Program-made: the position numbers and the translations under genes
Notes under the pieces: generated by a model
Database searches by the model: none
The model's input: the letters and a program-made list of their open reading frames with translations, nothing else
What the model was told of the DNA's origin: nothing
Assembly: GCA_031285625.1 (NCBI GenBank)
Contig: JAITVV010000095.1
Coordinates: 128,001 to 192,000 of the forward strand
Direction of reading: 5' to 3'
Length of the DNA stretch: 64,000 bases
DNA from: Prevotella sp.
Lineage (GTDB): Bacteria; Bacteroidota; Bacteroidia; Bacteroidales; Dysgonomonadaceae
In this document: in pieces, positions 1-64,000 of the stretch
Layout: the number at the start of each line of letters is the position of its first letter
Numbering within the stretch: position 1 is the stretch's first letter

Positions 1-240
1 ACGGAAAATACCGGCTCCCACAACAAATAGGCCAATCATCATAATCACTACCGAATTGGAGAATCCGGCTAAAGCTTCGGAAGGAGTTAATATTCCACAA
101 AGCGCCAAGGCTAATAATGCACATATAGCAACCAAGTCGGACCGGACCTTGCCCCTCATAAAGAAAAAAGAAGCAATCAGTAAAATCGCTAATGTGATAT
201 TTATAGGTGATAATAGTGATGATAGTGATGATAGATACAT
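1..240 (-). CDS. SLC13/TrkA-C (YfbS-like) membrane transporter, N-terminal part (runs off window start)
   Basis: Manual minus-strand translation from ATG at 240: MYLSSLSSLLSPINITLAILLIASFFFMRGKVRSDLVAICALLALALCGILTPSEALAGFSNSVVIMMIGLFVVGAGIFR; R-x-D-x-V-A and GFSN motifs typical of this family; not in the ORF track because it is truncated. Confidence 0.8.
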   Translation of the reverse strand, partial: MYLSSLSSLLSPINITLAILLIASFFFMRGKVRSDLVAICALLALALCGILTPSEALAGFSNSVVIMMIGLFVVGAGIFR

Positions 241-384
241 ATTGTGTATTTGTTATAATTACTCAATTTTTCAAGCTTTACAAAGATAAAAAATTGTACT
301 TGATAAAGCGAATTGTCTGTAATAACAACGTTAAAAAGATAAGAATTGTTTACCTTTTTTCACTTTCATTGAGGAGTAGTTAAT

Positions 385-428
385 ATCACTATAAGAAAGA
401 GGGAGACTGCCCTTTTTCTTATAGTGAT
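385..428. terminator. Inverted repeat, probable intrinsic terminator of the upstream lipoprotein gene
   Basis: atcactataagaaa...tttcttatagtgat hairpin just downstream of the 463..1617 stop. Confidence 0.6.
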
Positions 429-462
429 CGCTCTTTTATTTTAGAGCTTCCCTGGCAAAACT

Positions 463-1617
463 TTACTCATAGTATATAAAATGCCGTTCTACATAAGGGC
501 GGATAATCTGAACTAATCCGCTGGGACGCCCCATACCAAGCTGTACAAAGTCTTCAAACTTCTTAATCTCTGTCCAATTGCCGCAATGATCATATTTATA
601 TTTATCAATATCTTCTTCTATAATTTCAAATCCTGGGAAAGCTTCCTTGTTTACAATTAATGTTCCCTTTGTATCATATTCTTCCACTACTTTAGAGTTC
701 TTTAGCACATAATGCAGAGTTGAATCCGGATAATATCGATATTCATATTCAGCTATCAGCTCAGAATTACCTTCCTTGTCCACCTCATATTTCGAAGACA
801 AGCGTCCCTCATTATTGTATTGATAAGTATAATGGCATTCAGGAATTTTCTCACTAACCCATATTTGGTATGTTTTTTCATCAACGAGCAGATCTTTATC
901 ATTATATGTATAAATGTATCTTCTATATAAATCTACTTTATTATAGTATTCCCGTTTCTCTGTCAGCAGATTTTTATTATTATAATCATACTCGGTTAAG
1001 GCAAAAGCATGTGCCTCACTCTTGGCAAGTAATTCTGTTCTTACAAGGTTCCCTTTTTTATCATATGTATGTATGCCTCCTGATCCGGTTCTACGCTCCA
1101 GATATTTAAGTAGTCTGCCATCCTCATCATAAGTATTCAGACCTCTCTCCTCCACTCTGCCATCCCCATACCGGCAAACCTCGTCCAGGAGTTGACCATA
1201 CTTATTATATTTATATGTGATTATTTGTAACTCATCAGGATTAGTGGCCGGAATCATTTCTGTTCGTGCATGCCCCCAGTCTCCATACTCATAATCTACT
1301 TTACAAATTAAGACGCGATCGGTAGTGTACTGGTTTTGTTGCAATAAATTCCCATTTATATCAAAAACCAGCTGCAAATGATGTATCCCCTCATAATCAG
1401 ATTTATCTCCTTTTTTAAAACTGGGAGAAAATAAAGAAGTTTCCGATTTGACACTAAAATAATAGATATCCATTGTTTTCACCTTACCCTTTAGCCCCCA
1501 GTTATTTTTATCATTTGATATAGTGTCCTCTGGTTGTGGCACATAAGTTTCTGTAGTACTCTTATTACCACATCCTGATAAGAAAACAATGCAGGCTACA
1601 ATAATGAAATATCTCAT
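463..1617 (-). CDS. Lipoprotein with YD/RHS-like repeats
   Basis: Lipobox LSGC; GLKGKVK motif; repeated Y-x-Y-D/N-xxG units (YKYNKYGQ, TYDEDGR, YDKKGN, YNNEGR, YDHCGNW). Confidence 0.7.
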   Translation of the reverse strand: MRYFIIVACIVFLSGCGNKSTTETYVPQPEDTISNDKNNWGLKGKVKTMDIYYFSVKSETSLFSPSFKKGDKSDYEGIHHLQLVFDINGNLLQQNQYTTDRVLICKVDYEYGDWGHARTEMIPATNPDELQIITYKYNKYGQLLDEVCRYGDGRVEERGLNTYDEDGRLLKYLERRTGSGGIHTYDKKGNLVRTELLAKSEAHAFALTEYDYNNKNLLTEKREYYNKVDLYRRYIYTYNDKDLLVDEKTYQIWVSEKIPECHYTYQYNNEGRLSSKYEVDKEGNSELIAEYEYRYYPDSTLHYVLKNSKVVEEYDTKGTLIVNKEAFPGFEIIEEDIDKYKYDHCGNWTEIKKFEDFVQLGMGRPSGLVQIIRPYVERHFIYYE

Positions 1618-1681
1618 ATTATGAATAGTTCTGTATATAATTTAAAGGAAGGATAAAGATAAAAAATTTATTTTCAATCTT

Positions 1682-1697
1682 TGGCAAGCCTTTTGTT
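1682..1697 (+). promoter_or_regulatory. sigma54-like -24/-12 motif upstream of grpE
   Basis: TGGCAAGCCTTTTGTT; same pattern upstream of lon and the Zn-peptidase gene. Confidence 0.55.
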
Positions 1698-1794
1698 GCA
1701 TAATATTCAACAAAGAGTTACAAAGGGTAGATCATCAAGGTAGATTTATTCCAAATTCTTTTGCTATCAACTGATAATAAAATAAATATAAGAT

Positions 1795-2349
1795 ATGAAA
1801 GAGGAATTTTCTGAAAAGGATTTTGACAAAGGAGAGTTTACTGACCCGGATAATCTGACAAATAATCAGACAGAAGAGACAGCCGAAACCGAATTAAATG
1901 ACAATGTGACCGATTGGGAAGCAAAATACGGTGAGATCAATGATTCTTATCTGCGATTGAATGCTGAATTTGACAATTACCGCAAACGCACATTGAAAGA
2001 AAAAGCTGAATTGCTAAAATCTGGAAGTGAAAGGGTTCTGATAGATATAATATCTGTAGTGGATGATTTTGAACGTGCACTGGAAAACATTACCAAAACA
2101 GAAGATATAGAAGCCGTAAAAGAGGGTGTGGACCTGATTTATATCAAGTTCAAAAATTTCCTTACCAAACATGGTGTAAAAGAAATTGAAACAATAGGCC
2201 ATCCTTTCGATACAGACAGGCATGAAGCTATAACAACCATACCTGCCCAATCAGAAGAAGATAAAGACAAAATCGTGGACAGTGTACAAAAAGGATATAC
2301 ACTTGATGATAAAGTGATTCGTTATCCAAAAGTAATTGTTGCAAAATAA
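1795..2349 (+). CDS. grpE: Nucleotide exchange factor GrpE
   Basis: AEFDNYRKR, FDTDRHEA, KGYTLDDKVIR motifs; adjacent to dnaJ. Confidence 0.97.
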   Translation: MKEEFSEKDFDKGEFTDPDNLTNNQTEETAETELNDNVTDWEAKYGEINDSYLRLNAEFDNYRKRTLKEKAELLKSGSERVLIDIISVVDDFERALENITKTEDIEAVKEGVDLIYIKFKNFLTKHGVKEIETIGHPFDTDRHEAITTIPAQSEEDKDKIVDSVQKGYTLDDKVIRYPKVIVAK

Positions 2350-2367
2350 TAAAAACAGAAGATATTA

Positions 2368-3507
2368 ATGGCAACCAAACGAGACTACTACGAAGTGCTG
2401 GAAGTAAGCAAAACGGCAACTTTTGAGGAAATAAAGAAGGCATATCGTAAAAAGGCAATTCAATACCATCCTGACAAAAATCCGGACGATAAAGAATCGG
2501 AAGAAAAATTTAAAGAGGCCGCAGAAGCTTACGAGATATTAAGCGATGAGCAAAAGCGTGCAAAATATGACAGGTACGGACATGAAGCACCTGGCGGATT
2601 TGGTGGGTCTGCAGGAGGATTCTCCATGGATGATATATTCTCTCAGTTTGGAGATATATTCGGTGGACATTTTGGCGGCGGATTCGGTAGCTTTGGAGGA
2701 CAACGCGGGCCCAGACAAAACAGGGGTTCAGATCTGCGTGTCAAGGTTAAGTTGACATTAAAAGATATCGCCGCAGGTGTAGAGAAAAAAATAAAAGTTA
2801 ACAAATTTGTTTCCTGTACGCACTGTAAGGGTACGGGAGCAGATAACGGAACAGCATACGAGACCTGCTCTACCTGTAAAGGTTCAGGTGTAGTTACCCG
2901 TGTAATGAATACCATTCTGGGACAGATGCAAACACAATCTGCCTGTCCGACTTGTAATGGTGAAGGAAAAACCATAACAAAGAAATGTTCTCACTGTGCA
3001 GGTGAAGGTATTGTTCGCGAAGAAGAAGTAATCGCAATTAATATACCTGCCGGAGTTGCCGAAGGTATGCAACTTTCGATGAGTGGAAAAGGTAACGCTG
3101 CACGTCATGGAGGAATAAACGGTGACTTACTTATTGTAGTAGAAGAGGAACCACATCCGGAATTATTCAGAGACGATAATGATGTTGTATACAATCTTCT
3201 GTTAAGCGTATCCACTGCTGCTCTGGGAGGAAATGTAGTTGTACCGACAATAGACGGCAAGGTGAAAGTTTCCATAGAGCCGGGAACCCAGCCGGGAAAA
3301 GTGTTACGTCTAAAGAACAAAGGTTTGCCAAGTATCAACAGATATGGTACAGGAGACCTCCTTATCAATATAAGTGTCTACATTCCTGAGAATCTGAGTG
3401 ACAGTGAAAAAGAAACATTAACCGGGCTGGAAAATTCTCCGAATTTCCAACCTAGCAAATCAATTAAAGAAAAGATATTTGCTCATTTCCGGAAAATGTT
3501 TGACTAA
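2368..3507 (+). CDS. dnaJ: Chaperone DnaJ
   Basis: J-domain with HPD, G/F-rich linker, four CxxCxGxG repeats. Confidence 0.98.
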
Positions 3508-3530
3508 TGTTTTTGCAAAAAATATAGAAT

Positions 3531-3709
3531 AGGTTGTCTCAAAAGTAAGGTAACACTATCAAAGTCTTACTCTCTTTGTCATTGGCCCCACTTCGCTCTG
3601 CCGAACGTTGTTTCTGAATGCAATGAAGAATCCCGACCCTTCGGACACGAGATGTTTCACTCCGTTCAACATGACAAAGAGATGGTGGAAATATTTTCGA
3701 GACAAACCT
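3531..3709. repeat. Nested palindromic REP/MITE-like element, copy 1 (with 30-bp insertion)
   Basis: Outer aggttgtctc-aaaa/tttcgagacaaacct ends; inner tctttgtcat...atgacaaaga; closely matches the reverse complement of 11593..11741. Confidence 0.85.
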
Positions 3710-3774
3710 TTTAGTTATAAATCATCTGATCTTCGCCTTAAAATTCTATCTTTGAGATAATAAACTCAAGGAAT

Positions 3775-4869
3775 ATGAAAATAAAAGAGATACTACATAT
3801 TATAGAACAAATAGCCCCTCTTCCTTTGCAAGAACAATGGGATAATTGCGGTGTGCAGATAGGCGATATCACTCAGGAAGCCAAAGGAGCTATTGTATGT
3901 ATCGATGTTACCGAAGCAGTAGTAGATGAAGCCATTGCTATGGGATGCAACCTTATTATATCGCATCATCCGTTAGCTTTTCATAGCTTCAAGTCGCTCA
4001 CCGGGAAAAACTATATAGAGCGCTGTATGATAAAAGCCTGTAAACACGATATTGTAGTATATGCAGCACATACCAATCTCGACAATGCATCGGAAGGTAT
4101 AAATAATTATCTGGCAGATATGCTCAACCTCCAGCATGTAAGGATACTCGACCCACAAAAAGGAAAACTGCTTAAACTTGTTACATTTGTTCCTCATACA
4201 CATGCCGAACTCGTACGCAATACTCTATTTAGCGTAGGAGCAGGCAGTATCGGCAACTATGATTCGTGCAGTTACAATATATCAGGGGAGGGCACATTCA
4301 GAGCAGGAGATAATACTAATCCGTATGTAGGTGAAACAGGAGAACTACATACCGAGCCCGAAACACGTATCGAAGTAATACTCCCTATATATAAACAATC
4401 GGATGTACGTCGTGCTTTGATAGCTGTACACCCTTACGAAGAACCAGCTTACGATTTCTATTTACTCGAAAATACCTGGGCTAAAGCCGGAAGTGGCATA
4501 GTAGGCACTTTACCGGAAGAAATGGAAGAAGAAGACTTCCTTTATTTATTAAAAGATACTTTCCACCTGAACACCATCCAACATTCGGCACTCAGAGGAA
4601 AAGCAGTAAGAGATGTTGCAATATGCAGCGGTGCCGGGGCCTTTCTCATACCTAAAGCGATATCATACAGTGCAGACGTATTTATAACGGGTGAAGCCAA
4701 ATATAATGACTTTTATGATGTAGAAAACAAAATTCTACTCACAGTAGTAGGTCATTATGAATCTGAAATATTCACAAAGAATATATTTTTCGATATTATT
4801 TCAAAAAAATATCCTACCTTTGCGGTCTATATGTCAGGATTTGATGTGAATCCTGTAAACTATTTGTAA
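3775..4869 (+). CDS. Nif3-like dinuclear metal centre protein (YqfO type with PII-like insert)
   Basis: WDNCG, SHHP, HTNLD, HPYEEPAYD, GHYESE motifs. Confidence 0.93.
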   Translation: MKIKEILHIIEQIAPLPLQEQWDNCGVQIGDITQEAKGAIVCIDVTEAVVDEAIAMGCNLIISHHPLAFHSFKSLTGKNYIERCMIKACKHDIVVYAAHTNLDNASEGINNYLADMLNLQHVRILDPQKGKLLKLVTFVPHTHAELVRNTLFSVGAGSIGNYDSCSYNISGEGTFRAGDNTNPYVGETGELHTEPETRIEVILPIYKQSDVRRALIAVHPYEEPAYDFYLLENTWAKAGSGIVGTLPEEMEEEDFLYLLKDTFHLNTIQHSALRGKAVRDVAICSGAGAFLIPKAISYSADVFITGEAKYNDFYDVENKILLTVVGHYESEIFTKNIFFDIISKKYPTFAVYMSGFDVNPVNYL

Positions 4870-4986
4870 TCAAGTGGTGATATACTCCCTCTAATTACGG
4901 ATGTAGTAAGAAGATAGTTGATACTATTTGATTACTGCATTTTTTTATAAATAACAATCTAAACAATCTATTTAATAAAAATTCTT

Positions 4987-5739
4987 ATGGCTAAGAAACA
5001 GGAAAAAGAAATTACTGTAGAGGAAAAGCTAAAAACACTTTATGCCCTGCAACAGAAATTATCTGAAATAGATAATATTAAAATATTACGTGGGGAGCTT
5101 CCTCTTGAGGTAGCTGACCTTGAAGATGAGATCATCGGTTTGGAAACCCGTATCAAAAAATACGAAACTGAGCTGAAAGAAGCTGATACTACTGTATCTA
5201 ATCAAAAACAAAAAGCGAAAGACAGCGAATTAAAGATTGCGAAATATAAAGAGCAGCTTGACAATGTTCGTAACAATCGCGAATTTGACCACCTTAGTAA
5301 AGAAATCGAGTTCGAAACTTTAGAAATCGAATTATCAGATAAACGCGCCCGTGAATTTACACAAGACTCTAAGAACCTGACAGAACAGATCGAAAAAAGC
5401 AAAACTTTCCTGGAAGAACGTTCTGCAGACCTGGCTCAGAAAAAAGAAGAACTGGATGGCATTGTTTCTGAAACGAAACAGCAGGAAGAGCAACTTCGCG
5501 AAGATGTAAAAAATATAGAAGCAGAAGTTGAGCCTCGTCTTTTGACAGCATTCAAAAGAATCCGTAAAAGCGCACGCAACGGTCTGGCCGTAGTCATGAT
5601 CGAACGTGGTGCATGTGGAGGTTGTTTCAATAAAATCCCACCACAAAAACAAATGGATATCAAGATTGGTAAGAAAATCATTGTTTGCGAATATTGCGGA
5701 CGTATCATGATAGATCCTGAACTTATAGGAGCGCAATAA
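4987..5739 (+). CDS. Coiled-coil protein with C4 zinc ribbon (DUF164/CT398-like)
   Basis: Long coiled coil followed by CGGC...CEYCGRI; usual partner of Nif3 genes. Confidence 0.9.
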   Translation: MAKKQEKEITVEEKLKTLYALQQKLSEIDNIKILRGELPLEVADLEDEIIGLETRIKKYETELKEADTTVSNQKQKAKDSELKIAKYKEQLDNVRNNREFDHLSKEIEFETLEIELSDKRAREFTQDSKNLTEQIEKSKTFLEERSADLAQKKEELDGIVSETKQQEEQLREDVKNIEAEVEPRLLTAFKRIRKSARNGLAVVMIERGACGGCFNKIPPQKQMDIKIGKKIIVCEYCGRIMIDPELIGAQ

Positions 5740-5768
5740 TCCTGATCAAAATAAACTCCATTATAGCT

Positions 5769-5807
5769 AATCGGAAAGGTTAAAAACGATCTTTCCGATT
5801 ATTTTTT
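5769..5807 (+). terminator. Intrinsic terminator
   Basis: aatcggaaag/ctttccgatt stem followed by a T-tract. Confidence 0.7.
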
Positions 5808-5860
5808 GTACTTTTCTGTAAACTTTATTTTATCTATTTTGTTATCCTTTAAATTCACCG

Positions 5861-5946
5861 AAAAATAAAATGGAAAACTTTTTCTATTTCATAAAAATTT
5901 AAATATCACATTTTCAATTAATTAAAAAATAAAATGGAAAACTTTT
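5861..5946. repeat. Two identical 22-bp direct repeats upstream of nrdJ
   Basis: aaaaataaaatggaaaactttt at 5861-5882 and 5925-5946. Confidence 0.75.
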
Positions 5947-6064
5947 ACTTTTGTTGATAAAATTTTATTGTAAAATTTGCTTGATCTATACATATTGACT
6001 AATATTGTACTAGGAACAGACACACATCTTACAGAAGAATTAAATATCTAAAATATAAGAACAA

Positions 6065-8608
6065 ATGACACAGAAGGTTTACACTTTTGATGAGGCATAT
6101 ACCGCCGCATTAGACTACTTTAACGGCGATGAACTTGCCGCCAAAGTATGGGTAAATAAGTATGCACTAAAAGACGCAACCGGTAATATCTATGAACAAT
6201 CGCCCGAAGATATGCACTGGCGTTTAGCCAACGAAATAGGCCGTATAGAAGCCAAATACAAAAACGGGCTTACGAGTAAAGAATTATATGATCTTTTCGA
6301 TCATTTCAAATATATCGTGCCTCAAGGCAGCCCTATGACGGGTATCGGAAATAATTTTCAGGTAGCGTCATTATCCAATTGCTTTGTAATAGGAATGGAT
6401 GGCCCATCAGACTCTTACGGCGCTATCATCCGTGTTGACGAAGAACAAGTACAGCTTATGAAACGCCGTGGAGGAGTAGGACATGACTTGTCTCACATCC
6501 GCCCGAAAGGCTCTCCTGTTAAAAATTCAGCCCTTACTTCTACCGGACTGGTTCCTTTTATGGAAAGATATTCTAATTCAACCCGCGAAGTTGCCCAGGA
6601 TGGCCGTCGTGGTGCATTAATGTTAAGTGTATCTGTAAAACATCCCGACTCGGAATCGTTCATCGATGCCAAAATGATAGAAGGCAAAGTTACCGGAGCC
6701 AATGTTTCGGTAAGGATAGACGATGCCTTTATGCAAGCCGTTGTAGACGGAACACCATATACTCAGCAATACCCTATCGATTCCGATAATCCGACTACCG
6801 TAAGAGAAACCGATGCTACCGACTTATGGAAAAAAATCGTTCATAATGCATGGAAATCAGCAGAGCCAGGAGTATTGTTCTGGGATACTATCATACGGGA
6901 ATCTGTGCCAGACTGTTATGCCGATCTCGGTTTTAAAACGATATCTACAAATCCATGCGGCGAAATTCCGCTTTGCCCATACGACAGTTGCCGACTATTG
7001 GCAATCAACTTATATTCTTATGTGATAAATCCATTCAAAGAAGATGCATACTTTGATTTCGAACTCTTCAAAAAACATGTTGCATTAGCTCAACGAATAA
7101 TGGATGACATCATCGATCTGGAAACAGAAAAGATCGATAAGATTCTACAAAAGATAAATGATGACCCTGAAACAGAAGAAGTAAAATGGCCGGAAAGACA
7201 CCTATGGGAAAAGATCCGCACCAAAACACTTCAAGGCCGCCGTACAGGAGTAGGCATCACTGCCGAAGGGGATATGATAGCTGCGATGGGCCTTCGCTAT
7301 GGTACAGAAGAAGCTACAGCATTAGCAGAAGAAGTACATCGTACACTTGCTATTGCTGCCTACCGCTCATCTGTAGAGATGGCCAAAGAACGTGGGGCTT
7401 TTGAAGTATTTGATTTCAAACGTGAAAAGAATAATCCTTTCATCAATCGCCTGGCAGAAGTTGATCCTCAGCTATACAAAGACATGGAGAAATACGGCCG
7501 CCGCAATATAGCATGTCTTACTGTAGCACCGACAGGAACAACCAGCCTTATGACTCAGTCTACATCCGGTATAGAGCCGGTATTCCTGCCTGTATATAAA
7601 CGTCGCCGCAAGGTAAACCCTAATGATAAAGAAGTAAGGGTTGACTTTATAGATGAGAACGGAGACTCATGGGAAGAATATGTTGTATTCCACCATAAGT
7701 TTGTTACATGGATGGAGAGTAAAGGATATCCTACAGCAAAGAGATATACAAATGAAGAAATAGATGCAATGGTAGCTGAATCACCTTATTACAAAGCCAC
7801 ATCAAACGATGTAGATTGGCTGCAAAAGGTGAAAATGCAGGGACGCATCCAAAAATGGGTGGATCACTCTATCAGTGTCACAATCAATCTTCCGGCTGAT
7901 GTTTCTGAAGATCTTGTAAATCAACTCTATATAGAGGCATGGAAGAGCGGATGTAAAGGATGTACCGTTTATCGTGACGGATCACGCGCAGGGGTTCTTA
8001 TAGCCAACGATAGCAAAAAAGAAGACGAAGAATGCGGAGACTGCTATGAACGTCCTCAAATAGTAATGGAACGTCCACGCGAGTTAGTAGCAGATGTAAT
8101 CAAATTCCAAAATAACAAAGAAAAATGGATCGCATTTATCGGCTTACTGGACGGACGTCCGTATGAAATCTTTACCGGACTATCCGACGATGATGAAGGT
8201 CTTGTATTGCCTAAGAACGTAAACCATGGAACGATCATAAAAACGATGAACGACGAAGGCCAGCGTTCTTATGACTTCCAGTTTAAAAATAAGAGAGGCT
8301 ATAAAACAACTATTGAAGGCCTGAATGGTAAATTCAACCCTGAATTCTGGAACTATGCCAAGCTTATATCAGGAGTACTTCGCTACGGAATGCCTATCGA
8401 TCAGGTTGTAAAACTCGTACAGGGACTGGAACTAAATAGCGAAACGATCAATACATGGAAAAATGGTGTTGAACGCGCCTTGAAAAAATACCTGCCTAAC
8501 GAGACGGAAGCAAAAGGGCAAAAATGCCCTGTGTGCGGACTGGAAACATTGATATATCAGGAAGGCTGTATGAAATGTACAAACTGTGGTGCATCGAAAT
8601 GTGGATAA
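6065..8608 (+). CDS. nrdJ: Adenosylcobalamin-dependent (class II) ribonucleotide reductase
   Basis: SNCFV, TNPCGEIPL, APTGT, GCKGCTVYRDGSR; C-terminal TSCPD-like region and CPVC/CTNC; no beta subunit gene nearby. Confidence 0.93.
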   Translation: MTQKVYTFDEAYTAALDYFNGDELAAKVWVNKYALKDATGNIYEQSPEDMHWRLANEIGRIEAKYKNGLTSKELYDLFDHFKYIVPQGSPMTGIGNNFQVASLSNCFVIGMDGPSDSYGAIIRVDEEQVQLMKRRGGVGHDLSHIRPKGSPVKNSALTSTGLVPFMERYSNSTREVAQDGRRGALMLSVSVKHPDSESFIDAKMIEGKVTGANVSVRIDDAFMQAVVDGTPYTQQYPIDSDNPTTVRETDATDLWKKIVHNAWKSAEPGVLFWDTIIRESVPDCYADLGFKTISTNPCGEIPLCPYDSCRLLAINLYSYVINPFKEDAYFDFELFKKHVALAQRIMDDIIDLETEKIDKILQKINDDPETEEVKWPERHLWEKIRTKTLQGRRTGVGITAEGDMIAAMGLRYGTEEATALAEEVHRTLAIAAYRSSVEMAKERGAFEVFDFKREKNNPFINRLAEVDPQLYKDMEKYGRRNIACLTVAPTGTTSLMTQSTSGIEPVFLPVYKRRRKVNPNDKEVRVDFIDENGDSWEEYVVFHHKFVTWMESKGYPTAKRYTNEEIDAMVAESPYYKATSNDVDWLQKVKMQGRIQKWVDHSISVTINLPADVSEDLVNQLYIEAWKSGCKGCTVYRDGSRAGVLIANDSKKEDEECGDCYERPQIVMERPRELVADVIKFQNNKEKWIAFIGLLDGRPYEIFTGLSDDDEGLVLPKNVNHGTIIKTMNDEGQRSYDFQFKNKRGYKTTIEGLNGKFNPEFWNYAKLISGVLRYGMPIDQVVKLVQGLELNSETINTWKNGVERALKKYLPNETEAKGQKCPVCGLETLIYQEGCMKCTNCGASKCG

Positions 8609-8630
8609 CAATAAAACCTTTATAACAGAG

Positions 8631-8667
8631 AAAGCAGCAGGTATTAAACTTGCTGCTTTTGTTTTTT
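8631..8667 (+). terminator. Intrinsic terminator after nrdJ
   Basis: aaagcagca/tgctgcttt stem plus T-tract. Confidence 0.75.
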
Positions 8668-8705
8668 ATAGTAATTTTGTGAGGATTAATTTATTTACTT
8701 CGTTA

Positions 8706-10082
8706 ATGAATACTCAGTCTGATATATTTGATAGAGGAATATGTTTCATACGTAAAGCGTATGATAAGACTGATACATTTCTTAACAAAGACAGCAAAGT
8801 AAAAAAATCAACCTGTTGGATTATTGTCACATTAATTTGCTTCTCCATACTATTATCACTGAATATTCTCACCCCTATCATTTCAGACGATTTTGCCTAC
8901 TTATATATTTACAATGAGGAAGGCCGTATTACATCCATTGGTGATATTATACAATCGCAGATAAACCATTACTATTTGTGGGGAGGTCGCAGTGTTGTCC
9001 ATTTCATAGCTCAGGTATTGCTCATGTTGCCTGCTTATATAGCCGACCTACTCAATACATTGATTTATTTTAGTTATATTTTTCTTATATATTTCCATAT
9101 CAAAGGAAAGGGAAAGAGTAGCCTGTCACTATTCATACTCATCAATCTTGCTATTTGGTTCCTTCAACCTGTATTCGGCGATACTATTCTTTGGATAACA
9201 GGCTCGGCAAATTATCTGTGGGGAACATGGCTTATACTCCTGTTTATACTTCCATACCGCTTATACGGAGGTAAACAAGCCGGTATTTCCATTCAGGCTA
9301 TATCATCTTTAGCGATGCTTATATTAGGAATTCTTGCAGGATGGACAAATGAGAATACAGCGGCAGCAATGCTATTGGTAACAATTCTATACATCGTTTA
9401 TTTCCGTTCACATAAGTGGCAGATACCCGTTTGGGCAGTCGCCGGAATCATAGGTGCAATCATAGGTTTTGCGATAATGATCCTGGCACCGGGCAACTAC
9501 ATGAGAGGTGGAGATTCGGTATCATTAGACATGTATACCTTTGGCTATCGTTTATTTACATGGACACTGACTTTCTTTATCTATTGTGGCCCTCTGTTTC
9601 TTATTAGCCTGATAACGTTAGTCATTTATAACCGTTTCCCGAACGGTGAGAAAAAAGATAACCTCAAACTGATCTTTATATACGGACTTGGAGTCATCGC
9701 AGCTATATATGCTATGTTACTGGCACCATCATTTCCACGCAGGGCATTATTCGGTGTTGTCACCTTCCTTATAATAGCAACAGGGATCAGTTTTTACAAT
9801 CTCGATTTCAGAAATAAATTCTTAAGGCAAATAAGACTAGTGGTTACAATAATAGCACTTACAGGATTTGTATTCACATTCTACCTGAATATAAAAGACA
9901 TTAATAATTACAGAAAAACGGTAGAAGCAAGAGAAGTCGAAATAGAAAAAGCAAAAGCCCAAGGACTGGAATCTTGTGAATTTGAAAGATATGTAGGGGG
10001 AACATATGTACACGGGGAAGATCCATACACAGAAGTACTCATGTCTCGCTACTATGGAATAAAGATAAAATTAAAAGATTGA
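8706..10082 (+). CDS. Polytopic membrane protein, DUF6056/GtrII-like (GT-C-type) putative glycosyltransferase
   Basis: About 11 TM segments; SDDF, WGGR, WITGSANYLW, GWTNEN, APGN motifs; ATG at 8706 preferred to the upstream start that overlaps nrdJ. Confidence 0.7.
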   Translation: MNTQSDIFDRGICFIRKAYDKTDTFLNKDSKVKKSTCWIIVTLICFSILLSLNILTPIISDDFAYLYIYNEEGRITSIGDIIQSQINHYYLWGGRSVVHFIAQVLLMLPAYIADLLNTLIYFSYIFLIYFHIKGKGKSSLSLFILINLAIWFLQPVFGDTILWITGSANYLWGTWLILLFILPYRLYGGKQAGISIQAISSLAMLILGILAGWTNENTAAAMLLVTILYIVYFRSHKWQIPVWAVAGIIGAIIGFAIMILAPGNYMRGGDSVSLDMYTFGYRLFTWTLTFFIYCGPLFLISLITLVIYNRFPNGEKKDNLKLIFIYGLGVIAAIYAMLLAPSFPRRALFGVVTFLIIATGISFYNLDFRNKFLRQIRLVVTIIALTGFVFTFYLNIKDINNYRKTVEAREVEIEKAKAQGLESCEFERYVGGTYVHGEDPYTEVLMSRYYGIKIKLKD

Positions 10083-10098
10083 TCGTCTGCCTGATATC

Positions 10099-10746
10099 TT
10101 AGAAGAAATCTATACCCATCAGAGTTCCTGTTATAATACCGGCAACTCCCAACCCAATCAGCAATACACCTATTATTTTATTAAAAATCTGAAGTCCTCT
10201 CGGATTGAAACGCGTACGCAACTTATTCACAAAATATGTCACCAAAAGCCACCACAACATAGCTCCTATCCCAATAAAGAAGATGGAAATAAGATCGTAT
10301 CCAAAAGGCTTATCCGCATCGATAACGTTGAAACGGGCAAAAAGAGCGATATAAAGGAATAATGTAGCAATATTGGAGACGGTAAGAACCAGGGAGGAGA
10401 TAAAGACTTTCCATGAAGACATTGTGGTCTCTTTTAGTTTAGTCAGGTTTTTGGAAGGGTTTTTATTGAATACGAAATAGCCGAAAACAATAAGAACAAT
10501 ACTACCTACAACCTTCAACGGTCCCTCGTGCTGTTGAATAAATTCGGTACTGAAACCCAAACCCAGAGCAGCAATTATAGCTAATAAAGCAATTAGCATA
10601 TCACCCGCAGCAGCTCCTGCTCCGGTGACAAGTCCGTTTCTTTTCCCTTCATTTAATGTCCTCTGTATGCACAGCATCCCCACAGGCCCCATAGGCGCGG
10701 ATGACAGAAAACCAATAAATAACCCTTTTATAATGATATATACCAT
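10099..10746 (-). CDS. LysE family translocator
   Basis: APMGPVGMLCIQRTL N-terminal motif, six TM segments. Confidence 0.88.
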   Translation of the reverse strand: MVYIIIKGLFIGFLSSAPMGPVGMLCIQRTLNEGKRNGLVTGAGAAAGDMLIALLAIIAALGLGFSTEFIQQHEGPLKVVGSIVLIVFGYFVFNKNPSKNLTKLKETTMSSWKVFISSLVLTVSNIATLFLYIALFARFNVIDADKPFGYDLISIFFIGIGAMLWWLLVTYFVNKLRTRFNPRGLQIFNKIIGVLLIGLGVAGIITGTLMGIDFF

Positions 10747-11001
10747 TAACTCTTTTTTAGCGGGACTACCTGATTTTTAATCAGATAATGCTATAAAAGT
10801 ATCAACTTAGATAGTTAGGAATGTCCCTCTTCGACACAAAGATAGTATCAAAATCTTAAAGAATGGTACATTATGATACAAAACAAAACCTACCATTAAA
10901 TATTTTTAATCTAAAAATATCGTTATTAGGAACTATTATATATAAAATGTAGCGGATAAAGAGAAAATTTATATATTTGTATAACTCTCAATAAAGAAAA
11001 C

Positions 11002-11568
11002 ATGAAAAATATCATTATTATTTTAGCTGCGGTTTTCCTTTTTTCGAATAATTTATTTTCTCAAAATGTAGCTGAGCCTGAATTTGTAGGTGAAACTATA
11101 CTTCTTGGAGCAGACGATTCGGCCATTCCTCTCGAAAAATCACAAGCGCAGATCAAGACAAATGCAAACGCAGGTGCCTATATTGTAGGAATAGGAAGTA
11201 TTAAAACAAGACTGACAGTAAAAAAATGTTGTGCTTCGGTAAGGGTAAATCAGGCAGAACAGATTCAACTAATTGTACGCTCTTATGATAATTATACTGA
11301 TCCTTTGGCAGTCGTTACTGTCTTCCAATTTGAATCGAAAAAGAAAGAACGGCGTGCAGAATTAGAATCCGAATCTACCTTTTTCGGAGGAACATCTTCT
11401 AACAATATGACGATTCTGCCTTTCTCTGCTAAAAAGTTCGGAGAAAGTTCTTATCTGCTTACATTAGACAATGTCCAACCCGGAGAATATGGAGTGTTGG
11501 TAAATACGATAGATCAAAGGTCTACTATTGTTTCATGTTTTGGTATTGATAGTAATATTACAGAATAA
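11002..11568 (+). CDS. Secreted hypothetical protein
   Basis: Signal peptide; EPEFVGE and PGEYG motifs; TATATTTG promoter just upstream. Confidence 0.7.
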   Translation: MKNIIIILAAVFLFSNNLFSQNVAEPEFVGETILLGADDSAIPLEKSQAQIKTNANAGAYIVGIGSIKTRLTVKKCCASVRVNQAEQIQLIVRSYDNYTDPLAVVTVFQFESKKKERRAELESESTFFGGTSSNNMTILPFSAKKFGESSYLLTLDNVQPGEYGVLVNTIDQRSTIVSCFGIDSNITE

Positions 11569-11592
11569 TCATTTTTATATAAGAATAAAAAG

Positions 11593-11741
11593 AGGTTGTC
11601 TAAAAGGTATTTTTTACAATCTCTTTGTCATGTTGAACGGAGTGAAACATCTCGTGTCCGGAGGGTCGAGATTCTTCATTGCATTCAGAATGACAAAGAG
11701 AATAACACTTTGATAGTACAATTTTACTTTTGGGACAACCC
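11593..11741. repeat. Nested palindromic REP/MITE-like element, copy 2
   Basis: aggttgtc-taaaag...cttttgggacaacc outer ends; ctctttgtcat...atgacaaagag inner palindrome; between convergent genes. Confidence 0.85.
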
Positions 11742-11750
11742 CCTTTTTTA

Positions 11751-14036
11751 TTATATCGAACTTATTTTCAAACCTATAAAGAAAGTACGTGGTAATGATG
11801 GGCCATAAATATATTCCGAATCCCTGTCAGGCCCTTTATCATAATCTTTTTGTACCTGATTGAACATATTCTGTATCCCGCCATTGATCTCTACTTTATT
11901 TATAGCATTCAGGTTAAAGAAATAAGAAAGCTTCAATGTCATATCCATAAAACTACGTGTTTTAACAGTTTCGTCAAGCTCTATACCTTCTGCTCCGGCA
12001 AAGTGAGGTGTCAACATAGAGCCGGTATACACACCCGAAAGAGAGACTGCATAACTCTTATTCGGTATTGCTGTTGCCGAGAAGAATCCGTAAGTATCAG
12101 GTGAGCGAAGCATTTTCTTCACAGGTTTTACATAAGATTCTGATGACCAGTTTACAGGCTCAGTATATCTGCTCCGTTGCCATGTAAAACCACCTTGTAA
12201 TTCGAGCCAGTCTATAGGCTGAACAGTAGTCTCCAGATTCAGCCCATATACATAGGCACCATCACCATTCTTTCGTGTCATTATCGTATTCCCCATTGCA
12301 TCAGTACCGGTTTCCTCAACAATAAAAACCCTGTTTATTTTATTATAGAAACCTTCTAAAAGAAAATACGAATAGAACTTCTCATTAAACAAACTAAAAT
12401 CTATTCCTCCATTAAATGCATTCGAATATTCACGCTTCAGGTCTTCGCCCAAAACTGTAATAGTAGCATGTCCTCCAATAACGGGGATATCCAGATCTGA
12501 AGCTATAATCTCCGGAGCGCGGTATCCCATCGAGTAGGCAGCACGGAGATTCATATTTTCAGCTACTCTATACCTGATACTTCCCCGGGGAATAATATTC
12601 ATATTACTCAGTTTATTATGTTTATCACCTCTCACTCCTACTATAAGAGTAAGGTTATCGTCTCTCCATTCATTCTGCGCATAAAGGCTACTTACGTTTA
12701 CTATTTGTTTTATATTACGGCTATGAATAGTATCATGCAGATTGGTATATTCCTGTGTAAAACCTGCAGTAAACTTTGCCGGCATAAACAACAGTTTATC
12801 CATATTTACTTCATAACGCACTGTGCCCGTAGCTGCCAGCTCTGATGTGTTTCCATATCCGTTAAGATCATAACCTCCACCATAATAGCTATCTCTTGCA
12901 GTCTTTTGTATCGAACCGTTCACTGATAGTTTCCGTTTGTTATCTTCACTGGAATGAATATAACCAATCGTACCTGAATGTATTTTATAATCGGTAGTCT
13001 CGGCAATCAAGGCCTCGTGCGGAGGGCGTTTCATATTATCCCCTCCCCTTCTGTATTCAGATATATAATGATATTCTAAGGTCAGTTTATCACGCAGTGT
13101 CGGCTTTGTAAAACTACGAAAACCAACAGACGTTGCTTTATTTTTTCCTATTTCAGAAAAACCGTCATCATTGGCATCCCATGGATTACGATGACGCATA
13201 TTTGCGAACAAAGAGATCCCCGAAGTTTTAGTTCTGTCTACAAATGAAGAATTAAGAGATAATACATTATCTGCAGATTTACCATCTATCAGCGACATAT
13301 TATATTTCACCTGATAAGAATTCTTTTCAGGCTCTTTGGTTATTATATTTATAACCCCTCCTATCGCGTTTGCACCATAGAGCACAGAACCTCCACCACG
13401 TATAACCTCTACTTGCTCTATCATATTAGTTGGCATCTGCTCCAACCCGTACATCTTAGAAAGTGACGTGAAAACTGCCTGACCATCGATCAGCATCTGG
13501 GAATACTGCCCCTCAAGTCCGTTTATCCTTACTTCCTGCGTCCCACAGTTCTGACAATTAGTTTCCACCCTCAGTCCGGGCATATAATTCAATCCCTGAG
13601 ATAAAGAAACCGAGTTTGTGGCTTCAAACGTTTTGGTTGTTAACTCATTTACTACCACCGGAGAAATCTTTCTATTCAGCGACCTCAACGATGCTGTAAC
13701 AGCAACTTCCCCCAATTGCTGATTTTCGGGTTCGATGTACATAGTGACGTTTCGGGTAGCATTCTTGCCTATTATTACTTCCTGCCTCAAAGGAGAGTAG
13801 CCGATATATTGTGTTACCAGGATATATGTTCCTGCTGCAATACCATCCAGCGAGAAGTGTCCTGTCTCATCAGTAACAGTTGCGTATTGAGTTTTATCGA
13901 TATATACTGTAACACCGGGCAGGTGTTCTTCTGTTTGTCCGTCTAGTACATGACCTTTAATTGACGAGGTATTAGCTTGTGCATAAGCACCAACGGCTAA
14001 TAATATATTGAATGATAAAAGTATAAGCTTTTTCAT
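11751..14036 (-). CDS. TonB-dependent receptor with N-terminal CarboxypepD_reg-like domain, putative metal uptake
   Basis: Signal peptide; plug motifs IEQVEVIRGGGSVLYGANAIGGVINIITK; CQNC (CxxC) in plug; C-terminal YIYGPSLPRTFFIG beta strand. Confidence 0.92.
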   Translation of the reverse strand: MKKLILLSFNILLAVGAYAQANTSSIKGHVLDGQTEEHLPGVTVYIDKTQYATVTDETGHFSLDGIAAGTYILVTQYIGYSPLRQEVIIGKNATRNVTMYIEPENQQLGEVAVTASLRSLNRKISPVVVNELTTKTFEATNSVSLSQGLNYMPGLRVETNCQNCGTQEVRINGLEGQYSQMLIDGQAVFTSLSKMYGLEQMPTNMIEQVEVIRGGGSVLYGANAIGGVINIITKEPEKNSYQVKYNMSLIDGKSADNVLSLNSSFVDRTKTSGISLFANMRHRNPWDANDDGFSEIGKNKATSVGFRSFTKPTLRDKLTLEYHYISEYRRGGDNMKRPPHEALIAETTDYKIHSGTIGYIHSSEDNKRKLSVNGSIQKTARDSYYGGGYDLNGYGNTSELAATGTVRYEVNMDKLLFMPAKFTAGFTQEYTNLHDTIHSRNIKQIVNVSSLYAQNEWRDDNLTLIVGVRGDKHNKLSNMNIIPRGSIRYRVAENMNLRAAYSMGYRAPEIIASDLDIPVIGGHATITVLGEDLKREYSNAFNGGIDFSLFNEKFYSYFLLEGFYNKINRVFIVEETGTDAMGNTIMTRKNGDGAYVYGLNLETTVQPIDWLELQGGFTWQRSRYTEPVNWSSESYVKPVKKMLRSPDTYGFFSATAIPNKSYAVSLSGVYTGSMLTPHFAGAEGIELDETVKTRSFMDMTLKLSYFFNLNAINKVEINGGIQNMFNQVQKDYDKGPDRDSEYIYGPSLPRTFFIGLKISSI

Positions 14037-14212
14037 GTTAAATATAATGTATGTAAAACAAATACACCAAGTATCTATCCTACAAAGATATGTGGCAGCA
14101 CAAACCCAAGAAAAAATTGTGTCGCCTTAATAATTTATACGAATAAGGGTTGATTACGGGAATGTAATCAACAACAAAAATCGGGTCTCGAAATAAGAGA
14201 CAGATTTCAAAC

Positions 14213-14593
14213 TTATAAAACTGAAAAAGGTGGTGCCCTATGGTTGAAGTAACATATAGCAGGAGGTATAATGTCCTTTAAGATAACCTGCTTATATGTA
14301 ATCTTGAGCTGAGGCATAATCATTGCCTCAAAGCTATTTTCTACCGCTTCGAAAGATGCAGTATTAGATAATTGATTGAATGTAAAGAAACCGGCCGATG
14401 TATGGTGATGCGTCTCAAATGGAGGTTGCTTATTATCATCAGCTTCCTTGGCTAGTTTTTTATATGGATGGGAATGTACATAAATAACGCCATTGTATAT
14501 ATGGCTATGTACATAATAAGAAACACAGCCGAAATATCCTATATATAACAGGAGCAATATTCCGGCTGTGTATTTTATTTTATTGGCTGACAT
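14213..14593 (-). CDS. His-rich membrane-anchored leader protein with C-terminal RAPP motif (putative ribosome arrest peptide)
   Basis: N-terminal hydrophobic helix; HSH...VHSHPY...THHH; ends NH-RAPP-FSVL; directly upstream of the TonB receptor. Confidence 0.75.
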   Translation of the reverse strand: MSANKIKYTAGILLLLYIGYFGCVSYYVHSHIYNGVIYVHSHPYKKLAKEADDNKQPPFETHHHTSAGFFTFNQLSNTASFEAVENSFEAMIMPQLKITYKQVILKDIIPPAICYFNHRAPPFSVL

Positions 14594-14619
14594 CGAATCA
14601 GTCTTTATTTATCTTTTTG

Positions 14620-16026
14620 TCAGTACTGGCTATTATAGTTACTGAATATTAGTCCCATCTTCATATTTTCTTCATCAGTTCTGAGTACTGCAGATGTAGG
14701 GCTCATCTGATTATATACATTTGTATATGCATAATATGAAGATCCCGAACTTGATGTTGCCTGCTGATATTTAGTAGAGATAGGTATTACCAGATATGTA
14801 AGATCAGGTATATTATCCTTACCCTTATATTCATCCATATAATAATTTATCATGTTGGCAATATTAGTGGAAGTCCCACCTACCACATTACTATAAGTAA
14901 AATTATATGTATTTGTAGATGATGACAGTTCCATAATAAAACTGGTCTTGGCATCCGGCATTTTCTTATTCAGGAAGAAGTTGTTCAACGAATCCCGATT
15001 AATAAATAATAATGTAGTAGACCTGCCTAAATTAGATTTCTCTTCCTCTTCTGTATATCCTTTAATTTTAAAGTTTGCTGCATTCAGCTTATTATTCTTT
15101 TTACCAGAATCGGCAGCTTTTTTCATTATCTCACCCAATGGAATAGTCAACTCGGTGCAGACTCCGGCAGGACTCTTCAGGTAAGTACGGGTATCAGCAT
15201 TTGTAAATAAATTATCAGGAATTGAATTTTGTATATGATTCATCTGAATAACCTCTGGTGTCACTGTCAGCCTGAATAAGCCTACACGTGTAGAATCGGC
15301 TGTATCGGCAACATTACGGCCTGTATATTTCAGATAAATACGAAGTACGGTGGTATTTATACTCAATAAACTACCGGTACCGAAGCTATTTGTAACATAA
15401 ATCCCTTTAAAGAACTCTTTTAATGTTTCAGAATTCTTAAATGTAGCACCTTTTGAGTTTACCCATTCATCATAAAATTCCTGTCCGAGAGACCGGTCAG
15501 TTCTCAATAAGAAACTTCTCAACCCACTCGAAGCCGGGGTATCTTGTATAGTAAATACACCTTGCCCTAGTGGTTTGGACATATCACAATATTTCTTAGG
15601 ATCCACGTTGGTGAAGAAGTTCGATTTTAAAGGTTGAGTTACCCGGTAAGCAGAAATACCAAAAGGAGATATACTATCGCCTATAAATTGCTCGGAGATA
15701 ACTTCGATGAATGCTGAATCTATTGACAGGGTTTTATCCGGGAAAGTGGCATTTTCAGGACAATATAGTTCACTCAGATAATCTGAACTAACTTTTCCAA
15801 ATACAGGATCAGTGTAATTCCCCAATAAAGCCCATTCAGTACGGGCATATACCGAATCTTTCATTGAGACTGTTTTCGCTTTTATCAGAACGGTATCAAT
15901 AGATAATCCTATGCCATCACCATCCGGCTGTATTGAATTTCCTACCTGATTAATATCATCATCACACGCAACAAAAACGATCATTAAGATTGCAATTGCA
16001 AGATTCAGTAGTGCTTTAATTTTCAT
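14620..16026 (-). CDS. DUF4270 family lipoprotein
   Basis: Lipobox FVAC-DDD; LLGNYTDPVFG and FFKGIYV motifs; usual neighbour of the glycogen synthase-domain gene in Bacteroidota. Confidence 0.82.
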   Translation of the reverse strand: MKIKALLNLAIAILMIVFVACDDDINQVGNSIQPDGDGIGLSIDTVLIKAKTVSMKDSVYARTEWALLGNYTDPVFGKVSSDYLSELYCPENATFPDKTLSIDSAFIEVISEQFIGDSISPFGISAYRVTQPLKSNFFTNVDPKKYCDMSKPLGQGVFTIQDTPASSGLRSFLLRTDRSLGQEFYDEWVNSKGATFKNSETLKEFFKGIYVTNSFGTGSLLSINTTVLRIYLKYTGRNVADTADSTRVGLFRLTVTPEVIQMNHIQNSIPDNLFTNADTRTYLKSPAGVCTELTIPLGEIMKKAADSGKKNNKLNAANFKIKGYTEEEEKSNLGRSTTLLFINRDSLNNFFLNKKMPDAKTSFIMELSSSTNTYNFTYSNVVGGTSTNIANMINYYMDEYKGKDNIPDLTYLVIPISTKYQQATSSSGSSYYAYTNVYNQMSPTSAVLRTDEENMKMGLIFSNYNSQY

Positions 16027-16066
16027 TCAAAATTAATGGTTTAATTAAATTGGGTTCAAATATCAT

Positions 16067-16104
16067 AAAAAATGCTGTTCTCATGAAATAAAACAGCATT
16101 TTTA
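16067..16104. terminator. Inverted repeat between the glycogen synthase-like gene and DUF4270
   Basis: aaaaatgctgtt/aacagcattttt. Confidence 0.55.
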
Positions 16105-16123
16105 TAGATTTATTTTAGATACT

Positions 16124-16930
16124 TTAAAGATTCTCGTAAAAATTATTGATCGCATCAACAGAATTTTCTAAATCTCCCTGATAAGAAAGGAAATTCTTCC
16201 CTGATTTATTCACATAATCAAGTACGTTCTGGTTGACAGAATCTTCACTCTGTATAACTCCATCAGCATGTTTAACTGCAAAATTAGAAAGAGTTTCGTA
16301 ATCCACAATACCTTTTAGTTCTGCTATATCTTTATCTTTTATCCCGTCAAACTTTAGTTTTTCGATAAACTTGTCGCTGAAAGGTTGTTTGAAATCATCG
16401 TTATATAAAGAATAAACTACCTTTGAATTCTTGAAACAAGGATCATCTGCATAAGCAGCCTTGATGTATAGCCCGGTAAGGGCAGTCATCCAACCATGGC
16501 AATCTATCACGTCCGGTATCCAGCGAAGTTTCTTTATTGTTTCCAATACTCCCCTTACATAAAAGATACTACGTTCGTCATTATCTTTAAACTCTACATC
16601 ATTATCGTCTGCAATAGTATGCTTACGTTTAAAATAATCATCGTTATCTATGAAGTAGATCTGCATTCTTGCAGCTTGTATAGATGCTACTTTAATAATT
16701 AGAGGATGATCTGTATCATCAATAATAAGATTCATTCCGGATAAGCGAATAACCTCGTGTAGTTGGTTTCTCCGTTCATTGATGCTTCCAAACTTTGGCA
16801 TGAAAGTCCTTATTTCTTGTCCTTTTTCTTGTATAGCTTGTGGTAAGTATCTACAATTTGTCGCAACTGGTGAATCTGGTAAATAAGGAGTAATCTCCTG
16901 TGTGATGTATAAAACTTTTTTTGTGCCCAT
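16124..16930 (-). CDS. Glycogen/starch synthase catalytic-domain protein (GT5 N-terminal domain only)
   Basis: EIRTFMPKFGSINERRNQLHEVIRLSG and PDVIDCHGW; 268 aa, lacks the second Rossmann domain. Confidence 0.88.
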   Translation of the reverse strand: MGTKKVLYITQEITPYLPDSPVATNCRYLPQAIQEKGQEIRTFMPKFGSINERRNQLHEVIRLSGMNLIIDDTDHPLIIKVASIQAARMQIYFIDNDDYFKRKHTIADDNDVEFKDNDERSIFYVRGVLETIKKLRWIPDVIDCHGWMTALTGLYIKAAYADDPCFKNSKVVYSLYNDDFKQPFSDKFIEKLKFDGIKDKDIAELKGIVDYETLSNFAVKHADGVIQSEDSVNQNVLDYVNKSGKNFLSYQGDLENSVDAINNFYENL

Positions 16931-17149
16931 TTAATTTTCCTCTTCTGAAATTGAGACTACAAAGATAATAAAAAAAAATCTTGTTTTTTGCAAATTTTGC
17001 AACACAAAATTCTGTTTTCCTTCATTTTAAGAGGATCACGTTCGTTTTTAATCCATTTTATTCGTTAAAATTCAGAACAAAAAGTCTTGATTGTTTCGTG
17101 GTTACATAAATATTTATTTGCTTTGTATCCTCTTTTGATTTTGAAGAAA

Positions 17150-17995
17150 ATGGAAGTACTAAAAACCGTAAAAGAAGTACAGGACAAGTTTATATCTTTG
17201 CGTTCACAGGGGAAAACAATTGGATTTGTTCCTACAATGGGAGCCCTTCATGAAGGGCATCTTTCTTTAGTGAAACAGTGTATTGCTGATAATGATATTT
17301 GTATTGTCAGTATTTTTGTTAATCCGACCCAATTTAACAATAAAGAGGATCTGGTAAAATATCCGCGCGATCTGGAAAAAGACAGCCAATATCTTGCAGA
17401 AGCGGGAGTAAACTTCATTTTTGCACCATCAGAAAAAGAGATTTATCCTGAACCAGATACCCGGCAATTTGACTTTGGGCAGATAGATAAGGTAATGGAA
17501 GGCGTACACCGCCCGGGGCATTTCAATGGAGTAGCTCAGGTCGTAAGCCGCCTGTTTGACATAGTGAAACCCGACAAGGCTTATTTTGGAGAGAAAGATT
17601 TTCAGCAATTGGCTATAATCAGAGAAATGGTTAAGCAATTGAATCTGTCTGTGCAAATCGTAGCAATGCCAATAGTAAGAGAAGCCAGCGGACTTGCACT
17701 AAGCAGCAGAAATGAAAGACTTACTTCTAAACAAAAAGAGGTAGCTGTAAATATTTCCAAAACATTGTTTGAAAGCAAAAAGTGGATGGATAATCTTTCG
17801 GTGAAACAGGTAATTGACAAAGTTACAGATACATTGAATTCGTTTGACGAGTTGAATGTTGAGTATTATGAAATAGCAGATGGCTATACTTTACAATCAG
17901 TAAAAGACTGGAAGGGTGCCAATTATATTGTAGGGTGTATCGCCGTTTTTTGTGGCGATGTACGTTTAATTGATAATATTATATACAAAGCGTAA
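17150..17995 (+). CDS. panC: Pantoate-beta-alanine ligase
   Basis: VPTMGALHEGH, FVNPTQF, RPGHFNGV, FGEKDFQQ, ALSSRN, RLIDN; ATG at 17150. Confidence 0.97.
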   Translation: MEVLKTVKEVQDKFISLRSQGKTIGFVPTMGALHEGHLSLVKQCIADNDICIVSIFVNPTQFNNKEDLVKYPRDLEKDSQYLAEAGVNFIFAPSEKEIYPEPDTRQFDFGQIDKVMEGVHRPGHFNGVAQVVSRLFDIVKPDKAYFGEKDFQQLAIIREMVKQLNLSVQIVAMPIVREASGLALSSRNERLTSKQKEVAVNISKTLFESKKWMDNLSVKQVIDKVTDTLNSFDELNVEYYEIADGYTLQSVKDWKGANYIVGCIAVFCGDVRLIDNIIYKA

Positions 17996-18016
17996 GCGCA
18001 TTTATTAAATAAGGAA

Positions 18017-18370
18017 ATGATTATAGAGGTTGTAAAATCGAAGTTACATCGTGTTACAGTAACCGAAGCTAACTTGAATTACATCGGAAGCATCACTATT
18101 GATGAAGATTTGATGGACGCAGCAAACCTGATTGAAGGCGAAAAAGTCCAGATTGTTAATAATAACAATGGAGAACGCCTCGAAACGTATGTTATAAGAG
18201 GGGAACGCGGATCGGGATCGATTTGTCTTAACGGTGCTGCTGCACGCAAAGTACAGCCCGGAGACGTTGTTATTATTATGTCTTATGCCCAAATGGAATT
18301 CGAGGAAGCCAAATCCTTTAAGCCATGGGTGGTATTTCCTGACACAAAGACTAACAAGATCATAAAATAA
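18017..18370 (+). CDS. panD: Aspartate 1-decarboxylase
   Basis: [14 protein letters not shown] pyruvoyl cleavage site, ICLNGAAAR. Confidence 0.97.
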
Positions 18371-18484
18371 GCTTTCTTAATTAAAGCTTAGCGAGAAAGT
18401 AATAGTAATTACTTCTAATTGTACGATATTGGGATAAAAAATCAATTCCAATATAATAAGATTCACTTCTTACCAAAGATTATC

Positions 18485-19840
18485 ATGCATTCATATTCAT
18501 ATAAAGACATATGGAAGATAAGCATACCTATCATGCTGGGACTATTGGCCCAAAGTATAGTACAGCTTACCGGAACATTCTTTCTGGGACACTATTCTGT
18601 ACCCGGCCATCCAGGACTGGCAGGTATATATCAAAGCGCTTCGGGACTGGCGGGAATATACTATGTTGCCATATTTACTATCTGCTTCGGATTCAGTATT
18701 GGCGGACAGATCATGATCAGCCGCCGCAACGGAGAAAAGAATTATGATAAAATAGGCACAATCGTTATACAGGGGCTTATGTTCCTGCAGGTCTTTGCAC
18801 TTATCCTATTCCTTTTATCACAGTTAGTTATCGATCAGGTTCTGTCTACTTTCTTAAAATCACCAGAAGTATTTAGTGCAATCGACAAATACCTGTCGTG
18901 GCGTATTTATGGATTTTTCTTCGCTGCTTTCAACGTTATGTTCCGTGCATTCTATGTAGGGATTGCACGCACCAAAGTATTAACCTTCAACGCTATTACG
19001 ATGGCTATCGTGAACATTATAGCCGATTATGCACTGATATTCGGTAACTTCGGATGCCCCGAACTGGGAATAGAAGGGGCTGCCATAGCCGCTGTATTAT
19101 CTGAGATAGCATCCGTACTATTCTTTACCATCTATACATTCATAACCATAGATTTTAAGAAATATGGCTTTGCCAAGATGAGGTTCAAAATGTCAATTAT
19201 CAAAAACATCTTGAATATTTCCTCATTCACAATGGTGCAATACCTTATCTCGATGTCTACATGGTTCATTTTCTTCGTGGCCATTGAGCAACACTCCGAA
19301 GATGCTCTCAAAATAACGAATCTCGTCCGGAGCTTCTACATGGTTTATTTCATCCCGATGAATGCCCTGGCAACCACAGCGAATACACTAGTAGGGAATA
19401 CAATCGGATCGGGAAACATAAAAGGCGTGATTCCGCTTATAAAAAGAATATGCCTGTTGAGCCTGGGAATAACCTCTTTCATGATGGTTGTCACGTTGAT
19501 TTCACCAAAATTCTGGATATCTTTTATAGCTCCTATCGATCAGGTATCCCTTATCGGCGAAACGGTAATGCCTCTGATTGTATTATTGCTCTCTCTTCCT
19601 ATATCCTCTATAGGAACAGTTGTGTTCAATTCCATATCGGGAACCGGTAACACCAAAGCCGCCCTGTTTCTGGAAGTTATAACGATGTGCATCTATATCG
19701 GGGCAATGAGCTGGATTGTGATTTACAAGCAAATGTCAGTAGCATGGTGCTGGACTGTAGAGTATTTCTACTGGGGGCCTCTGCTCATATTTTCTGTTGT
19801 ATACCTTACACGTGCCAGATGGCAAAACAAAAAGGTATAA
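18485..19840 (+). CDS. MATE family efflux transporter
   Basis: Twelve TM segments; LIFGNFGCPELGIEGAAIA motif; ATG at 18485. Confidence 0.9.
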   Translation: MHSYSYKDIWKISIPIMLGLLAQSIVQLTGTFFLGHYSVPGHPGLAGIYQSASGLAGIYYVAIFTICFGFSIGGQIMISRRNGEKNYDKIGTIVIQGLMFLQVFALILFLLSQLVIDQVLSTFLKSPEVFSAIDKYLSWRIYGFFFAAFNVMFRAFYVGIARTKVLTFNAITMAIVNIIADYALIFGNFGCPELGIEGAAIAAVLSEIASVLFFTIYTFITIDFKKYGFAKMRFKMSIIKNILNISSFTMVQYLISMSTWFIFFVAIEQHSEDALKITNLVRSFYMVYFIPMNALATTANTLVGNTIGSGNIKGVIPLIKRICLLSLGITSFMMVVTLISPKFWISFIAPIDQVSLIGETVMPLIVLLLSLPISSIGTVVFNSISGTGNTKAALFLEVITMCIYIGAMSWIVIYKQMSVAWCWTVEYFYWGPLLIFSVVYLTRARWQNKKV

Positions 19841-19868
19841 ATAGAGGTATTGATACAAACCTTTTTTA

Positions 19869-20303
19869 TATCTTTGTTTCATATAAACGACTACAATTTG
19901 AGAACTATTCTTTTATATATAGCTTAATATTAGCCCCATCTTACTACAGGCTAATTATTCCTTTCCTGTTTGAATCGCATTCAAGCAGGTAATTACTCTT
20001 GTTTTTGTCAGAATACAACGTACCTGCACAAAATGCATGGTTTCCGTCTGTGCACAAGAGCACATTATAAACAAAAATCAAATTCACGAAACACCATATT
20101 TTGAGACCGATCATCTTATATATCACGGCATAATATTAGTTTCAATACTTCGAACTAATATTCTTTTTCGTTTGGGCTTTCTGCTCAGATAGTACTTTCT
20201 ATTGCTTTACTCTTTACTATCAAGTATCTGGCACCTTACCGAATAGAAGTATAACCAAAGTATTAAGAATTTGAATGTCGAAAAATAAGAATTACTCCAA
20301 AAT
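19869..20303 (+). promoter_or_regulatory. Bacteroidota promoter (TATCTTTG) followed by a long structured leader
   Basis: TAnnTTTG at 19869-19876; hairpins at 19965-19989 and 20132-20162 (the latter followed by a T-tract). Confidence 0.45.
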
Positions 20304-20921
20304 ATGGAAACAGTCAAACGGTCTTCATGGCAAGTTATGCCATTAAGTACACCATTATTAAAAAAGAAATGTAAATGCAAAAGCAACCTCTATTATAGTA
20401 GTGACAAATTCAGGCTTAACTCTCAAAAAAAGAGTATCGATGTATGGCTTATCTATAAATGTATTAAATGCGATAACACATGTAATATAACCATACTATC
20501 ACGAACCAAACCAGACCTGATTGATAAAGAATTATATCATAGATTCAGTATGAATGATGAAGGCACAGCATGGAAATATGCTTTCGATGCTGAAACCTTC
20601 AGAAGAAATAATCTGGAACCTGATTACAGTAATATAGAATATGAGATCATCTCTGAAAATATATCATTACATGATATTTCAGTTATGGAAACTGACATCA
20701 TCGAATTTGAGATAATATCGCTGTATAACCTTGATATAAAACTAACTACCATTATCCGGAAATGTCTTGATATTTCGTCTGGCCAGTTAGAAAAAATGTT
20801 GAGTGCAGGAATTATCAGCGTTCAGCCGTCGGTACCTCTTAAGAAATCTAAGGTCAGGAATGGAATTATAGTTTCCATACATAAGAAGAAATTAAAGTTG
20901 TATATGGAAAAGAATATATGA
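20304..20921 (+). CDS. DUF1062-like protein (Zn-finger plus S4-like C-terminus)
   Basis: KFRLNSQKKSIDVWLIYKCIKCDNTCN motif; C-terminal S4-like segment. Confidence 0.75.
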   Translation: METVKRSSWQVMPLSTPLLKKKCKCKSNLYYSSDKFRLNSQKKSIDVWLIYKCIKCDNTCNITILSRTKPDLIDKELYHRFSMNDEGTAWKYAFDAETFRRNNLEPDYSNIEYEIISENISLHDISVMETDIIEFEIISLYNLDIKLTTIIRKCLDISSGQLEKMLSAGIISVQPSVPLKKSKVRNGIIVSIHKKKLKLYMEKNI

Positions 20922-20932
20922 TTATAAATAAC

Positions 20933-21019
20933 AGGCTGTTTCAGTACTCTTTTTGTCATTCTGAATACAATGAAGAATATTCAACATAACAGAGAAACAG
21001 TAGTATCCTGGAACAGCCT
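20933..21019. repeat. Degenerate, internally deleted copy 3 of the palindromic element
   Basis: aggctgtt...aacagcct ends; ttttgtcattctgaatacaatgaagaat core. Confidence 0.7.
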
Positions 21020-21023
21020 TATT

Positions 21024-21737
21024 TTACATCTTTAGATAAAAATCTTTTACTAAAGCAGTAAATTCATCTGAGTAAACATGTCTTTCCTTTTCTATCAGCA
21101 AATCTGTTTCCACTAATGGTAGTTCATTTTTAGATAGTTCTACAAGGATACGCTTGGATACAGATGAAGGAGTAGGAAACACATTGGTTATACGCGAGAC
21201 AAACAGATTGTTTTGCCCGGCCAGACTTACCAATATATTTTTATAGTCGCATGGATAAATAACAGATAACTTCCCCCGTTCAGATAATAACCGGGATGAT
21301 ATACTGATCAAATCCTCAACAGGCAGACTATCGGCATGGCGGGCTAGTGTTCTTCCCTGATGTGGAGACTTCAATGATTCAATAAAAAATGGAGGATTGG
21401 AGATAATAGCATCATATTTCTTCAATGGATACGATACTAAATCCTGCAATGACTTTTCAACGCATTGAATTCGTGAAGCAAAAGGCGATTCCCCAACATT
21501 TTCGGCTGATTGCACTATGGCATCCGTATCAATATCAATCGCATCGATAGTTGCATTACTATTTCGCTGGGCAATCATTAAAGCAATCAGGCCGGTTCCT
21601 GTTCCTATATCAAGCACATAACGAGCATCTGAAACATCAGTCCAAGCGCCAAGTAACACACCATCCGTGCCCACTTTCATAGCGCAACGATCATGATATA
21701 TCGTAAATTGCTTAAATTGAAAATAAGGATTTGGCAT
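21024..21737 (-). CDS. trmN6: tRNA1(Val) adenine(37)-N6 methyltransferase
   Basis: FQFKQF, MKVGTDGVLLGAW, DIGTGTG, SNPPFF. Confidence 0.92.
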   Translation of the reverse strand: MPNPYFQFKQFTIYHDRCAMKVGTDGVLLGAWTDVSDARYVLDIGTGTGLIALMIAQRNSNATIDAIDIDTDAIVQSAENVGESPFASRIQCVEKSLQDLVSYPLKKYDAIISNPPFFIESLKSPHQGRTLARHADSLPVEDLISISSRLLSERGKLSVIYPCDYKNILVSLAGQNNLFVSRITNVFPTPSSVSKRILVELSKNELPLVETDLLIEKERHVYSDEFTALVKDFYLKM

Positions 21738-21738
21738 A

Positions 21739-22356
21739 CTATTTCAGCACTGCTTTTACTTTAATCCAACCAAGATTTTCATCATTGATATCCCTTTCAT
21801 AATAGTAAACATCCCCATCTCGCAGAAAAACCATATTCAACAGTCTTTCATCATCAAACAACCCTTCGCATCCTGTTGGAATAAGAAACATATCGAATAG
21901 CTCTTTCCATTCACCACTTTTATAAGTATATGTCATCCAATGATAAACACATTCATTCATCGGAGCTTGAAATACGCTAAACTCGTCTGCCCCGTCACCA
22001 TTCAAGTCTCCTTCGAAAACAAGTGTTGCATCACAACAGCCAATAGACAAATCTGCAATTTCCTTATTTGAAAAACGAACAGCATATTCTTCTGCTATTG
22101 CATTGTCATCGTCAATTGGATTACCTTCACCTTCTCTTACTTTCACGATATAGGCATATTCGTCAGAGCTTCTCCCATCAAAATTTCCACTAATCCTTTG
22201 TCCTACCCTGGATTCCTCTACAATGTTTTCCTTTATAGTATCATCTGCCATAGAATTATTATCTTCTGTTTGTATATTTACATTTCTACCTGAACAGGAA
22301 ATCAATGCAAATAAGGTCAACATACAAAGGAGTTTATTTATCATATTATCACTCAT
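21739..22356 (-). CDS. Hypothetical lipoprotein with FG-GAP-like Ca-binding motifs
   Basis: Lipobox LISC; GNFDG and GDLNGDGADE. Confidence 0.65.
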   Translation of the reverse strand: MSDNMINKLLCMLTLFALISCSGRNVNIQTEDNNSMADDTIKENIVEESRVGQRISGNFDGRSSDEYAYIVKVREGEGNPIDDDNAIAEEYAVRFSNKEIADLSIGCCDATLVFEGDLNGDGADEFSVFQAPMNECVYHWMTYTYKSGEWKELFDMFLIPTGCEGLFDDERLLNMVFLRDGDVYYYERDINDENLGWIKVKAVLK

Positions 22357-22376
22357 TAAAAAATCTATAGTATTTA

Positions 22377-22392
22377 TGGCATAAATTTTGTT
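22377..22392 (+). promoter_or_regulatory. sigma54-like motif upstream of lon
   Basis: TGGCATAAATTTTGTT. Confidence 0.55.
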
Positions 22393-22483
22393 ATATATTA
22401 AAACAAAGTTAGTTATAATTCTGTATTTTTACAGCCCTTTTGCGGTAAGGGAATATAATTCAATAAAAACAAGGTAATTAAAT

Positions 22484-24967
22484 ATGTTCAACAAAAAGAA
22501 AGATTTACTCAGCCTCGAAGAAAATAGCGAACCCGTTATTTCGATCATTTCCAATGACTTCGACGATGGGGACTGCTATATAAACGAAAAAGATTTAAAG
22601 GAAGAACTGGCTATTCTTCCCCTGCGAAATACAGTTATATTTCCGGGAACGAGTATGCCTATCTCGGTAGCGCGGAAGAAGTCACTGAAATTAATTAAAA
22701 GCGTAAATCGTCAGAAAGGGAAATATGTAGGTCTTATCTGCCAAAAAGACGCAGAAAATGAAGACCCGGAATTAAACGATTTATACTCAATGGGTGTGAT
22801 CGCTGAGATAATACGGGTGATAGAGCTTCCCGACGATGAAAATGTAACTGTCATCTTTCAGGGTAAGAAACGTTTTCGCCTGACAGAACTGACACAAACA
22901 GAACCATATCTGAAAGGACATTATGAATACAGGGATAGCGTTCCGGTACTGAAAACAGATACCGAATACAAAGCACTACTGGATTCGATACGTGACTTGA
23001 TGATTCAGATGCTGCGTATGTACGGCGAACCGCCAAAAGAATTTATACAACGGATTAAATCAGATGTTGTATCTTCTCTTTTAGTCAATTACTGCTGTGC
23101 TAATCTGCCTGTTTCAGGCGCAGAAAAACAAGCACTACTGGAGATCGATGACGAAAAAGAACGTGCTTACCGTTTGCTGGTTATCCTCAATCGTGAGACA
23201 CAAATGATGGAGATGAAGCTCAACATACAGATGAAAACACGTGAAGAGCTGAATCAACAACAGAAGGAATATTTCCTGCAACAGCAAATTAAAACTATTC
23301 AGGACGAGTTGGGAGGTAATCCTCAACAAGCCGATCTTGAAGAATTTAAGTTGAGAGCTGCTAAGAAAAAATGGGGAAAAGAAGTAGCGGAGATTTTCGA
23401 AAAAGAAATGAATAAGCTTGAACGCTTACATCCTCAGTCACCAGACTACTCTACCCAGTATACATATATAGAAACTGTTCTTGATCTGCCTTGGGGAGAG
23501 TATACAAAAGATAACTTCAATCTTAAGAACGCCCAAAAAGTACTGGATCAGGATCATTTTGGACTGGAAAAAGTAAAAGAGCGTATTATAGAACACCTGG
23601 CTGTTCTAAAACTAAAAGGCGATTTAAAATCACCTATTATCTGCCTATACGGTCCTCCGGGGGTAGGGAAAACCTCTTTGGGAAAATCCGTAGCAAAAGC
23701 ATTGAACCGTAATTATATACGGGTTTCGCTAGGAGGCTTGCACGACGAATCAGAGATACGCGGACACCGACGTACTTATATTGGAGCCATGCCCGGACGT
23801 ATTATTCAGAATATACTGAAGGCAGGTTCTTCAAATCCGGTATTTGTATTGGATGAAATAGATAAAATAGGTAGTGACTTCAAGGGAGACCCTTCATCTG
23901 CACTATTGGAAGTATTAGACCCCGAACAGAACTCAACATTCCACGATAATTATCTGAATATAGATTACGATTTATCTAAAGTAATGTTTCTGGCAACAGC
24001 GAATAATCTTTCCACTATTTCGCAACCACTGCTCGACCGTATGGAACTAATCGATGTAAGCGGCTATATCATTGAAGAAAAGATAGAGATTGCACGGCGT
24101 CACCTGATTCCAAAGCAAATGGAGAATCACGGGTTGCCAAAAGATTCTATTGACATTCCGAAAAAAACAATCGAAAAAATAGTAGAGAGCTACACCCGCG
24201 AATCGGGAGTACGTGAGCTTGATAAGAAGATAGCTAAAATAATGCGTAAAGTAGCACGCAAGGTTGCTTCAGAGGAGGAATATAAAAAAGCAATCGATCC
24301 GGAAGACCTGCACGAATACCTGGGTGCCGTAGAATATACAAGAGACCAGTATCAGGGGAATAACTACGCAGGTGTAGTTACAGGACTAGCCTGGACATCT
24401 GTAGGCGGTGAAATCCTATTTATAGAAACATCACTAAGCAAGGGTAAAGGAGGTAAACTAACCCTTACCGGGAACCTTGGGGATGTGATGAAAGAATCTG
24501 CTGTGCTTGCATTGGAATACCTACACTCACATGGTAGCCATTGGGGTATTGATGAAAAAATCTTTGAGAACTGGAACGTACATGTCCACGTACCCGAAGG
24601 TGCTATACCTAAAGATGGCCCGTCGGCCGGAATAACAATGGTAACATCACTGGCTTCGGCATTTACTCAAAGAAAAGTAAGACCAAATCTGGCCATGACA
24701 GGAGAGATAACCCTGCGAGGGAAAGTGCTGCCTGTAGGTGGAATACGTGAGAAAATACTTGCAGCAAAACGTGCCGGAATCAAAGAAATTATCCTTTGCA
24801 AAGAGAATAAGAAAAATATAGATGAAATAAAACCTCTTTATCTGAAAGGGCTTACATTCCACTATGTAGATGATATAAAGCAAGTACTGGATATCGCCCT
24901 CCTAAAAGAAAAAGTAAAGGATCCTTTGGATTTGACAGTGAAAGAAGAAAAAGAAAAAGCGAACTGA
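22484..24967 (+). CDS. lon: Lon protease (endopeptidase La)
   Basis: LPLRN N-domain, [22 protein letters not shown] catalytic Ser. Confidence 0.98.
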
Positions 24968-24981
24968 TAAATAATATGAAT

Positions 24982-25023
24982 AAATAAAAAAGTGCAAATC
25001 AATTGATTTGCACTTTTTTATTT
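24982..25023 (+). terminator. Intrinsic terminator after lon
   Basis: aaaaaagtgcaaatc-aatt-gatttgcactttttt perfect palindrome. Confidence 0.8.
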
Positions 25024-25063
25024 TAATTTGTAGATTTACCGGACAAACTTTATTTATACCAAT

Positions 25064-26341
25064 ATGAAACGTGTCAAAGTCCTTTTATTACTGATAATGA
25101 CGCTTGTCACAGGTGTCATATCTTCTCAAACTGTAAAACCTATCAATGCTGAAATATTGCCTAACACCGCACTCCAAGAAGAAACACCAGAGTATAAAAA
25201 ATATACACTCCTGATAGAGAAACTAAATGAAGGTGAAAAGACATTGGAGAATCTGGATAAAAGCGAGATCAGCCTGATGAAAAAACATGACCCTCATTAT
25301 CCTGATGGTTATAATGAATTTCCCTTTAACTGGAGCATACTGGGTCCCGGATGTAGCTGGTACTGCGGAGCACAATATGAGACCAAAGTATCTTCATCGC
25401 TAGAGGCACAAGGTAATAATGTATATTCTGAAAAATCGATAGGAGATGATGATGTACGCAGCGCATGGGTTGAAGGAGCCGAAGGATACGGAATAGGCGA
25501 ATACGTGGAATTCATATTTGATTATAATGCTCCCCGTGCAACAAGTGTGACTATATCCAATGGGTATAACAAAAGTGCAACAGCATGGAAAAACAATTCA
25601 CGGGTAAAAACCCTGAATATATATGAAGATGATAAATTACTGATGACAGTTAATCTGGCAGATACACGCGACTTGCAGCGATTTGACCTGCCGCATCCTA
25701 TACCTAACCGTAAAGGAGAATCGGGAATGTCGGATCGTGACGAAAACAAACCTCCGGTACGTCTCAGGATGATGATCAGTGAAGTGTACAAAGGCGATAA
25801 ATATGACGATACAGCTATTAGCGAAATCTTATTTGACGGGATGGATGTACATTGCTTGTTGGAAGGAACAATGATAACAATGGCTGACAGGAAAGAACAG
25901 GCTATTGAAAATGTAAAAGTCGGTCAAAAAGTATTGGCATGGAATCCGGTAAAGAAGAAGATGGAAAAACAAGAGGTGGTAAGAATCCACACAGCACAAC
26001 ACTCTGCATCGGAAATGATTTCCATACACTATAAGCTAAATAAGGAGATGACCCTGTCACTGACTGCTGACCATCCCGTTTATAGCATTACGGGCTGGGT
26101 TTCAGCTAATCCGGAAGCCACAGCAAATTACCAGAGGTACACAGGAGTAAAGGTCGGAAAATTGGATGCAAATACTATATTATACAGAGCTTCGGTAGAT
26201 GGCAGATCTTTAATAAAGAAGAGGATCAACTCAATACAGAGTTTTGAGAGTAAAGATGATGTGATACTTAATACTTACACCCTCGAACTGGATGGTAACG
26301 GTATCTTTTTTGCCAACGGTTTTGCAGTAGGACAAGAGTAA
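25064..26341 (+). CDS. Secreted protein: NADase-type/discoidin glycan-binding domain plus C-terminal Hint (intein-like) domain
   Basis: Signal peptide; AWVEGAEGYGIGE, NGYNK...NSRVK, EVYKGDKYDDTAISEI; Hint blocks CLLEGTMITMAD, LTADHP, TYTLELDGNGIFFANG. Confidence 0.82.
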   Translation: MKRVKVLLLLIMTLVTGVISSQTVKPINAEILPNTALQEETPEYKKYTLLIEKLNEGEKTLENLDKSEISLMKKHDPHYPDGYNEFPFNWSILGPGCSWYCGAQYETKVSSSLEAQGNNVYSEKSIGDDDVRSAWVEGAEGYGIGEYVEFIFDYNAPRATSVTISNGYNKSATAWKNNSRVKTLNIYEDDKLLMTVNLADTRDLQRFDLPHPIPNRKGESGMSDRDENKPPVRLRMMISEVYKGDKYDDTAISEILFDGMDVHCLLEGTMITMADRKEQAIENVKVGQKVLAWNPVKKKMEKQEVVRIHTAQHSASEMISIHYKLNKEMTLSLTADHPVYSITGWVSANPEATANYQRYTGVKVGKLDANTILYRASVDGRSLIKKRINSIQSFESKDDVILNTYTLELDGNGIFFANGFAVGQE

Positions 26342-26377
26342 TGTACTCGAAGATATCAATAGTCTCTTTAAATATTT

Positions 26378-26410
26378 AATAAGTGTAAATCCAAACGATT
26401 TACACTTATT
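26378..26410 (+). terminator. Intrinsic terminator
   Basis: aataagtgtaaatc/gatttacacttatt stem. Confidence 0.65.
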
Positions 26411-26444
26411 TGTTTTAAACTATTTTGCTACATTTGCACTACTT

Positions 26445-27002
26445 ATGGCGAACAATCAAAGTATGAGCGAAAACTTCAAACTAATCAACAGATATGCTAT
26501 GCATTATGGTCTGTTGCTCGGATTATTCTGGGTGATCAGATATGCATTCCTTATAGTAGCAGGGATAGGTGTATCTGACAGATTTGCGTTTGTATTCTAC
26601 TTACTGAATATAGTAACTCTGCTCATAGTATATATTTTCTATTATAAATTCAAGTCTTCGGACCTGGACAAACCAAAGAGTGCCTGGCAATGTATCGGAT
26701 TTACAGTCTTGATGTGTTTCTTTGCATCCTTCCTCGAAGGAGCTGTGATGTATGCACACTTTCAGTTTATCGATCCCGCATACTTTACACATATGATAGA
26801 ACCATTTCTGAAGAGCATAGATACGACTCCAAGAATGGCTTTTATATCTGAAGCTGAATTTGTGGAAGTAAAGAGGATGATGGTAAGTATATATTCGAGC
26901 AAGCTTACATATATTGCATTCGAATTTATAAAAAACATATTTCTGGGGTTCTTTCTTAGTCTTATACTGAACTTTGTAGTCAAAGTGAATAAAAGTAAAT
27001 GA
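26445..27002 (+). CDS. DUF4199 family membrane protein
   Basis: YAMHYGLLLG start, four TM segments, FQFIDP motif; upstream of a GT2 gene. Confidence 0.75.
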   Translation: MANNQSMSENFKLINRYAMHYGLLLGLFWVIRYAFLIVAGIGVSDRFAFVFYLLNIVTLLIVYIFYYKFKSSDLDKPKSAWQCIGFTVLMCFFASFLEGAVMYAHFQFIDPAYFTHMIEPFLKSIDTTPRMAFISEAEFVEVKRMMVSIYSSKLTYIAFEFIKNIFLGFFLSLILNFVVKVNKSK

Positions 27003-27011
27003 TCGTACATT

Positions 27012-27962
27012 ATGGATATTTCAGTAGTTATACCTTTATTAAATGAAGAGGAATCGCTCCGCGAACTCCATACATGGATAAAACGGGTAATGAATGAGAA
27101 TGGATTTTCTTATGAGATCATCTTTGTGGATGATGGCAGCAGAGATCGTTCATGGGATATCATATGCGATCTTAAGAAAATAGACGATAATGTAAAAGCA
27201 ATCCGTTTTCGCCGCAACTATGGTAAATCACCGGCCTTGCATTGCGCTTTCGGCAGAGCTGTGGGGGATGTCGTGATTACGATGGATGCTGATCTGCAGG
27301 ATAGTCCGGATGAAATACCGGCTCTATATAAAATGATCAAGGAAGATGGTAATGATCTTGTTTCCGGCTGGAAAAAGAAACGCTACGATCCGTTATCCAA
27401 AACATTACCAACTAAATTATTTAATGCTACAGCAAGAAAAGTATCGGGAGTGAAACTCCACGACTTCAACTGCGGACTAAAATCATACAAAAAAGAAGTA
27501 GTAAAGAGCATAGAGATATATAACGATATGCACCGCTACATCCCATATCTGGCCAAGATAGCGGGATTTACCAAAATAACAGAAAAGGAAGTACACCACC
27601 AGGCACGGAAATATGGTAAAAGTAAGTTTGCCGGACTAAGCCGTTTTGTAAATGGTTATCTCGATTTGCTCACCCTTTGGTTTTTGTCTGTGTTCGGCCG
27701 CAAACCAATGCATTTTTTTGGTCTGTGGGGTACTGTTATGTTTGCTCTGGGATTTCTGGCAGCTATCATTTTAGGTGCAAATAAACTATATGCAATAAGT
27801 CAGGATATAGCCCATCCACTTGTTACCAGTTCACCTTATTTTTATATTGCACTGACAATGATGATACTGGGTACACAATTATTCTTAGCCGGGTTCTTGG
27901 GTGAAATTGTCTCCCGTAGTTCGACCGAAAGGAATAACTATAAGATTGAAGAAGAACTATAA
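27012..27962 (+). CDS. Glycosyltransferase family 2, polyprenol-phosphate type (ArnC/GtrB-like)
   Basis: VDDGSRD, RRNYGKS, TMDADLQD, HDFNCG; two C-terminal TM helices. Confidence 0.92.
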   Translation: MDISVVIPLLNEEESLRELHTWIKRVMNENGFSYEIIFVDDGSRDRSWDIICDLKKIDDNVKAIRFRRNYGKSPALHCAFGRAVGDVVITMDADLQDSPDEIPALYKMIKEDGNDLVSGWKKKRYDPLSKTLPTKLFNATARKVSGVKLHDFNCGLKSYKKEVVKSIEIYNDMHRYIPYLAKIAGFTKITEKEVHHQARKYGKSKFAGLSRFVNGYLDLLTLWFLSVFGRKPMHFFGLWGTVMFALGFLAAIILGANKLYAISQDIAHPLVTSSPYFYIALTMMILGTQLFLAGFLGEIVSRSSTERNNYKIEEEL

Positions 27963-28001
27963 TTGATGCTCTAGCAGCATTGATTACCTACTATAAAACT
28001 A

Positions 28002-28520
28002 ATGCAACTAAAAGAACTCATCGAAAAGCGCTACTCAGTGAGGGCTTATTTGTCACAACCTGTTGAGACAGATAAAATAAATTACATTCTGGAGTGTGCC
28101 CAACAGTCTCCTTCTGCAAATAACTTGCAACCATGGAAATTCTACATTGTAACTAACGAAAATACAATACAAAAAATACAGGAATCGTACAACAGGGAAT
28201 GGTTTAAAACCGCGCCTATGCATATTGTAGTCTGCAAAGACTCGTCTGTATCCTGGAAAAGAAATAACACTGACGGAAAAGATTTTGGAGATGTGGATGC
28301 CAGTATTGCTGCCGAGCATATTTGTCTAGCAGCTGCCGAAATCGGACTCGGTACATGTTGGGTATGTAACTTTATACCGGATATTCTCCGGGAAGCTCTC
28401 AATATACCTGATCATCTGGAGCCTGTGGCAATATTCCCTATCGGATATATAGATACTGAAAAAAGCTCGTGGAACGAAAAGAAACGTAAACCTCTTTCAG
28501 ACATCACAGAATGGATATAG
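28002..28520 (+). CDS. Nitroreductase family protein
   Basis: RYSVRAY, PSANNLQPW, GLGTCWV, RKPL. Confidence 0.92.
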   Translation: MQLKELIEKRYSVRAYLSQPVETDKINYILECAQQSPSANNLQPWKFYIVTNENTIQKIQESYNREWFKTAPMHIVVCKDSSVSWKRNNTDGKDFGDVDASIAAEHICLAAAEIGLGTCWVCNFIPDILREALNIPDHLEPVAIFPIGYIDTEKSSWNEKKRKPLSDITEWI

Positions 28521-29074
28521 TTCAGATTATTGTTTTAGCTATAGGCCTATCTATGGATAGTCTGGTTATCGCACTAACCAGTGGTGCCATTATAGGTAAC
28601 CACAAAACAATAAATATCCTCAAGATAGCAGGTATGCTTGCCTTTATGCAAATGAGCCTGACTGTCTTTGGATGGTATATAGGTTCTACCTTTGCGCAAT
28701 ATATCGACCAGTATGACCATTGGCTTGCATTCGGGATACTATTCTTTTTAGGCGCAAGAGTCATCTTTACCAGCCTGAAAGGAGATGAGAACAATACCCC
28801 ATTCAATCCCCTCAATTTTAAAGTCATGTTAAGCCTTGGGATTGCTACAAGCATAGATGCTACAGCAGTAGGGCTATCGATGTCTTTTATTAATATAAAT
28901 ATTCTGACACCTGCAATTATTATAGGAGCTGTTACACTTATCGTTTCATCATTGGGAGTTATATTTGGCAGTAAAGTAGGACAGCGCTACAATCTGAGAA
29001 TAAATATACTTGGAGGTATTATACTTCTCCTTATCGGATGCAGTATCTTACTACAGCACACGATACTACATTAA
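28511..29074 (+). CDS. mntP: Manganese efflux pump MntP
   Basis: Duplicated GLSMD / ATSIDA motifs, DHWLAF; start overlaps the nitroreductase stop. Confidence 0.88.
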   Translation: MDIVQIIVLAIGLSMDSLVIALTSGAIIGNHKTINILKIAGMLAFMQMSLTVFGWYIGSTFAQYIDQYDHWLAFGILFFLGARVIFTSLKGDENNTPFNPLNFKVMLSLGIATSIDATAVGLSMSFININILTPAIIIGAVTLIVSSLGVIFGSKVGQRYNLRINILGGIILLLIGCSILLQHTILH

Positions 29075-29207
29075 GCAAAACCTGTTTACAATATTAAAGT
29101 CTTGTTAAATAAACAAAAGAATCAAACCTTATATTTCACAGGTATGTTATTTTTAATAGATAAGCTATTATATTTGCTTGTAGTATAACTCATAAAACTC
29201 AGAACAA

Positions 29208-29462
29208 ATGACATTTATATTTTTCTTAATATTTGCCATTGTTATATTTGGAATAATGTTGATCCTCACATTAGTAAGAGGAATATCTTCATTTATATTT
29301 GGTAAACCAAGCTCTTCTTTCTCAGGGTCGGGTTATCAGACTACAAGCGGTTTCTCGGGAGGCCGCGAAAAAAGCCAGCACAATGGAACTGCAAAAACTC
29401 ATCATAAAGTATTCTCAAAAGACGAAGGAGAATATGTAAAATATGAAGAAATAAAAGAATAG
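29208..29462 (+). CDS. DUF4834-like small membrane protein
   Basis: N-terminal TM helix; C-terminal KDEGEYVKYEEIKE. Confidence 0.75.
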   Translation: MTFIFFLIFAIVIFGIMLILTLVRGISSFIFGKPSSSFSGSGYQTTSGFSGGREKSQHNGTAKTHHKVFSKDEGEYVKYEEIKE

Positions 29463-29484
29463 GAACCCCTTCAAATAGAAAAAG

Positions 29485-29519
29485 AAAAGCAGCATACTAG
29501 AAGTATGCTGCTTTTTTTT
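29485..29519. terminator. Bidirectional terminator between convergent genes
   Basis: aaaagcagcatact/agtatgctgctttt flanked by A/T tracts. Confidence 0.75.
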
Positions 29520-29531
29520 ATTGAGAATTGG

Positions 29532-30200
29532 CTACATTATAGCATTACCGTTAATACTTAGCTTAAAACTCAGGTGTAGAAAACCGGCTGCTTTACGCGA
29601 CAGCAACATACGTTCCATAAAGATCTCAAAATAATCCATTACCGCACTTATCTCCGTATCGATAGTCAGATAAAGCGTTATTGTTTTATTCTCCTTATCC
29701 AGCACCAGGTCTGATTTCTCCACAGCATAATTTACCCTGTCGTGGATATCCGAATATATTGTTTCCTTGTTGCGCACACGGCTTCGGCGTACATCTGTTT
29801 TATCTGCAATAATAATTGCTGCGGCTACAGCATTGACAGGGAAGGCAGTCTTCTCATCATGATTTCCAATAGCTGTGATAACTGTTGCTGTATCTTCAGC
29901 TTCCATTCCCATTTTATCCAGAATACGAAAAGCCATTACCGCACCGCTTTGCGCATGATCTGCACGGTTTATCACATTCCCTATATCGTGCATATATGCT
30001 GCTATTTTTGCTAGCTCCACATCATGGTCATTGTATCCCAGATCTCTTAGCAATCCACCTGCTACCTCAGCGCATTTAGTTGCATGAGCAAAGCTATGTT
30101 CGGTAAATCCCATAACTGCCAATGAAGCATCTGCCTGTTTTATATATGTTCTTATTTCCTGAGAGTTTTTTATATCCGCAAAAGTTACTTTACGTGCCAT
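29532..30200 (-). CDS. HD-domain phosphohydrolase
   Basis: TEHSFAH, MHDIGN, GNHDE, ADKTDV. Confidence 0.88.
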   Translation of the reverse strand: MARKVTFADIKNSQEIRTYIKQADASLAVMGFTEHSFAHATKCAEVAGGLLRDLGYNDHDVELAKIAAYMHDIGNVINRADHAQSGAVMAFRILDKMGMEAEDTATVITAIGNHDEKTAFPVNAVAAAIIIADKTDVRRSRVRNKETIYSDIHDRVNYAVEKSDLVLDKENKTITLYLTIDTEISAVMDYFEIFMERMLLSRKAAGFLHLSFKLSINGNAIM

Positions 30201-30297
30201 ATTTTATAAATTCAGATTATGAGTGCGCAAATATATTTATTTTTGTACTTTTAAAACCAATATTTAGCATTTGAAAAATAAAAATTAGTATTAAATT

Positions 30298-31374
30298 ATG
30301 AAGAAAGTATTAAAATTTATACTTATTCTCCTACTTGTTTTGGTAGCCTTTCTAGCTATTTTTGCCATCATTATAAAAATCAAAAATGAGTCTTTTATAG
30401 GATCTACGGATAAAAATTTTGTAGCATATCTTGAGAATAATAAAGCTATATTTAATCATAAAACACTTACAGACGGCGATCGTCAATCCATTTTTAATGA
30501 TAATGTATATGACAATAATATAATATTACTAGGTGAAACTCATGGTTATGCTGATGTACAAACTATTGACAAAGCCCTGATTCTCCATTTTAACAAGATA
30601 AAAGGCACCCGTTATTATATTGCAGAGATGGATAGTCTTGTAGCCGGTAGTTTGAATACTTTTCTGAGTGGAAACGAAAAAGACTTGTCTTTGCTACAAG
30701 ATGTCGTAAAAAGTGTAAAGAAGCGAATACCTCAACAGGGAGGTAAAGAATTATTCCAAAAATGGTCTGACATCTATGACTATAATAAAAGTTTGCCTGA
30801 TTCAGCAAAAATCACAGTAATTGGAGTCGACAAAAATCTGGGTGATACGACCAAAATATCCAGAGATTCAGCTATGATTGTTAACTTTACAAATAGTGTT
30901 AAGGAATTGAAACTGGAAAACGAATCTTTCTATGGTTTGTTCGGAATGTTCCATACATTACAGGAAGGAATAAATAAGAATAATGCACGTTCCTTTGCTG
31001 CACGTCTAAAGTCGAGAGGTTTTGATATAAAAAGTATAGCATGTCTCAATATTGAAAGTGAAGTCTATTTCCCAAAAATGGAAGAGTTTCCAAGTCCTGA
31101 AGATGAAAAGCTAACATTATTAAATATGAATGGCCCATTAGTTATCGTTAATGGTATAAATGATTTGAAAGAGGCATCAGAAAAAAATACTATAACCTTA
31201 TTTAATCTGGAAAGAGATGACTCACCTTATAGAAACAGTACACGACTGATGCAAATTAAGACAAACTTTCTGAATCAGGATATGTCTCCCTATGATGAAA
31301 CCCTATCTGCAACAGACTTTATGCAATATATAATATTCTTACGAGGAGCTAAACCCATTACACCTTTAGAATAA
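30298..31374 (+). CDS. Membrane-anchored EreA/ChaN-like (erythromycin-esterase fold) protein
   Basis: N-terminal TM; LLGETHG, IAEMD, IGVD, GMFH motifs. Confidence 0.55.
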   Translation: MKKVLKFILILLLVLVAFLAIFAIIIKIKNESFIGSTDKNFVAYLENNKAIFNHKTLTDGDRQSIFNDNVYDNNIILLGETHGYADVQTIDKALILHFNKIKGTRYYIAEMDSLVAGSLNTFLSGNEKDLSLLQDVVKSVKKRIPQQGGKELFQKWSDIYDYNKSLPDSAKITVIGVDKNLGDTTKISRDSAMIVNFTNSVKELKLENESFYGLFGMFHTLQEGINKNNARSFAARLKSRGFDIKSIACLNIESEVYFPKMEEFPSPEDEKLTLLNMNGPLVIVNGINDLKEASEKNTITLFNLERDDSPYRNSTRLMQIKTNFLNQDMSPYDETLSATDFMQYIIFLRGAKPITPLE

Positions 31375-31877
31375 TGAATAATATCAACAATATAACTAAT
31401 TGGAAACAAGAAGATACGCGAATAAAAGATCTTTACTATTGGATTTATAAAAAGGATCTAAAATCGTCTTTCCCATTTGAAGAAACATCTGTTGAGCTCA
31501 TTGCTGACCATGCACCTGAAGGAAATGATATAAATCTGTTCGATTTCAATTTTATCAGTTCTATCATTCAGGCAATTGATACATATTTTGAAATAGCAAT
31601 CAATGGAATAAAAGAAGAAATAAACAAAGATCACACCTTATTTGGAATTACCCAGGAAAAGACAGCAGAATACCTGAATATGCCGGCAATATCATTTCCG
31701 GTAAATCAGCCATCAATCTTATTCTATAGAGATGGAACATGGATGATCCGTTTTGCAGAAGCAGATTTCCCTACTGTTGATTACGGACTGGGTATAGGTA
31801 TTACATTCGATAGGGAAAAAATTACGGATATCAGTATATTAGACAGCGATGAAATAATAGAAGAAGATATATTATAA
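31374..31877 (+). CDS. Hypothetical acidic protein, translationally coupled to the upstream gene
   Basis: TAATG stop/start overlap at 31372-31376; 167-aa ORF. Confidence 0.6.
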   Translation: MNNINNITNWKQEDTRIKDLYYWIYKKDLKSSFPFEETSVELIADHAPEGNDINLFDFNFISSIIQAIDTYFEIAINGIKEEINKDHTLFGITQEKTAEYLNMPAISFPVNQPSILFYRDGTWMIRFAEADFPTVDYGLGIGITFDREKITDISILDSDEIIEEDIL

Positions 31878-31879
31878 AA

Positions 31880-31909
31880 AAAGAGTTGCAAAATATTTTG
31901 CAACTCTTT
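31880..31909. terminator. Bidirectional terminator
   Basis: aaagagttgcaaaat/attttgcaactcttt perfect palindrome between convergent genes. Confidence 0.75.
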
Positions 31910-31923
31910 CCATATAGTGAATT

Positions 31924-33324
31924 TTAAAATTCTGCATTATTAGGAGTGCGAGGGAATGGGATCACATCGCGGATATTCGCCATACCTGTAATAAACAGTA
32001 TTAGGCGTTCAAATCCCAATCCAAAACCGGCATGAGGTGCTGTACCAAAGCGACGCGTTTCCAGATACCACCATATAGGATCGGTATTCATACCAAGTTC
32101 TTTTGTGCGATTGATTAGTTTTTCATAATCAGCTTCACGTTCCGAACCTCCGATAATTTCCCCGATCTTAGGGAAGAGCACATCCATTCCACGAACTGTT
32201 TTGCCATCTTCGTTCTGCTTCATATAGAAGGACTTGATCTCTTTCGGATAATCAGTAAGAATAACAGGACGTTTGAAATGTTTTTCTACCAGATAACGCT
32301 CATGCTCCGACTGGAGGTCTGCACCCCAATAAACAGGGAACTCAAACTTATGTCCACTCTTCTCTAATATCTCAACACCTTCTGTATAAGTCAGGCGTAC
32401 AAAATCGTTTGCAATTACAAATTGCAGACGATCGACCAACTCCTTATCGAAATGTTCACCTAAGAATTCAATGTCATCCTTGCAATGCTCCAATGCATAT
32501 CTTATCAGATATTTAAGGAAATCTTCAGCGAGATCCATATTATCATTGATATCATAGAAAGCAACTTCCGGTTCTATCATCCAAAACTCAGCCAGATGGC
32601 GTGGAGTATTCGAATTTTCGGCACGGAATGTCGGGCCAAAAGTATATATCGCTCCTAATGCCATTGCTCCAAGTTCACCTTCGAGCTGACCGGATACCGT
32701 CAGGTTTGTCTGACGTCCAAAAAAGTCTTCAGCATAATCAACTTGCCCTTTATCATTGCGGGGAGTATTGTTAAAGTCAAGCGTAGTCACCTGAAACATA
32801 GAACCTGCCCCCTCAGCATCGGATGCTGTTACAATAGGTGTATGGAAATAGAAAAATCCGTTATCATTAAAGTACTTATGAATAGCATAAGCCATATGAT
32901 GACGTATACGGAATATTGCACCAAAAGTATTTGTACGGGGACGCAGATAGGCTATCTCCCTCAAAAACTCCAATGAGTGCCCTTTCTTTTGTAATGGATA
33001 AGTCTCCGGATCTGCCGTTCCGTATATTTCTACAGAATCTGCCTGTATTTCCATTGTTTGTCCTTTACCTTGCGATTCTACAAGCTTACCAACCACATGG
33101 ATGCAAGCACCGGTAGTGACAGGTTTGAAGAAATCTTCCCCGAATTTTTCTACATCGGCTACAATCTGAAGATTATTTATCGTAGAGCCATCATTAAGGT
33201 GAATAAAGTTCACATATTTATTACCCCGGATAGTTCTTACCCATCCTTTTACTGAAACTGTAGCTCCAAATTCTTTCTTCTTTTGGAGCAAATCTGCAAT
33301 TTTTGTTCTACGAATAGTTTCCAT
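31924..33324 (-). CDS. asnS: Asparagine--tRNA ligase
   Basis: OB-fold anticodon domain; [24 protein letters not shown]; GFGLGFER. Confidence 0.98.
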
Positions 33325-33437
33325 ATTTGTAATTATATAATAAAAGCTTACAAAAATAATAAAAGTAACGTTTCTCAGCTAATCTTTGCTACGTTACTTT
33401 TACTATCTCTGTATCTTTGATTTCTTATATGCCTGTC

Positions 33438-34475
33438 TTATTCGCTTAAATATTTCTCTACAGCTTTCTTTAAAGCCTCTTTTTTAGAGGAATCGATTAT
33501 TAATTCATAAATCGGAAGTTGTGTATTATAGGTAGTGGTAAATCCAATTAAAGCCAGATTATCATTGGTCAACTTGTCCCAACCATCATATGCAATCGAA
33601 GTTCCCTTATAATTAGTCACATCTACCATCCAGCCATTCTTAGGACTTTTCCCTCCTATAACTTCAAAATAGATATTCTCCTTATCATTCGATTCAACTT
33701 CATTTAATGTTTCAGTAAGCTCTGTAGGGCTAAGTGAGAAGTAACTACAATTATTCAATAATCTTATATGTGCAGAAGACTCATTTGAATATACGTTACT
33801 TGTCCTATACAGAAAATCCACCCTTTCTCCAACAAGAACTGATGTTAAGACATGAGTACCATATAATCGAATAATCTCTTCGGGTGATTTTTCCTGTATG
33901 TCTTTCTTAAATTCTTCTGTAAGGTATTTATTATTCAAATTCTCAATTAGTATATCATAATCCAGAAAAGTTCTGTACCATGAATGTATTTGTGATATAC
34001 CTGAATAATAATAATTCAAATTGGTAAAAGCGGTATCTCTATTAAAAGCCGGAATAATTGCTTCTCTAAATAAATTCTTATATTTTTCTACTTCTATCTC
34101 AGAAAATCTTGCAATTTTTGCTAATTCTTTCCTATAAGACTCTTCTGCACCTCCAATTGACAATTCCGAAGAAAAAACATGAGCACTGGCTTTTCCTATA
34201 CGGCCATCATAATCAGACTCAAAATTTTCTATATCTATTATCTTATTTCTCACCCATGCAGGATGAGCAAACTTTCCAGTCATATCATAACCATAACCTA
34301 TCATAAAATACTGTTCATCAACACCCTTATTTTGATAATTAAAATTATATATTGCAGACATATCAATGCCCGTCTTAAACTTATTTGTTTCCTTAGGCAT
34401 TGTTGTATCCTCACTATCGGAACATGATGATAGTATTACTATTAAAGGCAAAAATAAAAGAATTAAATTTTTCAT
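33438..34475 (-). CDS. MACPF-domain lipoprotein
   Basis: Lipobox LSSC; IGYGYDMTG; YLTEEFKKDI...IIRLYGTHVLTSVLVG MACPF signature; PIYELI. Confidence 0.8.
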   Translation of the reverse strand: MKNLILLFLPLIVILSSCSDSEDTTMPKETNKFKTGIDMSAIYNFNYQNKGVDEQYFMIGYGYDMTGKFAHPAWVRNKIIDIENFESDYDGRIGKASAHVFSSELSIGGAEESYRKELAKIARFSEIEVEKYKNLFREAIIPAFNRDTAFTNLNYYYSGISQIHSWYRTFLDYDILIENLNNKYLTEEFKKDIQEKSPEEIIRLYGTHVLTSVLVGERVDFLYRTSNVYSNESSAHIRLLNNCSYFSLSPTELTETLNEVESNDKENIYFEVIGGKSPKNGWMVDVTNYKGTSIAYDGWDKLTNDNLALIGFTTTYNTQLPIYELIIDSSKKEALKKAVEKYLSE

Positions 34476-34568
34476 AGCTGGGCTTATTAGTTTATATTAA
34501 AAGTAAGTGTGAGATAAATCCCACACTTACACAAATATAATACTTTTTTAAGATTGCAATACTTTTTA

Positions 34569-35924
34569 TTACTCAAAAGCACCCATACGAAGCATATTTA
34601 CTTCTTTTTCTGATAAATAACGCCATTTTCCTCTTGGTATATTCTTTTTGGTGAGTCCGGCAAAGTAAACTCTGTCGAGCTTCATTACCTGATATCCCAG
34701 TTTTTCGAATATACGGCGAACAATACGGTTACGTCCTGAGTGAATTTCTATACCAACCACATTCAGTACATCTTCTGCCTGATATGCTATTGAGTCTGCA
34801 TGTATTTCGCCATCATCCAGTTCTACACCGTCTGCAATGGCCTGCATATCTTCGATAGCCACATCACGGTCAAGTGTTACCTGATAGATTTTTTTCTTCT
34901 TGAATTTAGGGTGCATCAACTTGGAAGCTAAGTCACCATCATTTGTCAATAAGAGAACACCTGTTGTATTCCTGTCGAGGCGGCCAACCGGATAAATACG
35001 TTCAGGACAAGCATTCTTTACCAGATCCATTACCGTAAGACGATTCTGAGGATCGTCTGAAGTAGTCACGCAGTTTTTAGGTTTATTCAAAAGAACATAT
35101 ACCTTACTTTCCAGACGCACCGGATTATCCTGAAATGTTACCAGATCGCCACGCGTAACTTTTGCTCCTAATTGATCAACGACTACCCCGTTAACCTTAA
35201 CTACACCTGATGTGATGAATGCATCGGCTTCACGACGGGAACAAACTCCTGCATTGGCCAGATACTTGTTCAATCGTAATGGTGTGTTAGGATCTATATT
35301 TTCCTTATATTTTACAGGCTTAACAAGTCTCTTAACTCCTTCGGCTGCTTTATTATAACCGCCACCGCCGCCGCGATTATTAGAGTAACCGCCGCCACGG
35401 TTGTTGGAATAACCTCCTCCGCCACGGTTGTTAGAGTAACCGCCACCGCCGCGATTATTAGAATAGCCTCCGCCACCGCCACGGTTGTTGGAGTAACCTC
35501 CGCTACTGTTACCACGGTTACTTGAGTAACCGCCACCACTGCGGTTGCCAGAATATCCTCCACTACTATTACCACGATTACCGGAGTAACCACCGCCACC
35601 GCGATTATCAGAGTAACCTCCACCGCGATTATCGGAATAGCCTCCTGACTGACGCCCGTCATTTCCGTACGAACGGCGTTCTTCGTTGCCTCTATCATAA
35701 GACGGTCTCGATTGACGGTCTCCATCATATGAAGAACCACCTTGTCTGTCTCCACCGGATTTATATGGATTTCTTTCTCGTCCTCTATCAGTGTCATATG
35801 CTTGCTTGCGTAGGTCTCCTACACGAGCACGTTTCTTCTTTACCGGGTCTGACCCGTTTGAATTGTTTTCTGATGAAGAGTAACCATCCCGGCTTTCTCT
35901 TTCATTTCCATTGTCTGTCACCAT
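34569..35924 (-). CDS. rluB: 23S rRNA pseudouridine synthase (RluB/RsuA family) with long low-complexity N-terminus
   Basis: S4 domain RLNKYLANAGVCSRREAD; GRLDRNTTG catalytic motif; GGGYSNNR repeats. Confidence 0.88.
   Translation of the reverse strand: MVTDNGNERESRDGYSSSENNSNGSDPVKKKRARVGDLRKQAYDTDRGRERNPYKSGGDRQGGSSYDGDRQSRPSYDRGNEERRSYGNDGRQSGGYSDNRGGGYSDNRGGGGYSGNRGNSSGGYSGNRSGGGYSSNRGNSSGGYSNNRGGGGGYSNNRGGGGYSNNRGGGGYSNNRGGGYSNNRGGGGGYNKAAEGVKRLVKPVKYKENIDPNTPLRLNKYLANAGVCSRREADAFITSGVVKVNGVVVDQLGAKVTRGDLVTFQDNPVRLESKVYVLLNKPKNCVTTSDDPQNRLTVMDLVKNACPERIYPVGRLDRNTTGVLLLTNDGDLASKLMHPKFKKKKIYQVTLDRDVAIEDMQAIADGVELDDGEIHADSIAYQAEDVLNVVGIEIHSGRNRIVRRIFEKLGYQVMKLDRVYFAGLTKKNIPRGKWRYLSEKEVNMLRMGAFE
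35357..35646 (-). repeat. Coding tandem repeats, (G)nYS(D/N/G/S)NR, about ten units
   Basis: Repeated gagtaacc/ccgccaccg units in the DNA; GGYSDNR, GGYSGNR, GGYSNNR in the protein. Confidence 0.85.
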
Positions 35925-35988
35925 TGTTTTCCTTTTGTTTAATTATAATTTTGTTTAATTTGCGATAGCCTCACGGTTATCTTTTAGA

Positions 35989-37332
35989 TTACACACCTGT
36001 GTATGAGTGAGGGGTAATCTTCCTAAGTTCGTCTTTCACGGCTTCACTTACATTCAGTCCGTTAATGAAATCAGCAATTGATTCTGCCGTTATCGCATTA
36101 TTCGTGCGGGTAAGTGCTTTCAGCGCTTCGTAAGGTTTAGGGTAACCTTCGCGGCGCAATATAGTCTGAATTCCTTCAGCTACAACAGCCCAACAATTCT
36201 CTAAATCCTTAAATAATGTGTCATTGTTTAATAATAATTTATCTAATCCTTTCAATGTGCTTTGTATAGCAATCACAATATGTCCTACAGGTACTCCTAT
36301 ATTCCGGAGAACGGTGGAGTCTGTCAAGTCCCTCTGCAAACGGGATATCGGAAGCTTTGATGCCAAATGTTCTAAAATAGCATTTGCTATTCCGAGATTT
36401 CCTTCTGCATTTTCGAAGTCGATAGGGTTCACCTTATGGGGCATTGCCGAAGAACCTATCTCGCCTTCTTTTATTTTTTGTTTAAAATATTCCATTGAAA
36501 TGTACTGCCAGAAATCACGATTAAGGTCTATCATAATCGTATCTATCCGCTTCAATGCATCAAATACAGCAGCCAGATTATCATAGTTAGAAATCTGGGT
36601 AGTCCACTCTTCCCTTTCCAAGCCCAGTTTTTCGGATACAAATTTGTTACCGAAAGCTTTCCAGTCATATTCAGGATATGCTACATTATGTGCATTATAA
36701 TTTCCTGTAGCTCCACCGAATTTAGCAGATAAAGGAATTGATTTTAATAAGCTTAATTGTCCTTCGAGGCGGCTTACAAAAACCATTATTTCTTTTCCCA
36801 AACGGGTTGGAGAAGCCGGTTGTCCATGAGTCTTAGCCAACATAGCTATATCAGCCCATGTTGTTGCCTGGCTTTTTAGCTTAGTTATCAATTCATTCAA
36901 CAATGGATAATATACATCATTCAATGCATCTTTCAATGAAAGGGGTATTGACGTATTATTAATATCCTGAGACGTGAGTCCAAAATGAATGAATTCTTTA
37001 TATTGTTCCAAGCCTAATTCGTCAAATTTTTCTTTAATAAAATATTCAACGGCTTTTACATCATGGTTTGTTATCTTCTCTGTATCCTTAATATGCAGAG
37101 CATTATCTTCCGAAAAATTATCTACTATATTTCTCAGTTTTGGAAAAACAGCTTTATCTATATTCTTCAATTGAGGGAGTGGCAATTCGCATAGTGCAAT
37201 GAAGTATTCTATCTCAACTAATACACGATATTTGATAAGAGCATACTCTGAAAAATATTCTGCCAGTTTTTCTGTTTTATTACGATAACGCCCATCTATA
37301 GGCGAGATGGATGTTAAGGGGGTTAGTCTCAT
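35989..37332 (-). CDS. purB: Adenylosuccinate lyase
   Basis: SPIDGRY, TNHDVKAVEY, GSSAMPHKVNPIDFEN. Confidence 0.98.
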   Translation of the reverse strand: MRLTPLTSISPIDGRYRNKTEKLAEYFSEYALIKYRVLVEIEYFIALCELPLPQLKNIDKAVFPKLRNIVDNFSEDNALHIKDTEKITNHDVKAVEYFIKEKFDELGLEQYKEFIHFGLTSQDINNTSIPLSLKDALNDVYYPLLNELITKLKSQATTWADIAMLAKTHGQPASPTRLGKEIMVFVSRLEGQLSLLKSIPLSAKFGGATGNYNAHNVAYPEYDWKAFGNKFVSEKLGLEREEWTTQISNYDNLAAVFDALKRIDTIMIDLNRDFWQYISMEYFKQKIKEGEIGSSAMPHKVNPIDFENAEGNLGIANAILEHLASKLPISRLQRDLTDSTVLRNIGVPVGHIVIAIQSTLKGLDKLLLNNDTLFKDLENCWAVVAEGIQTILRREGYPKPYEALKALTRTNNAITAESIADFINGLNVSEAVKDELRKITPHSYTGV

Positions 37333-37525
37333 TTTATGTTACAAGTACTTTTGTGTTTTTAATATTTCTTTTTGAAAACTCTATTTTCGATATCACTATT
37401 TACTTTAGACTACAAATATATAACAAATATTATTCCAATAGGTTTATAATACAAAGAAAGTATTCATTTTTTTAATCTTTTTCACACTATAAAAGATAAA
37501 ACAAAAACCGCTGAATTATTTGTTT

Positions 37526-38047
37526 CTAATATTCTAAATACCAACTTAATTCCTGAACGACAGAATCCGGATAAAATTGCCCAAGATCGGGAATTCTGAT
37601 GAATGCAAATTTCCAATTTTTCCCATTATCTTGCGACCCGGCAACAATATTTATCCTGGTTACAATGGGTTCATCCAATCCATCTCTGAACTGTTGACTG
37701 ACTTTTTGCTCCAATACCGAATAATAACAATCATTTTCTCCTTTTATCAGGACTCCTTTGTCCTCTAATACAATAGATGTAGAACTAAAGTCATCCATTG
37801 GGAATTCCTTGTTGCGCATTCCATTTAGATACCTGTCTTTGCCCCCTTCCATATCCAGATATGCGGGTAATGTATATTCAACAAGGCGTTCTATATCGAA
37901 TTCTTCGAGGCTTTGTGCATATATGGCAGCATCTGCTATCATATTTGCTACGCGTTCCGTATCATTCCGGGGCTCGACTCTTTCCAGCTTAGTTCCATTA
38001 CACGAGATTGACAACAGGATAGCTAATAACAGGCATGCATATTTCAT
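37526..38047 (-). CDS. Hypothetical lipoprotein (NTF2-like)
   Basis: MKYACLLLAILLSISC lipobox gives start 38047; SQDNGKNWKF. Confidence 0.65.
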   Translation of the reverse strand: MKYACLLLAILLSISCNGTKLERVEPRNDTERVANMIADAAIYAQSLEEFDIERLVEYTLPAYLDMEGGKDRYLNGMRNKEFPMDDFSSTSIVLEDKGVLIKGENDCYYSVLEQKVSQQFRDGLDEPIVTRINIVAGSQDNGKNWKFAFIRIPDLGQFYPDSVVQELSWYLEY

Positions 38048-38087
38048 AATGTCTGTGTGTCTATTTTTGTGAAGTATCTTAAAGAAA

Positions 38088-39194
38088 TTAAACAACCCCA
38101 TACTTATTCAATGTAGCTACAATCTTATATAGCTCTTCATTCGTCAGGGAAGGATACAAAGGAATGCTCAGTACTTCGTTTTGTAAGAGTTCCGATACAG
38201 GCAAACTTAAATATTTCAACTCACTGTATGCTTGCTGCTTGTGTATCGCATGCGGATAGTGTATCTGCGTCTGAATACTATTATAAGCCAGATATTGCTG
38301 GAGTTTTGCTCGTTCTTTGCAACGAATTACAAACAGATGAAATACATGGCTTTCCCAATCTTTCACTTCAGGTAGGATAAATGAATTATTCTTTATATTA
38401 TTCAAATAGAACTTCGCTATTTCTCTGCGCCGTCTGTTATCTTCATCGAGGTGTTTCAGCCTGACAGACAATATGGCCGCTTGTAACTCGTCCAGCCGGG
38501 TATTCAGTCCCTTGTATTTGTGTGCATACTTTTCGTCCGAACCATAATTTGAAATGCTGGCTATTATCCGGGCCAGTTCCTTGTTATTGGTCGTTACTGC
38601 ACCGGCATCGCCCAGTGATCCCAAATTCTTTACAGGATAGAAACTAAAAGCTGCAGCATCACCAATATTTCCGGCTTTACATCCTTTGTAAACAGCTCCA
38701 TGGGCTTGCGCAGCATCTTCAATCAACAAAAGATTATGCTTCCTTGCCAGAAGTTTCAGCTCGTCCATTGCAGCGACTTGCCCAAATAGATGGACAGCAA
38801 CAATAGCTTTTGTCTTATCTGTTATTTTTTCTTTTACAGAAACGGGATCGATATTATATGAATGGATATCACAATCGGCTAATACCGGAATCAACCCGCA
38901 TTGTGTTACAGCCAAGGCTGTGGCAATAAAAGAATTCGCAGGCAGGATAATCTCATCCCCTACCCTTATCTTGCCTAACTCCATATATCCCATCAGTATC
39001 AGACGAAGGGCATCAAGCCCATTGCCAACTCCCACACAAAACCGTGTATCACAATAAGAAGAAAAGCTCTTCTCAAAAAATTCATTTGCTTTCCCTCTGA
39101 TATACCAGCCCGAATCAATCACCTGAGATACCGCTTCTTTTATTTCGGAAGCATATCGTTCAGTTTCTCGTTTAAGGTTAAGGAATAGAATCAT
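38088..39194 (-). CDS. DegT/DnrJ/EryC1/StrS sugar aminotransferase (FdtB-like)
   Basis: [37 protein letters not shown]. Confidence 0.93.
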
Positions 39195-39206
39195 TTGATA
39201 AAAAAT

Positions 39207-40016
39207 TTAATTCTGGTTATGTATATACTTTTTTGTTATTTCTATAATCTCCTCTAAACTAGTTTCACTAATCTCATATTGCAGAATGAGTGAAGATATC
39301 CAACCTTGAGTATCTACATAAATAGATTGCTCATCTTTCTTTATAAAAGCCCGTGTAAACTCTTCACCTCCATCTGTCATCGTAATTATAATATCAGTTT
39401 TGGCTTTCCACTCCTCCAGATTGGGAGTAGTTTTACTATATTTTGTATGTCTTAAAACATCCAATATCTTCCTCTGATCAGCAATAGCTACATTCGATTC
39501 ATCCTTCAGGTCAAGATGCCCATATTCAGAATAGGGACTGTTAATATTCATTGTTTTAACACTGAAAAGCACAGGACTTGCCGGCATCACAAATGTACAT
39601 TCCCCTTTTTTACGATACATGCTCCATCGGGATTCTTTTTCTCTAATATCAATTATTATGCCACTAATCGATGGGGGTTCAACCGAAAAAGTCCGTGTAA
39701 ACAGAGTATCACTGCCATTTAACATTGTTGTATGTAATGATATTTTGCGTGTTGAGGGATTATAATCATACATTCCGGAATAACTACGAACCAGAGGACC
39801 GGAAAATGCTTTTGAATTATGGCTGTATTCACCTCCATAATAGAACTCCCCGTTATCAGTAAAATAGAATTTGCTAGCATTGATACGCCCCAATGTAGGA
39901 CTACCAGTATCCATACTCCACAGTTCATTATGCAGCCATGAGGCATCTGAATTTTGAGCATTGCATTTGGCAACACCTAATATAACAATCAGAGCTATGG
40001 TTAACTGTTTCTTCAT
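39207..40016 (-). CDS. Secreted hypothetical protein
   Basis: Signal peptide; 269-aa ORF tightly packed between recN and the aminotransferase. Confidence 0.65.
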   Translation of the reverse strand: MKKQLTIALIVILGVAKCNAQNSDASWLHNELWSMDTGSPTLGRINASKFYFTDNGEFYYGGEYSHNSKAFSGPLVRSYSGMYDYNPSTRKISLHTTMLNGSDTLFTRTFSVEPPSISGIIIDIREKESRWSMYRKKGECTFVMPASPVLFSVKTMNINSPYSEYGHLDLKDESNVAIADQRKILDVLRHTKYSKTTPNLEEWKAKTDIIITMTDGGEEFTRAFIKKDEQSIYVDTQGWISSLILQYEISETSLEEIIEITKKYIHNQN

Positions 40017-40019
40017 CTT

Positions 40020-41678
40020 CTAAAAACCTAACATTCCCTTTGCATTTTGTATAGCAGCATCTGTCACAGTAGCGCCACTCAACATCCGGGCTATTTCTTC
40101 AAGCCGCTCAGTATCCGACAACCTATCCAGATTTGTAGTAGTGGTCGTTTCATCATCCGATTTATATACTTTATAATGTGCTTTACCCTTAGCTGCTATC
40201 TGAGGCAGATGGGTAATAGCTATTACCTGCATGTTCTTACCAAAGTCAAGCATTACCTGCCCCATTTTATCAGCAATTTCACCCGAAACACCGGTATCTA
40301 TCTCGTCAAATATAATAGTAGGCAACGCTGTAGCTCCGGCAATCATCGATTTGAGGCATAGCATCAAACGGGAGATTTCTCCACCGGATGCAATATTAGC
40401 AATCGGCTGCAAAGGAACATTCTTATTTGCAGAGAACTGAAACAAGACACTATCCATACCATATATATTAAGATGCTCTTCGGCTATAATATCACATTTG
40501 AAACGAATATTAGGCATACCCAGATAAGCCACTTTATCCATAAGTTCTTTTTCGAAACGATCAGTTATAGCAAGACGTTTATCTGTTAACTGCTCTGCCA
40601 GGGCAAGCGTCTTTTCCGATTTCTCGCTAACTTCTTTTTCCAGTGATTCAACTTGCTGATCTGAAGATTCTATATTCTCTATTTTTCGTAAAAACTCATC
40701 ATACAATGCCAACAAACCGGATACTGTATCAACATGGTATTTTTTCTGCAAAGAGTAAATAAGGTCGAGACGGGACTCAATGAAGGACAAACGCTCAGGG
40801 CTAAATTCCACATCATTTGCCAGTTTATCCATTTCAGAAGCCAGATCTTTAAGATCGATATAGGCTGTTTGCAAACGTTCAGAAATTTCTTCCGACCGTG
40901 CAAAAACCTTCCCCAACTGCTGTGATGTATTTAAACCCTCTTTCAGCTGGGATACAATACTATTCTCATCACCGGACAGCAGCGTATGAATCCTGTACAA
41001 TGCCGATTTGATATCTTCGGCGTGTGTAAGCGTTTCCAATTCAGCTTCGAGCTCGTCCTGTTCCCCTTCCTGAAGGGCAGCCTCATTTAAGGATTCTAAC
41101 TGAAAACGAAGATAATCTTCTTCTTCCTTACTCTTTCTTACAGATTCACGAAGATCAGCCAAAGCTTTTTCTGCTAATTTATACTGATGAAATGCTTGCT
41201 GATATTTCTTCAATAAGTCTTTATTTCCCGCAAGCGCGTCTACTACCTGCATCTGGAAACGTGTATCAGATAATAATAGGTTCTGATGCTGTGAATGTAT
41301 ATCGATTAATTGGCTACCTAATTCTTTCAGGTCATTCAGCGTAACAGGCGAATCATTGATAAAAGCACGGGACTTGCCAGACGAAAGGATTTCCCGGCGT
41401 AAGATATAACTATCAGAGTCATATTCTATTCCCTTTTCTTCACAAAATTCTTTCAGATCGTAAGCAGAGACATCAAAAGAGCCTTCGATAACACATTTAC
41501 TCTCTCCCTGTTTTATAGCTTTGATATCAGCACGCTGACCGAGAATAAGGGACAATGCACCCAGAATAATAGATTTTCCGGCACCTGTTTCTCCTGTTAT
41601 AACTGAAAAGCCCGATTCAAAATCGATCTCGAGGCTATCAATTAAAGCATAATTTTTTATATATAATGATTTTAGCAT
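40020..41678 (-). CDS. recN: DNA repair protein RecN
   Basis: GETGAGKS, ASGGEISR, FDEIDTG, ITHLPQIAA. Confidence 0.97.
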   Translation of the reverse strand: MLKSLYIKNYALIDSLEIDFESGFSVITGETGAGKSIILGALSLILGQRADIKAIKQGESKCVIEGSFDVSAYDLKEFCEEKGIEYDSDSYILRREILSSGKSRAFINDSPVTLNDLKELGSQLIDIHSQHQNLLLSDTRFQMQVVDALAGNKDLLKKYQQAFHQYKLAEKALADLRESVRKSKEEEDYLRFQLESLNEAALQEGEQDELEAELETLTHAEDIKSALYRIHTLLSGDENSIVSQLKEGLNTSQQLGKVFARSEEISERLQTAYIDLKDLASEMDKLANDVEFSPERLSFIESRLDLIYSLQKKYHVDTVSGLLALYDEFLRKIENIESSDQQVESLEKEVSEKSEKTLALAEQLTDKRLAITDRFEKELMDKVAYLGMPNIRFKCDIIAEEHLNIYGMDSVLFQFSANKNVPLQPIANIASGGEISRLMLCLKSMIAGATALPTIIFDEIDTGVSGEIADKMGQVMLDFGKNMQVIAITHLPQIAAKGKAHYKVYKSDDETTTTTNLDRLSDTERLEEIARMLSGATVTDAAIQNAKGMLGF

Positions 41679-41689
41679 AGCTAATTATT

Positions 41690-42883
41690 TCATTTATTAA
41701 AGCTTACATTCAGAACCACTATCTCCGAGATAGTACCAATCCGGTATTGAGGCCCTGCCAAACCAAGACCGGATGACACATATATATGTGTATCATCCTT
41801 TTTCTTGTATCCGAAAGGAAGCTCATACATAAATCTCATTTTCATACTTTCAGGTAAAATACCGGAGTTGTATAATTTTGAAGAAAGACTCATTATAACA
41901 TTATTAGGGAAAAATTGCCCATTATGTGTATGCCCGTATAAAGCAATATCTGCTCCGGCATCAACCTCTTCCTGCAAGCGATGGGGTTCGTGATTCATTA
42001 CTATGACAGGATATTGTTTGTCTACACCTTGCATTATCTCGGGTAATTCTTTTCTGGTTTTACACATATCGTCCTCTCGTCCTACAAGATAGAAAGAATT
42101 TGCGATCATAACAGTAGTATCCCTCAAAACAGTCATTCCGGCCTTTTCGCTCAGCCAATGTATTTTTTCATCCGGAGCTTCTCCTATGTCTATATATTCA
42201 TGATTACCTGTGGAAGCATACACTCCATATGGGGCTTTAAGACGCAGGAATTCTGTTTCCATCCGCTGCTCGTAAAGTGATTTTGCATCATAGTCAATCA
42301 CATCACCTACCAGTAATATCAGATCGGGCTTTTGCTCCATTATCTTATCCACATACATAGAAATAATTTTCTTATCGATAAGATAGCCGGCATGTATATC
42401 GGTTGCCACTACAATACGGAGATTCTTCACATCTGGAGAATGCTTTTCTATTGCCAAATCCATCTCTGTTACAACAGGATGCCGGAACCTGTAATTTCCG
42501 TTCCACATAACCGCTATCACCAGAATAAGAGCTGAACAAAAATAGATAAGCCGTGGCTTTTTAGCTTTTAGATCGAGTGTTGCAGGAAATATTTTTTTCT
42601 TTTTATCAATATATTTGAAGAGATCATATACAAGAAGCAACACAGTCATATAGATAGTAAATATCATCCATGTTGTACCCGTCCATGCAAAGACATGCAA
42701 GGCATCGAAAGGAAGGTACCTGGAAGTGAAGAAACCAATGAAATAAATAAGAAGTTCGATAATGTAAATAGCAGCGTAGGGTACCTTGATAAATTTCTTA
42801 TCAGGTAACCCCTGCCATCCCCGCCAGTAAATATAAGCACTGAGGAAGATTTGTACTATTATAGCATTAAAAAAAACTCTCAT
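41690..42883 (-). CDS. Membrane-anchored metallophosphoesterase (YkuE-like)
   Basis: N-terminal TMs; DIH, GDVID, GNHE, GHTHNGQ. Confidence 0.9.
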   Translation of the reverse strand: MRVFFNAIIVQIFLSAYIYWRGWQGLPDKKFIKVPYAAIYIIELLIYFIGFFTSRYLPFDALHVFAWTGTTWMIFTIYMTVLLLVYDLFKYIDKKKKIFPATLDLKAKKPRLIYFCSALILVIAVMWNGNYRFRHPVVTEMDLAIEKHSPDVKNLRIVVATDIHAGYLIDKKIISMYVDKIMEQKPDLILLVGDVIDYDAKSLYEQRMETEFLRLKAPYGVYASTGNHEYIDIGEAPDEKIHWLSEKAGMTVLRDTTVMIANSFYLVGREDDMCKTRKELPEIMQGVDKQYPVIVMNHEPHRLQEEVDAGADIALYGHTHNGQFFPNNVIMSLSSKLYNSGILPESMKMRFMYELPFGYKKKDDTHIYVSSGLGLAGPQYRIGTISEIVVLNVSFNK

Positions 42884-42886
42884 TGG

Positions 42887-44023
42887 TTACTTATTTACAT
42901 CTATTACAACATATTCCGATTGTGTTCCAATACGGAATTTGCCGCCCCATATACCAATACCCGAACTTACATATATATTGGCATTACCTTTCTTTATAAA
43001 ACCATGATCCCTCTCATAAAGTTTCTTTGTGATCATAGATATTGGCCATACTTGCCCCTGGTGCGTATGTCCCGATAGCTGTATATCAATACCATTCACC
43101 TCTGCTTCTTCCAGATTGTAAGGCTGGTGATCCAATAAAATAATCGGCTTTGTCTTATCCAGGCTATCTACCAGACTTTTCAATGATCTGCGGCTGGGAT
43201 TCGACCTGTCGTCACGTCCTATAATATAAAAAGAGTTGTCTACCTCTGCTACCGAATCGCGAAGCAGATTCACCCCTGCCTTTTTCATAAAATCAAGGCT
43301 CTCTTTCATACCACTTATATATTCATGATTTCCCGGGCAAGAATAGATTCCCATCGGAGCTTTTATTTTATGAAAGACTTCTGCGAACCGGCCTTCATTA
43401 AGCGGGCGTACACTATTATCTATAATATCTCCTGCGATAAGTACAATATCCGGGTTTTCTGCATTTATGGTATTTACCCATCCTTCAAATTCTTTCTCTC
43501 CTATACCGTATCCCAAGTGCAGGTCACTGATAGCAACTATGCGCAAAGATTTAGGGGAGATCGTATCTCCAAAGGTTTTGTATATATTAATTGGCAAATC
43601 GACACGTACTTTCCATTGATATTTCAGATAACCGCATACCATCAGCAAAGTGATAAAACCAATCATAAGTCCCAGACCGACCCAATTATCCCTCGTATAT
43701 CTTGTAATGGCATCACTTGGCATAAAGTGCAACAGTTTATTAGAAAGACCAAATAAGTCTTTCACTGCCATTACCATGAAAAAATACAGAAGGATAAAAA
43801 CCCATGCTGTACCTACTTTATAAAAAAACGAAGTAAGAGCTACCGGCATGGAATCTCCAAGAATAAAGGATATAAAAAATGATGATACAGCTATAACTGC
43901 AAACGAGATAAGAATTACTTTGCCTAATGTAGTTGGAGGCATTGCAATCCAGATATGACGAAACACATAATAATTAGCTAACAAATAGACAATAAATACT
44001 ATAACAAAAAACATCGATTTCAT
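42887..44023 (-). CDS. Membrane-anchored metallophosphoesterase (YkuE-like), tandem paralog
   Basis: DLH, GDIID, GNHE, GHTHQGQ. Confidence 0.9.
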   Translation of the reverse strand: MKSMFFVIVFIVYLLANYYVFRHIWIAMPPTTLGKVILISFAVIAVSSFFISFILGDSMPVALTSFFYKVGTAWVFILLYFFMVMAVKDLFGLSNKLLHFMPSDAITRYTRDNWVGLGLMIGFITLLMVCGYLKYQWKVRVDLPINIYKTFGDTISPKSLRIVAISDLHLGYGIGEKEFEGWVNTINAENPDIVLIAGDIIDNSVRPLNEGRFAEVFHKIKAPMGIYSCPGNHEYISGMKESLDFMKKAGVNLLRDSVAEVDNSFYIIGRDDRSNPSRRSLKSLVDSLDKTKPIILLDHQPYNLEEAEVNGIDIQLSGHTHQGQVWPISMITKKLYERDHGFIKKGNANIYVSSGIGIWGGKFRIGTQSEYVVIDVNK

Positions 44024-44180
44024 TTATATGGTTATTGTGTGCCAGTTCCTATATATGTGAAAGATACAAAGATAAAGAATCCTGACTATTAAAATTGTTG
44101 TTTGTGACGAAAAAAGAGCAGCCGTGTAATGACCACTCTTTATTAACGACCGACGATTCAGGTTGTTATTATTTTATACA

Positions 44181-44636
44181 TTAACTGCCACATGCAATAT
44201 AGTAAGTTGGCAACCCGTCTACTATCACAGGCTCTTCGTCCGTACCTTCAAAAAAGACATGATCGCCAAGCTCTTTGTAAGCCTGCTGATTATGAGCTTT
44301 CATAAGAAACTCCAATGCAGTAAAGTTTTTTCCGTTATCAGCTTTCAACTTAGCTATTATTTCCACCTGGTACCCGTCTTCATCTTCATCAGGCTCTTCG
44401 TCAAAAACGTCTTTATCTTCATCTATCAACGTTTCGTTTTCCAATAAGTCTCCCGGTTCGTATATCCATGCCATATACTGAATCTGCAATTCAGGTACAT
44501 CGAAAACGATCTCATCCGGAATCCAATTATTCTTATCAGAAATATCATCCTGATATTCTACGACTTCCTTATTAAATTTTTCCTTATCGGAATAGTACTC
44601 TTCTGTAAAGCTCCAAGCAATGTTGTTTAGTGTCAT
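44181..44636 (-). CDS. Hypothetical acidic protein
   Basis: 151-aa D/E-rich ORF; ADNGKNFT...LGDHVFFEG motif. Confidence 0.65.
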   Translation of the reverse strand: MTLNNIAWSFTEEYYSDKEKFNKEVVEYQDDISDKNNWIPDEIVFDVPELQIQYMAWIYEPGDLLENETLIDEDKDVFDEEPDEDEDGYQVEIIAKLKADNGKNFTALEFLMKAHNQQAYKELGDHVFFEGTDEEPVIVDGLPTYYIACGS

Positions 44637-44654
44637 GATATGTTAGTTTTTGAA

Positions 44655-45335
44655 TTAACGTCTGCTTCCTAAAGCAATCATCACATAATATATCAATGTA
44701 GCCAAAGAACCGATAGCAGCAATTACATATGTATATGCAGCCCATTTTAAAGCATCTTTAGCCATATCATGATTACTCACATTGGTTACTCCGGCTGTAT
44801 TCAACCAAACCAAAGCTCTGCTACTGGCATTTACCTCCACAGGAAGTGTTATAAAACTGAATATGGTAGTTACAGCAAACAATGCGATACCAATCCATAT
44901 TAACGAAGGGAATGTATTGATCATAAATATCCCGGCAAGAATAACCCACATTACAATGGATGAAGCAAAACTTACCACCGGTACAAGTGCCGAACGCATC
45001 TTCAAAGGACCATACTCGTGTGCATGCTGTACTGCGTGTCCACACTCATGAGCCGCAACAGCAGCTGCCGCCACACTATTGCTGGCATAAACGCCTTCAC
45101 TCAGATTTACAGTCTTATTTCCGGGATTGTAATGATCGGTAAGCATTCCGCCTGTCGATACTACTTTTACATCATAAATACCATTGTCATGAAGCATTTT
45201 TTCTGCGACATCACGTCCGGTCATTCCATTGCTCAACGGAACTTTAGAGTATTTATTAAACTTGCTCTTCAACATTTGCGAGACTGCAAAGCTGGCAATT
45301 GCAATTAATCCGAATAATATCCAACCTATATACAT
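44655..45335 (-). CDS. Membrane zinc metallopeptidase (YugP/Zn_peptidase_2)
   Basis: LTDHYNP, AAHECGHAVQH, TLPVEVNAS, AAYTYV. Confidence 0.92.
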   Translation of the reverse strand: MYIGWILFGLIAIASFAVSQMLKSKFNKYSKVPLSNGMTGRDVAEKMLHDNGIYDVKVVSTGGMLTDHYNPGNKTVNLSEGVYASNSVAAAAVAAHECGHAVQHAHEYGPLKMRSALVPVVSFASSIVMWVILAGIFMINTFPSLIWIGIALFAVTTIFSFITLPVEVNASSRALVWLNTAGVTNVSNHDMAKDALKWAAYTYVIAAIGSLATLIYYVMIALGSRR

Positions 45336-45379
45336 AGCTTATTGTATTAAAATTTCTAATTTAAGTTTATAAGTTAATA

Positions 45380-45395
45380 AACAAAAAATGTGCCA
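45380..45395 (-). promoter_or_regulatory. sigma54-like motif upstream of the Zn-peptidase gene
   Basis: Minus strand TGGCACATTTTTTGTT. Confidence 0.55.
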
Positions 45396-45548
45396 TTTAA
45401 GTTCCCTGTCACGTTTCAGTTGAAGCAGCAATCACATTCTTTAAATAAATTTTACTTTTCTTTTCTGTTTTAACAATAGATCCGAATCAGAAAAAAAGAG
45501 CTGACTACACCTGAGTACGCCAGCTTCTTTCTTTATTATTTGATAAAA

Positions 45549-46814
45549 TTATTTTCGGATAATTGTTTGTGCCCTGTCAGGTCCTAAAGATACAATACTG
45601 ATAGGAACTCCCAGTTCTTTTTCCAAGAATGCTATATAGTCACTAAATTCCTTAGGGAATTGGTCTTCTCCCAGCATTTTTGTCATATCTGTTTGCCAGC
45701 CTTTCATTTCCACATATACAGGCTTGATGCTATCATCTATCTCGAATGGAAAATCCGTAACTTTCTGTCCGTTTATTTCATATGCCACACAAGCTTTAAT
45801 GGCATCGAATGTATCGAGTACATCGCTCTTCATCATTATAAGCTGGCTAACACCATCCACCATAATAGCATAACGTAAAGCAACCAGATCGATCCAGCCA
45901 CAACGACGCGGACGCCCAGTAACAGAACCGAACTCAAAGCCCAGTTTACGCAACTGATCTCCGGTTTCATCAAACAATTCGGTAGGGAAAGGCCCGCTAC
46001 CCACACGTGTACAATACGCCTTGAATATGCCATATACCTCGCCTACACTTTTGGGAGCAATACCAAGTCCGGTACAAGCCCCTGCCGAGATAGTGTTGGA
46101 AGACGTTACAAACGGATAAGAACCAAAGTCTATATCGAGCATGGTTCCTTGTGCACCTTCTGCGAGGATTTTACGTCCTTGCTTAACTGCACTATTGATA
46201 TAGTGTTCACTATCGATAAAAGTAAACTCTTTCAGTTTTGCTATTCCTGCAAACCATTCTTCTTCTATATCAGCCAATGCACTGGTATCGAAACCATATT
46301 GTCCGAGAATACGCAGATGTTTCGATTTGGCTATATTATATTTTTCATCAAAGTTGTGAAGAATATCCCCCACCCTAAGGCCATTGCGGCTAACCTTATC
46401 GGTATATGTCGGGCCGATACCTTTACCTGTGGTTCCTATTTTGGAATCACCCTTAGCAGCTTCGTAGCATGCATCAAGCAGACGGTGAGTAGGTAGGATA
46501 AGATGAGCCTTCTTTGACACAAGTAAGCGTTTTGTAAGATCATGACCGGAAGATTCCAATGCCTCGATTTCTGCTTTAAACAAGGCAGGATCGAGCACCA
46601 CGCCATTACCTATAATATTAATTTTGTTTCCCTGGAAAATACCGGAAGGGACGGATCGAAGAACATATTTTTTCCCCTCAAACTCGAGTGTATGTCCTGC
46701 ATTAGGTCCTCCCTGAAATCGGGCTACAATTTCATAATCAGGTGTTAATACATCTACTATCTTTCCTTTACCTTCGTCGCCCCACTGTAAGCCGAGCAAT
46801 ACATCTACTTTCAT
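45549..46814 (-). CDS. purA: Adenylosuccinate synthetase
   Basis: QWGDEGKGK, GGPNAGHT, EGAQG, VTGRPRRCGW. Confidence 0.98.
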   Translation of the reverse strand: MKVDVLLGLQWGDEGKGKIVDVLTPDYEIVARFQGGPNAGHTLEFEGKKYVLRSVPSGIFQGNKINIIGNGVVLDPALFKAEIEALESSGHDLTKRLLVSKKAHLILPTHRLLDACYEAAKGDSKIGTTGKGIGPTYTDKVSRNGLRVGDILHNFDEKYNIAKSKHLRILGQYGFDTSALADIEEEWFAGIAKLKEFTFIDSEHYINSAVKQGRKILAEGAQGTMLDIDFGSYPFVTSSNTISAGACTGLGIAPKSVGEVYGIFKAYCTRVGSGPFPTELFDETGDQLRKLGFEFGSVTGRPRRCGWIDLVALRYAIMVDGVSQLIMMKSDVLDTFDAIKACVAYEINGQKVTDFPFEIDDSIKPVYVEMKGWQTDMTKMLGEDQFPKEFSDYIAFLEKELGVPISIVSLGPDRAQTIIRK

Positions 46815-47323
46815 TTCTTTTTATTAATACGGGTATTCTTATTTTCTGTTACTTTATTCTTTTTCTCTTCTGCCTTCTTGGCACGCATACATTTATTGCA
46901 TATCCCATAAATGTACATACTGTAATAACTGATCTTGAAGCGCTGCAGCTTTTTCTGCTGTGCGGGAGTAAACAGGTTTCCGTTTTTGTGTTCTTTCACT
47001 TCTCCACAACTAAGACAGATCAAGTGGTCATGATTTTCATTACCAAAAGCGCGTTCGTATTGCGATACATTAGCCCCAAACTGATGTTTGACCACTAATC
47101 CGCAATCCAGTAATAATTCGATTGTATTATAAAGAGTAGCACGGCTAACCCTGAAACTGGATTCTTTCATAGCATTATATAGAGAATCCATATCAAAATG
47201 TCCTTTTGAAGAATATATGTGTTCCAGTATAGCGTACCTTTCAGGAGTCTTACGGTGCTTATGCAAATTCAGATAATCTGTAAATTCGTTTTTAACCTGT
47301 TCCTTTAGTTTTATGTTATCCAT
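46811..47323 (-). CDS. fur: Fur family transcriptional regulator
   Basis: RKTPER, VSRATLYNT, HDHLICLSCG, CNKC; overlaps the purA start. Confidence 0.88.
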   Translation of the reverse strand: MDNIKLKEQVKNEFTDYLNLHKHRKTPERYAILEHIYSSKGHFDMDSLYNAMKESSFRVSRATLYNTIELLLDCGLVVKHQFGANVSQYERAFGNENHDHLICLSCGEVKEHKNGNLFTPAQQKKLQRFKISYYSMYIYGICNKCMRAKKAEEKKNKVTENKNTRINKKK

Positions 47324-47568
47324 TTATAAAAATCTGATATGAACAAAAATACATCTTTTTGAAGAATAAGTAGCAGCATAAAGCAGAAAAAACGAAAAAC
47401 TGTTTAAAAATTCATTTATACATTATCGAGAATTTAGTTTTGATGAGTACAATTATTTTATATGTTTTTAGAATGTTAAAAAAATATACTTACTTTACAC
47501 TAATATTTGATCTTGAAGACGCCCGGTAATCGTCATTGGGACCTAACACAAACTCTAAAATATTAATT

Positions 47569-48900
47569 ATGAACCTAAGAAAATATATTTTTCTTAGTGT
47601 TACTTTTGTGGCACTATTACTTAGCTTCTATTCCAATTTTTTTCATCTGACCCCGCAGAAATTTTTTACTGAATTTGATACCTATAACGAAGGTTTTATC
47701 TATGGTAGAATAATGAACTCTGAAGAGAAAGGATTCTTTAGCGACGGATGCTTTTCTGGCATCAAGTATGATACCTTGAAAATACATAAAGAAGGAAAAA
47801 TGGATAAAGATACAATTGCTTTCATCGTTATCCAACGCTTACCGAAGCAAAAGGCTATGTATCTGAATAATATAGAACGGGAATCCGACTTCGGCCCTTA
47901 CTTTACCCAGATGGGAACAATGGCATCAGTATACTCAATCATCAATATAATGTTACCAGGTTCTCCCGAATCCAAGCTTAATATATATGACTTCATTAAT
48001 GCATTATTTAATGCACTTATTTTTACTGTGTTCTTCTGGTGGATATTGAGAGAATATGGTAGAATCACATCCTTTGTCACACTTTTATTTCTACTCACCT
48101 CATCACATTTTATCGCATTTTCGGGTAGTATATGGTGGGTTACCGGATCTTTCTACCTGCCTATATTCGGACTGTTTGTCCTGATGCAGGTAAAATTGCC
48201 TGAAAAGAAAATCTTATTTTATTTATTTATCTTATTTATGATAAAAGCCATACTTACAGGTTTTGAGTTTATAACATGTACATTCTTATCTATATTTATA
48301 CCTATCATTTATTATTACTATTATAATAGAAAAACCTTAAAAGGGTTCTTAATTTTTTCGGTCAAAGCAGGAGCCGTTTGTTGTCTGGCTATGATGATCC
48401 TGACATGCTTATTAGCTATCCAGCATAAGTTTTATCATGGAACTTTTGCCGCAGGATTTGACTGGTTGTACAATGCTTTTATCAGAAGATCAGGCAGTGT
48501 AGAAGACTTCCAAGGAATATTAATGAATATCGGATATATCTATGGATATTATTCCTGGTTTTGCAATGCCTTTGAATTATCCGAACTGACTTCTGCGATC
48601 AGAATTCCGTTTACTATTGTAATTACTGCTGTATATATTAATCTCTTTGTATTGTTCCAGTTAACTAAGAAAGCTATCAACAGAAGAAAATATACAGCCC
48701 TTATTCTAGCCACGGCTCTATCCTGCATACCGTCGGTATCGTGGTATATAATTTTCAGAGATCATGCTTTGAAACATCTCTGGATAGATGCTATTTGTTG
48801 GTATTTTCCATTTCTATTATTGGGGTTCATGTCAATTGGGGTCACTATATCTGTTTTGTACAAGAGGTGGTTTTACACCAAAAGTGTTGCAACGGAGTAA
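47569..48900 (+). CDS. Polytopic membrane protein, possibly a GT-C-fold glycosyltransferase
   Basis: About ten TM segments, periplasmic loop, GFEFIT and SWYIIFRDHALKH motifs; ATG at 47569. Confidence 0.55.
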   Translation: MNLRKYIFLSVTFVALLLSFYSNFFHLTPQKFFTEFDTYNEGFIYGRIMNSEEKGFFSDGCFSGIKYDTLKIHKEGKMDKDTIAFIVIQRLPKQKAMYLNNIERESDFGPYFTQMGTMASVYSIINIMLPGSPESKLNIYDFINALFNALIFTVFFWWILREYGRITSFVTLLFLLTSSHFIAFSGSIWWVTGSFYLPIFGLFVLMQVKLPEKKILFYLFILFMIKAILTGFEFITCTFLSIFIPIIYYYYYNRKTLKGFLIFSVKAGAVCCLAMMILTCLLAIQHKFYHGTFAAGFDWLYNAFIRRSGSVEDFQGILMNIGYIYGYYSWFCNAFELSELTSAIRIPFTIVITAVYINLFVLFQLTKKAINRRKYTALILATALSCIPSVSWYIIFRDHALKHLWIDAICWYFPFLLLGFMSIGVTISVLYKRWFYTKSVATE

Positions 48901-48976
48901 TCCAAGGATGAATTTATATAAAAAAGAAAGAGAACTCTCCCGAGCTCTCTTTTCCGAAAGGAAATCAAAAAGAATA

Positions 48977-49735
48977 TTAATAAATATTCAGGTTAGTCTT
49001 ATTATGATCATCGGTGAATATTGTACCATCTGTCTGGCTACCTTCACCATCATATTTGTATTCAATTGTCTTTGTCTTCTTTTCCCCGCTATAGTCGGTC
49101 CAATTTATTTGAATAGTTATTTTTTCACGTCCTTCAATTTTGTATGGGGCAAGGCTAAACGAAATGTAGCCATTTACCGGATAAAGTTCAGGATCAGCCA
49201 TCTTATTATGTCTGAATTCCAATGTAACCGCATCTTCATTTACCGATTTATCAGGCTCTGCCGATACCAGATTCAACATGTGCGATATTGTACCGCCTGT
49301 ATTTAATCCGAAAGAGATATTCAAATAATCTCCGCCCTCCCATATTCCATGAACTTTGATAGGGTCGTTTCCAATGCTATCTTGTTCTGCTTTGTTATCC
49401 GGTGCAACATAGATCACACCTTTGGTCAATACATCAGAGATACCATTAAGTCTAATAGCATGATCATAGCCTTCGAAATTATCTGATAATATTGTATAAT
49501 TTATTAGTGCTCTGTCGTATTTCGGCTTAATATCAAGGCCAACCGGTGCAGCAACCCAAAGCTTCTCACCACTATCCAATGTAAAATCATAAGTATTGTC
49601 ACCAATCTTGTTTACCGTTACCAGAGACTTCCAGTATTTATCTAAGGAATAGCCATCATCGTCACAGGATGTAAATCCTAACGACAGAACAGAGCAAAAA
49701 ATTAGAGCTGAAAATAGTTTAACGTACTTTCTCAT
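48977..49735 (-). CDS. NigD-like lipoprotein
   Basis: Lipobox FTSC-DDDGYSL; RALINYT, GNDPI, LEFRHN; start at 49735. Confidence 0.8.
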   Translation of the reverse strand: MRKYVKLFSALIFCSVLSLGFTSCDDDGYSLDKYWKSLVTVNKIGDNTYDFTLDSGEKLWVAAPVGLDIKPKYDRALINYTILSDNFEGYDHAIRLNGISDVLTKGVIYVAPDNKAEQDSIGNDPIKVHGIWEGGDYLNISFGLNTGGTISHMLNLVSAEPDKSVNEDAVTLEFRHNKMADPELYPVNGYISFSLAPYKIEGREKITIQINWTDYSGEKKTKTIEYKYDGEGSQTDGTIFTDDHNKTNLNIY

Positions 49736-49870
49736 AATTATATTCCTGACTTTACAAAACTTGATTTTTATCACTTTACAAATATAAGACTGAAAGAAAT
49801 GCACTATGCTGCATGGATAAATCTTAATAAATGTTAAAGTATGTTTTAGGCTATCAGCCTACTCTCCTTT

Positions 49871-50317
49871 TTATCTTTTTTGCTTAAAAAATTCTTTCAT
49901 CAAAGAGGCGCATTCTTCGGCCAGGACACCGGATATCGCAGTGGTTTTGGGATGTAGTATCTGAGGTGAAAATAATGAATACCCTTTTTTTTCGTCTGTG
50001 GCACCGTAAACAATTTTTGGTATTTGTGACCAAAGTAATCCTCCTGCACACATAGGACATGGCTCTAATGTTACATATAAGGTACAATCTGTAAGATATT
50101 TTCCTCCAAGAACATTCTCGGCCGCGGTGATGGCTTGCATTTCGGCGTGAGCAGTCACATCATTGAGTGTTTCTGTAAGGTTGTGAGCCCTTGCAATGAT
50201 GCGTCCCTGACATACAATAACGGCTCCTATCGGCACCTCATTCTTGTCGAAAGCCTGACGGGCTTCGTTCAAAGCCTGACGCATATAATATTCATCATTG
50301 AGAATGCCTGCTGTCAT
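49871..50317 (-). CDS. tadA: tRNA adenosine deaminase (TadA-like)
   Basis: EVPIGAV, HAE, TLEPCPMC. Confidence 0.9.
   Translation of the reverse strand: MTAGILNDEYYMRQALNEARQAFDKNEVPIGAVIVCQGRIIARAHNLTETLNDVTAHAEMQAITAAENVLGGKYLTDCTLYVTLEPCPMCAGGLLWSQIPKIVYGATDEKKGYSLFSPQILHPKTTAISGVLAEECASLMKEFFKQKR

Positions 50318-64000: not shown

Follow-up and report, generated by a model that had tools for sequence, protein, structure and literature searches.

A histidine-rich leader peptide ending in RAPP upstream of a TonB-dependent receptor: a candidate metal-sensing arrest peptide of Bacteroidota

The window, a stretch of 64,000 nucleotides from a Prevotella sp. contig (JAITVV010000095.1), carries a small open reading frame followed by the gene of a TonB-dependent receptor; these and the features mapped between them lie on the minus strand. 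The small frame, here called the leader (14213..14593, stop codon included), starts 26 nt past a DUF4270 gene and encodes 126 amino acids with the C-terminus CYFNHRAPPFSVL. Its N-terminal signal-anchor helix (residues 3-26; 14516..14587) is modelled by AlphaFold2 with a pLDDT of 88-96, is predicted to be oriented N-in/C-out and reaches a Kyte-Doolittle maximum of 1.71 over a 19-residue window. The first His domain, VHSHIYNGVIYVHSHPY (residues 28-44; 14462..14512), contains H29-S-H31 and H40-S-H42 and is modelled as a beta-hairpin with strands 28-33 and 36-41 and an NG turn. The second His motif, PFETHHH (residues 58-64; 14402..14422), provides H62-H63-H64. An internal spacer of fixed length and variable sequence (residues 65-118; 14240..14401), which is not TM-like in this protein (hydrophobicity 0.86), leads to RAPP (residues 119-122; 14228..14239), the candidate ribosome-arrest motif with R119, P121 and P122. 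Four codons for FSVL and a TAA stop codon complete the frame (14213..14227); related strains, P0001 among them, have an Ala codon added straight after RAPP.

The leader stop codon is separated by 176 nt (14037-14212) from the ATG of the receptor gene (11751..14036), whose 761-aa product matches the Pfam families CarbopepD_reg_2 (1.4e-21), Plug (PF07715, 9.8e-22) and TonB_dep_Rec_b-barrel (PF00593, 2.3e-24). Both the plug and the 22-strand barrel domain that define a TonB-dependent transporter are thus present, while no NCBIfam model reached its cut-off. The plug carries the motif C161-Q-N-C164-G (residues 161-165; 13542..13556). Its CQNC aligns with positions 58-61 of the BtuB chain, inside the stretch qnggsgq, which in BtuB structures is an apical, ligand-facing loop of the plug. 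The sequence-only reading had described precisely this arrangement, an anchored 126-residue frame with two HSH motifs, HHH and RAPP four codons from its stop, 176 nt ahead of a co-oriented receptor with a CQNC plug, and the ORF list, the DNA, the AlphaFold2 model, the coordinates and the Pfam domains bear it out.

The leader belongs to a family distributed in Bacteroidota. A full HMMER scan at E<=1e-3 collected 194 clusters, and a profile search 477 proteins. Neither Pfam nor NCBIfam holds a model for the family, and the window protein matches none of the Pfam families at E<=0.1. Recurrent features of the family are a membrane anchor, five to six His and, at the C-terminus, R(A/G)PP with 1-12 residues behind it. 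In a six-frame set of 12,335 ORFs of 50-220 aa from the whole genome, R[AG]PP occurs within the last 16 residues of two, one of them the leader; the looser pattern R.PP occurs in 13, three of which resemble real proteins. A chance ORF was ruled out by this rarity, the 38 close homologs and the 194 clusters. Avoidance of RAPP as a specific signal had to be dropped: large ORFs of this proteome contain none against 4.1 expected, and the control PP motifs KAPP, AGPP and PPAR are equally depleted.

Conservation of the motifs in homologs, which had been put forward as a check, is high. In an alignment of 112 family sequences, R119, P121 and P122 are invariant by construction, as these sequences were chosen for R[AG]PP. 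Independent of that choice, unselected cluster representatives contain RAPP in 96 and RGPP in 28 cases (124/150), and a separate, unfiltered set has one or the other in 109 of 112 proteins. Conservation of the RAPP columns is 90% or more across the 38 closest homologs; the single close homolog seen without the motif, P0036, is a 74-aa fragment whose C-terminus is missing. Next to RAPP, the His show the highest conservation. In the selected alignment H40 is invariant, H29, H31, G35, H42 and P43 each reach at least 90%, as do H62 and H64, and all six His are found in 100 of 112 members. In the independent set H64 is present in all 109 RAPP-bearing sequences, with H62 variable and the complete set of six His in 76 of 112. 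The anchor recurs too: the Kyte-Doolittle maximum is 1.6 or higher in 91 of 112 members, and 108 carry more positive charge in the N-flank than in the C-flank, which by the positive-inside rule predicts an N-in topology.

Between the last His and RAPP, length is conserved and sequence is not. The distance from H64 to R119 ranges from 51 to 57 by an alignment-based count in the selected set, with 54-56 in 104 of 112 members, and equals 55 or 56 in all 109 sequences of the independent set. Other spacings are loose (H42 to H64, 8-27; position of H29, 17-46; 112 members). Column conservation is 0.16 for residues 84-116 versus 0.81 for RAPP, and the tail beyond RAPP, with a median of 3 and a range of 1-12 residues, is not conserved in sequence either (0.16-0.22). 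Judged by these alignments, a RAPP kept between hypervariable flanks is the pattern typical of an arrest sensor.

The same conservation has to be weighed for an alternative, a stable protein in the inner membrane that partners the receptor by binding metal with its periplasmic His domain, for example as a relay or chaperone after import, with RAPP slowing only the protein's own synthesis or insertion and regulating no gene downstream. His, G35 and P43 are conserved like those of a folded metal site, the whole leader model, at a moderate pLDDT of 76.7, shows a defined hairpin and helices, 51 of 112 members have a second TM-like segment, and the two genes are in tight synteny. A folded partner, however, would not be expected to contain 33 hypervariable residues whose length is nevertheless fixed to within one residue, or to preserve RAPP at a distance of 1-12 residues from its end. 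RAPP-type motifs are, according to a 2025 survey (PMC12992588), strongly excluded from proteomes save in arrest peptides, and the leader is missing at 12 of 20 loci of the same receptor type. We therefore regard a partner protein as rather unlikely and favor the leader as a regulatory peptide, probably of a family without earlier description.

The closest functional parallel is CruR of Bordetella pertussis (DUF2946, PF11162), as portrayed in PMC9426467. CruR and the leader are both small, start with an export signal or anchor, carry a metal-ligand motif (a putative one in the leader) and have RAPP at the C-terminus a few residues from the stop (four in the leader). In both cases the gene of a TonB-dependent transporter lies downstream behind a long spacer, cruR being first in its operon. 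The earlier statement that CruR, with CxxC and RAPP, controls a TonB transporter in response to copper agrees with that account. Both proteins also keep a ruler between ligand motif and RAPP. In CruR it measures 45 residues within 1-2, and an insertion of five residues impairs regulation (PMC9426467); in the leader family it measures 54-56. His stand where CruR has CXXC: the 126-aa leader lacks CxxC, and so do all but four of the 150 family representatives. PF11162 found no match in the window protein (E<=0.1) or in the window genome, although control genomes responded, and DUF2946 was absent from the best 25 of 55 families listed for the 112 members at E<=1. The phyla given for DUF2946 in PMC9426467 are Proteobacteria and a few Planctomycetes, Firmicutes and Deinococcus; Bacteroidota do not appear in that enumeration. 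In contrast to CruR, no PepSY_TM gene follows at leader-bearing loci, and the CrtA/BfrG structure (PMC12914433) was not among the 30 PDB matches of the receptor. The proposal of a Bacteroidota analogue in which His replace CxxC thus stands, and by sequence and analogy we consider the leader, on balance, a His-based counterpart of CruR and not a member of DUF2946. Another DUF2946 relative, CutF of Rhodobacter capsulatus, differs in having a proline repeat instead of RAPP and in its response: stalling is metal-induced and opens a stem-loop that covers the ribosome-binding site of a detoxifying oxidase.

ApdA, ApdP, the RQH family and SecM are likewise small proteins, exported or in the membrane, with a C-terminal RAPP or RGPP, and their genes directly precede the one they regulate, as far as they are covered in PMC10987492 and PMC12992588. 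The latter survey describes a general class of such upstream ORFs, reports that RAPP/RGPP ORFs are enriched before TonB receptors and that CruR arrests at RAPP in vitro. The window locus very likely falls in this class. The survey groups its members by motif and downstream annotation; a His-motif family, a ruler or the CQNCG receptor type do not figure in the passages drawn on here.

As the peptides of this class described in PMC10987492 mostly monitor Sec or YidC, the leader might be an arrest peptide with a non-metal signal, be it membrane insertion or export capacity, as for SecM, MifM and ApdA, or envelope energy, with the His serving folding or pH sensing. The TM-like spacer segment in 51 of 112 members lies 31-53 residues from the arrest site, a distance at which insertion forces would act. 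Since the window leader has no such segment, the release trigger may vary across members. ApdA, ApdP, RQH and SecM, however, precede sec or yidC genes, whereas family leaders are followed by TonB receptors (18 of 20 loci) or, in one case, a CusA/CzcA pump of the RND type and never by sec or yidC. The leader moreover has a conserved His domain, its five to six His being surpassed in conservation by RAPP alone, and the look-alike DUF6769 leaders discussed below are His/Cys-rich and located ahead of metal efflux pumps. A signal other than metal is thus clearly unlikely.

Synteny with the receptor, likewise proposed as a check, is strong. Of the 20 loci inspected in full, 18 have a Cys-x-x-Cys-plug TonB receptor after the leader, immediately behind it in 16 and with one gene in between in the other two. 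In the window genome, CQNCG occurs in two of 657 ORFs of at least 550 aa, and both are receptors that follow family leaders, the second forming a paralogous leader-receptor pair. The receptor does not need a leader, since 12 of 20 CQNCG-receptor loci in a phylum-wide sample are leader-less; these receptors adjoin PepSY_TM_like_2, Haem_bd or a histidine kinase fragment. On a quick receptor tree, presence of the leader clusters, with 4 changes versus 9.8 after shuffling and none of 500 shuffles as low. Full-text literature searches returned no description of the regulation of the CQNCG receptor type in Bacteroidota. Neighboring genes were not decisive for the identity of the metal, as no third gene is conserved across loci. 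No inner-membrane metal transporter is linked to the 20 inspected leader loci, and a thioredoxin-like gene follows the receptor in two of them.

In the spacer between the two genes, hairpin 1 (14185..14201), which is seen in folds, combines a 5-bp stem GTCTC/GAGAC with a following CCGATTTTTG, and hairpin 2 (14149..14172) has a 9-bp stem GTTGATTAC/GTAATCAAC; both are terminator-like, and within 13900-14800 six terminator-like sites compare with 0.5 expected. Hairpin 2 is conserved in Dysgonomonas: in five aligned loci, four of its 10 pairs are retained through two-sided changes, and these compensatory changes suit a role in regulation no less than one in termination. Further downstream, 54 nt ahead of the receptor ATG, lies the promoter-like box TATCTTTG (14083..14090), a match to the consensus of the Bacteroides -7 box. 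The same octamer precedes a gene at 16930, and a second -7-box match overlaps the leader stop codon. Given the spacer box, the second box and the two hairpins, the receptor could be transcribed on its own, and the link between leader and receptor at the window locus may be partial.

Taken to the extreme, the two genes would be uncoupled here. Hairpins 1 and 2, both past the leader stop, would end a transcript of a glycogen-synthase-like gene, the DUF4270 gene and the leader, the receptor would be expressed from the TATCTTTG box, identical to that before the gene at 16930, and the leader would be a relic or act elsewhere. No promoter box is found within 150 nt upstream of the window leader, while such boxes occur upstream of the leader at 7 of 17 loci. 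This scenario seems very unlikely to us, as the leader is intact and constrained like the rest of the family, and as the spacer box is peculiar to the window locus: it is present in one of the 17 spacers counted and missing, by eye, from those of the four closest Dysgonomonas loci. The octamer has a density of 0.69 per kb on this strand, which gives a chance of about 11% of finding one in 176 nt. Besides, the compensatory changes in hairpin 2 are as compatible with regulation as with termination.

Contigs from RNA libraries, one in each of two runs, span 11750-16100 but may stem from DNA and do not imply a single transcript. A run of low depth (one run, depth 3.7) yields separate pieces, of which 14155-14564 spans the leader and stops inside hairpin 2; in the same run 13751-14154 is uncovered, which at this depth is no evidence of a 3' end. 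Other features of the spacer vary: its length ranges from 41 to 324 nt across loci, no structure is common to the spacers of the family, and no Rfam family came near threshold for the window spacer. Unmasking of the receptor start site by a stalled ribosome, in the style of SecM or CutF, found no support: when 17 loci were folded by partition function with the footprint of the stalled ribosome kept single-stranded, the unpaired probability rose by +0.058 on average, with signs that differed between loci. An 8-bp complementarity between the codons past RAPP and the receptor start is absent in orthologs and was treated as chance. The leader mRNA contains more C than G at 16 of 16 loci, the receptor mRNA at 1 of 16; this resembles the rut region of cruR and could reflect amino-acid composition alone.

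The reading that we favor, with a probability of roughly 55%, is that the nascent leader responds to metal in the periplasm and that its arrest at RAPP sets the expression of the receptor. In this scheme the N-terminal helix would insert N-in, so that the chain from about residue 28 on passes to the periplasmic side. As for RAPP peptides elsewhere, the ribosome would pause while Pro121 occupies the P site and Pro122 the A site. The fixed 55-57 residues from the last His motif to the peptidyl-transferase centre would then span exit tunnel and translocon, placing the whole His domain (H29, H31, H40, H42, H62, H64) just outside the membrane during the pause. Binding of a divalent metal might compact this domain, pull on the chain and alter the duration of arrest. 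In analogy to CruR, scarce metal would cause a long arrest that allows transcription or translation to continue into the receptor gene, whereas sufficient metal would cause release, the ribosome would finish and expression of the importer would drop. The route from arrest to receptor may involve Rho- or hairpin-dependent termination. The earlier choice of Ni, Zn or Co is a guess, and Cu is equally possible.

A link to metal export comes from DUF6769 (PF20558), a family of uncharacterised Bacteroidota proteins; the one listed paper that names it deals with Salmonella T6SS effector candidates. The third RAPP leader of the window genome is a DUF6769 protein (28.8 bits) ahead of a CzcCBA-type metal efflux pump. 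Like the leader family, DUF6769 proteins begin with an N-terminal anchor and, right behind it, a His motif (PHHHH-x-DG), vary in the middle and, in all five inspected, end in GLRAPP plus 2-6 residues. Unlike the leader, they are Cys/His-rich and precede genes of a CzcB-like adaptor and a CusA/CzcA pump instead of a receptor. They head CusA/CzcA-type efflux operons with His-rich adaptors, and so does one member of the leader family, L037. The leader family co-occurs in six of eight DUF6769-positive genomes, including the window genome. Carriers of DUF6769 include Bacteroides thetaiotaomicron. hhalign relates the two families with 87% probability over a mere 32 columns, namely the TM helix and the first His motif, and DUF6769 is a look-alike of the leader by protein language model (score 0.95, rank 22). 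The DUF6769 Pfam model, with its 27-bit bar, does not match the window leader and finds one of 112 family members at E=0.035.

Tentatively, both families might represent a portable Bacteroidota module of anchor, His or His/Cys domain, fixed spacer and RAPP that reads periplasmic metal from the nascent chain. The ruler of 55-56 residues would correspond to the length of tunnel plus translocon, and the His hairpin would be a metal-triggered force generator. Used with opposite polarity on an importer, the CQNCG receptor found twice in this genome, and on an exporter, with DUF6769 before CzcCBA, such modules could form a small translational metal regulon.

Metal sensing by a nascent peptide so far rests on the Cys-based DUF2946 proteins CruR and CutF of Proteobacteria. 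If our reading is true, the leader would add to these another sensor domain, unrelated to the first, that also ends in RAPP and has a strict ruler of its own, and the principle would be a general one with more than one evolutionary origin. The difference between 55-56 and 45 residues bears on the place of sensing, outside the translocon versus at the ribosome exit. At least 477 'hypothetical' proteins, and probably those of Pfam DUF6769 too, would gain a function, and a ligand class would be hinted at for the receptor subfamily with a Cys-x-x-Cys plug loop. Finally, the leader would provide a compact metal-responsive switch for Bacteroidota genetics.

The leader is a 126-aa ORF on the minus strand (14213-14593; sequence MSANKIKYTAGILLLLYIGYFGCVSYYVHSHIYNGVIYVHSHPYKK...PFETHHHTSAGFF...CYFNHRAPPFSVL*), and the 761-aa TonB-dependent receptor lies 3′ of it on the same strand (11751-14036, minus strand); the DNA readout bears out the ORF coordinates. 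RAPP forms residues 119-122 (14228-14239, minus strand), with four more codons before the TAA stop. The receptor comprises the Pfam domains CarbopepD_reg_2, Plug and TonB_dep_Rec_b-barrel with the plug motif C161-Q-N-C164-G, and the leader matched nothing in Pfam or NCBIfam. The elements from which the sequence-only reading had composed a metal-sensing arrest switch, i.e. anchor, His motifs, RAPP, a spacer of 176 nt to the receptor ATG and the CQNC plug, are all present at the correct coordinates. In three runs, related strains have a 3-base insertion at 14227 that places an extra Ala right after RAPP (RAPPAFSVL, as in the close homolog P0001), altering the tail length and leaving RAPP intact. 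Between the receptor stop codon and a convergent 188-aa ORF, a short multi-copy element (11620-11715) reached tens of times the contig depth of its flanks in three of four runs and about tenfold in the fourth. Many contigs terminate there with loose ends, and the element looks like a dispersed repeat.

The leader represents a real, widespread and unnamed protein family. A word-indexed search returned 38 close homologs, the named ones being 'hypothetical protein' from Dysgonomonas. The RAPP columns of their alignment are near-invariant, and the sole RAPP-less sequence seen is a 74-aa fragment missing its C-terminus. When 1.84 billion cluster representatives were scanned in full with HMMER, 194 proteins reached E<=1e-3. 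Among the 150 matches listed, the last 15 residues contained RAPP in 96, RGPP in 28, RPPP in five, RSPP in three and RDPP in one; the other 17 had no R.PP-type ending, several carrying RAP[T/S/G/A] and several being apparently truncated or frameshifted. Conservation of RAPP/RGPP (124 of these 150) and of the histidines, on which the proposed switch depends, was thus borne out: HxH...G...H[SA]H occurs in 138 and the second HxH in 141 of the 150, CxxC in only four. The family grew to 477 proteins at E<=1e-5 when 5.8 billion clusters were searched with a profile. None of the 120 matches listed has a Pfam domain, and the named proteins among them are 'hypothetical' and originate from Bacteroidetes, Bacteroidales or Bacteroidia. 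Our family alignment of 112 sequences combines the window protein with 111 of 149 representatives that had 100-135 aa and R[AG]PP 1-12 residues from the end; the 38 representatives failing length or R[AG]PP were left out. H40, R119, P121 and P122 never vary in this alignment; H29, H31, G35, H42, P43, H62 and H64 show conservation of at least 90%. A Pfam scan of the 112 members revealed no convincing family (best E=0.0038, weak matches scattered).

The distance between sensor motif and arrest motif is remarkably constrained in length. In aligned columns H64 and R119 are 51-57 residues apart (54-56 in 104 of 112 sequences), and other spacings float (H42-H64, 8-27 residues; H29 at position 17-46). 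As this alignment was preselected for RAPP, the spacing was recounted on 112 new proteins from the 477-protein search selected for no motif. R[AG]PP ends 109 of them, and in all 109 the last His precedes RAPP by 55 (30 cases) or 56 residues (79 cases). H62 is substituted in 36 of the 112, and thus the firm core consists of five histidines. At spacer positions 84-116 the commonest residue has a mean frequency of 0.37 in close relatives and of 0.16 across the family; the RAPP block reaches 0.84 and 0.81, respectively. The tail from RAPP to the stop codon has a median of three residues. Fixed length, free sequence and a terminal RAPP are the pattern expected if the segment tethers a sensor to the peptidyl-transferase centre, and a spacer of this kind is hard to explain as part of an ordinary folded protein. 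CruR, the copper-responsive DUF2946 leader of Bordetella pertussis, likewise has a fixed length between sensor motif and RAPP: according to PMC9426467, its CXXC-RAPP spacing of 45 residues is conserved to within 1-2, and five additional residues impair copper control.

In 108 of the 112 aligned sequences the hydrophobic segment has a more positive flank on its N-terminal side than on its C-terminal side (means +2.29 versus −0.26). This predicts an N-in/C-out topology, and the His domain would therefore be periplasmic. If approximately 55-57 residues span ribosome tunnel and SecYEG channel together, the second His motif would just have emerged when the ribosome stands on Pro121/Pro122. An AlphaFold2 model based on the family alignment (mean pLDDT 76.7) consists of a helix (3-26), a beta-hairpin (28-33/36-41) with an NG turn containing the invariant Gly, a loop and two helices (66-78 and 81-106). 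Judging from strand register, a single face of the hairpin would carry H29, H31, H40 and H42. A TM-like stretch is found in the spacer of 51 of the 112 members; the window protein has none (maximum 0.86).

The expected partnership with a downstream TonB receptor was recovered in most loci. Among 20 loci with long flanks, a CarbopepD_reg_2, Plug and barrel receptor is the next same-strand gene in 16 and the second gene in two (L047 and L048), where a lipoprotein-like ORF of 154-160 aa intervenes (3445-3906 and 3481-3960, respectively) that has no Pfam or NCBIfam match. The leaders of these two loci are distant members with weaker matches and a different Cys/His motif, retaining RAPP/RGPP. In L037, which adjoins an IS21 gene, a CzcB-like adaptor and a CusA/CzcA pump take the place of the receptor, and the leader of L041 is degenerate (PRASP, read through). 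Smaller loci from the same taxonomic family have a receptor with a C-x-x-C plug in 14 of 16 cases; in the other two, the short flank has no ORF of 120 aa or more downstream. There is no conserved third gene across the 20 long-flank loci. Two of them have a thioredoxin-like (DsbH-like) gene immediately after the receptor (L040, 5232-5693, minus strand; L046, 5951-6421, plus strand); this gene may be connected to the plug Cys pair. The window leader is preceded, at a distance of 26 nt, by a gene (14620-16026, minus strand) for a DUF4270 protein scoring below threshold against NCBIfam BamH_bt (177.5 bits, cut-off 670); Dysgonomonas and a sister genus keep the order glycogen-synthase-like gene, DUF4270 gene, leader, receptor.

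The same genome encodes a second family member of 121 aa that ends FFLRPPPVL, with RPPP instead of RAPP (contig C14, locus L003, 6486-6851, minus strand). It lies 69 nt 5′ of a 792-aa receptor with an NDCQNCG plug (4038-6416, minus strand), and a 940-aa OMP_b-brl_3 protein is encoded just upstream. CQNCG plugs occur in two of 657 genome ORFs of at least 550 aa, and family members precede both. Of 401 Bacteroidota genomes sampled, 16 contain the family; in a separate count it was present in 16 of 81 genomes from the taxonomic family to which the window belongs. An exact CQNCG...NG DNA pattern without control matches was found in 19 of the 401 genomes (20 loci), and a leader accompanies it in only seven of the 19 (eight loci); hmmsearch at E<=10 found no upstream family ORF at the other 12. 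Neighbours of leader-less receptors include PepSY_TM_like_2, Haem_bd and a kinase fragment. A quick maximum-likelihood tree was built for 31 receptors, with SH-aLRT support only; on it, presence of the leader requires four changes versus 9.8 in shuffles, none of 500 shuffles being as low. Leader-less loci and clustering on the tree thus indicate an old but dispensable accessory of the receptor.

Besides the window leader, just one small ORF in the genome ends in R[AG]PP, and it provides a link to metals. This anchored, His/Cys-rich 149-aa protein (contig C35, locus L055, 730-1179, plus strand) ends LRAPPVSYFS and matches Pfam DUF6769 (28.8 bits, cut-off 27). Downstream (1290-7001) follow a His-rich CzcB-like RND adaptor, a CusA/CzcA-family pump (821 bits, cut-off 701) and an outer-membrane factor. 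DUF6769 occurs in eight of the 401 genomes, six of which also have the leader family. In each of the five members examined, the C-terminus is GLRAPP followed by 2-6 residues and a His-rich lipoprotein is encoded downstream, and the uncharacterised DUF6769 therefore looks like a candidate arrest leader of metal efflux operons. Remote kinship of the two families is possible: profile comparison gave a probability of 87%, limited to 32 columns that comprise the anchor and the first His motif, and a language-model search scored DUF6769 at 0.95. From these contexts, all three plausible RAPP-type leaders of this genome precede putative envelope metal-transport genes. In the numbering of the BtuB chain, the Cys pair of the receptor falls at positions 58-61, which we take to be a ligand-facing apical plug loop.

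How arrest could reach the receptor is the weakest part of the explanation. Leader-receptor spacers range from 41 to 324 nt, and computation across loci showed no consistent effect of a stalled ribosome on start-site exposure. TAnnTTTG, a Bacteroides promoter-box consensus, occurs in the 150 nt before the leader in seven of 17 loci (3.9 per kb versus 0.28 per kb in receptor coding sequence). In the spacer it occurs in one of 17, the window locus (TATCTTTG, 14083-14090). A second match there (TAAGTTTG, 14208-14215, minus strand) overlaps the leader stop codon, which may be chance. No box lies in the 150 nt before the window leader, whose start is 26 nt from the end of the DUF4270/BamH-like gene. 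RNA-library contigs are compatible both with co-transcription and with its absence. The window spacer forms two terminator-like hairpins and matches no Rfam family; the second hairpin is kept in five Dysgonomonas loci with compensatory changes at four of ten pairs. C exceeds G in the leader mRNA of all 16 loci and in the receptor mRNA of one of them, resembling the rut region of cruR described in PMC9426467; this bias may merely reflect amino-acid composition. By analogy with CruR as described there, arrest would permit read-through and its release would lead to termination. The opposite polarity, as in CutF, a DUF2946 relative from Rhodobacter capsulatus (10.1101/2025.02.05.636593), may apply instead.

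The leader was proposed to work like CruR. Membership in DUF2946 was rejected, as the model matched neither the leader nor the genome nor, among the best 25 of 55 families listed, the aligned members, and ligand motif, spacing, phylum and receptor type all differ. The CrtA structure (PMC12914433) is absent among the 30 PDB matches listed for the receptor. A 2025 survey demonstrated CruR arrest in vitro and reported RAPP/RGPP small ORFs 5′ of TonB-dependent receptors as universal in Gram-negative bacteria (PMC12992588). We found no description of the His-motif family, its ruler, the receptor type or DUF6769 function in full-text searches of the literature; figures and supplements of the survey may list these ORFs. 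Comparative tests of the switch put forward by the sequence-only reading (conservation, His motifs, synteny) all support it, and we infer a His-based RAPP mechanism from these sequence patterns. RAPP/RGPP ORFs in front of TonB receptors are thus known, and the novelty here is the His-motif variant of such a switch, with the ruler and the pairing of importer and exporter within one genome as directly testable features.
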